The position numbers and the translations under genes were made by a program. This document shows positions 1 through 64,000 of a stretch of DNA of 64,000 nt, piece after piece; the first letter of the stretch is position 1, and every line of letters begins with the position of its first letter. The notes under the pieces were generated by a model. That model saw only the letters and a list, made by a program, of their open reading frames with translations, did not search any database and had not been told where the DNA came from. Source of the DNA: Anolis carolinensis (taxonomy: Eukaryota); the NCBI RefSeq assembly GCF_035594765.1, contig NC_085846.1, positions 5,939,190-6,003,189 of the forward strand, in the 5' to 3' direction.

Positions 1-19
1 ATGTACAGAAAAGCCACAT

Positions 20-1470
20 ACAAATTTAAAAACTTGGCCTTGTACTAAATGTCCTTGGACCAGAAGCTGGCCACTTGGAGTGCCTCTGTTGTCGCTGTGA
101 GAAGGTTCTCCATGGTGCACGTGGCAGGGTTCAAGCTGCATCATAGTCAGTGGTCTGTGGTTTGCTCTTCTCCAGCTTGTACGTCAAGAACTCCACTTTG
201 TGGCCCCATTTCTTAAGGTTGGATCTGCATCTCGTGGTGCCAGAGCGCAGTCTGTTCAGCGCCTTCCAAGTCTCCCACCCTTCTGTGTGCCCAGCAGGGA
301 GTTTCTCTTTGGGTATCAGCCACTGATGGAGTTTCCGGGTTTTAGCCTGCCACTTTTGGACTCTCACTTGCTGAGGTGTTCCTGTGAGTATCTCTGTAGA
401 TCTTAAGAAGCTATTTCTTGATTTAAGGCATTGGCGTGCTGACTGATGTCCGAACAGAGGATGGGCCGGAGATGTTACTGCCTTGGTCCTTTCATTACAG
501 TGTTATAGGTGGTGCAATACCGGCTAAACAGTATAATTTATCCAGCAGTGTAGGGCGTAGACATCCTGTGATAATGCGCCATGTCTCATTAAGAGCCACA
601 TCCACTGTTTGAACGTGGTGAGATGTATTCCAAACTGGGCGTGCGTATTCAGCAGCAGAGTAGCCAAGCGCAAGGACAGATGTCTTCACTGCACCAGGTT
701 GTGATCCCCAAGTTGTGCCAGTCAGCTTTCGTTTGATATTATTTCTAACGCCCACCTTTTGCTTGATAGTCAAGCAGTGCTTCTTGTAAGTCAGAGCACG
801 GTCCAAGGTAACTCCCAGGTATTTGGGTGTGCTGCAATGCTCCAGTGGGATTCCTTCCCATTTAATCCTCAGAGCTCGAGATACTTGTCTGTTCTTAAGG
901 TGAAAAGCACACCTTTGCATTTTAGATGTACAGTAGAGTCTAACTTATCCAAGACTCGCTTATCCAAGGTTCAGGATTATCCAAGCCATTTTTGTAGTCA
1001 ATGTTTTCAATATATCGTGATATTTTGGTGCTAAATTCGTAAATACGGTAATTACAACATAAAATTACTGCGTATTGAACTGCTTTTCTGTCAAATTTGT
1101 TGTATAACATGATGTTTTGGTGCTTAATTTGTAAAATCATAACCTAATTTGATGTTTAATAGGCTTTTCCTTAATCCCTCCTTATTATCCAAGATATTTG
1201 CTTATCCAAGCTTCTGCCGGCCCGTTTAGCTTGGATAAGTGAGACTCTACTGTATTATGAATCAGGTAGTTTGACCTTTAATAGGCAGCAAGAGCACCTA
1301 AAGCTTCGGAGAGCTTCTGTTCCAACATTTCAAAGCTCCCAGCTTGAGTGGTGATGGCACTCTCTTTCTGTCCCATCTGGCAGTGGCTACTCCTTTGTGT
1401 AAATGTTAAACATTGATGTAGCAAGAACACTCCCCTGAGGCAGGCCGTTTTTCTGTTTTCGCGAAAAGAG
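20..1470 (-). mobile_element. Vingi/Ingi-type LINE fragment, interrupted by a MITE at 931-1252
   Basis: Translations KYLGVTLDRALTY, KLTGTTWG, YSAAEYARPVW, WKALNRLRSG; same family as 15810-16430 and 36151-37592. Confidence 0.75.
931..1252. mobile_element. Tc1/mariner (pogo-type) MITE
   Basis: TIRs CAGTAGAGTCT(C/A)ACTTATCCAAG with TA TSDs at 929-930 and 1253-1254. Confidence 0.9.
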
Positions 1471-1830
1471 TGAACAGAGGCAAGTAAATGTCAGTATCAA
1501 CTCTCAGGAGGAATTGAATTTCTGCATTGGAAGGGTGTTAAGACTAGGGTGTGAAGACTAGATGGCCCTTTAGGGACCCTTCCATAATTTTATAACCTCT
1601 TGGATGTATTACTGTGTTCCATTTTGGGGTTTTGTTTTGATCCGTTTTATATAAATTTTCAGGGTTCAAGCAGAAAGGTGGAGGTGAAATCCAATCCAGA
1701 ACTCAATGAGACATAGGTATTTTTTTTAAAAAAAAAAATATGGCTCTACCATAGAAAGCATGAATTCCTTATTTTGTTTCTGGGCCCTGTGCAAATGCAG
1801 CTAAATATGCTCCTTTGTCCTGCTGCCTAA

Positions 1831-2162
1831 GGAGCCCCAGTGCCAAAGTGTGTTAAATCACTGAGCTGCTGAACTTGCAGACCGAAAGGCCCCAGGTTCA
1901 AATCCTGGGAGCAGAGTGAGCGCCTGTTGTTAGCTCCAGCTTCTGCCAACCTAGCAGTTGGAAAACATGCCAATGTGAGTAGATCAATAGGTACCACTCT
2001 GGCGGGAAGGTAACGGCGCTCCATGCAGTCATGCCAGTGGCCACATGACCTTGGAGGTGTCTACGGACAACACTGGCTCTTCAGCTTAGAAATGGAGATG
2101 ATCACCAACCCCCAAAGTCAGACATGACTGGACTTAACGTCAGGGGAAACCTTTACCTTTTA
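1831..2162 (+). mobile_element. Sauria SINE, full length
   Basis: tRNA-like head with B box GGTTCAAATCC, (ACCTTT)n tail, TSD CCTGCTGCCTAA on both sides. Confidence 0.9.
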
Positions 2163-2871
2163 CCTGCTGCCTAAAGCCAACACAAGGTATCTTTCTGCTC
2201 ATGGATTGCAATATTATTTGATATATTCAGTTTATGAGATGCCCCCCGACTGAAACTCAATGAAAGTAACAAGTCATTGATAACCTGTCCTGTTTATGAC
2301 AGTTTGGATAAAGAGAGTCATGCAAGAGTGGCCAAGATAGTGAGAAGTGGCAGGATGTTGTGGTTTGGACTTAGACATTGACTTGGATTTGGACTTATTT
2401 CGACACTATGAATGAGACCCAACATGGAATAATGCTGGGTGTGCATCCTTGCTTGCCCATGAAAACCCACTGGGTGATCCTGGGAAAGTCACTCTCAGCC
2501 CCAGAAAACCCTGTGATGGGCTTGCCTTAAGGGTCGCCATAAGTCCAAAATGACTTTAAGTATAGAAGACGTTGTAGGCAGCCTTTCTTATTCCTTGCAG
2601 GGCTCAGTGACAATTGCTGCCTTATTATTTCTGAGTGTCCGATCATTTAGTACATTTCCGACTGCTAACTTACAGAGAACCTTTGAGTGTATCTACACTA
2701 GACAATTGACGCAGTTTGACACAACTTTCACTGCCAGGGATCGATGCAATGGAATCCTGGACAATATAGTTTCAAAAGACATTTAGCCTTCTCTGCCAAA
2801 GAGGGCTGGTGCCTCACCAAACTACAAATCCTGGAGTACCATAGTAACTGCATTAATATTACAGTATAGTT

Positions 2872-4010
2872 CAGTGATGGCCAACCTATGACATGCGTGT
2901 CAGCACTGACACACCTAGCGATTTTTGCTGACACGCTGCTGCATGCAGATTGATTGGATGACTATGTCTTTTGTGGCCAAATTTGGTGTAATTTGGTCCA
3001 TTGGTTTTGTTGTTTACTCCATGGGAATTATGCACATTACATTTATATATACATATCTATATATATAAATGAGTGATGGCATCACGGCGACCCACAAAAC
3101 AACAAAACTACAGGCCCCCCAACCTCGAAATTTGACAGCACAACCCATCATCCACGCCTCTAGGTTGATACAACAAAAAGAAAAGAAAAATAAAGTCCTA
3201 ATTAGAGGGAGAGCAATAATTGTTTTTATCCAATGGCTGCCAGTTTAGAGGGCTAATCTCTGCCCACTTGGTCTCCTAGCAACCAACTCAGCCAAGGGAC
3301 AGTCAGGGTTCAGTTAGGGGACAGGCAGACTTAGGCCTCACTTAGGCCTCTTCCACAGATTATCTAATTTGCACTGGATTATATGGCAGCGTAGACTCAA
3401 GGCCCTTCCACACAGCTATATAACCCATTTATAATCTTATATTATCTGTTTTGATCCACATGACCTTGGAGGAGTCTACAGACAATGCCGGCTCTTCGGC
3501 TTAGAAATGGAGGTGACCACCAACCCCCTGAGTCAGACATGACTGGACTTAATGTCAGGAGAAAACCTTTACCCTTTACCTTAACTACCACCAATTCTTC
3601 AATACTTTATTTCCCATACCACCATACTACGCCACAGCAACGCGTGGCCGGGCACAGCTAGTATATATATAAAATCATTCTATTATTATTCTATTATTAT
3701 TGTAGTATATTGTAATATTATTACTATTATATTATTCATTATTCATGACTACATTGAAACTACAATAGAGAGAAATCAGTATGGAAATTGCAAGAGGTAC
3801 CATAGATTGTTGTACATGGAAATAAAGGCAGTAAATAGTTTTTGGTATACTAAATACAGTTATCTATTACAATTTTACATTTTTGTTATTTAAACTATAT
3901 ATATTGTGAAATTAAGGGGTTTTTCTCTCTCGAAGTGACACACCACCCAAGTCATGCTAGGTTTTTGGGTGAATTTTGACACACCAAGCGCAAAAGGTTG
4001 CCCATCATTG
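2872..4010. mobile_element. non-autonomous hAT element (hAT1-type ends) containing a Helitron
   Basis: Ends CAGTGATGGCCAACCT...AGGTTGCCCATCATTG; perfect 8-bp TSD GTATAGTT (2864-2871, 4011-4018). Confidence 0.9.
3056..3661 (+). mobile_element. non-autonomous Helitron
   Basis: 5' TC, 3' CTAG, subterminal hairpin GCCAC-agcaacgc-GTGGC, inserted between A and T with no TSD. Confidence 0.8.
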
Positions 4011-4751
4011 GTATAGTTGCACCCTATTTTGCCACATCATTCTGTTTTATTTTTGCTTTCTGGCCATTCCCGGATCCCTATCTACATCATCATGTTCCAT
4101 GGTGTATCTTTTCCAGCTTTCCACTGTGGTGGTCTTCACGTTGATCAATGTGACTCACCTGGTTCATTACTATTATATGTATTGGTTCTGTGGTTGGGCA
4201 CGTTCAGAGACGGCACAGCGGTTTCCTCCGTACCACGGTTTGCCTCTCATCCAAATGCCATTCTCGGCTTGCACATTGACATGGGTTAATATAATTGATT
4301 ACGGAGAGATGGGCCTTATTTGTAGGCCATTTAGCTAATTACGCCTGGATGGGGGAAGCGTGCACGTTAATTGCCGCTCGCGGAGGGCTGTGCCAAATGG
4401 CTGCAGGTGCAGCTTGCCACAGAGTCCTGCTCATGGCTGGCATGCGCAGGCAATGAACGGCAGATGAAAGGCATAGATGCCCATCTTCTTTGCCACATCG
4501 GTTCTCAGCAAGGGAGGCTTCGCAAGTCTAAGGGAAATGACGACAACTAGATAGGGCAGTGGTAAGTAAGAGACGGGAATGTCATTTCTGGCCCGCTGTA
4601 GCGTCAGGGCTGCAGATGTTTTTGGATAGGAAAGAAGAACGCAGATGGAACCTTGTTTTGTTTCAGAAATCGTGACTGTGATGCTGATCTGGTGGCCTTC
4701 GGATATGTCGAATGACACTCTCCACCAGTTGTGGTTGGAATCACTGTAGAT

Positions 4752-4945
4752 CAGGCATGGGCAGACTTTGGCCCTCCAAGTGTTTTGGACTGCAACTCCC
4801 ACCATTCCTAACAGCCTCAGGCCTCTTCCTTTTGCCCCTCAGCCGCTTAAGCGGCTGAGGGGCAAAAGGAAGGGGCCTGAGGCTGTTAGGAATGGTGGGA
4901 GTTGCAGTCCAAAACACCTGAAAGGCCTAAGTTCGCCCAGGCCTG
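4752..4945. mobile_element. palindromic hAT-type MITE (CAGGCATGGG family)
   Basis: Near-perfect fold-back; related copies at 8456-8589, 27518-27631 and 33489-33682. Confidence 0.85.
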
Positions 4946-5442
4946 ATTTAACATATGACTCATTTTTTCCTTGCCTGCTTTCTCCATTCTTCAGCTTTCA
5001 CAGCCATGCATGGAAAATGAAATATCATAGTATCTGATTTCAGTGTTCAACAATATATTCACATACTGTAATATTTCTGCTAGTCTAAACCAGAGAAACC
5101 CCACTAAGGGTGCTTCCACACTGTAGAATTAATGTAGTTTGGCACCACTTTAACTGCCATGGTGTCATGAGAGTTGTCATTTTACAAGGTCTTTAGTCTT
5201 CTCTGCCAAATAACGGAAATGAGACACAATTGTCAAATCGGAACTAATTGGGGTATTCAATTAACACAGTGCCCAAGAAAGAGTAGAGACATTTTCCTCT
5301 TGGATCTACACTGCCATATATTCAGGGATCTGGTCCCAGATTATCTTCTAATCCCAGATTTTCTTACAGTGTAGACTCAAATAATCCAGTTCAAAGCAGA
5401 TCACCTGGGCTCAGATCCTGGGATATAGGGCAGTGTAGATCC

Positions 5443-6563
5443 AGGTTCAAATCCAGGGAGCAGGGTTAGCCCCAGCTTCTGCCAACCTAGCAGTTCAAAA
5501 ACATGAACATGTGAGTAGATCAATAGGTACCACTCTGGCGAGAAGGTAACGGCACTCCATGTGTCCGACTCTGGGGGTTGGTGCTCATCTCAATTTCTAA
5601 GCCTAAGAGCTGGCGTTGTCCATAGACACTTCCAAGGTTATGTGGCCAGCATGGAGTGCCGTTACCTTCTCGCCAGAGCAGTGCCTATTGATCTACTCAC
5701 ATTTGCATGTTTTTTTAACTGCTAGATTATAGAATAATATTGTGCTATGGTAATAATATAATATATTGTATATACATGTAATATTGATACTAATATGATA
5801 ATGTAATGCTATATAATACTACTAATAGTACAATATTATAATATTATATATCAAATGTAATATTACTAATAATATTACAGTATAGTGCAATATAGTAGTA
5901 TATAATGCTAATATTGTGCTATGCTAATGATATAATATATAGTATGTAAATATAACTTGTAAGGAAGCCCCTGGTGGCACAGTGTGTTAAAGCGCTGAGC
6001 TGCTGAACTTGCAGACCGAAAGGTCCCAGGTTCAAATCCCGGGAGCAGAATGAGCACCCGCTGTTAGCCCCAGCTCCTGCCAACCTATCAGTTCGAAAAC
6101 ATGCAAATGTGAGTAGATCAATAGGTACCGCTCCAGCGGGGATGTAACAGCGCTCCATGCAGTCATGCCTTTTCCAGTGAGTCATAATGCACGATGTGCC
6201 CAAAGTATGATAGATCCGGCATGGGCAACCTTTGGGCCTCCAGGTGTTTTGGACTCCAACTCCCACGATTCCTAACAGCCTCTTCCTTTTGACCTTGGAG
6301 GTGTCTATGGACAACGCCGGCTCTTCAGCTTAGAAATGGAGATGAACACCAACCCCCAGAGTAGAACACGACTGGACTTAACGTCAGGGTAAATCTTTAC
6401 CTTTACTTATAACTTGTAAGCCACTCTGAGTTCCCTTCGGGGTGAGAGAAGGCGGGGTATAAATGTAGTAAAATAAATAAATAAATAGGTTGGCAGAAGC
6501 TGGGGCTAACAGCGGTAGCTCACCTAGCATCCTGGATTAACCCGCTGTGGCAGCGGGGGCTCC
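5443..6563. mobile_element. nested cluster of Sauria SINEs and an AT-rich L2-tailed element
   Basis: Plus-strand SINE piece 5443-5560. Minus-strand SINE split into 5561-5725 and 6487-6563. Inner plus-strand SINE 5964-6407 with TSD TATAACTTGTAAG. Confidence 0.8.
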
Positions 6564-6733
6564 TTAATAATATCATCATCATCATCATCATCATCATCTC
6601 TTTCTTGCTCACACAGACACACTTTTGATCATTGAACAGTAATGCAGTTGCCTACTTTCCAAAATGGCATCCCTAGCCTGGTTTGTACCAATCACAGAGA
6701 CAACGAGACCTTGTCAACTGCAATGAACGACAC

Positions 6734-6739
6734 TTTATT
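6734..6739 (-). terminator. polyadenylation signal AATAAA of the CCT8-like gene
   Basis: AATAAA ~40 nt after the stop, followed by GT-rich sequence on the minus strand. Confidence 0.7.
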
Positions 6740-6776
6740 TATAGGCTGGTCCCTGAAATCATCCGGGAGATCCCTC

Positions 6777-8432
6777 TCAGTCCAGTGCATCTGGTTCTTG
6801 GTCCCAGTTGGGATTTTCTCCTCTGAATTTGGGTCCGCCGCTCTTCTTGGCCACCATGACTTCGCTCACGCCCAGCAGCGTGACGGCCATCTGGGTGGCC
6901 AACGTGATGCCTCGTTGTTTCACTAGGAACGGATCTAGCAGGCCTTCCTTGGCGGCTTCGATCGTGCCGCCTTCCTCCAAGGCCACGGTGATGCCGGTGT
7001 TTTGCGTGCCCAGTTGGTGCTGAACTTCTAACTTTGCCATCACTTCGTTGACTCGGAGACCTGAATTTTCGGCCAAGGTGGCCGGGAGCGTTTTCAACGC
7101 TTGGGAGAACTCCAACACCCCATACTGCTCCGAACCCGGGAAATACATCCCCAGGGTATTGAGCCGCACCGATAGCGCCATCTCCGTTGCGCCAGCCCCT
7201 GGCAAGAGACGGCCATCCTTGCCCAAAAGCTTGTAGACGTTGATTCCGTCATGGATGGCTTCTTCTAAGCAGTCCAGCATGTCGCTGGTGGCTCCTCTCA
7301 GCACTATGGTGGCAACAGGACGATTGGTATTATCCTGATTGAAAATCACCACATTGGTGCTGCCGATCTCGGTCATGTAGACGCGGCGGCAGTGTCCGAT
7401 CTCTTCCGGGGATGGGACGGTTATGTCGAGCATCAGAGTGGCTCCCACAGCCATACACAGGTTCTGCAGCTCCATGCGGGAGGTCACCTGGACCACCAGT
7501 ATCCTATACCGGTTGGCGTAGAAGAGCGCCAAATCATCCAGCTTCCCTCCAACCACTACCACGTTGATGCTCGCCTTTGCAAGGCCCAGGACCTGCTGCT
7601 CCACAAGCCGCTCTTCCCCTTTGGTGTAGCTCTTCATGTCTGTGGCGTTTTCGAAGATAACGGTGCTCTTCAGTTCCAATCCAGGTGGACCAAAGGCACA
7701 GCAGAAGACCGCAATACGGGGTCTCTCCACCCGCTTGACAGTCCCTTCAACCTCTTTGCAGATGACCACGCCCTCCACAAGGCACGAGTCGCTGATGCCA
7801 CCCCCTGGGATTTTACAGAAGTGGATGAGATCCGGGTTGAAGGTGGTACGCTCTGGAGGCATCACCAACACGCAAGCCTTGGCCACCAGTTTGGACAAGA
7901 ACTTCTGGTGGCCAAAGACCTTGCTGCCCACAATGGTCTGAAGGACCCACCGCACCTCGTCCACGTCACGTGGGTTTTTCAGCACATGACACACCAGGCT
8001 AGGCAGCAGGCGCAAAGCTTCCTTGCAAGCCATCTCATAGCCAGTCTGGACGTGGACCACGGGTAGCCCGGATCGTAGCAGCTTCTCAGCGTTCTCCAAA
8101 AGTGCCCCTGCCAGGAGGATAACAAAATTGGTGCCGTCGCCCGTCTCTTCCTCTTGCGTCTCCGCAGCCGAGCGCAGCAAACAAGCCACGGGGTTCTCCA
8201 ACTCCAGTTCACGCAAGATGGTGGCAGCGTGGGAGGTGTGGAAAGTCTTGCCGAGATGGTTGATCACCAGCTTGTTGTGGCCCTGCGGACCGTAGCAGGT
8301 ACGCAAGCAGCGCACCAAAGCTTTGCAGGCCGTGATGTTGCTGAAGAGGGTCTCCTGGATGCCACTGAAATACTTCATGCCTGCCTTGAGCATCTGCGGA
8401 AGGCCAGGAGGCATGGGGACGTGGGTAGCCAT
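6777..8432 (-). CDS. CCT8L: CCT8-like group II chaperonin (T-complex protein 1 subunit theta-like), intronless CDS, 551 aa; probable retrogene
   Basis: Uninterrupted ORF MATHVPMPPGLPQMLKAGMKYFSG...WDQEPDALD, collinear with CCT8 (MALHVPKAPGFAQMLKEGAKHFSG). Motifs YGPxG, GDGTN, TIVLRG, PGAGATE and LAENSG are present. The true ATG at 8432 has a strong Kozak context (GCAATGG) and follows a pyrimidine tract plus CAG acceptor. The ORF-track start at 8468 lies inside a MITE. Confidence 0.93.
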   Translation of the reverse strand: MATHVPMPPGLPQMLKAGMKYFSGIQETLFSNITACKALVRCLRTCYGPQGHNKLVINHLGKTFHTSHAATILRELELENPVACLLRSAAETQEEETGDGTNFVILLAGALLENAEKLLRSGLPVVHVQTGYEMACKEALRLLPSLVCHVLKNPRDVDEVRWVLQTIVGSKVFGHQKFLSKLVAKACVLVMPPERTTFNPDLIHFCKIPGGGISDSCLVEGVVICKEVEGTVKRVERPRIAVFCCAFGPPGLELKSTVIFENATDMKSYTKGEERLVEQQVLGLAKASINVVVVGGKLDDLALFYANRYRILVVQVTSRMELQNLCMAVGATLMLDITVPSPEEIGHCRRVYMTEIGSTNVVIFNQDNTNRPVATIVLRGATSDMLDCLEEAIHDGINVYKLLGKDGRLLPGAGATEMALSVRLNTLGMYFPGSEQYGVLEFSQALKTLPATLAENSGLRVNEVMAKLEVQHQLGTQNTGITVALEEGGTIEAAKEGLLDPFLVKQRGITLATQMAVTLLGVSEVMVAKKSGGPKFRGENPNWDQEPDALD

Positions 8433-8435
8433 TGC

Positions 8436-8458
8436 CTGCGGAGAAAGCAGAAGCTTAG
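8436..8458 (-). promoter_or_regulatory. 3' splice acceptor of a 5'-UTR intron of the CCT8-like gene
   Basis: The minus strand reads ctaagcttctgctttctccgcAG|GCAATG; AG is at 8437-8436 and the exon starts at 8435. Confidence 0.7.
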
Positions 8459-8589
8459 ATATGGGCAAAATTTGTCCCTCCAGGTGTTTTGGACTTCAAC
8501 TCCCACAATTCCTAACAGCCGGTAGGCTGTTAGGAATTGTGGGAGTTGAAGTCCAAAACACCTGGAGGAACAAAGTTTGCCCAGGCCTG
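8456..8589. mobile_element. palindromic hAT-type MITE just upstream of the CCT8-like acceptor
   Basis: Fold-back arms centred on cagccggtaggctg; same family as 4752-4945. Confidence 0.85.
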
Positions 8590-8762
8590 CCCTTGAGTTT
8601 TGTGTTTGAGAATTCTGACCACTTCTAATTGAGAAATCCCAATATTTCACTGGACACTATGTTGTTGACATTCATGGCCCAAGAAATGGTCCCCAAAATA
8701 GCTTTCAGGAGAAGTTGTAGTGTTATGGAAGGTAAAAGAGAACATCACTATGCCAGTATATG

Positions 8763-9771
8763 CGAGGGTTGAATGAAAAGTAATGCCTCCACCTTCGTAA
8801 CTCCTCAACAGATGGCAGTCCTGGTCTGCAGCAGGTCCTGGCTTGTTCAGGAGACTCTACAATTACTTCCATTTGGCAGGAAGCCTTAGCATTGAACGGT
8901 TGTGTTGTTAAAGTGCGAAGTATGGAACCCTGCGCAGACGGTCGGTCAATGTGACATAAGCAATGTGCAGTCACTGAATTCTTGACAGCAGAAAGTGTCA
9001 CCCCAAAGGAGATTCCTCAGAGAATGCAAGCTGTTTAAGGGGATTGTGTTGATGTGAGTCCTGTGTGTCGTTGGGCGAGCAAGTTTAAAGATGTTGAGGT
9101 GGGAACATCTGACTTGCGTGACAAACAAAGAGTTGGACGTCCTGTGACAGCAACCACTGAGTTTCACAAGCAAAAAGTTGACAGATTGATTCAGGACGAT
9201 CATTGTATCACTCATCATCATATGGCCATCTGTCGGGGGTGCTTTGAATGCGATTTCCTGCTTCTTGGCAGGGGGTTGGATTAGATGGCCCATGAGGTCT
9301 CTTCCAACTCTACTATTCTATGATTCTATGACTCAGAGAGAAATTTCAAGCCTAATCAGCATTTCAGAAGAACATGTGGGTCCCATTATTGCTTTGCTTG
9401 GCTATCGGAAGATCTGTGCACGATGGGGACCCAGGATGCTGACGCCTGAAATGAAAGTGCTCAGACTTGAAATTTGCCAGGAACTCCTCTCACGTTATAA
9501 GAATGAAGGTGATGCCTTTCTCCTTTGGGGTGACCCCTTCTGCTGTCAAGAATTCAATGACTGCATGTTGCTTATAAGTCGCATTGACCAACCGTCTGCT
9601 TAGGGTTCCATACTTCACCCTTTAACAACACAACCGTTCAATGCTAAGGCTTCCCACCAAATGGAACTGTAGAGGAGAGTCTACCGAACAAGCCAGTACC
9701 TGCCGCGCACCAGTACTGCCATCTGTTGAGGTTTTACGAAGGTGGAGGCATTATTTTTCATTCAACCCTCG
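8763..9771 (+). mobile_element. internally deleted mariner transposon with ~250-bp inverted ends; CR1 3' fragment inserted at ~9222-9332
   Basis: Ends CGAGGGTTGAATGAAAA...TTTTCATTCAACCCTCG-TA; transposase remnants GRPVTAT and GYRKICARWGPRMLT (WVPR-like motif). Confidence 0.88.
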
Positions 9772-9888
9772 TACATGATGCCAATGGCTCAGTTCCTTCT
9801 AGGTTGTGTAAAACTGGCAAGAGAAGGCAATCAAAATCTGTCAATTCTGAGCAGCCTATTTCTCCAACACCTCTCTGTACTTCCTTAC

Positions 9889-9960
9889 GGTTGCTGCGCC
9901 CGCAGACTTTTTCCTTCTGTCGCCGCCGCCTACACGGGCATAGTCATCCCAGAGCGGTTC
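9889..9960 (-). other. candidate non-coding 5'-UTR exon of the CCT8-like gene
   Basis: Small CpG-rich unique patch ending in donor ACC|GTAAGG (intron starts at 9888), the nearest strong donor I found upstream of the 8436 acceptor. The 5' boundary is uncertain. Confidence 0.45.
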
Positions 9961-10128
9961 ACCAAGAAGGCCTTTATTTGTTGTATTATTTTTCTGTTAT
10001 GTTGTTTTAGTGTTGTTGTTTTGCTTCATTACTACTTTTCCTCGAAATCTCATAAGATGAATGACAATATATACATGTTTTAAACATTGTATTAAAGCAC
10101 TGGTTAATCCTAATCATAGTGTACTCCT

Positions 10129-11490
10129 GATGAGAGGAAAGACAAAGATCCACCCAGAGGAAAAGTGTTCTTACCAGACATCAAGGGAATCAATGACCGC
10201 ATAGGGAAGCGGAAGAAGAAAAACTATCTACAGACCCATCAAGAAAATCCAACCAATGCTACGTTCAGCAAAGGACAAGAGAGATCCTCCCACCTCTGTA
10301 GGAGTCTACCGTATACCACGCAGCTGTGGACAAGTCTACATAGGGAACACCAAATGCAGCATTGTCCAAACATGATACAAGGAACATGACAGACTAATCC
10401 AACCAGAGAAGTCAGCCAGAGCAGAGCACTTGATGGACCAATCTGGACACAGCATATTATTTGAGAACACAGAAATGCTGGACCACTCTCACAATCACCA
10501 TGTCAGACGACACAGAGAAGCCAATGGAACCCACAAGCATGTGGACAATTTCAACAGAAAGGAGGAAACCATGTAAATGAACAAAATCTGGCTACCAGTA
10601 TGAAAAAAACCCTCTAAAATCAGGACAGTAAATAAAGAACAACACTGAAAACAAGGAATTCCAGGTAGGAAACAATCAGGGCCAGCTAACACCTCCCAAC
10701 AAAGGATTCCCCTAGGTGGGAATCAGACAGGCCTTGCAGCTGCAAGACTTTTCAGTGCTAATTGGGGGCCGGGCTGTGGCGCAGGCTGGTTAGCAGCCAG
10801 CAGCAATAAATCACTCTGACCAAGAGGTCATGAGTTTGAGGCCAGCCCATGTTGGGGTGAGCACCCGACAATTAAACAAAATAAAATATAGCCCCTGCTC
10901 GTTGCTGACCTAAGCAACTTGAAAGATAGTTGCATCTGTCAAGTAGGAAATTTAGGTACCACTTATATGTGTGGAGGCTAATTTACGACATCATAAAATC
11001 ACCCAGCCACCGCTGGAATGAGGAAGTGCCGTCGCAGTGGATGATGAAGCAGCTGCTCCCCCTGTGGCCGGAATCCAGCATACCTTCAGGAAGCTGGAAG
11101 CTGGAGAAGGTTTAAATTGCCTCTGCGTCTGTCTCTGTCTCTGTTCTATGTTTATATGGCATTGAATGTTTGCCTCATAGGTGTACAATGTAATCTGCCC
11201 TGAGTCCCCTTCGGGGTGAGAAGGGCAGAATATAAATACTGCAAATAAATAAACAAATAAATAAATAAATAAATAAATAAGGCAATTAATTGCAACAGTC
11301 ACATTTGCCTCCAACAAACAAGAGTTCTTTCTCCCACCTTGGACCTTCCACAGATATATAAACCTCCCTTGCCTAGTTTCCAATATACCTCACAACCTCT
11401 GAGTATGCCTGCAATAGATGTGGGCTAAACATCAGGAGAGAATGCTTCTGGAACATGGCCATACAGCCCGGAAAACTCACAGCAACCCAT
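10129..11490 (+). mobile_element. Penelope-like element fragment (GIY-YIG remnant plus pseudo-LTR)
   Basis: Decayed frame reading GVYRIP.SCGQVYIG...EKSA.AEH...NFNRKEET; interrupted by a SINE at 10764-11280. Confidence 0.85.
10764..11280 (+). mobile_element. tRNA-derived SINE with L2-type tail
   Basis: Head GGGGGCCGGGCTGTGGCGCAG with A/B boxes; tail gagtccccttcggggtgagaagggc-(TAAA)n; relatives at 14397-14830, 20248-20720 and 27045-27503. Confidence 0.85.
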
Positions 11491-11595
11491 AACAGAAGAG
11501 ATGTCACAATGAGCAAAAAAGCAATGCCTCGTGGCCCTATCTTGGTGGTTCTGCACTTAAGAATAATGTGGCTCCGTGAATCAAGGTTTTCTTAG

Positions 11596-11668
11596 GGTTG
11601 TGGGCGAAACGTCAGGAGAGAATATTTCTAGAACATGGCCATACAGCCCGGAAAACATACAACAACCC
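11596..11668 (+). mobile_element. 73-bp Penelope pseudo-LTR insertion
   Basis: Perfect 14-bp TSD CAAGGTTTTCTTAG (11582-11595, 11669-11682). Confidence 0.8.
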
Positions 11669-13152
11669 CAAGGTTTTCTTAGTACTTCAAGACTAGTGTT
11701 TCCGCACATTTCTAGGGCTTCACAAACCATAAAGTAGGCTAGGAATTAGTACCATATATAATTGATTTCTTAAGAAACCTTTTAACAGTTTCAGATGGTC
11801 TGGGAATCATAACTACATACCCTACAACAGTTTGCAGATGGAAATGGGGACATGTCTGGCTTGGCAATACCAAAAATGAGGTCAAGAGAGCCAAAGAAAA
11901 AAAATCAAACAAGAAAGACTGCAGGTTTCTGCTTTCTGTCTTCTCCTCTCACCTGTCTCGTTAATTTGACGCAAACTAGTTTTACATTTTGAATTAGAAG
12001 AGAACATGGGTTCTGGAGATCAAGCCAAAGAGAGAAAATGGAAGGAGGAGACAGAAACTGGGATATTTTAGAAGTCTTCTAGACTCAGAGAGTTGGGCAG
12101 TCTATGTCTAATCTGGCTGCCCCTTTGACCTCTTTTTCATGGACCAAGAGGGCAAACCTACTGAAGATAAGTGAGAAGAGTCCAACTCGAGATGCCAAAG
12201 CCCTGAGAGATGCTAGGACATGAATAGTGGAAGCAACCAGTAAACAGTTGCTCTGACCAAGAAGCTGAGGAGGAAGTGATGTCACAATGCCAAGTTCTAG
12301 TGGTCAAGAAGAGGAAAGAGGCCTTCTGGTAAGGCCAAAGGCTACACGTGAAGCTCCTGAAGCCTCATCTTCTGTATTGTCCACATTGGGAATAGAGTGA
12401 GAAGTGAAACCTGCCCTGTTCACCTTGTACAAATGCATGTACCAAGGTGAAGATAGATAACTGTTGGATGTTGTAGATATTTGCGGCCACAATGGTCTCC
12501 TCCAGAAGACCTTAGAGAGTTCTACAAACCCAATCCCAATGGCACACTCTCCAGAAATACTCTTTTTTATGCCTGAAAATGCCAACATTTGTGGAATTTT
12601 GAGATATTTTTACTTTCAACTTTGCCCATCCCTGCTTTACCAGCTTAGTAAATGAAAGTCTAGGTTGGGTGTCTGCAAGTGAACATACAGTATGACCCCT
12701 AGGTCCTCTCTTAAGAATATTCTAAGCCATCCAGGGCAATTCTATGGTAATTTCCATTAATAATTTCAATCGGTTTCAGTTTTATCCACAATTTCCGATT
12801 TCCATTGTAAATTCAGGAATATGTGGATATGGGGGTTGTACTATACTCAAAATATTTCAAGCCTTTCTCAATATATTTGGGTTCCCACTTTGGAAAGACA
12901 GATGCTCAGTTCACATGGGAAGCTAATATAGTTCCCTATATCGAGAGAGCGGCGGGATAAAAATAAAGCAAATAAGTAAAAATATTAATTAGTTCACCTC
13001 TTTATGCCAAACCTAGGCAACTGTTGTTAAGATCCCATACCTTCTGGTGGGGTGGAGACTGAAATAATTTGACTGCTCTTTAAAGGAGTGGAAGAGTTGT
13101 GGTTAGTTGCCACCAAGTCAGCTTCAGCTCAAAGCACTTATATAAATGAGAG

Positions 13153-13200
<48 letters not shown>
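13153..13200 (+). repeat. (TAA)n microsatellite
   Basis: About 16 perfect units. Confidence 0.95.
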
Positions 13201-13201
<1 letters not shown>

Positions 13202-14005
13202 GGATCAGGCCTTCTCTCTCCTTTTTCAGTGTCCCACCTGGCTATGGCTCACGAACGGGACCCTGAGGGAGACAGAAGGCCTGATCCTTGCAGCCCAGGA
13301 GCAAGCCATCAGAACAAAGGCAATCAAGGCCAAGATCGAAAAATCAGCTGATTACCCAAAATGCAGACTGTGCAAGGAAACCGACAAAACCATTGACCAT
13401 ATCCTCAGCTGCTGTAAGAAAATCACACAGACAGACTACAAACAGAGGCACAACCATGTGACCCAAATGATTCATTGGAACTTATGCCTCAAGTCCCACC
13501 TCCCAGCAGCAAAGAACTGGTGGGATCACAAACCTGCAAAAGTATTGGAAAATGAACATGCAAAGATACTGTGGGACTTCCGAATCCAGACTGACAAAGT
13601 TCTGGAACACAACACACCAGACATCACAGTTGTGGAAAAGAAAAAGGTTTGGATCATTGATGTTGCCATCCCAGGTGACAGTCGCATTGACGAAAAACAA
13701 CAGGAAAAACTCAGCCGCTATCAGGACCTCAAGATTGAACTGCAAAGACTCTGGCAGAAACCAGTGCAGGTGGTCCCGGTGGTGATGGGCACACTGGGTG
13801 CCGTGCCAAAAGATCTCAGCCGGCATTTGGAAACAATAGGCATTGACAAAATTACAATCTGCCAACTGCAAAAGGCCACCCTACTGGGATCTGCGCGCAT
13901 CATCCGAAAAGACATCATACAGTCCTAGACACTTGGGAAGTGTTCGACTTGTGATTTTGTGAGACGAAATACAGCATGTCTATCTTGTTTGCTGTGTCAT
14001 ACAAT
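13201..14005 (+). mobile_element. 5'-truncated R4-clade (Dong/Rex6-type) LINE in a (TAA)n microsatellite
   Basis: The ORF carries a CCHC knuckle (CRLC...HILSCC), RHN, and a restriction-like endonuclease PD...D motif (NTPDITVV...IIDVAIP); TAA repeats flank both sides. Confidence 0.9.
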
Positions 14006-14396
14006 AAAATAATAATGTAATAATAATAAACAACTTTATTTATATCCCTTCACCATGTCCCTGCGGGGACTCGGGGCGGCTTACATGGGGAAGGCCCGGC
14101 AACATAATCAAATCAAATAAAGACATGATACACAGTTAACAATATAAACAATAAAAACAGCAATACAGTATAAAACTGGAATATTATCACAATAGTTAGT
14201 AATTTATCTCCATGAGCCATAGTCATCTATCAACAGCCCTGCCCAGATCTTGCAAATTCAGGGCAATTATGGCTTCACTTTTTCCTATTGCCTTCTACTT
14301 TACAAAGCATTATATTTTTTTAATCCAATATGTCCTTCAATATAACCATTGGGCTTCAGTTTAGTCATTTTGGCTTCTAAGGAGAATTCAGACTTT

Positions 14397-14830
14397 GGGG
14401 CCATGGTTAGCACAGCGGATTAAATTGTCAGTTAAAGAAAATCTTGTCAACTGGAAGGTTGGCAGTTCAAGCTTTGGGTCAGGGTGAACTCCCGCCGTCA
14501 GCCCTAGCTTCTGCTTACCTAGCAAGTTTAAAACAGCAATGTGAGTAGATAAATTGGTACCGCCTTGGCAGGAAAACATGCCGGCAATTAGATCAGGAAG
14601 GCGTCCATGGACAACAATCTCCTCGATGTGGAAATATGGAACCACAGCACCTCCCCATAGCCAATTCAAGCACAGCCTCCAGATGCCAGAGATGGAAAAG
14701 AGGGAAGCCTTGTCTCTGTTTATTTACTGTCTGTCTTTGTTAATTTTATAACGGCGTTGAATGTTTGCCATATATGTATTCTGTAATCCGCTCTGAGTCC
14801 CCTCGGGGAGGTGGAGCGGAATATAAATAA
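14397..14830 (+). mobile_element. older tRNA-derived L2-tailed SINE
   Basis: tRNA-like head and gtaatccgctctgagtcccc tail. Confidence 0.7.
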
Positions 14831-14914
14831 AGTTTATTATTGATCTAGTTCAGGACCCATTTACTTGTTGTTTCTGCTGTCCATGGAATCCGTAAAACTC
14901 TTATTGGTGTTCAG

Positions 14915-15560
14915 ATTTTTTATTTTATTGTATCCAAGTGACAAGCAAAAGCAAAAATCACATTAACTAGCAAAACAGGCACATTGCAACATCGTAACAA
15001 ATCCTTTCCCTCCTTCCTCTCACCCGTGAACCCGCCACCTAGGACTTCCGTCACGACTCACTATGAATCTTCTATCTAATAAAACCTACCCTTGTAATTG
15101 CTTTAGTAAATTCCCCTTGTGGCTACTTTAAAGTCAACATTTATCTCTCTTTCCAAATATTCAAATGCCAGCCTCCATTTTTTGGCAAACTCTTCATTAT
15201 TGCCTCCCTGGATACCATTAGATAGCTTGGCCATTTGAATATAGTATCATAACATTCCTCTCCAATCATTTTAAGATAGTTCTTTTACACTTTTCCAAGA
15301 TTTTGCTATTGTCAATCTGGCCGCAAAAAAGCGATATTGACAATTTCCCTCACCCCCTTTACTAATTATCTCTCTAAATATTCCTAAAAGACACATTTCT
15401 GTCTGTTTTTTTTCTTAGCCTTATTAGTAATCATTTTATTTTTTTCCTTAATCACATTTTTCCAAAATCTTGGCTCATTCTACCAAATGTGGAAGTAGGT
15501 GTCTTTCTGCATCTTGCAGCTCCAGCATTCCCCTCAATGCTCTTCTTCAGCACCACATTC
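14915..15560 (-). mobile_element. decayed L1-clade LINE 3' end
   Basis: The minus strand encodes a CWSC...TYFHIW knuckle remnant and ends in an A-rich tail. Confidence 0.55.
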
Positions 15561-15809
15561 AGTTGAGTTGATTCGACACTTATCGAATTTAATTGCTGTC
15601 CAGCTTTCACAAAGATGCATATACATTGGAGATATAATAGCATGGATGGTCTTGATTATGGTTTCCAGTTCTACACTGGGCAGCAGCAGCAATAATTTGA
15701 GTGTGAAAGTGATACTGGCAGAGAATTTCTCAGAGACAGTGGCACAGGGTATTTGGGCTAACTCTTGTTTGCGCTGTGAAGAAAGCAGGATTGGTAAACC
15801 ACTCCTTAA

Positions 15810-16430
15810 TGCTTTTTACCATGAAAAAACAGCTTATCCCTAATCCATCTAAAACACAGACATATGCTTTTCACCTTAAGAACAGACAAACATCTTGAAG
15901 ATTACCTGGGAAGGAATCTTACTGGAGAATCGCAGCAAACCAAAATATCTGGAAGTTACCTTGGACTGTGCTCTGACTTACAAGAAGCACTGCTTGACTA
16001 TCAAACAAAAAGTGGGTGCTAGAAATAAGCGAGCAAGAGTCCAAAAGTGGCAGATTAAAACCCAGAACCTCAATCAGTGGCTGACACCGGATGAGAGACT
16101 GCCTCCTGGGCACACAGAAGACTGAGCGATTTGGAAGGTGCTGAACAGACTGACAGATACAGAGCCAACCTTAAGAAAAGAGGTGACAAAGTGGAGTCCA
16201 TGACATGCGAATGTGGAGAAGAGCAAACCACAGACCACTGACTACAATGTGGTCTGAGCTCTGCCAGGTGCACAATGGAGGACCTGCTCACAGCGACACC
16301 AGAGGCATTCCAAGCGCCCAGCTACTTGTCAAAGGACATTTAGTATAAGGCCAAGTTTTTAACTTTGTATTTTCAAATACATTACAACTTGTACTCCCGG
16401 TTCTCTTCTGACACGATAAATAAATAAATA
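15810..16430 (+). mobile_element. Vingi-type LINE 3' fragment with internal deletion
   Basis: KYLEVTLDCALTYKKH; CECGEEQTTDH knuckle; tail ctgacacga(TAAA)n. Confidence 0.8.
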
Positions 16431-17455
16431 CCATGAACAGCCCGATGATGATGGATGGGGAAGTTGGATGCCATTTGAACAACTAGCTGCTTAGGGACGT
16501 CTCAAAGACTGGGGGGCTCATATATAACTGGCACAACTGTGAAACAGGCTGGGTTTGTCAAGGAAAGCAATACAGGTCTGATGTGCTATATGCTTATGCT
16601 TTTTAGATCTTGTGGATGTGGAGATTTTACCATGGGGATGGCCAGAGCTTGGCAGAGGAACGTTTTGGACTACTGTGCCCAATATCCTTGCTGTCTGGGA
16701 GATTTGGGAAGGCCTAGTCCACAAAAGAGACTTTTCTGAGCTCCGTTGCTGGCACAGGTGGTGCGTGCAGTTACCTTGCTCCGAACAATTATCTCTCAAG
16801 CTGTCACTTGGCCACACAATATCTTTTTGACAAAGTCTGACAGATTTCTGGTGTCTTCTCATCTCCAAAAGCTGTTGAGTTGTACAGATTGTGACTCACA
16901 CTCTGCAAGAACAGGATGTCCAGACACGATGGACCAAGAAGGCTTAGGGAGTTCTTGCCTTCCTACCGCTCTGGCAGAGGCTGGTGAAGGACTTTCCACG
17001 CTGTAATGGGATACTTACAAAGTCATCACTGGATAATTTGCTTAACGATGCCCTTTTTGCAAAGGCTTTAATGACTTCGGTAACATATCCCTTAATTTAT
17101 CCAGGTCATGTGGATTTTTCAACAGCAGCAGAAGCAGCTGCGCCGTTTGGGGTGCTGGGGTTATCTTAACACTCTTGGCAATCCCAGATCATTCTCTGCT
17201 TATGTATATGCAAACTAATGACACCAACCAATTTTATGAAGGGAGTCCATCCAGATCTAGCTCATGGAAGCGAACTGAGCATTTGCACTTTGTGATAATC
17301 ATACAAATGTGTGGCTGTGAAGACTGGAGGGATCGTTTGAAAAGATCTGCAAGCTCTCCAGGAGAGAGTAAAAAAGAACTCGGTGCAAAAATACATGGAA
17401 TTTGCTGAGCTGGGAAATAGTACCGTAGAATCAAAGTTGGAGAGGACCACAAGGC

Positions 17456-18182
17456 TGTCGCACCTCAGGTTAGTTTCACCTTGCTAAATACACCAGGCTG
17501 CACACAGGTTGAAATCTTTTGTAGTTTATTAGGAAATAGGAAATAAATAGTTCTTAAAAAGCAAAAGTAAAGTTCCAAAAGATTGTTGTAAAACAAGGCT
17601 TTAAAGAGTAATCTAAAAAAACATAAGGCATGATACAAGGTTCCATTAATGCATGACAAAGTCCTATGAACATGAACACACAAGGCTGTAAGATAATCCA
17701 GGAAAGCGAGAGCTGGCTTCTTGACTTGAGCGAGAAGTTGCTTTGACAAAGGTTTCTCTCTCAGCACACCGTTTTAATACCCTTTGCATAGCATGAAAGC
17801 ATTTCTTTGACCTCTGACCTCCCCCTTGTTTGCTATTCTAACACTCCTGCGAATCTTGAATTCCAAATGGCCAGCTCGATCTAAATATTTCATTTTGTCA
17901 AGGCGAGCCAGCTCGTTAGCATTAGCGTCTGTCTGCATGCTATCAGACTGGGAGCTGTCCTCCCTTCCTGAGTCAATTTGCACCGGGCTAGCTTCAGTAT
18001 CATCAACACCATTCCCTGCCCTGGGAAAGCCTCCCTGTTCCTCATCTTCCACAGCAGGAACACTCAGAACCTGAATCCTATAATTCCCATCAGAGTCATC
18101 TTAAACCTGAATCCCATCATCTTGAACCTGAATCCCATAATCCCCATCAGAGTCATTCTGAGGCTCCAGCTGAGTCACAACA
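17456..18182 (-). mobile_element. solo LTR
   Basis: TG...CA ends; 5-bp TSD AAGGC; AATAAA on the minus strand; inserted in a CR1-like tail. Confidence 0.85.
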
Positions 18183-18730
18183 AAGGCCGATCTAGTCCAA
18201 CCTCTTGCCATGCAGAAATACACATATAAAATATGTCCTTAAGCACACCTGAAAGATGTCCATCCAACTCCATTTTAAAGACTTCAGAGTCCACCACCTT
18301 CAACTTTAGTCCAGTCCTCTATGGTCAAGTTCTTACAGTCAAGAAGTTCTCTTTAATGTTTGGATGGAATCTCCTTTCTTGTAGTTTATTTGTGTTCTAG
18401 TCTCCTACATTGGTTTCAACTATTTATATATGGCTGCCATATTTCCTCTCAATCTTCTCCACATCAAACAGAACCATCCCTAGTGATGGCCATTCACTCA
18501 GGTGGCTTTTAATGAGGACTTGACCAATGTCATTGAACAATGCTAGTGGCTAGCAGCCATCCTGAACCTCTATACTTGTAAGCAGTATCTGAATATCAGC
18601 CTGAGGAGCAACAGTGGTGAGAAGATGTTTTCCTCCTGTTCTGCTTGAGAGGCCTCCAAAATCTACCTGGTTCTTCATCGCAAGATGCTGTGGTCAGGGA
18701 ATCTTGTCCAAACAAGCAACTTCCCAAGTT

Positions 18731-18912
18731 AAATGCTAATCAACGTAACAAATTGCAAACAGACAAGAGTTCTTTCTCCCACCCAGATATATAAAACCCC
18801 ACTAGCCTAGTTTCCAACAGACCTCACAACCTCTGAGGATGCCTGCCATAGATGTGGGCGAAACGTCAGGAAAGAATGCTTCTGGAACAGCCCGGAAAAT
18901 TCACAGCAACCC
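18731..18912 (+). mobile_element. Penelope pseudo-LTR fragment
   Basis: Same pseudo-LTR as the other copies; near-perfect TSD AACT(T)TCCCAAGTT. Confidence 0.8.
18830..18870 (+). ncRNA. minimal type I hammerhead ribozyme motif (Penelope-associated)
   Basis: CCT-CTGAGGA-T-GCCTGC-catagat-GTGGGC-GAAA-CG-TC-AGG: intact CUGANGA and GAAA core, stem II, palindromic ACGU in place of stem III, GUC cleavage triplet. Confidence 0.7.
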
Positions 18913-20093
18913 AACTTTCCCAAGTTCTGGACTAGATTGATTTCTGGTATGTTTTGGTCCAGCAGGGCCTTTCTTAGTTTCTGGTCTATATAATGAGTTT
19001 TGGTCATCAAACGAATTAAAGAAAGGGCATGGAACGAGGGCACCATCAGCTCGCCCTTCAAAATTCATATATAAGGGGTGGAATGATGGGATTTGGGGGC
19101 ACAGTGTAGCAAATAAAATATTCTAGTTATGCTCATAATTATTTTCAAGGGCATTTGAAGTGACTTCTTTTCCATTTCCATGCTGTTGTCTTGTCTCTCC
19201 TGGGATGTAGAAGAAAAGTCATAGGAAAATAAAAAGCGACGAGGAATGTGGCGAGCTTCTTAAAGTGGGGGTTGTAAAGGCAACCAACACATGGCCAGTT
19301 TTAAAAAGCAATTAATTACTTTATAGTAGGCACTTTTCAGGTTATATTTTTGATAATGGAATGGAGCAAGCATCTGCTATGTATTTCAGAAATGAGCAGA
19401 CAGTAAGCGGGGGGAGGATCAGGGTCTGAGTTTTGCAATGTCCTTAAAGGAACGGTTTGAATATTTGAGCGCAGTTATGTCCTCCCTTCAGTCTCAGGGG
19501 TCTTCCCAGATTCGGTTGCTTCCCCACTCGGCCCCACCGGCCCCACCGCCACCTTCACCATCCCATCAGTGGCCTGGCTTCTCTTCTTTTTGCTTTGGCT
19601 GACAGCCTTCAAGCCGACCTCCTGACCCCCGGCCCTCTCTCTGAGACCTACATTGCCAGGGTCACGGGACCCCTGCCTGCCCCCTTTTGTGCAGCCGCTT
19701 TCTTTCCAGATGTTCTCCTGATGCAGTTCTAATCTCTGCCGGGCCCCTTTCTCTCCTCCTCTCCGCCTGCTCTGGTCTCCCTCTTTCACATGATAATCCT
19801 TCCCAATAAAAGTGAGGCAAAGGGGGAAACCAGGCTTCTCTTCCAGGAGGTAATGGGTGTTCGCATCAGCAAATGATCACACAGGAAACTGGGCAGGACA
19901 GGAAGAAGTTTTTATTTGGTCCACATTGCGGGGCTCAAGTGAAATTGTTTTCCATCTTTAGAACCACAAAGCATTTTTCTGTCTTGCCTCAGATACCCCA
20001 CATACTGAAGCAGGTTGAGCGGATGAGCACAGAGACAATTCCCACTGCTTAGACAGGTTGTTATTTGGATAGAACTGGAATTATGACTCTTTT

Positions 20094-21259
20094 TGTTGCA
20101 CCTCAGTGCATGTTCACCTTGCTCTTAACACACACTCCACCACAACAGACTTGGTTTTTACAGTTTATTGATAAAAGATAGCAAAGTCTGAATAAAAAGT
20201 AGTAAAGAAAGCAATAATTCAAATGCAAAGGCAATCTGTAGAATATAGGGGGCCGGGCTGTGGCGCAGCTGGCTAGTAACCAGCTGCAATAAATCACTAC
20301 TGACCGAGAGGTCATGAGTTCGAAGCCCGGGTCGGGTTAAGCCCCCGACCATTAAATAGCCCAGCTTGCTGTTGACCTATGCAGCCCCGAAAGACAGTTG
20401 CATCTGTCAATTAGGGGAATTTAGGTACGCTTTATACGGGGAGGCTAATTTAACTAATTTACAACACCATAAAACTGCCAGCAAAACACGAGGAATGGAA
20501 TGAGGAAGTACAGCCACTACTGGACAGTGAAGCAGCAGCTCCCCCTGTGGCCTGAATCGTGAAGCTGGAAAAAAATGTTAAATGCCTCTGTGTCTGTCTA
20601 TATATGTTGTTTGTCTGTGGGCATTGAATGTTTACCATATATGTGTTCATTGTAATCCGCCCTGAGTCCCCTTCGGGGTGAGAAGGGCGGAATATAAATA
20701 CTGTAAATAAATAAATAAATATAGTTCAAAGTCTCTAATATAGCAAACCAGTCCTGAAAACAAGGCAGCATGAACTCCAAAATGCAATCCAAACACAGGA
20801 TCTAAGCAGGAATAAAATAATCCTTTTCCATGAGCATAGACAAGGCAGGAACTTAGCTTCCAAAACCAATGTTGCTTCGTCTGAAATATTTCCCTGTTTC
20901 CTCCTATTTAACCATGCTTACAGGCTAAGGAAATATTCCTTTGTCCTTGAGTTCCCACACATTTACCAGCTATCCTAAGAAAACGTCTGGGACGATGAAC
21001 TCTTAACCTTTACCTTGTATCTCTATTTAAGGAGGACTCCTCTGACTCACTGCCAGAGCCACCTGGGATTTGTTGATGTTCTGAATCCTGTGAAAGGTCA
21101 CCCTTATCACTGACTTCTGCTTCACTACTAGTCTGTTTATCACAAACTTCTGCTTTACTGCCAGCCTGCGGCCTCTCTGACAATTCAAAGCCTTCAACAT
21201 TTCCTTGGTCAGTCTGCATAAACCCAAATCTCCCTTCATCATCAGACTAAACCATAACA
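20094..21259 (-). mobile_element. solo LTR containing a SINE
   Basis: TGTTG...TAACA ends; 5-bp TSD CTTTT. Confidence 0.85.
20248..20720 (+). mobile_element. tRNA-derived L2-tailed SINE
   Basis: Intact B box GAGTTCGAAGCC; (TAAA)n tail; short TSD AATATA. Confidence 0.88.
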
Positions 21260-21311
21260 CTTTTGCTGAGAACCTTGTAAGCTCCTGGTTGGAGCAACTG
21301 CATGCACATGT

Positions 21312-21766
21312 TGTTAAGGATTGTAGATGACGTTAAATAGCTCTTACATCCACCTGTGAACCAAAGTCACCCTGCAGGGTAATGATGTGCCACCCAGCTT
21401 TGTAGAACAATTAACTGTAACTTTATTGACTTCAAAATGATCAAACAGAGCAATAATATTTACAATAGTATCTCTAATTTCTTACAGAGAATAGTAGGGA
21501 TAAATAGTCCTTTTAAAGTCCGTAGAATTGCCTCAGTGCCTTAGAAATAACAGGGCTTCTGAGAGCCGGCAGCCATCTTCTCTCCTGGCTGTTTTCAGTC
21601 AGCATACACACACTCACTCACTCACTCAGCCCATACCGGTAACCCAGTGACATGGCAGTGAAATTGATCAATCAGATTCCTAGCTGTTCGCAGGCTCGGC
21701 CAATCAGCTTCTTACATGTATTTTTCCAGTTAGCCCACCATAATGATGTCTTTGCAAACCTCAACA
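21312..21766 (-). mobile_element. solo LTR
   Basis: TGTTAAGG...CCTCAACA ends; 5-bp TSD CATGT. Confidence 0.8.
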
Positions 21767-21817
21767 CATGTCTAGTATTTCTACCCCATAATATTCCTCA
21801 CTTTACATGCATCATTC

Positions 21818-23144
21818 TGTTGCACTAGAGCCCTGAAACACCTTCTCACCACAAACCACACTGGATCCTAGTAATCCAGTAAGTGAACATTTATTAAGAA
21901 AAGAATCTATATACTAAGCAAATCCACAATCAAAGTTCAAACAGTTATTTCCAAACTAGCCAGAATTTCAAAATCTTTTCTCAAGGATCAGTCCCCAAAC
22001 ATATCCATAAACGTGATAGCACGAATCCGAGGCAGGCAACCTATGCCACACATGAAACTGGAACCAGGAACAAACTTAAAAACTTGAATACATGAATAAA
22101 CAAACATAGGACCAAGAACCAAGAGCTGTTCACCTGAATGCAATGTTGCTCTTGTTGTGGTAATCTCTGAGCGGTTAGACTCAATTTAACGCTCTCTGGG
22201 GGAGATTCCACCAAAAATCAGCAGAGTAGCAAAAGCAAAGCTTTTAAATGCAGCAGTTACTTACACGGGGGTGAGCAAGAGAAGCCTTTGACCATTTAGG
22301 GTTGCAATGGACTGCAGAGTCTCAGTAAAAGTTCAAAAAAATATTTATTCAGGTAAAAAGAACTCCATTGTAGATAGAAAGGCTTGGGAGCTGTCTAGTC
22401 TACTCTAGACTGGTTTCTAAGGAAAAAGAAGAAAGAAAAAATAACAAACATCTACATAGTTACATCTTGCCAGGAGAGACAGCAAGATGCTTCTTGTTAG
22501 CTAGAAGAACAAAGGGAGAAGAGGCTTAGAGAGGGGCGACTGACCACATGGTCGTGCCTTTTATTGGGGCAATAAACATTCCAATGGATAGGAAGTTAGT
22601 ATCCCTAAAGAGTCACATTTCTACTAACTTCAACGTAAGGGATGTGACGTAAACAGGATAGAGTGAAACACAGTAAAGCCTTTCTAGGCATGCTTTGGAA
22701 ACATGGAAAGGATTCCCTCAATCTAACTCTATCATCTATCTAACTACATTTAGACTTGAGTAGTCCAGGGTGATTCCCAACAGCTCTCACAAAGGATTGT
22801 ACCAACAGAAACCCACTTAAAAGGCTCAAGCCCTCCCACGACATCATTCCTTACACACTTGCTTTTCCTCTCCTTATCTCTAAGCCTCTGAGAAAAGCGA
22901 GACTGTCTCTTGTATACTCTGTCTCTGAAGTTCCAAGCGCCTGGACTAGGACAAACATTCATCTCCCTCATTTTTTCTTAGCCTGCATTTTTGGCAGATT
23001 CTCATGAGAACTGATATCTCTTTCTCCAGTCTCATAGGAACTGCCAGGAGATTCCAAAACAACTGTCTCTAGGGCACTTCTGAATCTTTTCCAGCATCCC
23101 CTTCCTCAGCTTCTGAGCACTCCGAACCTGACCAGACTACAACA
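21818..23144 (-). mobile_element. solo LTR hosting a second solo LTR
   Basis: TGTTG...CAACA ends; 5-bp TSD CATTC. Confidence 0.85.
22153..22782 (-). mobile_element. nested solo LTR
   Basis: TGTTG...CAACA ends; 5-bp TSD GCTCT. Confidence 0.85.
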
Positions 23145-23671
23145 CATTCTTCCCCCAGAAGAGATAATAATATCCCCTTAAATCTGGATATGTAGAAAGT
23201 ACTATACCTAAGCTTTCAGTTTTCACTCTCAGTGTTAAGACGTAAATCCATTGAAGATGTTGGATAAAGTCATAATACTTGTATGATATCAAAGCAGAAA
23301 GAGGATTGGTAGCTCTGTCGCTTTGCTTTCACCAGTCATAATTTGTCCAGGCAGAAAAGTCTTGCAATCCTGAGCTAAATCACAGGTTTGAGAGTAAGAA
23401 CCTACAAAGTATTGTTCAGATCGTGAGGGTTTTAAGGTAATCTTTTGATCAATATTGAAATAATGGTGCATATTGCAATTTTAAGGCGACCTCTTGACTT
23501 AGACTGAAATAACGGAGAACTGGCAGAAATAGACAAGCTGTCCTGTTTGATAAAAGAGAAATCAACTTCTTCAAATAATAGGAGCCATTTGTGTCATTTA
23601 AAAATGTAAAAATGCTTGCAGGTTTTAAAGGTTAAGTAAAATATTGAGACAGCAAAGTAGAACAAAGAAGT

Positions 23672-24520
23672 TGGGTTGCTATGAGTTTTCTGGGCTGTAT
23701 GGCCACGTTCCAGAAGCATTCTCTCTTGACGTTTTGCCCACATCTACAGCAGGCATCCTTAGAGGTTGTGAGGTTTGTGGGAAACTGGGAAAGTGGGGTT
23801 TATACATCTGTGGAAGTTCCAGGGTGAGAGAAAGAACTCTTGTCTGTTGGAGGCAAGTGTGAATGTTACAACTGGTCACCTTGATTAGCACTGAATTGCC
23901 TTACAGCTTCAAGGCCTGGCTGCTTCCCACCTGGGGGAATTCTTTGTTGGGCGGTATTCGCTGCCCCTGATTGTTTCTTGTCTGAAATTCCCGTTTTCTG
24001 AGTGTTGTTCATTTACTGTCCTGATTTTAGAGTTTTTAAAATACTGGTGGCCAGATTTTGTTCATTTCCATGGTTTCCTCCTTTCTGTTGAAATTGTCCA
24101 CATGCTTGTTGTGGATTTCAATGGCTTCTCTGTGTAGACTGACATGATGGTTGTGAGAGTGGTCCAGCATTTCTGTGTTCTCTAATCATATGCTGTGTCC
24201 AGAATGGTTCATCAAGTGCTCTGCCATGGCTGACTTCTCTGGTTGAGTGAGTCTGCAGGGCCTTTCCTGTTCCTTGATTCGTGCCTGGGCAATGCTGCAA
24301 TTTCTGTCTGTTCTGTCCTGTCTGTCCAAATGGCACTGAATGTTTGCCATGTATGTGTAGTGTGATCCGCCCTGAGTCCCCTTGGGAGATAGGGCGGCAT
24401 ATAAATAAAGTGTGTTACCCCACACCTCTGAGGATGCCTGCCACAGATGTGGGCAAAACGTCAGGAGAGAAAGCTTCTGAAACATGGCCATACAGCCCGA
24501 AAGATTCACAGCAACCCATA
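23672..24520. mobile_element. inverted Penelope insertion (minus-strand body plus plus-strand pseudo-LTR)
   Basis: Minus-strand GIY-YIG remnant RIKEQER.CRLTQPEKSAMAEHL; both ends terminate in the CAGCAACCC pseudo-LTR end. Confidence 0.82.
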
Positions 24521-24532
24521 AATAAAGTGTTA

Positions 24533-24533
<1 letters not shown>

Positions 24534-24580
<47 letters not shown>
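24534..24580 (+). repeat. (TTA)n microsatellite
   Basis: Perfect trinucleotide run. Confidence 0.95.
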
Positions 24581-24582
<2 letters not shown>

Positions 24583-24595
24583 TGCTGAAATAAAT

Positions 24596-25320
24596 TACTT
24601 GTATTTCTTTGATTCTTAAGATGCACTTTCACCCCATATAGACATATTTTAAAAACAAGGTGCATCTTAGGCCCCTTCTACACTGCCATATAAAATCCAG
24701 ATTATCTGCTTTGAACTGGATTATATGGCAGCGTAGACTCACATAATCCAGTTCAAATCCAAATCATGTGGATTATCTACTTTGATAATCTGGATTACAG
24801 TAGTCTCACTTATCCAACACTCGCTTATCCAACGTTCTGGATTATCCAACACATTTTTGTAGTCAATGTTTTCAATATATCGTGATATTTTGGTGCTAAA
24901 TTCATAAATACAGTAATTACTACATAGCATTACTGCATATTGAACTACTTTTTCTGCCAAATTTGTTGTCTAACATGATGTTTTGGTGCTTCATTTGTAA
25001 AATCATAACCTAATTTGATGTTTAATAGGCTTTTCCTTAATGCCTCCTTATTATCCAACATATTCACTTATCCAACATTCTGCGGGCCCGTTTATGTTGG
25101 ATAAGTGAGACTCTACTGTACTTGTATTTCTTCGATTCTTAAGATGCACCTTCACCCCATATAGACATATTTTAAAAACAAGGTGCATCTTAGGCCCCTT
25201 CTACACTGCCATATAAAATCCAGATTATCTGCTTTGCACTGGATTATATGGCAGCGTAGACTCATATAATCCAGTTCAATTCCAAATAATGTGGATTATT
25301 CACTTTGATAATCTGGATTA
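24596..25320 (+). repeat. 202-bp direct duplication (24596-24797 and 25119-25320) flanking a Tc1-type MITE
   Basis: Both copies start and end with TA; about 8 mismatches by eye. Confidence 0.9.
24798..25118. mobile_element. Tc1/mariner (pogo-type) MITE
   Basis: Same family as 931-1252; TA on both sides. Confidence 0.9.
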
Positions 25321-25341
25321 TATGGCATTGTAGATGGGGCC
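25193..25341. mobile_element. PIF/Harbinger-like MITE
   Basis: TIRs GGCCCC.TCTACA.TGCCATATAA; TTA TSD. Confidence 0.75.
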
Positions 25342-26539
25342 TTAGAACTGAGGATGCAGATTTATTTCTATAGGTGGTACTGAAAATAGTGTGCATTTTA
25401 CAATCAATGGCATCTTGGTGGGTAATAAACCTATAGAATAATAATAATAATAAAAGATTGAAATAGTGGCTTATGCTGTAACCCTGACAGTATGGTGAAG
25501 CTGAGAGCGAAAGGCAGCCATTGCAGCTGCCTGGAGGTCTTGCAAAAACTGGCTACATTCAGATGCTTCTGGGTGAAAGGACGCAAGCCTTGCCAGCAGA
25601 TATATAACCTCCTCCCTCACTTCTCATTCTTCCCCGCATCCTGCTTGTCTGGAAGAAGAAATCCATTTGGATCCTCATTATTAGCAACACCCATGGCTTC
25701 CAGGTAGCATAACATCCTCCGCCGGCTGCCAGGAAGGTAGATTAGCTGGCTGTTGTGCACAGCCTTATCGGCCCAGGAGCCCTCGGTGGGCCCGGATTAT
25801 CAGCGGGTTCCCAGCGAGCCCTGTTATTAAGTCCCTGTCTTCTGGTTGCCACCACCAGCGGTTTAGGCAGCGGAGGGGCTTTGATGGACGTGAGTTGGCG
25901 ACAAAAGGGACCCCGAGAGAGGCGGAGGAGGCTGAGGTTCGTCAAGGAGGAGAAGTGGCAATTAAAAGCAGGGAAAAGGACAGGCTGCCTCCAGGGATGG
26001 GATCGGCAGTGTTTTTCTCAGGCGGGTTGCCATCCGTGGCATGGCACCCGGCAGAGAGGACTAACCTCTGGAGGAAGCCGGGAAGCGCAGCAGACTGTGC
26101 TGTACTCACACCACGGGTTGTTAAGTTTCATGCTTTCCCCCCCTCTTTCTTTCCAAAAGAGTCAACTTTAAGGGATACTTTTGGGGTGGGGAAAGGCTTA
26201 CGGGAGAAAGAAATCAGTTTATGATGGTCTCGTGGTCTCTTCCAACTCTAGGGTTCTGATTTTGCATTCAGTCATTGCTGATTCCTGTGTTGTCGTCGAG
26301 GCAGTGAATCTACTACAGGCGGTAATGAGAATTATACAGGGCCTATCCAAGGTGCTGAAGATATTTTGGGGATAGGGTTTGCATCTTGGATACTGCCATT
26401 AAAGTTTGACTGGAAAGTAAAGACTTTTCTGTATATATTTCAGATTTCAATATTAATGTCCAAGATACGTAGTATGATTTTACATATGATTTGTACTACT
26501 GTAAAACAGTAAGGACAAATATCACATAAGTAAGGAAAA

Positions 26540-26877
26540 AGGTAAAGGTAAAAGTTTTCCCCTGGATATTAAGTCCAGTTGTGTCCGACTCTGGGGGTTG
26601 GTGCTCATCTCCATTTCTAAGGCGAAGAGCCGGCGTTGTCCGTAGACACCTCCAAGGTCATGTGGCCACAGGCATGACTGCATGGAGTGCCGTTACCTTC
26701 CCACCGGAGCGGTATCTATCGATCTACTCACACTTGCATGTTTTCGAAGTGCTAGGTTGGCAGAAGCTGGGGCTCACAGCGGCAGCTCACCCCGCTCCCC
26801 GAATTCGAACCACTAAACTTTCAGTCAGCAAGTTCAGCAGCTCAGTGGTTTAATCCGCTGCGCCACCGGGGGCTCCC
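26540..26877 (-). mobile_element. Sauria SINE, full length
   Basis: Reverse complement of the 1831 family; TSD ACATAAGTAA. Confidence 0.9.
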
Positions 26878-29848
26878 AACACATAAGTAAAATAAACATT
26901 AAATATTAAATAACAAAAAAGATGTAAACATTAAACTAATCTGGGAATCTGCTATTACAACACACCCAATGAAGTAGTTTAAAACCAGTATATATATAAA
27001 AGATTAGGACTGAATATGTTCCAGTTGGGCCAGGCTTTAGGACAGGGCCGGGCTTTAGCATAGCAAGTTAATCACCAAAGTGCAATATTGTCAACCAGAA
27101 GGTAGATAGTTCGAAGCCCAGGTCTGGGTGAGCTCCTGAGCTTTAGCTCAGCTTCTGCCAACCTAACAATTTGAAAACAAATTTTGAGTTGATAAGTAGG
27201 AACTGCATGAAAAAAGGAGGGAGGTATTTATTTATGCTCGATTTTTCAATCAGAAAAAGGAGGAAGTTTACAAGCAAAGAAAGCTCTTTGACAGGGAGAT
27301 GGAGCGACAGCAGCCCCGATGGCTGGAACCAAGCATAGCCTCCAAAGATGCCGAAAGATGGGAAAGCCTATATACTTCTATCTGTTGTCTGTCTTCTCAT
27401 TGTTATAATCAGCATTGAACATTTGCCATATATGTGTTCTGTGATCTGCCTTGAGGTCCCTTTGGGGTGAGAAGGGCGGAATATAAATGCTGCAACTAAA
27501 TAAAGTTTAGTCTAAAACAGGCATGCACAAACTTTGGTCCTCCCCCAGGTGTTTTGGAGTTCAACTCCAATAATTCCTAACAGCCGGAAGTCCAAATCAC
27601 CTGGAAGAGGGCCAAGGTTTGCTCATGCCTGGGCTAAAGTATGCTAGTCTCTTTTTAATGCATATGAGGGTCTTATTGTACTGTATTATAAATGTATGAA
27701 TGCAGAACCCAGTACATAGGCAATCCTAGATTTCAGAACAATGTACATAGTCAATCCTTACTGGTTTGCCAGACAATGAATAAGAAACAGCCCTATCTGA
27801 GGTTTGTTTTGCTCTGCAGACTTGCTGCCAGAAAATTAAAATTGTTTTCTATTCCCTCTACTCTGGACTTTACAAAAAGCTTAGATGCATAGAAAGCTGT
27901 GTCCTGTCTCTTTCCTTCATCGCAGACAAGCTCTGGGTTCTGTTCCGACCCACTAAATTCTGTGTGATTGGTAGGAATATTATTTCAAAAGCTGGCAACC
28001 CAAATCTCTCCTAGCCCAAGTTGTAAATGGTCGCTCCCCGGCTTCTTTGTGTTAGCCGTTCTTTCTCTCCTGCACACAGGCAGCTAGGTACAAAAAATGG
28101 CTCTGGCTCCTGGCTGCTGTGACTCAGTATATATTCCTAGGTGGTCTCCTACAAAGTGCAGTAATCCATTAGGGCTGATTGTCCTCCATCAGCGATCACG
28201 GCATACAAAGCCACTTGATGTGATGTACCAGCATGGTTCACATTAATAGCATAGAGCGGCAGAGGGAAGGTGGCCACGGATACAATACGTTTCTAATAAG
28301 ATCTGCTCAGCTATAGCACCTGATGCATGGAGCTTACCTCCTAGGGAGCAGCAGCCTCCTTTATCAGCCTTTGCCCGTATAGTTTATCGAGAGGGTTTTT
28401 TCCTTTGTTTGGTGTGTGTAAGTAGTTGTAGACAAAAATCATTGTTGCTTTAATCACCCAGGATCTTCGGGTGCATTATGAGGTTGTGGCAAAATTAGCC
28501 AATTTCACACAGCACTTAGTTTTGTTCTGCTGACACTTGTGAGCAAAGTTAAGCAGTTGTCAAAGCCGAGCTTAAGCCACCCTGACTAACCGAAACTGCA
28601 CCCGCTGAGGCCCCTAGTCATGCCTTCTGTTATTGTTCCCCGTACAAATGGGCTACTCTTATCATCCTTCCTTGGATTGTGAAGCTCTTAAAATAAGCTA
28701 TGCGCTGGTTGAGGAAATCTGCCACTTAGTGAGTGAAGATGGTAGTGCATACTTCAATCACATATTTTATTTTAAATATTTTACAAAATAGAAACAAAAA
28801 AATACGTAGAATGAGATTGTGGCCTGTATAAATATGCGGACCATGATTAGGAGTCAATTGGACTAGTCCTAGGAGCAAGATGAGTAAGTTTTCTCACAAA
28901 CATAACAAGAAATGTATTCATCTCTGTGCAATAACCAATAAATCATATATTTCAAAATATATAAATGAAAGACTTTCATTTTTAAAATTAGATTATATAA
29001 GTAGAGTATAACATTGCACTTTCATATTACAGAAAAGCAAGTAAAAAGACAAAGAAAAAATTTCCATATATTTACTTATACCATTCTGATGTGACATGTA
29101 TTCTTAGCCTTTCCATGTCTATAATTCTCTATTTATATCTATCTGTCCCGCCCCTCTTTCCGCCTTTCTTGTGCAGCTTCTATCACAGACATGGGCAAAC
29201 TTCTGCCTTCCAAGTGTTTTGGTCTTCAACTCCCACAATTATATATCTTATGAGGAGTTGATTGAACCTTTGTTTTTTGTTTTTTTTAGTAAATTACTGG
29301 GCCCTTCCGCAAAGCCATATAACACAGACTATCAAGGCAGATAATCCTCAATATTTGCTTTGAACTGGATTGTCTGAGTCCACACTGCCATATAATTAAT
29401 GTGGATTTTATACAGCTGTGTGGAAGAGGCCACTATGTCACATAATGATGCATGTATTAAAATGGTGTGACACTGTTTTAAGTGCATAATGAATTCTCCA
29501 GTGGGCCACAGCTGTAACTGGAATGATTTATATCGTTGATTTTTTTTATTAGTAACAACAAACAAACTTGTCCCTAAGATATTTGTTCATGCATGGCTGG
29601 AGAATGAACGATGTGACAGAGGGATGGAAAATATTTCATATTCTACTTTTGAAATATATGAGTTTTGCAAGAAAACGGGAAAGGCGGGCCATTATTTCTA
29701 CCTGTTAATTTGGCGCATGACACACCACTGAGCACAGTAATGATACAACTGCCTCCTCACTTTTATACGTTAAATAAAACAGTCTATTTCATGAGTTATT
29801 TTGAAGACCACGTGCTTAATATCAGATTTCTGTAACATTCTGGTTCTT

Positions 29849-30062
29849 GGGTTGCTGAGTTTTCTGGGCTGCATGGCCATGTTCCAGAAGCATTTTCTCC
29901 TGACGTTTCACCCACATCTATGGCAGGCATCCTCACAACCTCTGAGAATGCCTGCCATAAATGTGGGCGAAACGTTAGGAGAGAATGCTTCTGGAACATA
30001 GCCATACAGCCCGGTAAACTCACAGCGACCCAGTGATTCCAGCCATGAAAGCCTTCGACAAC
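29849..30062. mobile_element. inverted mini-Penelope (two pseudo-LTR ends back to back)
   Basis: ~85-bp inverted arms; 14-bp TSD ACATT(C/T)TGGTTCTT. Confidence 0.85.
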
Positions 30063-30654
30063 ACATTTTGGTTCTTGCTTAGCAAGCAAGTATCAAAACC
30101 TTAAACCTGGTTCCGTTGCATGCATGTGCATGCTCTATTATCCTCAATATATATGTAATATTTTAGCTTATTTTTTAATTTACCATCCATTTTTTGTTTC
30201 AATTTCCAGCTTTTGGCAGAACTCTTATTTTACCCAAGAGGCTTCCTCCTCACCAGAAACTAAAAGAATCAGAGCTAATCCAGGATCCATTGGCATTTCC
30301 TGATTTGGACAATGGGCTTCCCCAAGACTCCGCCCCCAACAGCTGATTGGCCCTCCCCGGGGTCAGACTCTCTGTCTCCTCCCCTCTACCAGGGAATTCC
30401 CACCTGGAGGCGGTGACATCATCACAGTCAGCCAATCAAAGCGCTGCTCCATGCCAGCCCCTCTGCCGGCCAATCAGGGAACAGAGTGGGCAGAGCGGGA
30501 AATTTGAATGGTTGCCAATTGTATAAAACCTCATGTGTCTGTATTTCCACAGCCTAACATTTTGCTCACCTCAGATCCAAATATTTCAATTTAATCCACT
30601 GCTGGCTAGCGATGTAAAACATTTCTTGGTTTCATTATTTTCTCCAAGCTTCCC

Positions 30655-31170
30655 TGTCTTCTAATAATTTGGCCAAAGGACTTCATCTTTTCCACTAATA
30701 TCCTTCTCTCCGGTGAGCAGACGGGTATTATTTCCTGGAGTGTGGACTGGTTGGATCTTCTTGTGGTCCAAGGCACTCCCAGCATCTTCCTCCAATACCA
30801 CAGTTCAAAAGTGTCTATCTTCCTTCACTCAGCCTTCCTTATGGTCTAGTTCTCACATCCATAGGTTACTATGGGGAATACTTTTCACTATTTTATCGAG
30901 GTTGGCCATTGCTCTCCTCCCAAGAAGGAGACGTCTTCTGATTTCCTAGCTGCAATCTGCATCTGCAGTGATCTTCGCGCCTAGAAATACAAAGTCTGTC
31001 ACTGCCGCCAATGACAGTTTCTCCCTCTGTTGGCTAGTTATCAATCACTCTGGTTTCCATCATCTTGGGGTTTTTTTATGTTTTGCACTTCTTTCACCTT
31101 GGTTAGAAGGCTCCTCTACTCCTCCTCACTTTCAGCCATCAGAGTGATATCATCTGCATATCTAAGATTG
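30655..31170 (-). mobile_element. Bov-B/RTE LINE fragment
   Basis: The minus strand encodes NNLRYADDITLMAESEEE, the RTE/Bov-B RT core. Confidence 0.85.
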
Positions 31171-31177
31171 TTAGTGT

Positions 31178-32810
31178 TGGGTTGCTGTGAGTTTTCCAGG
31201 CTGTCTGGCCGTGTTGTGAGATTTGTTGGAAACTAGACAAGTGTGGTTTATATATCCATGGAATAATGTCCAGGGTGGGAGAAAGAACTCTTGTCTGTTG
31301 GAGACAAGTGTGAATGTTGCAATCGGCTACCTTGATTAGCACTGAATGGCCTTTCAGCTTCAAAGCCTGGCTGCCTTTTGCCTGGGGGAATCCTTTGTTG
31401 GGAGATGTTGGCTGCCCCTGATTGTTTCCTGTCTGGAATTCCCCTATCTTCTGAGTGTTGCTCTTTATTTACTGTTCTGATATTAGAGTTTTTTAAATGC
31501 TGGTAGCCAGATTTTGTTCATTTTCATGGTTTCCTCCTTTCTTTTGAACTTGTCCACATGCTTATGGATTTCAGTGGCTTCTCTGTGTCGTCTGACATGG
31601 TGGTTGCGAGAGTGGTCCAGCATTTCTGTGTTCTCAAGTAATATTCTATGTCCAGGTTGGTTCATCACATGTTCTGCTATGGCTGACTTCTTTGGTTGAG
31701 TTAGTCTGCGGAGCCTTTCATGTTCTTGGATTTGTGTTTGGGCAATGCTGCTGCGTTTGGTGGTCCCTCTGAAGACTTGTCCACAGCTTCATAGTATACA
31801 GTAGACTCCTGCAGAGGTGAGAAGAGGATCCCTCTTGTCCTCTGCTGAACGTAGCAAGGCCATTAAATGCTAATCTAGCCGGCCCCCAGGCAGGAAGCAG
31901 CCAGGCTTTGAAGCTGCAAGGCCATTCAATGCTAATCAAGGCGGCACCCAGGCAGGAGGCAGCCAGGCTTTGAGCTGGAAGGACATTCAATGCTAATCAA
32001 GGTGCACACCAGGCAGGAAGCAGCCAGGCTTTGAAGCTGCAAGGCCATTCAATACTAATTAAGGCGGGGCCCAGGAACAACAGCCAGGCTTTGAAGTTGC
32101 AAGGCCATTAAATGCTAATCAAGGCGACCCCCCAGGCAGGAAGCAGCCAAGTTTTGAAGCTGCAAGGCCATTCAATGCTAATTAAGGCGGGGCCCAGGAA
32201 GGAAACAGCCAGGTTTTGAAGTTGCAAAGCTATTCAGTGCTAATCAAGGTGGCCCATGGCAACATTCACATTTGCCTCAAGCAGAGAAGATTTCTATTTC
32301 CCACCCTGGAGATATTCTACAGATACAGTAGAGTTTCACTTATCCAAGACTCGCTTATCCAAGGTTCTGGATTATCCAAGCCATTTTTGTAGTTAATGTT
32401 TTCAATATATAGTGATATTTTGGTGCTAAATTCGTAAATACAGTAATTACAACATAACATTACTGCGTATTGAACTACTTTTTCTGTCAAATTTGTTGTA
32501 TAACATAATGTTTTGGTGCTTAATTTGTAAAATCATAACCTAATTTGATGTTTAACAGGCTTTTCCTTAATCCCTCCTTATTATCCAAAATATTCGCTTA
32601 TCCAAGGTTCTGCCGGCCCGTTTAGCTTGGATAACTCTACTGTATATAAAACCCCACTTGCCTAGTTTCCAACAGACCTCACAACCTCTGAGGATGCCTG
32701 CCATAGATGCAGGCAAAACGTCAGGAGAGAATGCTTCTGGAACATGGCCATCCAGCCCGGGAAATTCACAGCAACCCAGTGATTCCGGCCATGAAAGCCT
32801 TCCACAACAT
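31178..32810. mobile_element. inverted Penelope insertion with an internal ~62-bp tandem array and a MITE at 32326-32642
   Basis: Minus-strand GIY-YIG remnant (HRILLENTEMLDHS...EIHKH) followed by a plus-strand pseudo-LTR; possible TSD ATTGTTA. Confidence 0.85.
31853..32255 (+). repeat. tandem repeat, ~62-bp unit, ~6.5 copies, Penelope-derived
   Basis: Unit caggcaggaagcagccaggctttgaagctgcaaggccattcaatgctaatcaaggcgg. Confidence 0.9.
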
Positions 32811-32829
32811 ATTGTTAATGACAGGTGAA

Positions 32830-33150
32830 GCCCCCACTAAGCAGGCATGAAGAGTTTCGCGCGCTTTTCGTGGCCCCGCCCCGGAAACCGCTGTTTGTTT
32901 GTTTTTTCCCCTTTCGAGCTCTGACGCGTCACAACCCCTCCCTCCCTCTATCCTGTCAATCAGGAAGCACTAGGCCCGCCCTCTCAATAGCCTCGCTCAA
33001 TGACGCTATTCTTTGGGCTGTAACCACGCCCCCTCCGAATTCTCCGCCACCCCATTGGCTCTCCCCCGGCCCTCGCGCTCCTCCTTTAAAATTTTCCCGT
33101 TGACCCGTTGCCCCTGGCAACGTTGATGGGCGGAACGGAACAAGAGTTTG
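32830..33150 (+). promoter_or_regulatory. CpG-rich DNAH2 promoter with RFX X-box, MYB, FOX, GC, CCAAT and CRE-like motifs
   Basis: X-box GTTGCC-CCT-GGCAAC 33107-33121; CCGTTG (MYB) 33097-33102 and 33105-33110; TGTTTGTTTG (FOX-type) ~32892; TGACGCGTCA 32922-32931; ATTGG 33054-33058; several GC boxes. It lies ~2 kb upstream of the ATG-bearing exon. Confidence 0.75.
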
Positions 33151-33488
33151 AGGAGTTGTACTTGGGAGGGGGATCAAGTGCGGAGTTGGGAGAGGGGAAA
33201 GGTGTGTGTGGAAAAGGTGGAAAATATTTGGTCTTTTTTTTTGGGGGGGGGGGTGATGGGGAAATTATGGGATGGGGGAATGAAGCAGAAGGTGGAGGAG
33301 TGAGGGGAAATGGGGACGACGGTGGCTTGGAAGGGACAATTCAGAGCCAGTGTGAGAGTTTCAGCTGCGAATAGTGACCTCTTTGGATGACAGTTCCCAG
33401 AATCCCCTATCCAGCAGTGCAGTGATTTGGTTAGTCAGGTGATTCTGGGCTTTGTAGTCCAAAAAAACCACCTTCCCAAGGTTTAGGT

Positions 33489-33682
33489 CAGGCATGGGCC
33501 AACTTGGGCCCTCCAGGTGTTTTGGACTTCAACTCCCACCATTCCTAACAGCCTCAGGCCCTTTCCTTTTGCCCCTCAGCCGCTTAAGCGGCTGAGGGGC
33601 AAAAGGAAGGGGCCTGAGGCTGTTGGGAATGGTGGGAGTTGCAGTCCAAAACACCTGGAGGGCCCAAGTTGGCCCATGCCTG
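33489..33682. mobile_element. palindromic hAT-type MITE
   Basis: CAGGCATGGGCCAACTT...AAGTTGGCCCATGCCTG; nearly identical to 4752-4945. Confidence 0.88.
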
Positions 33683-34009
33683 CCCTAAAGGCTTCGTAAT
33701 TATCTAACACAGTCTGCCTTTTAGTAGTCAATGTTTTTGTAGTCAATGTTTTCAATACATTGCAATGTTTTGGTGCTAAATTCGTAAATACAGTAATTAC
33801 TACATAACGTTGCTGTGTATTGAACTGCTTTTTCTGTTTATTTGTTGTAAAACATGACGTTTTGGTGCTTAATTTGTAAAATCATAATGTAATTTGATGT
33901 TTAATAGGCTTTTCCTTAATCCCTCCTTATTATCCAACATTTTCGCTTATCCAGCGTTATGCTGGCCTGCATATGTTGGATAAGCAAGACTGTATTGTAA
34001 TATTATTAT

Positions 34010-34743
34010 GGCATGTACTATTTTTAGACTGGGACATGTAATATTATTAGACTGGGACATGTAATATTATTAGACCAGGACATGTAATATTATTAGACCG
34101 GGACATGTAATATTATTAGACCGGGACATGTAATATTATCAGACCGGGAGATGTAATATTATCAGACTGGGAGATGTAATATTATTAGACCGGGACACGA
34201 AATATTATTAGACCGGGAGATGTTATATTCTTAGATGGGGACATGTAATATTATTAGACTGGGACATGTAATATTATTAGACCGGGACATGTAATATTCT
34301 TAAATGAGGACATGTAATATTATTAGACCGGGACATGTAATATTATTAGACCGGGACAAGTAATATTGTTAGACCGGGATACGTAATATTTTTAGACTTG
34401 AACATGTAATATTAATAGACTGGGACATGTAATATTATTAGCCTGGGACATGTAATATTATTTGACCAGGGCATGTAATATTGTTATACCGGAACATGTA
34501 ATATTATTAGACTTAAGCATGTAATATTATTAGACCAGGACATGTCCTATTATTAAGCTGGGACATGTCATATTATTAGACCGGAACATGTAATATTGTT
34601 AGACTGGGATACGTAATATTTTTAGACTTGGACATGTCATATTATTAGACCAGGACATGTAATATTGTTATACCAGGGCATGTAATATTGTTAGACTGGG
34701 ATACGTAATATTTTTAGACTGGGACATATAATATTATTAGACT
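34010..34743 (+). repeat. 23-bp minisatellite, ~32 copies, between the DNAH2 promoter and first coding exon
   Basis: Unit GGGACATGTAATATTATTAGAC(C/T), head to tail, with no unique spacers. Confidence 0.95.
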
Positions 34744-35098
34744 TTCTTTCCATAAGGAGACTAAAAGTGCCATTACCGATGGGGAAAGGATGATAAAACC
34801 AAGGAAAGAATAATTGTAGATTATTTACCCTTCTGAACAATTTTAGGAAGAAAGTAGCTTGAGGAGATGCCAGGGGATGTATTATTTATTATCTTACTAT
34901 TATATTATTTCACTTGTTTTGCTAGAGCAGACATGGGCAAACTTTGGCCCTCTTCCATGTCTTTTAGTCTCTCATTCCCACAATTCCTACCAGCCTACCG
35001 GAGTTGTGGGGTTGGCTGTGGCAAATTTGGTACTCATTTGTCACCTTATGTGCACCTAACTAATACATATGGCTTCTTGTAGGATCCAGTGGTGAAAG

Positions 35099-35222
35099 AT
35101 GAGCGCTCGGCGGCGTGGTGCTTCTGGCGACAAGAAAGGGCGGCGGAGCCGTGGGCCGACCCCACCTGCGCCGAAGCCTGAGTCTCCCCTGCCAACTTCC
35201 ACCCCCGAAGAAGAAGCCACTG
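35099..35222 (+). CDS. DNAH2: DNAH2 first coding exon (MSARRRGASGDKKGRRSRGPTPPAPKPESPLPTSTPEEEAT)
   Basis: Branch point cctaac, acceptor AG 35081-35082, ATG 35099, donor G|GTATTT. It ends in phase 1, matching the next exon. The N-terminus is poorly conserved, so support is from splice logic. Confidence 0.65.
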
Positions 35223-36150
35223 GTATTTTCACAGAAGTGCTTTTGTAAATTCAGGCTTGGGATCCCAGTCCTTCTGCCACTTCTCAGTTGGCTTTGATCC
35301 CTTGCCCAGGGAGCCCTTGACGCTTTTGACAAGGCTTTTGGCGTGAGAGTGAGCTCTTTTAGATACTGCGTGGGTAGGCTCCCTCCTTATGTAGGGATCT
35401 CTGTTCTTTGTGTTCACCAAAGCGACCCAGATTTGGCCCCATGGGGCTTGATTTTGTGACCTGAGTGACCAAAGGCTAAAGCCGGCCAACGGTGCCCATG
35501 TCAGCTTGTGTTTTGAATGAATTTGTTACCAACAGAATGGAGAAGGCTGAGCTTTTTGAGCATCCCTCCCTTCCCAACCACAGCAAGTCCCGCTCAGCCC
35601 CAAACTGTCGTTTGACATTTCTCACACCTTCAATCAAACCTGCTTTGCTAGGCACAAAGACTAAGGCATGCTTTTAAAAAGAAAGAAAAGGAAGAAAGAA
35701 AGAAAGCCGAGCTCCTTAGAGTGCTGAATTTCATGTCCATTATTAAAGCTTTCATTTTCTGTATGTGTGAATGGTGCGAGCTTAAAAGCACAGGCCTTTT
35801 TATGGGAAGGGTGGCAAGCAGGTGGGTGGTCGCTGGAGAATTTTGAGAAACTACTGCTGAGATGTGGGTTCTTTGTCCTGACACCTTTCTCTGTCTCTCC
35901 GCCAATGAGCGCAGGAGGGACTTAGGCTATCTCTGTCAACTTTGTAGAAAGTCCCTTTATCTTTATCAGCATCTCCATCTCCCCCCCCCCCCCCCCCGCT
36001 TGCACCGTGCTGTCACTGTGTGTTGCATTAAGAAACAATACTGAATGTTCCCCTAGGAGAAGCTAAAACCATTTTCTTTCCATAGGAGGTTGGGTGACAA
36101 AAGGAGATTTAGGAAAACAATTGTATTTACATGTGTTCATTGGACAGAGA

Positions 36151-37592
36151 TTATACTAAATGTCCTTTGGAGTGCCTCTGGTGTTGCTGTAAGAAGGTCC
36201 TCCATTGTGCATATGACAGGGCTCAGCTGCATTGTAGTAAGTGGTCAGTGGTTTGCTCCTCTCCATACTCACATGTTGTAGATTCCACTTCATAGCCCCA
36301 TTTCTTAAGGTTGGCTCTGCATCTCATGGTGCCAGAGCACAGTCTGCTCAGTGCTTTCCAAGTGGCCCAATCTTCTGTGTGCCCAGGAGGGAGTCTCTCA
36401 TCCAGTATCATGGATTGAGGTTTCGGGTTTTAGCCTGCCACATTTGGACTCTCACTTGCTGAGGTGTTTCTGTGAGTATCTCTGTAGATCTCAGGAAGCT
36501 GTTTCTTGATTTAAGGCATTGGCGTGCTGGCTCATATCCAGGCAGAAGATGGACCGAAGATGTCACTGCCTCAGTCCTTTCATTATTGGTGCTACTTCCT
36601 GACAGATGTCAAGTGGCACAATACCGTAGACATCCTGTGATATTGTGGTATGTCTCATTAAAAGACACATCCACTGTTTTAATGTGGTGAGATGTGTTCC
36701 ACACTGGGCATGGATATTCAGCAGCAGAGTAGCCAAGCGCAAGGACAGATGTCTTCACTGCGCCTGGTTGTGAACCCCAGCTTGTGCCACTCAGCTTTCA
36801 TTTGATATTATTTCTAGCACCCACTTTTTGCTTCATAGTCAAGCAATGCTTCTTGTAAGTTAGAGTATGGTCCGGTGTAACTCCCAGGTATTTGGGTGTG
36901 CTGCAATGCTCCAGTGGGATTCCTTTCCAGGTGATCCTCAGAGCTTGAGATGCTTGTCTGATCTTAAGGTGAAAAGCATATGTCTGTGTTTAGATAGATT
37001 AGGAATCAGCTGGTTTTCCCTGTAATAGGCAGTAAGAGCACCTAAAGCTTTGGAGAACTTCTGTTTAACCATTTCAAAGCTTCCTGTTTGAGACGTGATG
37101 GCACAATCATCAGCGTAGATGAAACTCTCAGTCCCTTCTGACAGTGGCTGCTCATTTGTGTAAAAGTTAAACATTGATGGAGTAAGCACGCTCCCCTGAG
37201 GCAGGCCATTCTTCTGTTTTCGCCATCTGCTTCTCTGATCTTGAAACTGAACAAAAAGCTCCTGTTTTGTAGCAGATTTCCTATGACGCGGATGAGGTGG
37301 TAATCCTTTGCGATATTATAAGTTCTTCTCAGGAGAAGATGATGATTTACAGTGTCATAAGCTGCTGACAAGTCTATGAAGACAGCTTCTATAATTTGCT
37401 GCCGTTTAAAACCTTGTTCTATGTGCTGAGTCAAGTTCAAAACTTGTGATGTGCAGGTTTTGCCTTTTCTGAAACCATCTTACTGTGGATTCATACATTT
37501 AATATAATGCCAAGTTTTTAACTTTGTTTGTGTTTTTAAATACATTATAAATGTACTCTCAATTTGCTTCTGACATGATAAATAAATAAATA
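36151..37592 (-). mobile_element. Vingi-type LINE with inverted body and forward 3' tail
   Basis: Minus-strand RT motifs DLSAAYDTVNH and FIYADD; plus-strand tail 37495-37592 ending (TAAA)n. Confidence 0.82.
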
Positions 37593-38939
37593 CTTGCCTG
37601 AGAGGTGTGGGGACACACATGTATGGCAGGGGACTTGCATTGCTATTTGAAGCATGCGCTGTGGATCCAGGATGGCTGCAGCCAACTATTCAGCCCACAG
37701 TTTGTCTCCAGGTCCGGATCCAGTAAGTGATGTGTGTATGGAAGGCTTTCTCAGTTGGCAGGGTGCCTTATCTGGTTGAAGATGATTGTCTTGTAATTTG
37801 CATGAGGATGATGCAGAAACCACATACAATGTCTTCCCTATTATCATAGCTGAAATCCAAATAAACAAATTGGATCTTGGATGACAGTCCCCAGGATCCC
37901 TTAACTCCTCAGCTGGTTTTGGGAAATGTAATTTTAAAAAGCATCAAGATTTCCAGGCTCTAACAGAAACTGACCTGGATGAGTGGAGGCATTTCTATTT
38001 CCAACCCTCCTCTTGCCGGAATGGATTTTGTGCTTCCAGAAGTCTCACTTTCCTCCCTCCTTCCTTCCCTGTGTCTGGACCCCTAGTATTTTCAGTCCTT
38101 TTACATCTGGGGAGGAAAGTGTCACTGTCGACAACTTTGAGCCCTAGACATGTCTCTTAACCAGTCCCGTGAGTTTTCCCCATTGCCTTCCTCCGGCATG
38201 TTACCACAGTAACCCGTCGGGATTTCCAGCGGCAGCTTTTCAAAGCTCCGACTCACTCTCGCATCCTGGCAGTCATTGGTGCCTAATGTAACGTGTACAG
38301 AACCCCTCCACTCCAATCCCATCTGCCACAACAGGCGGGGAAATGACATCCCCTGTCAGGCGGCTGCACGCCGTCTGAATTGGGAAGTACAGGCCTGGTG
38401 AGCACCCCGCAAGCCAAAGCCACAGGAGGGTTTCATTTCAGCAAAGTGCAGGGGGTTTGATTATGGAACAAGGAGTGTGAGAGGGGAGGGGAGATGAAAG
38501 GAGGCAGAACAGGAGAAATCTGACTGCTAGCATTTGGGTGTAAGCACTAGAACACCCCCCTGAAGTTTCATATTCAGGGTAGGGGGGGGCAGTCTCCCAT
38601 ATTGGCCTGTTGTTCTGTCTGTCCGTTTTGTTTTGTGTATGTATGTGAGAGAGAAAGAGGGAAGAGTGTTTTGCATGCTGACTTATTTACTTATATCATA
38701 GCTCACTTGTTTTGAGGGACTAAGAAAGGGAGGAAGCCCAGCTGGTGAGCAGTTCAGCACTTTAAATGCTGATTAAAATCTCACATGATCAGAATGGAAT
38801 AGGACGGGAAGTCCGCACAAAAGATAACTACAACTCAGGAGGATTTTTAAAATGGTTTTTAAAATGCAGATGCTGTTTGTTCTACTGAAGAAATCAAGAT
38901 TACTTCCAGCAGCTGTAGGGATCTGGGAAAAGGGGTCAT

Positions 38940-38940
38940 A

Positions 38941-38983
<43 letters not shown>

Positions 38984-38984
38984 A
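38940..38984 (+). repeat. (TAAA)n microsatellite
   Basis: Perfect tetranucleotide run. Confidence 0.9.
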
Positions 38985-40059
38985 ACAACTTTATTTATAT
39001 ACCTATCTCCCCGAGGGAACTCAGTCAAGAAAGTGATGGTGATCCATCAGGCCAGTGAAAGGGGCTCTTTTCTTCCAGATCAGGATGATGTGCTGCTTGT
39101 AATCATGCCTCACTATGGTGTAAGGTGGAATAGGTGAGTGCTATTGAGTTCAGTTGCAAGACCCATTTATAGTTTCCTGCTGCCTCATCACATTAGAGGA
39201 TGAATCCACTTTAAATCCGGTTTCTGCCTCCTGCAGAATTCTGGAGTTTGTAGTTTGGTGAGGCCCAGGACCTGTCTAGCTAAGCAGTTTACAGCCCCCT
39301 CCCTAAAGTAGATTTAAAGTGGATCCAAGCTTTAGTGTGATGAGATCCCTGGGGCTTCCAGTTCCCCAGGGCTCCCAACAGTGTGGCTTGCTTGTAGTTT
39401 CCCAAAGCTCCCAGTTTCCAAGGGCTCCCAGCAATGAGGCCTGCTTGCAGTTTCCCAGGGCTCCCAATTTGACAGGGCTCATATCTGTGAGACCTGATTA
39501 CCATTTCCTAGGCATCAGTTGCACACCTCTGAGCACAATCCTCTGTTTACTAGAGAACAGGACATGTGGGCAAGAGCTTGTGCTGCTTCAGTCTTCTCTA
39601 GCAGGAGGAACTAGAGAATTAGTGGAAGACGGAGCTCTTCTTCCTTGGTCTCAAATGCTTGAAGTGGACTCCTGGTCCCCTTTCAAACCTTGCAGAAGAA
39701 ACCATGGACTGGTTCAAGAAGTGGGCTGGAATTAACTGCTAAAATTACACCTGGAATTGTGTTTCCAGTTTGAGGTAGTACAGTTGAAGAAGGGTGATGA
39801 GCCTGGCTGTCCCAGGAAGGACAACCAAAGTGGAAACTAAGGATCTGGAAAGGAAATTCACCCCTGAAAGAGTTATCATGTGGAAAAGGTGTCTCTACTG
39901 AAGGGTTATCACCAATCCTTATTTCCACAACAAGCCAAATTTTTCAAGATCCAATTGTCACAGAGATAGAAAGTGAGGTGAAATCTTCTGAACAGGGGCA
40001 CAGGCAGCAAACAAACACTGCAGGGGTGTTAAGCCTTCCCTATGCTATCCAGAGCTTGT

Positions 40060-40060
40060 G

Positions 40061-40110
<50 letters not shown>
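40060..40110 (+). repeat. (GATA)n microsatellite
   Basis: Perfect tetranucleotide run. Confidence 0.95.
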
Positions 40111-43100
40111 TTGGTTGGAGTTACATTTAAAATGTATTTGTTCCAACTTACATACAAATTCACCTTAAGAACAAACCTACAGAAGCTATCTTGTTTGTAA
40201 CTTGGGAAGGAGGTCAGATAGAAAAAGAATACAGTACTCAGAAGTGGTGGCCTGTGAACCAAAGCTGGCTCCAAGCCATTGGCTGTTGGCCCCAGCAAGT
40301 CTCCACAAAAGAAAGAAGTAGTTGTAGTCAGGGGGCACAAATATGATACCAGTCCCTGGCACATGGGGGGATTGCTACCCCTCCCCATTAGCTAGCTTAA
40401 GATATTCTGAGGTAGAAGATGAAATTTTCTGCTGCTCTCTGGAGACTAGACCATTATTAATATTGCAAGAAAAGATTTGCTACATGAACATTAGAAAAAA
40501 CAACAACATCTTGACAGTAGAAGTTGTAGAGAATGGAGTAGAAGGTCTCAGAGGCTGGTGGACTTTCCATCTTAGGAGGCTTTTAACTAGAGGTGGGATG
40601 GCCATGCGGAGTGCTTTTACTGTGAATTCCCACATGCCAGGGGTTGAAATAGATAGCTTTGGTGTCCTTTTCAAACCAATGATTCTAGGGATTGAAAGTT
40701 GGGTGCTGTGTTAAGAGTGTCCCTACTGTTTCTGACCCCAACACCAGCACCAAAGAGTGAGCAGGAGGAGGCCTTTCATCCCTTTGCTGCTGTTTCTCTT
40801 TTTCGGCAGGATATTTGGAAGGTCCCTGCTCTTTGCACTCCTTTGTGCCTCAGAAGATTCTCTGTCTGGCCCCATGTGAGAGGCATCTGGTTTTATTGCC
40901 CAGGAGAACTTGGGGGAACAAAACCAGCTCCTCAAAGCTTCTAAGGACCAATCTGGACCTGATCGGGACAGTTTGAGGCTGCACATTGTCTCTATGTGTT
41001 TTGGGACAGTGTCTTATTGTTGTCACATAAGAGCTTTGCCTCTGGTTACGTTCCTCTGGGCTGCTTGGGCTGGTGGAGTTGCCTGAGGGCTGTGCTGGAA
41101 TAGATGCTGTATAAAAAGGGAGGTGTGATTTATTTTCTTTCACTGCTGCACACACTTTGGGTGGTAAAATGACAGCCCCCTTGAACATGAATGGAACAGA
41201 CACTCTGCCTATCCCTGAGCGGAGAGTTGGAAGCAGTACACACAGCCAAAAAGGGGCAACATGGCAGCCTCCCCATCTCCTCTTCATCTGATGGGGCTCA
41301 TATCAGCAACAGAAGGAAGGCTGGTGGCGAGCGGGAGAAAGACAGAAGGGAGGAAGGGACCTTGTCTGTCATACAACAATAGCAGGTGACCACCGTCAGA
41401 TGGCCGAGAGGAGGAGAAGGATAACAGGACGGTTTCCATCTCCCCAAGCTGCATTTAGTGAATAATCGAGATTTTGGCTCATATAAAAAAAGCTCTGTGT
41501 ATGCTGAGCTACATAAAAAGGAGGCCTTTTATGGCAAATGCCAGTTAAGATGGATTTGCAGCTTCCTGGGGTGACCTTCTGGAGAGGGTTGGCTTTGCAA
41601 GTCTGGGCTGAAGATGCCTTTCTCGTTCTAAGAGTTGAAGCAGATGTTGAGGGTCAACTCCAGATCAAGATGGCAGACCTGAGGATGTGAGACAGAGATG
41701 GATCTCTATGGCCATCCAGACATAATTGGACAGCCACTCTCATCACACTTCACATAGCCTGTACTGGCCAAGACTGGTCGACCCCAAACACCTCATCCTT
41801 TGCTCAAGCCGTAGTGTAAGCTTTCTGCCTTCCCATCACAACAAACCAGCGAGCCATAAGGTCTAATGCAGCTAGTCTTCCACAGTCGTCCTGAAGGGGA
41901 GATGTGTCTTATTCTATCTCACTCTTTGCTGGCTGAGTCTGAGCTTTCTGGAGCAGAAGCCCCTTTTCTATGTGGCTTGACTGTATTGACCTGGTTTCCC
42001 AAATGGTGAGAGCCAGCAATAATTTCGTCCTTGATGCTTTTTGAGTAATTTTTATCTTGTGGGTGATAACCTCTGCACTTTGCTGATAAAGGTGGCGCTG
42101 CCCAGGGCATAGCTAAAAGGGGGATTTGGGGTGCTATTGAGGGCAACACAGGGTGGGTCAAGGCCAGTTAGAGCCCCCTAAGGCTCCTACATTTTATACT
42201 TCATATTTAAGAATGTTTTAATGGCTATGGGTGGGAAAAGTAACTTGCCCTCCCATTGCAAGTATCTGCAAGTGCAACCTACCTGCCAATGTTGAGCCCT
42301 CCCCACCTGAAAAAGAATACCAGGGTCCCTGTCTGCAGATGTTGTTAAACTATCAATTTGATGGCTGTGTAATATACATGAACATTGTTTTCCACACATC
42401 TGAAGAGTAACAGGTTGAAAGATACTGGGCTCATTCAAGAGAATGTTCTGGTTTCTGCCCTATTTGGATTTTTTTGCCTCTGGCCCTGAAACGTCTCTGG
42501 CCGGCCAGCCTGCCTGCCTGCCTGCCTCCCCTTCTCAACAAGGTCTCCTTTGCCGTCTCAGTAAAAGAAAGGTGGGGGATAGCGATGGTGGAATAAACCC
42601 TTCTCAAACTGCCGCTTTCAATAAGTATTACACGTTTTAGTGCATGACAACTTCTGACACACAAGCAGGTTTATGGGGAAATTAATTGTAATTTGGTTTG
42701 ACAACTCCAAATGTTCCGAAAAAGAGCTAGATGCAGCCTCTTAAAATGTACAAGGTTATGAGAAAAATTAAAAATACCTTTTGGGCTCTTTTGATTTGCC
42801 AGTTAGGATCTGTGTTGAGTCATAGTTTCAAAAAGACACACAGACATCCAAAGGGGAAAAATGATTTCCGCCATTAAAAAAGAGAGTTCATAATTTCCTT
42901 GAATCTCGGCGAGGAATTGTAGTTTGGTGAGGCACCAGCATTCTTTGGCAGTAAAGCTTTTGTAAAACTATAACTTCCTGGATCCCATAGCAGTGAGCCA
43001 GCAATGAAAGTGGTGTGAAACTGCATTAATTCTACAGTATTGATTTCCCAAATACATTTTCCATCCCGACTGCACACAGAATAGCTGTACTTTTTGTAGA

Positions 43101-43625
43101 AACATCTTTCCTTTTTATCTGCCCTGGAACTCCCACCATTCAGCTTCAACTCTGATTTCTAGCAATAGATGAAGGCGATATCGAATGAATACACTCTTTT
43201 TTTAAAGCTTCAATTTTGAAAAAAAAATCATTTCACAGCTGAAAACGACACAGGTGGCCAAGCATCATCAGAGGGATTAGTATTACTGAGGAAGAACACA
43301 TAGAGCAGGAGAGGATGCAGCAGTTTGCGTTTGACTGAATCTGCTGGGAAGGACAAGGATCTTCTCTCTGATGAATGAATTGAGTGCAAACATTTTTGTG
43401 CTTTATTGAACTATGCTGAAGTGCAAACAGGAGAGGGAAGCCAAGGCATTTTAAATGCAGTTGAAAAAAGTGGGACAGCAGAGGACTGATTAGGTCTGTC
43501 CTGTCAAATATGGAGAGCAGGAGGGTTTGCTACTTCCTTGCTGGGCCTTTCTTGAGGTCCTGCCTGAAATATCCCGCCTGTCCATCCTAGAACTTCAGAT
43601 CAGGGTGGTTGGTGCCTTCTAGATG

Positions 43626-45070
43626 CCTTCTTGGAAAACGGGAGAAGTCCCAGCAGATTGGAGGAGGGTGAATGTGGTCCCTATCTTCAAGAAGGGAAAA
43701 AAGAACGACCCAAACAATTACCGTCCAGTCAGCCTCACATCGATACCAGGCAAAATTCTGGAAAAGATCATTAAGGAAGCGGTCTGCAAACACTTAGAAA
43801 CAGATGCAGTCATTGCTAATAGTCAACACGGATTTACCAAAAACGAGTCATGCCAGACTAATCTGATCTCTTTTTTCAATAGAGTTACGAGTTGGGTCGA
43901 TACAGGGAACGTTGTGGATGTAGCCTACCTGGATTTCAGTAAGGCCTTCAACAAAGTCCCCCACGACCTTCTGGCAAACAAACTAGTAAACTGTGGGCTA
44001 GACAAAACTACGGTTAGGTGGATCTGTAATTGGCTAAGCGAACGAACCCAAAGGGTGCTCACCAATGCGTTGTCTTCATCATGGAAAGAAGTGACAAGTG
44101 GAGTGCCGCAGGGCTCCGTCCTGGGCCCGGTTCTGTTCAACATCTTTATTAACGACTTAGACGAAGGGTTAGAAGGCACGATCATCAAGTTTTCAGACGA
44201 CACCAAACTGGGAGGGATAGCCAACACCCCAGAAGACAGGAGCAGAATTCAAAATGATCTTGACAGACTAGAGAAATGGGCCGAAACTAACAAAATGAAG
44301 TTCAACAGGGACAAATGCAAGATACTTCACTTCGGCAGAAAAAATGAAATGCAAAGATACAGAATGGAGGACGCCTGGCTCGACAGCAGGACTTGTGAAA
44401 AAGACCTTGGAGTCCTCGTGGACAACAAGTTAAACATGAGCCAACAATGTGATGTGGCTGCTAAGAAAGCCAACAGGATTTTGGCCTGCATCAATAGGGG
44501 AATAGCGTCTAGATCCAGGGAAGTCATGCTCCCCCTCTATTCTGCCTTGGTCAGACCACACCTGGAATACTGCGTCCAATTCTGGGCACCGCAGTTGAAG
44601 GGAAATGTTGACAAGCTGGTAGGTGTCCAGAAGAGGGCAACTAAAATGATCAAGAGTCTGGAGAACAAGCCCTATGAGGAGAGGCTTAAAGAACTGGGCA
44701 TGTTTAGCCTGCAGAAGAGAAGGCTGAGAGGAGATATGATAGCCATGTACAAATATGTGAGGGGAAGTCATAGGGAGGAGGGAGCAAGCTTGTTTTCTGC
44801 TACCCTGGAGACTAGGACGCGGAATAATGGCTTAAAACTACAGGAAAGGAGATTCCACCTGAACATCAGGAAGAACTTCCTCACTGAGAAGGGCTGTTCA
44901 GCAGTGGAACTCTCTGCCCTGGAGTGTGGTGGAGGCTCTTTCTTTGGAGGCTTTTAAGCAGAGGCTGGATGGCCATCTGTCGGGGGTGCTTTGAATGCGA
45001 TTTCCTGCTTCTTGGCAGGGAGTTGGACTGGATGGCCCATGAGGTCTCATCCAACTCTATGATTCTATGA
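43626..45070 (+). mobile_element. young 5'-truncated CR1 LINE (ORF2 RT region) in a DNAH2 intron
   Basis: 444-aa open frame with NYRPVSLTS, YLDFSKAF, GVPQGSVLGP, FSDDTKL; (ATTCTATG)n tail; TSD TTCTAGATG. Confidence 0.95.
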
Positions 45071-47713
45071 TTCTAGATGGAGCACAAAGAACCTGAGGTG
45101 GACTCCTGATGGATACTTTCCCATTGCAAGGTAGCCCATGACTCTAAATATGCAAAACCTGAGGTGTGGGTTCTGCTGGATTTAGTTGGATTGTTTCATG
45201 TATGTGCAGATTGCTGCCACACTTGGTGATAGCCTACCCCACTGTGTGTTTTGAGCCACAAATCTAGATAGCCTTTCAAGCAGCTTTAAGACATCATCAC
45301 ACAGCCCAAGCTGAGGAGATGGTTTGTTTTCCACTTCTCACTGGAGGCTGTGGTTTAGAGGGCAACGTGGGCCCTTAAAGATTTTGTGTGCGCATAAGCG
45401 TGAGATCTGTTTTGTTGGGTTGTCCATAGTACGTTCTCGTTCCCTAGATGCCAAGGAGACAGTCTGCCCTTGAGTAAAAGTTGAACCCCTGCTCCCACAC
45501 GTTTCTGCATTGCGGGTTAGTGAAATTACTCCAAAGCCGAAATAGAGCAATGAATTAATCTCCACTGTTGTGTGAAAAACAGATTACTGATTCAAACAAA
45601 GAGGGCGGGAGGGTTTCAAACGAGACATGAATGGTCACTGGGGCCACAGAAGCTGTGACAGGCATCTATTTTAAAGCTGAAAAAGCTATAGGAGGCCTGC
45701 ATCTCCATCCGAAATGACCGTCTCCTGTAAATTTAGAATTTGGATTGAATGCATGATGCAACTGCTGGACATCCAGCTCAGTATTGTTCATATCCATCTC
45801 AGCAGCCTCCAGAGTCATTGGACTGCAGTGCCTGTTGATGGTGACCAGGAATAGCTTCACCCAGCTAAGATATGTGTGCCAATTGCAACTATTCTTAGAG
45901 ACATAACATCTGGCTAGGGTGACATATGCCTTTGTGACACCCCGTTTGGATTACTGAAAGAAGTTTCACGTGGAGCATACCTTGACAAATGCTTTAAGAG
46001 CTGCACCAAAAAGCCAAAGCCAGATTGTTCACTGGGGCTATCTAAGGGAGCATCCAGGCCCCTTGTCACAATGACTCCACTGGCAAATACTCCATTTCCA
46101 GACATAGTACAACATGGTGATTATAACTTGCAAAGCTCTGTGCAGTTCAGGTATTCTCCATATAAACATGCCCATGAATGGTGATCTTCTGGCAGTCCCT
46201 TCTATCCTCCATCCAATGGGAACATGGGACACAGGGCCTTCTTCACGGTAGCTTTCAGATTGTAGAACTCCCTTCCTAGAAATGCCAGGCTTGTTTTGTG
46301 TTGGGGGCCAGTTGCTGTTTTGTAATGTTCTGTATTGTCTATATTTATTGGTTTTTTAATGGGTGTGCATTTAGCTGCTTTGAACTCTATTGTTAGTTTA
46401 ATTTTATTTTACGTTTTATATGAGGCACATCTTTCCTGTTTTTTATTTTAGTTTATGTAAACCACCTTGAGTTCTATTTGATTAAAAGTAGAAAACATTG
46501 CTTTGAGGTGGCTTTATAAAACTGCCCCGATGAAGCAGATCCTCATCAAAGGCTTGTCTGGAAGGCCCCTTGCTTTACCAGGATGGCCCTGACAAGCCAT
46601 GCAGTCCAAGCAGCCGTAAGGCTTGTGTGTGAATAATGCAGCCCGTGGTTCGGGAAGATGGCATTCATAAGCTACCCATGGCTTTGGAAAGTAGGTGTCT
46701 CAAGGTGCAGTACTTCAATGTCCCAGACCTGATGTTGGGAGGGGCAAAATATCTCGGCCTTAGCTTGCCTGCACTCTAGCAGGTATTTATGGGATTTGGA
46801 TGGGGTGTTAAGAGCCGCAGAGACATTTCTGGAGCTATAAAAATGAAGATGACCTGAGAAAATTACCCTTTCCTCTGCAAGTGATGATCGAATCCTGATG
46901 ATGCACCTGAGATTGTGCCTGTGCCTGTTGCGCCAGAGATAGCAGAATGCATTTCTTTCCGGTGTGGTGGTTTTCCTTGGCAGGTCTCCTGCTTATGATT
47001 GAATCCCCCCTCCTTTTACTTTCTGTCGGGGTGTAAGACATTGCTGCAGATGACGTGGAAAGGGGAAGAGCTGTACCCTTTACAATTGGCTAAGACATCT
47101 TTCCAGGTATGCCTTTGCTTAAGACCAGGCAGCTGGATAATAATGCAAAATGAGCAGAGCTGGATCAAACCGAAGACCTATCGGAGGGTGGACAAAACCA
47201 CTTAGAGCTCCTAACGCTCCAGGCCTTTAAAAAATGGGAGAACCACCCACAAGCATGCCTGGAAAGAGATTAAGCATATATTCAATGCTTGCTTAAAATA
47301 CCAAAAGACTTCCAGAAGTACTTATGCAAAATAGACTTCTGTGTGCTTCCAGCTTGCGGCCACAACTGGTTTTTGTCCAAAAATATGCTAATGTAGTCAT
47401 TTGCCCAAAACTCTGAGCAATTTTTCACCTCAACCCATTCACCATACTGGTTTGGAGATAATAAATTGATCTGGGATAGGTGGCCTATCTCCAAGAGGCA
47501 GTGGAATATGTATTAGACCCTTTTGAAGCCTTTGATTCGGTTGGTATTGTCCTGAACGAATGCAAGGTACAAACAAGGCTTATGAGAGGGATAAGCACCT
47601 GCATAACACCTTTTGCATCTGTACAACATTTTTGTCCAGGACTATTGCTTGGCAGATGCCCCTATCCTTGGTCCACTTCTGATGTGTGTTCCTTGCCTTT
47701 TGCCCTTTCTTAG

Positions 47714-47805
47714 AAGATGTTCCTCCAGAACCAGTGGAAGAGAAGGAGGATATTGAGGAGGAGGTCATTAATCTTTGCAGCCCAGAAGAACACGAGATAG
47801 ATTTG
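47714..47805 (+). CDS. DNAH2: DNAH2 coding exon 2 (EDVPPEPVEEKEDIEEEVINLCSPEEHEIDL)
   Basis: Acceptor ctttctTAG, donor TTG|GTAAGT; phase 1 in, phase 0 out; acidic segment like the mammalian DNAH2 N-terminus. Confidence 0.75.
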
Positions 47806-49605
47806 GTAAGTTCTGGAGAGGCACCTTCTTGATCTTGCCTTGAGACAGACTACAGCAAGGAGGAGATGCTAGTGGTGCCACAGCTGGGCACTTTTAATGG
47901 AGAGTATGTAATGGGAACATGCTCTTTGTTAAGCTTTAATCGTTCTTGTGACCTTGTACATGCTTCTTGAATAGGGCTGAAGTCTGTGTAGGGTCAAGCA
48001 ACTCAATGTGGGTTTCTCTCTGTGTCTCTCTATCTCAGCGCTGCCTGTATGGCTGCTCTTGATTATCTTCTTGGCTGCGGATGAAGTCTCTTTTTGCTCT
48101 GCTTCTTAGTGCTTTCTTCTCTCCCCTCACCCTCTGTCTCAAACTTCTGTCCCAAACCTGATTTTGTCCTTTGGAAAAAAGCCATGTCCTATTACCGAGG
48201 CAGCTGCATCTGTGCAGCAAACGAAATATTCCTGACGGAAACGTGCCTTTCAGCCAGTGGGGCTTTTGTGCATCTCCAGGGGTGCTGTGAGAGGGCCTGA
48301 GGCTGGGCTCTGGTGTGGGTGGTGGGTTTTTTCTCCACTTGCCTGGCCATCAGGTAGATAGAGGCAGAAGATTCCTTGCTGGAGGAACGTGTCATGGTCT
48401 CGATCCAGCTGTACACATTGCCAGGCCCAAATATTTCCCCCTCTGAAACCCCAAGGGCAAAGAACAAGAAACAGGGAGCGGGAAGTTGCCTGCATGGAAT
48501 GTTACACAGTTTTGTCGCATTTGGGCAGGGAACATCTGGCTCTACACTTCCACGCCAGATGCTGTCTTAATTTGATCTTGATTTCCCAAGTCTTCTTTAA
48601 GAAGCTCTTGGGTATGAGGGGAAAAATGTCTTAATATGTTCGGGGAGGAAAAAAAAATCCACATTTTCAATGTAAGGCCAAAGAGTGGCTACCGGCAGCC
48701 CCCGCCCCCTATTTTCTCCTTTTCATTCTTCACCATTCCTGCCCTTAATTGTCTTTTCCCCATTTGCCTCCTCCTCAGCCAGGAATCGTATTGCTTTAAC
48801 AGCTCGGTGCCACAATCTGCCGAAGCTCTCTCCAGAGCCACTGTCTTTCAATCATCTTAACAAATTAGCCCTCTTCCATTTCTCTCTGAGGACCCCCGCG
48901 GGGGCCTGGCGGAACAAGGGAGACATAACAAGATCAGGAGCCTTGTCGTTCCCATTTTCTGGGCCTGGCTGGCGGCACGTAGGATGTGTTTGCATGTAGC
49001 GGACCAGCGGCGTAAAGCAGCGGAAGCAGAGAAGCGAGGTTTTCTGTTCCACAGCTGAGGGCCAGGGCGACCATGTGAAATGAGCGCACACAGATCCCTG
49101 ATTGTTCTTGTTTGGTTAGCAAACTTAGGGCAGAGTTGGGGATGAGTAACATCAGGACTGTGGTGTCTAGCAAAGGGCTTCCTAACTCTTTTGTCTCTAT
49201 AGCATAGCTATGATGCAAACCATGTCCCAAAGGTGTTATTCTTAGGACTCTGCTGCGCAGGAGAAGGGATGAGCCCCTCCTGATTGTGTGGTCTTGATTC
49301 TCTTCAATTATCCTGGTTGTATTTCAGTAGCAAATATCAATCATGATGATTGTACGCAAATCATTTACCATATTGTTTAGCCTGGCTGAAGGAAGGGGCA
49401 TCTTCACATGCAGGATTTGTGTAGTAATTCTAGTTCATCCCCTTGACGGCCGTTGTATCCATTGTTTACCAAAGATTGGAACTGAATAAAGTTCTTGTGG
49501 CCTTGATCTTGGGAAGGATGGGCCTTCAAGCTCCTTTTAAGCCATGTATACCTCACCAGCTACTTTTCCTTCTTGCTGGAACCCTTAAAGGGGTTGTGTT
49601 TAGAT

Positions 49606-50311
49606 CAGTGGTTCCCAAACTTATTTGGCCTACCACCCCCTTTCCAGAAAAAAATATGACTCAGTGCCCCCTGGAAAGGGGGCGTGGCTTAGAGGGGTGG
49701 GCGTGGCTCATGCTCAAGAGGGCGGGGCTGAGACTCTTCCCTAGTCCAAGATGCAGGGCTGTGAGGGGAGGTGGGCGGGGCCACAAATGGGCGGCCAGGA
49801 CTGGGATGGGCGGAGTTACGAGCTCTGAGGCAGGGCTGAGCTTCTATCCCTGTCCTGCGGCGCCTGCCAGGACACAGGGGGTGGGGCTAGAGGAGGGGGC
49901 GTGGCCTCTTCCTAAGTGCCTGATGGGGCTGAACCTCTATACCCCGTCCCCATGTTCTAACAAGCGCCTCAGGGAAGGTATACAGAGGCTCAGCCCTGTC
50001 TCGTGCTCTTGGGAAGAGGCCCCACCCTAGCCCTACCCTTTAGTCCTAAAAGGCCTCTCAGGAGAGGTATAGAGGCTCAGCCCTATCTCGGGCTCTTGAA
50101 AGGAGGCCCCGCCCCCTTCCCTAGCTCTGCCCTCTGTGTCCGAACAAGAGCCTCAGAAGAGGTATAGATTCTCAGCCCTGTCTCCGGCACTTGGGAAGAG
50201 GCCCCACCCCTCCTCTGGCCCCGCTCCCGTGTCCTAATAGGTGCCATCACCGCCCCCCTGGATCGCTCCAGCGCCCACCAGGGGCAGTAGCACCCACTTT
50301 GGGAATCACTG
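49606..50311. mobile_element. GC-rich non-autonomous hAT element
   Basis: TIRs CAGTGGTTCCCAAA...TTTGGGAATCACTG; 8-bp TSD GT(T/C)TAGAT; internal degenerate repeats. Confidence 0.85.
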
Positions 50312-50848
50312 GTCTAGATCCACGGGAACAGCTATGTTGGACCAGATAAAAGGCTTTTCTTGTCTAGCATTTGTCTCCCACTGTAGCCAACCATGTGCTT
50401 TTGGGAGACTTTGAAACACAATGTGAGTGAAACAGCATCCTCCCACTTAATAAGTTCTCATAAAATGGTTTTTGTGGGACATAATGAGATAACGTGTAGC
50501 CATCCCAACTAGTAGCCATTGGTTGCCGCATCCTCCATGGACTTGTGTCATTCCATGTAATTGTTTAACAGAAGGACACTGAATGACAAATAAATGCTCT
50601 ACTGGAAGAGGCCAAAGGCATATTTAGTCCAGCATCTGATTTCTCACAGTGGCCAAGCAGATGCCTACTTGGCTAGTTGTCAAGGATGAACAGGTGAGAT
50701 TGTGCCCCTTTAGACTGGAATAGTCTTGTTTCCGCAGTTAGGAGGTCATGCCACTAAACATTGCCTCTGTATGAAAACTGGAGTTCTCTCAGTTTTTTGC
50801 TTGAGCTTTTGCCAAGAACTTCATTTCCTTTCTCACTTTGTTGCCCAG

Positions 50849-51019
50849 AAACCCTTGATCCAAGACCGCCTGGCCCTATCTGGCCTCAAGGATGAGATGT
50901 GGACAGCAGAGCATGAGGCCACTATGGATGCGTTTCTGACAGACCCTACTAAACAGCTGCTTGTGTTTTACATTGATGAATTTGCCGGATTGAAAGCAGA
51001 GTTCGTCATGCCTCCCCAG
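50849..51019 (+). CDS. DNAH2: DNAH2 coding exon 3 (KPLIQDRLALSGLKDEMW...EFVMPPQ)
   Basis: 171 nt, AG/GT bounded; matches recalled human KPLFLSRAALTGL...ELGMPVQ. Confidence 0.92.
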
Positions 51020-52014
51020 GTGGGTCTGCCTCAACATGCCCTAGACCTTTTGAGGATCCCTCTGTTTCTTCAATCATAAGGGAGATTTGGTTTTCCTGTG
51101 CCAGCATCCAGCTTCTTATGCCATGCTTCTGTAATAGCATGGCATAAGAAGAGCACTGTGGATTAGGCCTGGTCTAGCAGTCTGTTCCTGATGTTCCAAT
51201 ACAAAACCAGAAGCAGGTCACAAGAGCAGCAACTGGTTTTGAGAGAGATTCTGCTTTTGGTTCTGGATATAATATATACTTATCATGAGGATTAACCACC
51301 AGCAGCCTTGTACTTCAGGAATGTGAATTCAGGCATTCTGAGTAACACCAGAAACGTCAAAGTGACAACAGGAATGGGATTACACACTCTATCCTTGTCC
51401 ATGATGGCCAGAATCTTATAGTTAGTCTCAGTTAGGGTAGACCCATTGAATCACTTATTAAATGGCAAGACAACATATATGTCGGTCACATTAAAGTATG
51501 ACTTCTATTCCTGAGAGAGTGGTACCCCAGTTTTATTTTCCTGCCCCTGGAAAAATATATCCTGTCTAGAAATTTTGAGGCCCACTAGGTGATTCTATGC
51601 TATGCTTATGCCAGAAGTTCCCAAAGGGTTGTCCTGAAGGACCAAGCAAATTCCTGGAAAGCATTCTGTGTCTTGATCCTCTGATCATTTATTTTACGGG
51701 TTTGTCTCTCAGGATTGGAGGAGGTTAAATTGCTCTGAGTCCCAAAACAGATCTTGCCTGAAAGTGGTAGGGAAATCCAGTTCTCCATTTAAAAGCATGT
51801 CAGTCACAATCTACCACCCAGCATTCATCCACTTCAGTTTGTTTTGGAAGGCTGATGTCCACAGTGCAACGAGACTTGGGTGTCCATTTCTGCTGTGGAT
51901 TGTGTGGCCCAGTCCAGGATCCGGGGGAAGATGGGCAGTTCAGAAGCTCTTTCTCCAGGGGAAATTCACCAGGGAAAATGTGCTTCCACCTCAAATTCTC
52001 TATTGTTTTTGCAG

Positions 52015-52243
52015 GAACAAGATCAAATTACTTATTTTATCCGCCAAGAGAACGCAGAGATCTTGGAAGAGAATTTCCACGAGGTCGTGCAAGTGGGGAC
52101 GGTGCGGAAGCCCTACATCGACTCCTTGTGGCGCCTTTTCAATGCGGTCTACCTCCCCCGGCTCTTCCGCAAATCAAATTGGCCTGAGAGCATCAAGAAT
52201 GAATTTTTCTCAGAAATCTACCACTTCATGACTTCGCTCACAG
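52015..52243 (+). CDS. DNAH2: DNAH2 coding exon 4 (EQDQITYFIRQ...NWPESIKNEF...MTSLT)
   Basis: 229 nt, AG/GT bounded; YFIRQ and WPESI motifs as in human DNAH2. Confidence 0.95.
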
Positions 52244-52489
52244 GTAGGCCTCTGTCTTCTTTTCATTCCACATTTGACCTTTACGTTGAGCTGGATTTAC
52301 CTTTTATTAAGTACTAAGACCTTCTACATCTTAATATAGTTCAGATCAATAATGTAGTTCAGATTGATCTGTGAAATGTAGTGCTCCTCGGGTGTTAGGT
52401 GTTCTGAATGATAAGGGGTGAGTTCGGGGAAAAGCTATGAACAATTTTTCCTGTTCTGTAATTTCGGAAGAAAGGCTTATCTATCTATC

Positions 52490-52561
52490 TATCTTCCTTC
52501 TTTCCTTCTTCCCTTCCTTCCTTCCTTCCTTCCTTCCTTCCTTCCTTCCTTCCTTCCTTCC
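52490..52561 (+). repeat. (CTTC)n microsatellite
   Basis: Tetranucleotide run ~90 nt upstream of a DNAH2 acceptor. Confidence 0.92.
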
Positions 52562-52649
52562 ACAATCCTGTAAACAACAGGTTGTTAGCAAGATATATTT
52601 CTGCTTAGTCACGTTAACTGGCCTCTCTTTCACACTTGTCCCTCTCCAG

Positions 52650-52760
52650 ATACCCGTTCCAGAATGCGGGACCGCACTGTCCTCTATGTCCCAATTGAGG
52701 CTATGATGATAAAGACGGAGGTGGCCTTGAAGGACAAAGCCCTGGTCCAGCGGCTGGAGA
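52650..52760 (+). CDS. DNAH2: DNAH2 coding exon 5 (DTRSRMRDRTVLYVPIEAM...KDKALVQRLE)
   Basis: 111 nt; acceptor ctccAG, donor GTGAGT; matches human DTRYKLEGHTVLYIP...KDKELVQRLE. Confidence 0.95.
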
Positions 52761-53482
52761 GTGAGTGATGGGTCTTTGGGGACCTGGGCCAGAAGGGGAG
52801 GGGAGGGGAGAGGAAGGGGTAACAGGATCAGCGACACAGGAAAAGGGCGGAGGGAGAGGATAATGCTTGACCGAAGGGCTTCTGCGAGGAGCCGCACTCA
52901 GTCTGTAAGTGAATTAACCCCCGGCAGCATATGAGCTGCATCCATCATTCCCAATCACGGAAAACAGGTTTGTCAGGCTGTGAGCGTGTTCAGGGTCCCG
53001 TTGTGGGGTTATTAGTTCTGCTGCAGGCGTTCTGTCAGGAAAGAGAATGCAAGAGCGGCTTCGGCCCCCTTCCCAGCGCTCCCACCTTGCCGTTGGTCAC
53101 GTGTTGGCTCTGGGTGGAATTTGCTCCTCGCCCATCAAAATTCTGCACCACACGCAGAATACTGTGTACAAATGAAGCCAACGATGGCATTGGGACAGCA
53201 CCTCTCCCCTTTTCTTCCTGCAGCATTTGAGCTTTCACAATTTTTCAAGATATTTTAGCACTGTCTGGGGAAAGTGTACAGGCTGAGAGAAGTAGCAGCT
53301 CATGGAGGCCTGGAAAGAAGTGGGCTGCTATATCTGCAGAAGAGAGGGGCTGCCTCCTCCAGAAATTCTGTCTCCCCACATTTCAAGCCCTTGTCGATCA
53401 TTCCATTCTAGTGGCCGAAGAGCTCTTTGCCCATCCTAGGATTACGCTGTTAGAGCACTGCCATTTTGGTGTCCACTTAAAG

Positions 53483-53586
53483 CAGTGGTTCTCAACCTGT
53501 GGGTCTCCAGAAATCCTAGAAACTGGCTGGGATTTCTGGGAGTTGTAGGCCAAAACATCTGGGAACCCACAGGTTGAGAACCACTG
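53483..53586. mobile_element. SPIN-type hAT MITE
   Basis: TIRs CAGTGGTTCTCAACCTGTGGGT; perfect 8-bp TSD ACTTAAAG. Confidence 0.9.
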
Positions 53587-55754
53587 ACTTAAAGCAACAA
53601 TCACTGAGGGTTCAGTCAGATGACCCCTCCCTCTGCCCTTAGGGCTATATAGGGTTGCATTCTCCTGCACAGTTCATTCCTATTTTAAAAACTTTAAAAT
53701 CTCAAAATGTCTCCTCTTCCTTTCAGCACGTGCTATATCAGCGGCCTCGTTGTTAATAATCCCATATTACTGAGCAGCTAAAAAGATTCGTGCCTGCTGT
53801 TCCTATGAAAGGTTAGAGTGATTTCTTGAAGGCAAATCCCGGTAAATCTCAGAGAGACTCAGGAAATCCCCAAAGTGCCAGAAGCAGACGACTGTCTAAT
53901 TCAGATCCTTGTCATGAGGGATTCTCAGTTATGAACTGTATTCTAACCCCATTTGCTTTCCTTGTGGAAGTACATATACTCCGTGGGGCTGAACAACGGT
54001 CCCTCTCATCTAGGTATCCTTTTCCCCCTCAGTAACTTAGCCCTACATTTGCAGCACTGAAAGGGGATCGTCTCTCTCCCACTATGGGTTCTCCAGAGGA
54101 ATAGTCCTAAACTAGACCTTCCTTTCTTTTTCCCTGTGGAATTTCTTCCCTCTTTTAAAGTCTTCTAAACCAGTGGCTCTCACCACATCTTGTGTCAGCA
54201 AATCCTCTTAGTGTGAAAAAAATGTTTTCTCCTGCCTTTCTGTGACTCTGCTGCCAAACTGTTTTCATTGAGTGACCTCACATTCTTGTGTATCTCAAAG
54301 AGTGGGGGAAGCCCACCTTTCCTACTTTCTGCACATCGTGCATGGTTTATAAACCCTCACGATGCGTCATTCTCCATGCCCCCACGTGCCCCCACAGTGG
54401 CATCTCTGGGCTGCTGTCTTGTGACCAACTACTAAGCAATAAGATGGTCGAGGTGAGTCATTCTTCATCTTGCGCTCCAGCACTTCCTCTCCTCAGGTCT
54501 ATTATAAATCCTGCTGTTATTATTTTGGAAAAAAAATCCACAGAGGTGGTGTCAGCGGAGGAGGAAGGGAGGGAAAACACATAGATCGAAAATCTCAAGA
54601 ATACAAAAGGAGGCAGGGGGTCAGGAGGCCAGGCCCTGGCTACCCAGTCAAGCTGCGGTGCGGTTTTTGTTCTGAGCATGTGTAGTGCTAGCCGCGGAGC
54701 TAAGCTTGGAGCGTGTCCAGACCTGCTTTCAACGCCTGTGGCTCTGTTCTGAACACAGAAAGCAATAATACAGGTGAGAGGGCAGCAGGCCTTTATTTAG
54801 CCATAGGAGTAGCTCAGGCTGTTCCTTCATCTGTGGAGAATTTGAAAAGTGGACACCCACAGCTTTGTGTTTTTGTGGCAGCCAGTGCTGCCTTAAAAGC
54901 ACTGACCTGTGAGAAAAGCTCTGTTGATGCAGCCTTTCTTTGCATCAGGAAACTCTCAGCTGGCCAGGCCTTGTGCTAGTAAGGCTGACCACTATCCCAC
55001 AACCTCTTCCACGTGGTTGCTGCAAAGGGCCCAAATAAATTGCATCCTTCACACATTACAGATTACCTTAAGTGACCCTCCACAGTCCATAAGCTCTGTT
55101 GAGAAGACCTTCATGAAAGTATTCATGGTAGTTGCTGCACCTTGGCAGGACACCTTTGTTCTCATGATAAAACCGGCACAAAGTCCCCATTTATTTATGT
55201 TTTTGAAAGGCTTTGGTAGGCATTGGAAGGGTGGGAAATATTAAAGATCCACAGGTTCCTATTATATCATTATTTTTTGCTATTTTTAATCGATGTGTGA
55301 GGCGTCCCAAGCCCTGGGGGTATTATTCTTTCAGAGACCCGTTCTGCCCTTTGCTTTGCTTATCTTGTGAGAGCTTCGCTTTGTGCCTGCGGGGAAGGGC
55401 ACAACCTTCCTGCACCAATCTATTCATCTGCCTCCGGGCAGGAGCCTCGTAGACAGAGAAAGCCATTTTCTCATTTTGTCCCTGGCTCCCATCTTCTTTT
55501 AACCTCTGCCTGTATTTCAAGCATGCAGGGCAGGGTGAAATGCCTGGTGGAGCCCATCAGATTCCCTCCAGTTCAAGGCGAAATTGAACATCCCAGGGGC
55601 CTGCAAGTGGGAGCAACCAGGCACTGAAGCAGGCCCGGATGTGTGCCTGCAGCTGGCCTTTATGGCTGGAGTGGGCGTAATGGCAGCACACCCACGTCTT
55701 CAGATACAGGCCTGAGTATATCATGTGCAAAGTGAGGAGTGAGCCAGAAAAGCC

Positions 55755-56315
55755 AGTGCAATTTTAGGCTGCATCAATTAAAAATATAGTGTGTAGACTG
55801 AGGGAAGGCATAGTCCCATCCTGTTCTGCTTTGGTCAGACCTCACCTGGAATAAGATTTGACCATTTCTGGGAAAAGCTATTCAAGAAGGAGATGGACAA
55901 GCTGGAACGTGTCCAGAGAAGGGCAACCAAAATAACCAAAGGTTTGGAAGCCAAGTTCTCTGAGGAGTGGCGTAGAGAGCTGTGGAAGTTTACTTGAGGG
56001 AAGACTGAGAGGAAACATGATAACTGATTAAATATTGAGGAGTGGGCAGGTTTGCTTTCTACTCTAGAGATTAGGATATGGAGCAATGGATTCAAGCTGC
56101 AGGAAAACAGATTCTACCTGAACATTAGGAAGAACTCCCTGACAGCTAGAACTGTGGAACTCACTGCCTCAGAGTGTGGTGGAGTTTCCTTCTCTGAAGG
56201 TTTTTAAGCAGAAGCTAGATGACCACTTGTTTGGAATGCTTTGATTGTATTTGATACCTGTCAGGAAGTTAGACTGGGTGAACCCTGTGGTCTCTTCCAA
56301 CTCTATGATTTTATG
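55755..56315 (+). mobile_element. old CR1 LINE 3' fragment
   Basis: Degenerate copy of the 44470-45070 region, with the CR1 tail. Confidence 0.85.
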
Positions 56316-59300
56316 ATATAATGTGTTAAGTGAGGAGTGATCAGGGTTATAATCTGAAGGGCAAAAATAAATAGGGCTGAGCTGATGCCAAGTTCTAAGT
56401 CAAGCTGGTGAAGCAATGGAGTTGAGTCAGGAACAAATGAAACCCAAGGTCACAGTCCAGAGTCAAAAATGCCAGTAATCAGAAGAGCTTCAGAGTTAGG
56501 TTTCAAGACAAGGGTAACAACAAAGAAGTTGGAAATACCATTTGTCAGAGTCCAGTAATCAAACACCAGGAGTTCTTGAAAACAAACCGAGGGGCAGCAG
56601 AGCCAGGTCCCAGAGCAAGAATACAATGTTGTCTACCACCCAGAGACACAATATTGAGGGTTTTTCATGTTGAGGTCTCAACTGGTGCTTGTTTCATCAT
56701 CCTTTCACAGCTAATATTTGAGACCTGTGATGCCTTCCCTCTTCCAGAGGAGTTATGGTTAACCCTTCACTAGCATTGTTCAGAATGCTTTCAGCAGTGG
56801 TTGAGTTAGGCCAGGCAGACTCCTGGAAGCTGCTGGCCATGACACACATACTCTCAGCTTTGCAACAGACGTGATATGGTCCTCCAGAGCTTTGGAGCTT
56901 GGGTTGAACCAAGCTGGAGGAGAAATAACCTCAAGGAGGCATGGATTTTAGAGCAGCAAAAAAGAGGGGGGAAAAGCAGTGGGCCAAATTGGAGGAAAGT
57001 TGCAAATGAGAAGGGAGGGTTTGGCCCACGCACAGAGGTAGTCAGAGATGCACACACAACAGCCCTGCATGGCACTCCCCTTGTTTAAAGATGCAGGCCC
57101 AGTGCCACTCTGCCTGCTTTGGCCCTTGGGGACCCTGCCTGGCGTGGCCTTGTGTCCTTGTTCATGTCTCCCTCCCTGGCATCCCAGGGGCCTCCGGTTG
57201 CGTTACTGCCCTGCGGGCAAGAAATGTTGAGGAGAGGAATCGCCAGTCAGATCGGGAGCAGCCGCTCGTTTGTTCCGCCCTGCGCAAATTCAATTGAACG
57301 TCTCGCGACGGACAAGTGGGAAAAGATGTTGACTGAATTATGCAGTGCGCGTGTCTCTATTAGGAATGATAAAGCCAAACCCCGCAAAGGTGTGACTCAC
57401 GGAGAGGGTTATTTTGTCCTTTTCTTCCTAATGCAAATGGTAGCAGGAGCCCACTGAGAGAGCAAGCTGCGGCTGTAGTGCCCATCCTCCGCGACAGCCT
57501 GGCTGTCTGGGAAACGTCTTGCACATTATGCTTTGAATTCATACTCAGAAAATGTCTCTGTGTAGCTACAACTAATGTGTGTGCATGTTGGGGGGGGGGG
57601 GGGGCGATTCAGTCTGATACATCATTAGAATTGTATGCTTCAGGGATTGGGGCCTGGCTCCAGTTTTGCACAGCACAGATGTACACACGACCGCAAACAC
57701 ACCTTTGCTATCGTACGGTGCGGAAAGCTGCCAAAGCCATTGTATGGTTGTGTGTTGATTTTCTTCTGGGGTCTGGAAGTACTGGCTCCTTGTTCCTTCT
57801 GCATTGCTTGTGGTGTTAAAATAAATTGCTATTACGGTTGGCTGTAACAATGAGGGAAAATAAAAAAGGCTTTTAGTAACAACAGGTATTAATTGACTCG
57901 TTTTCTGGCCTGAAAGCAAGAGCTCTTCAGCATGGTCCAGCCTTGTGCAAATGTGGGGTGAGAGAAGCAGACCCCAGAGAGTTCTTATCGCCCCTTCCAT
58001 TAGTTTGGTAGGTTCAAAAACAACAACGACGAAAAGCAGGCGAGCGCACAGGAGTCATATCTGGCGCAACTCCTGCATTATATTATATTTGGAGTAGGGG
58101 AATGTAAGGAGACTGAAGTGGAATGAGCCCCTTTTCAAAGTTGGGAAGCGTTCTGGAGAAAATCCCCCACTGCCGAACACAGATGGAGGATTTGAAATTC
58201 ACATGATTGTCCCATAATGAGAGGCCTGTGTGCTTGGCAGCGCCCAGCCTGTGCTGTGCGCATTAAAATCTTCCCATGCCTGGATATTTTGCATGGCAAT
58301 GCATGCTTGGGTTAAGCATCCAATTGGCTACCTCAGGGTCGTCTCTTGTGTGACTAAAACCTCAGCTGTTATCAAGCACTTAGAGATACTTGGCTATTCT
58401 AATCCCTGGGCTGCCTGATTGTCTTACCCCTGTAATTTGGCACAGAGACTGCCGCTTCCACGCTGCGATACTAACTCTTCCGAGGTGGCTGCTCTGGAGC
58501 TATTAGCCGCTTCCATTCGGAGAGCAGGGGGAGGCAGCAAACTTGGCCAGCTCCCTTCGCCACAAAACTTTCTCTGCAGATGGAGCCGGGGTGCTCCCGC
58601 CGAGAATTTCTGCTTCAAGGGAGGGCCTTGTTTACCTGGCAGTGTTTGGGGGGTCTCTCTTTTCTGAAGCCTCAGGAGAACCCCTCCGTCCCTTGCGACT
58701 CAGCCGTGGCGCGCCTCCTTCCTTTGGCTTCTCCCCACAATGCACTTGGACTTGATGCATTTGGGATCTATCAGAGAACAGACCGCAAAGTAGAAGGCAA
58801 TTTCTGCACCAGGCCAGACTCCGCAACCAAAGTCCCATATTAAAGAGCAGGGATGACAGTGCATTTTGGCAGGCGGCAGTGCCTCGCATATCGAATGCTT
58901 AGGACAAAGAACTTGCTGTGTTCCACGCTGTTGTACAGGAGAGCAACACGGTGCTGAGACATAAAAGCATCGATGCTCAAAACAGTGTGCGTTCACATGG
59001 AACAAAAGCAAATGGCACCAGGTCCTCTTGGAGGGATGTTCCCCCCTCCCCAAAGGACCCGCTTTATTTCTGCTTGGGTCACACTTATCTCTTTTTTTAC
59101 GGGAGTAAATTTCTCGGCTTTTCTCCCTCAGGAAGTCTGTCTTCAGTTCAGGCATGACAATATTCCAAAAATCATTTGTAATTTCCAGAGAGGGAATAGA
59201 GCTTTTCTCTAGCAGGCTGTCTTGGAGGAGGTGGAGCAACGCCGACTCCATTCGCAGTCACGCAGACAGGCAGTACAAAGAGCTGGGGGAACTTGCTCAA

Positions 59301-59756
59301 GGCCCCTCCTGAGTTTCAGCCTTTTTGTAAAACATTACAGGAGCTGATGCATGCGCTGGGTTGTAGAACGGAAGCCTGTGATCATGTGGACGTGGCTGCA
59401 GGTCCAGGCTAAAATGTGCTTTGTTCCCCCTTTCCTTTGACTGTGTCACTCAGTAGTCCAGAGTTGGCACCGCCTTCTCTTTCATGGCAACATGTTGGCC
59501 AGCAGGGTGGATTCTTTTTTAATGCAGGAAATGGAACAAGCCCGCGATATGGGTTAGCAAACTGAGAAGTGGCCTGGTCTAAGCCATAACATAACTGAAC
59601 AACCTCAGGTCTCAGATGGGAAATATCTCATTTGCAATCCAAGATGCTCTTAGATTGCACATCTCATCATCCCTAGCCAACAGAGGTAGGAATGAGGGAT
59701 GAGAGTTGCAGGCTGTCCATCCTGACACTACTTTCTTTGTTCTAATATAACACTAA

Positions 59757-60052
59757 AAAAGGTAAAGGCTTCCCCTGACGTCAAGTCCAGTCATGTCCGA
59801 CTCTGGGGGTTGGTGTTCATCTCCATTTCTAAGCCGAAGAGCCAGCATTGTCCGTAGACACCTCCGCCATTACCTTCCTGCCGGAGCGGTACCTATTGAT
59901 CTACTCACATTGGCATGTTTTCAAACTGCTAGGTTGGCAGAAGCTGGAGCTAACAGCGGGCACTCACTCTGCTCCCGGGATTTGAACCTGGGACCTTTCG
60001 GTCTGCAAGTTCAGCAGCTCAGTGCTTTAACACACTTCATCACCCGGGCTCC
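59757..60052 (-). mobile_element. Sauria SINE with internal deletion
   Basis: TSD AATATAACACTA. Confidence 0.88.
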
Positions 60053-60573
60053 ACAATATAACACTATGTAATGAAATTTGGGGAAAAAAAATCCTGTTTT
60101 GAAAGTGTTATTCCTGTTTTGAAAGTGCTTTGAATGTGATTTTCCTGCTTCTTGGAAGGGGGTTGGACTGGATGGCCCATGGGGTCTCCTCCAACTCTTA
60201 TGATTCTATGACTCTGTTTTCTGTTTAATTGAGCGGGACTTGTCGTTTTACTCCAGAAACTTAGTTTTTGTGGCTGCCACAAACTATGTTGAATTGGTTG
60301 AGACGCTGTGAGATATTCATTGAAAAACTATCACAAAGTGTGCTGCAGGATGTCCCTTCCACAAAAACAAAGTTTCTGCAGTTTCATAAACTTTTCTCAT
60401 GTTTTTATGATAGAACCAATTAGGAAATGACATCTCGGGAACAAAAATCGTGTAATGGGGAGGCCCTTTACTCTTAGATCTGGTCAGAGTTTTTAACACT
60501 GAGGGTTTGCTCAGGTGCCTCAACAAGGAATGGCCTGGGTAGATTTCCCATTAACTGATCCACTTTGTTCCAG

Positions 60574-60812
60574 CTTCAATGATTCACTGGACTCGCCAGA
60601 TCAAGGAGGTGTTGAGGGCCCAGGAAGCTGTGGAGAGCAGGGAGAGCTCGGGCCCGCTGGAGGAGATTGAGTTCTGGAGGAACCGCTGCACCGATCTCTC
60701 AGAAATCAGCAAGCAGCTCTACCAAGAAGGGGTGAAGCACATTGAATCCATTTTGAGTTTGTCCAAGTCTTCCTACGTTGCCCCATTCCAGCGACTATCC
60801 AAACAAATACAG
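60574..60812 (+). CDS. DNAH2: DNAH2 coding exon 6 (TSMIHWTRQIKEVL...GPLEEIEFWRNRC...KQIQ), start of the DHC N-terminal region 1
   Basis: 239 nt, AG/GT bounded; near-identical to human SMIHWTRQIKE...GPLEEIEFWRNRC. Confidence 0.97.
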
Positions 60813-61002
60813 GTGAGTACATTAGGTGTGGAAGTAGAGAAGAGATACCCCAAGCAAGTGGGTCTGGTTTGGTCTCATTCAGGATTCTCCAGGCTTCTGA
60901 TGGGCTCACAAGGGAGCGGACCAAAGAGCTGTGTCACTGAGCTTTTGGGACTGGCATTGGCCCTGGGTTGCACTGATTGCTTGTTTGGCTTTCCTTTTGC
61001 AG

Positions 61003-61194
61003 GATGGGTCAGAGCAAGCCATGTCCAACCTCCAGTTCCTCTCCATCCTGAAAGAACCATTCCAAGAGCTTTCTACGCTGCGGCCCAAAGATATCCCCGA
61101 AAAGCTGCCTCACCTCATCAGCCTCGTCCGTATTGTGTGGGTCAACTCTCCGTACTATAACAGCCGGGAAAAAGTCACAGCTCTCTTTCGAAAG
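61003..61194 (+). CDS. DNAH2: DNAH2 coding exon 7 (DGSEQAMSNLQFLSILKEP...VWVNSPYYNSREKVTALFRK)
   Basis: 192 nt, AG/GT bounded; matches human DGSRQAQSNLTFLSILKEP...IWVNSPHYN. Confidence 0.96.
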
Positions 61195-61950
61195 GTGCTG
61201 GTGCTGCTTCTTTTTTCACAACACCACTCCATTTCTTTCTGTTTCTAACACAAACATTTCCAAACACCTTTTCTGTCAGGAAAAAAAAAACTACAAAAAG
61301 TTGTTTTAAAAGAATAAGAAAGTGAGAAAAAGAGTTAGTTAAAAAATTACACCAACAAAAAGCAGTCTTGGGTCATACCACATCAGCCGAGGCAGGTATT
61401 TGGAAGGACAACCAGCTGTTAAAAGCCTTGAAGAATCAAATGATGGAGCCAAGCCTGCCTGGGGAATGCATTCTGGACCAGGGTGCCATAACTGAAAGGG
61501 CTCTCCTCATAATCCCATCCCACCATCCTTGGAATATGGAATGTTTAGACCGCAGCCATTATCATCAATTCCATGTGGGAGAATTTGGCAGAGCTGGCTT
61601 TGCTATTGGCCGCTGTGCGGTTGCTATTTGAAGCAGCTGATTGGAGTGTCATGAAAATTGAGCAAATGGTCAATTATTTCTTTTTAATTATTTGTATCAC
61701 CAGATGAGATGTTTGGGCAATTTTCAGCCAAAATGTGTGCCAAAGGAACTTGGCCTGCTTTGGCTAATAAGCATTGTGATTGGAGTGGGCATAGGATGTG
61801 CTGCTTTGATTCGGGCAGTAAAATTTTTTGGGACTGCCTTACTGTCTGGCAAGATAAGGCAGTCTCAGACATTTGGTGGCATCTCGTTGCCTGTCTGAGC
61901 TAAAAGATGGCAAGGAGGACGGTCCTCAAGCAGTGTCTCTTCTGCTTTAG

Positions 61951-62108
61951 ATGAGCAACAAAATAATCCAGATGTGCTGCAAAGACATCTCCCTGGACCG
62001 CTTGTTTGAGGGTTATATCAACTCTGCCCGGCAGACACTTCACGGATGTATCTCCTGCATGTCATCATGGAAAGATTGCTACCAGCATGCGGCCTACATG
62101 CACAACAA
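61951..62108 (+). CDS. DNAH2: DNAH2 coding exon 8 (MSNKIIQMCCKDISLDRLFEGY...SWKDCYQHAAYMHN)
   Basis: 158 nt; acceptor ctttAG, donor AA|GTAAGA; matches human MSNEIIRLCCHAISLDRIFEGY. It is not in the ORF track. Confidence 0.94.
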
Positions 62109-64000
62109 GTAAGAGACCAAGGATGTGTTGGGAGCAGGGTTTGGAAAAGGAGTTCTTTGTTGTTGACAGCTCCCAAATTGGCCTTGCTGCCTAGAGGATT
62201 GTGGGAGTGGTCTTCCAAGTAAAGGAGCTTTTCCAGGATGTGGTTGGGAGTTGATCTGGGAGAACTCAATCCTGAATTGTGATGAATGAGAACCATGGAT
62301 CCATCTAGCCCAGTGCCATACTCCACATGGCAAAGACAACACTCCTGGGTCCTTTAATTCAGATGGGCAAATGTCAGGTGTTTGGAGGATTGCACTTGCC
62401 ACAAGGGGACCTAGGAGATCCCTCAAGAACGTGTGGGTAATTTAATCATGTTTTATGCTATTTTTGGACAAGGTGAGGCCGTTGTTTCCAATAGGTAGCA
62501 ACACCAAGGTTGTGTGCATCACATCCAGTTGGGAAAAGGGACTTCTCTTGGATGTACAGTGACCATCACAGGTGTCAAATATCTGGTAGAATTGCTGCTC
62601 ACACCTCCTAAGGAATATTTGGGGATATCTGTGACAAAAACATTGATTTTTTTTAAAAAGAAACGAATGGGCCACATGTTGCCTATGAACAACATGCGTA
62701 TTTTCCCCATCCCTACTTTAATTGAAAATTCCAGGAGTTGTTCTGTGAGTCTACACATGATCATTGTGTTGATGATCCCTCACAAAGGCGAATAGAAAAT
62801 AGAAGTGGATTTGTGGTTTTCTCATGGGGATCGGCGTGCCAAGGAAAGCCCTTCCTTCTCCGTCACGGCCCTGCCTTCTCGCAGGCTGCTGGCTGCCTCG
62901 CTGCCAGTCCAATTGTATTTGTGCTTCTTTCCATTTGAAAGATCCCATCTGAGTTCTTATGAGAGCAGGCTTTTAGATCTTCCTGCTCTAGCAGACAATC
63001 CCAGCAGGCCTGGAGGCTGGGGCAAGCTGATTTCAGTGTGTGCGTATAGGCACATGCACATATGTGTGCGTGCAAGTTCATTCTCTGTTTGGCAAAGAGT
63101 CGGGTCTTTGTTATCTTCCCTCAGCTCGGATCTGGGAAAGTGTGGTTTTCTGAGACAATAAGCAGGACAGTGAACGCAATTTTGGGGAGAAAAACTTTGG
63201 GAGCGTACACCTTTGTCAGTTATGGCATGGTTGAATAAGCCACAAGGTTTTATGTGTCGTTTCCAAAAACTCCCAAACCCTTTTTGACCATAGTGGGACC
63301 AAATCAACATTGTCTGATGAAGCTTTGAAAACTTGCATAATTTACAATTTTGTACTTTTTAGGTGGGTCAGTAAAGCTTGTGAACTTTGGATTTTGCTGG
63401 AAAAGGATTGTTTTCAAAGTATCCTTCACATATCTGAAAAGCAACTCTACCTGGGGTTTCTTCCATCTTCCCTTAGATTCTTCCTTATATGGTTTTTCTC
63501 CCCTCCCCACCATAACAGCCCTAGTGGTTTCTGAGCAGGAAGCCAGCTATACAGATTGCATGGGCGAATTCTGTCCTTTGTGAAATGGCCTTCCTTGTAA
63601 ACTGTGGGCCTTGATGAGCAGAGGCCATTTGAGCTGGAAAGACAGGAGTGTCTGGTGGGCCTGCTTTTTATGGCCCCTGTCTGCCCTTCCTCCGGATCCT
63701 GATGGCAGCCGAGCCTTGGCTCCACCGGCTCCACTCCAGTCCTGGCCCCATCTTCTGTTCCCTGATTCTCCTAGCTGTACTTCAGAAATAATGCAACATA
63801 ATCCATCATTATGATTAGGGATGTCAGGTTTAAGTGGGTGCCTGGTCCTTGACAATTAAGTCTAAGTGTTACTTGTCTGCTTCAAATTCAAATTAGTGGG
63901 GCTGGATCAATATCATAAAAGATATAAAGACATTTAACATGCAAGAAGCTCTGATGGAAGGCAGGCGCGGCTGGGCCTGGATTAGGCACTCGAGCCTTGC

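Follow-up and report, generated by a model that had tools for sequence, protein, structure and literature searches.

A lizard CCT8L gene between EFNB3 and DNAH2 points to an origin of the CCT8L chaperonins before sharks and bony fishes diverged

Several diverged chaperonins belong to the lineage of CCT8 (TCP-1 theta), among them MKKS/BBS6, BBS10 and BBS12 and the CCT8L class (human CCT8L2/CCT8L1P, mouse Cct8l1), whose therian copies are single-exon genes (PMC2846930). In the available text of that paper, the only dedicated CCT8L study found, the class is dated to the onset of mammals, with none found in chicken, Xenopus laevis or zebrafish; platypus is not in its alignment (supplement S17). 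The human genes lie at 7q36.1 (CCT8L1) and 22q11.1 (CCT8L2) (PMC2846930, Table 1), cattle CCT8L2 lies in one window with XRCC2 and KMT2C (PMC11011013), and human CCT8L2 ESTs are mainly testicular (PMC2846930). A second copy of a TRiC subunit has been proposed to act in spermatogenesis for CCT6B and for testis-specific CCT paralogs of planarians, and TRiC is present on mammalian sperm axonemes (cited in PMC12701526; PMC11779644). By analogy, the lizard gene described below would likely work alike, although CCT6B differs in having 14 exons and in staying near its parent (PMC2846930, Table 1). Whether CCT8L2 is a member of the axoneme-tethered TRiC of mammalian sperm is stated as open in the available passages of two papers (PMC11779644; PMC12701526). 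Among the literature matches listed, none dates CCT8L to reptiles or sharks and none joins CCT8L with a lizard; a prior report is possible, for instance in gene-age supplements.

The window analyzed here is a stretch of 64,000 nucleotides from Anolis carolinensis, and its minus strand carries at 6777..8432 a CCT8L coding sequence of 551 aa in a single coding exon (open reading frame, Pfam, TIGR02346, alignment and structural model). The frame has no internal stop. Pfam Cpn60_TCP1 matches residues 41-530, and the CCT-theta profile TIGR02346 scores 578 bits, above its cut-off of 455.9, compared with 860 for canonical CCT8 and 301 for human CCT8L2. In the alignments shown, human CCT8 and the lizard protein are collinear over residues 1-546 with one single-residue gap. 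The AlphaFold2 model (pLDDT 84.9, pTM 0.80) has human TRiC chains as its top fold matches (~48% identity, TM ~0.86), a search of the ESM Atlas gave nothing but CCT-theta clusters, and the protein's own cluster contains two Anolis proteins, labelled 'theta' and 'theta-like'. An earlier note on this DNA had described an intronless, stop-free frame of 551 aa collinear with CCT8; the frame is whole, stop-free and collinear, but it is intronless in the coding region only, as a GT-AG intron lies in the 5'-UTR. It also coincides with the sole CpG-island-like stretch that passed the filter in the window (GC 0.57, CpG o/e 0.67, GC3 0.72).

A search of the same genome returned seven matches: the window locus, four exons of canonical CCT8 on contig C3 and two weak ones (C1, C4). 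The coding sequence of canonical lizard CCT8 is spread over 15 exons bounded by AG/GT ends, in line with the multi-exon structure that the earlier note gave for vertebrate CCT8, and all 14 of its coding introns are missing from the gene in the window. The two proteins are 47% identical and share fold, length, the GP loop and the GDGTN motif, whereas lizard CCT8L has no coding introns, much longer branches, a His where the CCT8 motif TND has its Asp, and a different C-terminal tail. Being neither multi-exon nor inside the vertebrate CCT8 clade, it does not belong to CCT8. With the CCT8L class it shares the clade, the single coding exon and the derived motifs CYGP, LELExP, GLP, FGP and AKKS. Thus, the lizard gene is an intact CCT8-fold copy without coding introns and the lizard member of the CCT8L family.

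The placement of this gene comes from four maximum-likelihood trees: 41 of the 80 collected sequences under LG+G, 27 rows under LG+C20 with Pristis and mouse among the rows dropped as long branches, 25 rows with frogs and alligator dropped and human CCT8L2 included, and the same 25 rows without both termini; lamprey, hagfish and monotreme sequences are in none of them. CCT8L forms one clade in all four (100/100), vertebrate CCT8 forms a separate clade (100/99), and both clades contain sharks. Therian CCT8L nests with reptiles at 90/97 (41 rows), 99/99 (LG+C20), 100/100 (25 rows) and 100/100 (termini removed). The suggestion that the lizard protein is an ortholog of CCT8L2, for which a tree of CCT8 and CCT8L proteins had been proposed as the check, was therefore confirmed: it groups with therian CCT8L2 inside the amniote clade (99/99 under LG+C20; 100/100 under LG+G without the frog and crocodilian rows), separate from CCT8. 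Approximately unbiased (AU) tests under LG+G rejected a mammalian origin joining therian CCT8L to mammalian CCT8 (p 4.7e-66), a non-mammalian CCT8L clade from which therians are excluded (p 1.0e-6) and a separate origin in sharks joining shark CCT8L to shark CCT8 (p 4e-6). The therian stem is very long (0.88-1.16 changes per column), and therians lean to squamates rather than to all sauropsids (43/39 to 90/88), the arrangement of the species tree not being rejected (p 0.16). The basal order of shark, sturgeon and coelacanth CCT8L lacks resolution, and bootstrap values of 57-68 give weak backing to the root against tunicates. By alignment columns, squamates and therians stand together against CCT8 in 30, of which 22 have the CCT8 state in the outgroups, therians and CCT8 stand against squamates in 10, and squamates share the CCT8 state in 34. 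There is high confidence in the whole reading frame, the CCT8 fold, the orthology with therian CCT8L2 and the membership of a clade that includes sharks.

Full-length CCT8L relatives are 68-85% identical to the lizard protein in squamates, 57-61% in turtles, 53-54% in salamanders, 50% in the coelacanth and 49% in the sturgeon, and further carriers are crocodilians, the frogs Ascaphus and Pelodytes, the paddlefish, a sawfish and five further sharks. One shark, Heptranchias, has both CCT8 and CCT8L, on different contigs. An ermine CCT8L2 query returned 109 clusters of therian type and then squamate and turtle proteins before any vertebrate CCT8. UniRef calls the proteins of Pelusios, Chelydra and Crocodylus 'CCT8 like 2', and orthology among amniotes is therefore already implicit in databases; what is already known is this naming of turtle and crocodile copies, and what is new is that the origin of the class moves from mammals to jawed vertebrates. 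The earlier estimate, an age of CCT8L reaching back at least to the ancestor of amniotes, holds as a minimum; it is nevertheless too young because sharks, sturgeons and the coelacanth carry the gene. Judging from the sequences, CCT8L appears to be as old as jawed vertebrates and not a mammalian invention. Sharks and bony fishes split roughly 420-460 million years ago; with an origin moved from the onset of mammals to that split, the trees more than double the published age of the class. No CCT8L of monotremes, lampreys, hagfishes, birds or teleosts came up in the searches for relatives, which were word-limited and give no proof of absence. The frog proteins have diverged strongly, with 39% identity to lizard CCT8L, and have long insertions after the first equatorial part, with the tail motif still kept; a Xenopus copy of similar divergence could have escaped the 2010 study.

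In the lizard, CCT8L sits between EFNB3 and DNAH2. EFNB3 lies on the plus strand and ends ~64 kb ahead of the window start, and a DNAH2 exon, divergent from CCT8L, is found at 60579..60812 (+) (Pfam scan; best PDB match DNAH2, E 4e-33), so that the claimed adjacency to DNAH2 holds. Two stretches near 50.9 and 52.0 kb are, by similarity, candidate DNAH2-like exons. No further genes were found in the EFNB3-DNAH2 interval: from 151 candidate frames, 147 of them referenceable, the scan took the 108 richest in unique sequence apart from the CCT8L frame, and none of these non-repeat frames matches Pfam (0/108), a scan that short exons could escape. Repeat matches make up 38% of the window; between EFNB3 and CCT8L they make up 70%. 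A retroelement-derived reverse transcriptase (PF00078) is matched among window frames at 43623-44957 (+), 13146-13928 (+) and 495-920 (-), and the two other frames in that set are presumably retroelement remnants. According to the available text of one preprint, which mentions no chaperonin, DNAH2 lies between EFNB3 and KDM6B in mammals and non-avian sauropsids, and birds have no DNAH2 between these two genes and no assembly gaps there (bioRxiv 2021.01.29.428748). A loss of CCT8L together with DNAH2 in birds would offer a reason for the blank in chicken.

The mammalian site was located in the same lizard, the only species in which gene neighbors were read. XRCC2 and a putative KMT2C-like gene, with an FYRC match and named in part for its adjacency to XRCC2, lie near 110.46-110.70 Mb of the same contig, ~105 Mb from CCT8L. 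In 400 kb around XRCC2-KMT2C, tblastn with eight proteins and a profile search gave no trace of CCT8L (best E 0.47). Lizard CCT8L is thus not at XRCC2-KMT2C, a site that is not part of the published definition of the class, and the impression that its position differs from the mammalian loci was right: EFNB3-DNAH2 in the lizard, as against XRCC2-KMT2C in cattle. Because the latter site is empty in the lizard, the gene moved in one lineage. Another FYRC-domain gene, at C6:13,984,937-13,985,158 (-), has a single open frame of 365 residues; it resembles TBRG1 and is possibly another intronless copy.

Evidence for transcription comes from four of 24 listed sequencing runs (X2, X5, X9 and X10), which were mapped onto 6000-9300; no listed run is recorded as RNA, so that the RNA nature of the runs is a guess. 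Four runs contain almost none of the sequence words, which carries no information on tissue. Contigs of X2, X5 and X10, from three studies, cover the reading frame and stop at 8437, 8435 and 8435, respectively, by an AG three bases before the ATG. Conversely, the contig of X9 continues into both flanks (to 8498 and to 6668), and this run, which behaves like DNA, served as control only. A loose end of 19 bases in X5 has a single placement in the window, at 12162-12180 (0/100 shuffles), and a GT donor read from the sequence adjoins it. These contig ends, the loose end and the donor define a 5'-UTR intron of 3,726 bases at 8436..12161 (-), GT...AG with its acceptor three bases before the ATG and its junction resting on one contig of one run, and the 3' end of a non-coding upstream exon at 12162..12180 (-). 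The X2 end, different by two bases, may reflect a second upstream exon. At the other end, the contigs of X2 and X10 (two studies) stop at 6714, ~20 bases past an AATAAA poly(A) signal at 6734..6739 (-), and that of X5 stops at 6729. Transcription and splicing of lizard CCT8L are indicated, from runs only guessed to be RNA. Near the upstream exon, no X-box, TATA or CRE was found, and its one forkhead 7-mer (nine in the window) is at chance level. A promoter common with DNAH2 is rejected as far as tested, the upstream exon lying at 12.2 kb and the DNAH2-like exons from ~50.9 kb, a comparison of exon positions rather than of mapped start sites. Between reads and genome, 9 of the 12 listed coding differences are synonymous (pN/pS 0.11-0.15, p 0.0003-0.002, the range reflecting transition weighting); these mostly synonymous differences and the whole-length proteins across squamates show purifying selection.

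Residue functions are known from work on group II chaperonins, in which the Asp of the TND motif and the Asp of the DDG motif are catalytic. In lizard CCT8L, most of the ATP pocket is retained: the GDGTN phosphate-binding loop (residues 98-102, 8127..8141 (-)) is identical to that of CCT8, the GP loop and Lys171 are retained, and Asp395 (7248..7250 (-)) aligns with the catalytic Asp of DDG. His68 (8229..8231 (-)) replaces the Asp of TND and is His in 12/12 squamate rows. The CCT8L pattern of a kept GP loop with altered ATP-hydrolysis residues is thus present in the lizard, in a form less degenerate than in therians: Asp395 is kept in 12/12 squamate rows, and all 13 therian rows lack both Lys171 and Asp395. 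Salamander, coelacanth, sturgeon and shark CCT8L have the TND Asp. The phosphate loop reads GDGR in shark CCT8L and GEGAG in Ascaphus, and salamanders and frogs lack an equivalent of Asp395; the use of ATP is therefore not uniformly kept across CCT8L. The alligator protein has Thr-His for Ser-Lys at residues 170-171, as therians do, a state that is probably convergent.

The therian and lizard genes further differ in that the lizard one lies at EFNB3-DNAH2 rather than XRCC2-KMT2C, has a 5'-UTR intron, keeps a CCT8-like N-terminus and has a GENPNWD tail. It also passes the CCT-theta cut-off, as do 7 of the 8 non-mammalian CCT8L proteins tested (Ascaphus fails) but none of the three therian ones. 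Of the motif states that the earlier note had read as CCT8L2-like, CYGP, LELExP, G[LV]P, FGP, LRGAT, ALKxLPxxLAEN and AKKS occur in 0/15 vertebrate CCT8 rows, but LPxL (13/15 CCT8) and PGAGATE (8/15 CCT8 and 7/11 invertebrate outgroups) are not diagnostic. The note had also called both termini CCT8-like, which is true of the N-terminus (60%, residues 1-25) but not of the C-terminal tail (26%), which is specific to CCT8L. This tail, KKSGGPKxRGENPNWDxEPD (residues 529-551, 6780..6848 (-)), has low model confidence. The lizard tail is nonetheless 71-81% identical to the shark, sturgeon, coelacanth, salamander, frog, turtle and alligator rows, and the motif is present in 55/59 non-mammalian CCT8L rows, two more having a one-letter variant and two ending differently. 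NWD is found in 0/109 therian tails and NPNWD in 0/79 CCT8 tails.

A reasonably probable explanation, and the best overall, is that a copy of CCT8 arose before the shark split, likely through retroposition, and that in the germ line it likely stands in for CCT8 within TRiC, with predicted binding but slow hydrolysis of ATP and a conserved tail of its own. CCT8 mRNA would very probably have been reverse-transcribed and inserted in an early jawed-vertebrate ancestor, a promoter being gained via the upstream non-coding exon; a poly(A) remnant and a target-site duplication are not expected to survive for several hundred million years. It is somewhat more probable than its denial, as one joint proposal, that EFNB3-DNAH2 is the older site, that the therian copy came to lie at XRCC2-KMT2C, after which its tail, its nucleotide-sensing Lys and its two catalytic Asp disappeared, and that birds lost the gene together with DNAH2. 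More tentatively, CCT8L may occupy the CCT8 position in spermatogenic cells and aid the folding of tubulin, actin or flagellar proteins. It would there replace CCT8 in part of the TRiC pool, binding ATP and hydrolyzing it slowly, with the tail directed to a substrate or cofactor. We infer this role in testis TRiC because of the human testis ESTs, the planarian paralogs, the TRiC of sperm axonemes and the retained CCT8-like features.

Other accounts of the origin were weighed against early retroposition. The earlier note had left room for an independent retrocopy, here one in squamates that resembles mammalian CCT8L by convergence, a view in keeping with a genomic site unlike that of the mammalian gene and with the higher identity of the lizard protein to CCT8 (47%) than to human CCT8L2 (39%). 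This view is already refuted and has next to no probability: trees that join lizard CCT8 to squamate CCT8L are rejected by the AU test (p 1.9e-75, LG+G), the turtle, salamander and coelacanth proteins are nearer to lizard CCT8L than is any CCT8, and human CCT8L2 is itself closer to the lizard protein (39%) than to CCT8 (32%). Alternatively, CCT8L might be an old duplicate at the DNA level, for instance one left by a genome doubling early in vertebrates, whose introns disappeared afterwards; the duplication precedes the shark split, the root lacks resolution and the lizard gene has an intron in its 5'-UTR. This is quite improbable given that 14/14 coding introns are absent in the lizard, that therian copies are single-exon (PMC2846930) and that shark contigs leave no room for introns. 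The genomic contigs that carry three shark CCT8L proteins of 551 residues (1,656 coding bases) measure 1,973, 2,248 and 2,795 bases, and the shortest leaves at most 317 non-coding bases, too little for 14 introns; sterlet CCT8L (a sturgeon; 538 residues) is on a contig of 4,114 bases, all lengths being those of the genome-annotation records. Because full-length proteins fit on contigs of 2-3 kb, the shark coding region is probably intronless, and these lengths, rather than a reading of the DNA, suggest an intronless state of the coding region that predates the separation of sharks and bony fishes. The regions around CCT8 and around EFNB3/DNAH2 also belong, we assume, to different paralogy groups, which would count against the DNA-level duplicate.

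The role in the ring is a separate matter. With the same ancestry, CCT8L might act outside TRiC, as a monomer or as a cofactor like MKKS, BBS10 or BBS12, the tail being a docking motif, and this is unlikely while deserving more weight than either alternative above. [quoted passage not shown] Even in the fast-evolving frogs, no part is better conserved than the tail, at 76% compared with 31% in the apical domain; 12/12 squamates lack one catalytic Asp, and the Ascaphus and Pelodytes copies have long insertions. Conversely, the lizard protein has a CCT8-like N-terminus, full length without insertions, GP, GDGTN, Lys171 and Asp395, and it passes the CCT-theta cut-off. MKKS/BBS6, BBS10 and BBS12 differ in coming from a separate, earlier duplication and in being far more diverged, the lizard protein being a near full CCT-theta match.

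If CCT8L does act as a germ-line TRiC subunit of early retroposed origin, the lizard, turtle or shark protein would represent a ring-competent ancestral form with which the derivation of human CCT8L2 could be tested. The non-mammalian proteins, much nearer to CCT8 than the human one and with a common tail motif, provide a handle on the question of CCT8L2 and sperm TRiC. A fuller version of this history is doubtful: CCT8L would be among the oldest retrogenes that survive in vertebrates, older than the shark split and kept for >400 million years as a theta subunit of the germ line. Its conserved GENPNWD tail would define a sperm-specific TRiC, and the gene would have been deleted in birds at one stroke with DNAH2 and re-seeded in therians at a new site with loss of the tail and of ATPase residues.

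The tails of the parent gene vary as well. Canonical lizard CCT8 has two tandem candidate last coding exons (G000:C3:73,959,244-73,960,343) that give different C-tails, and these match the 'isoform X1/X2' tails of fish and mammals. In turkey, CCT8 has an additional exon between the last two exons that is preferred in the ductus deferens, according to the available text (PMC9922982). The end of the long tail of fish CCT8 (WDEEPD) is similar to the end of the CCT8L tail (WDQEPD), and because of this resemblance the CCT8L retrocopy may derive from a long-tail CCT8 isoform.
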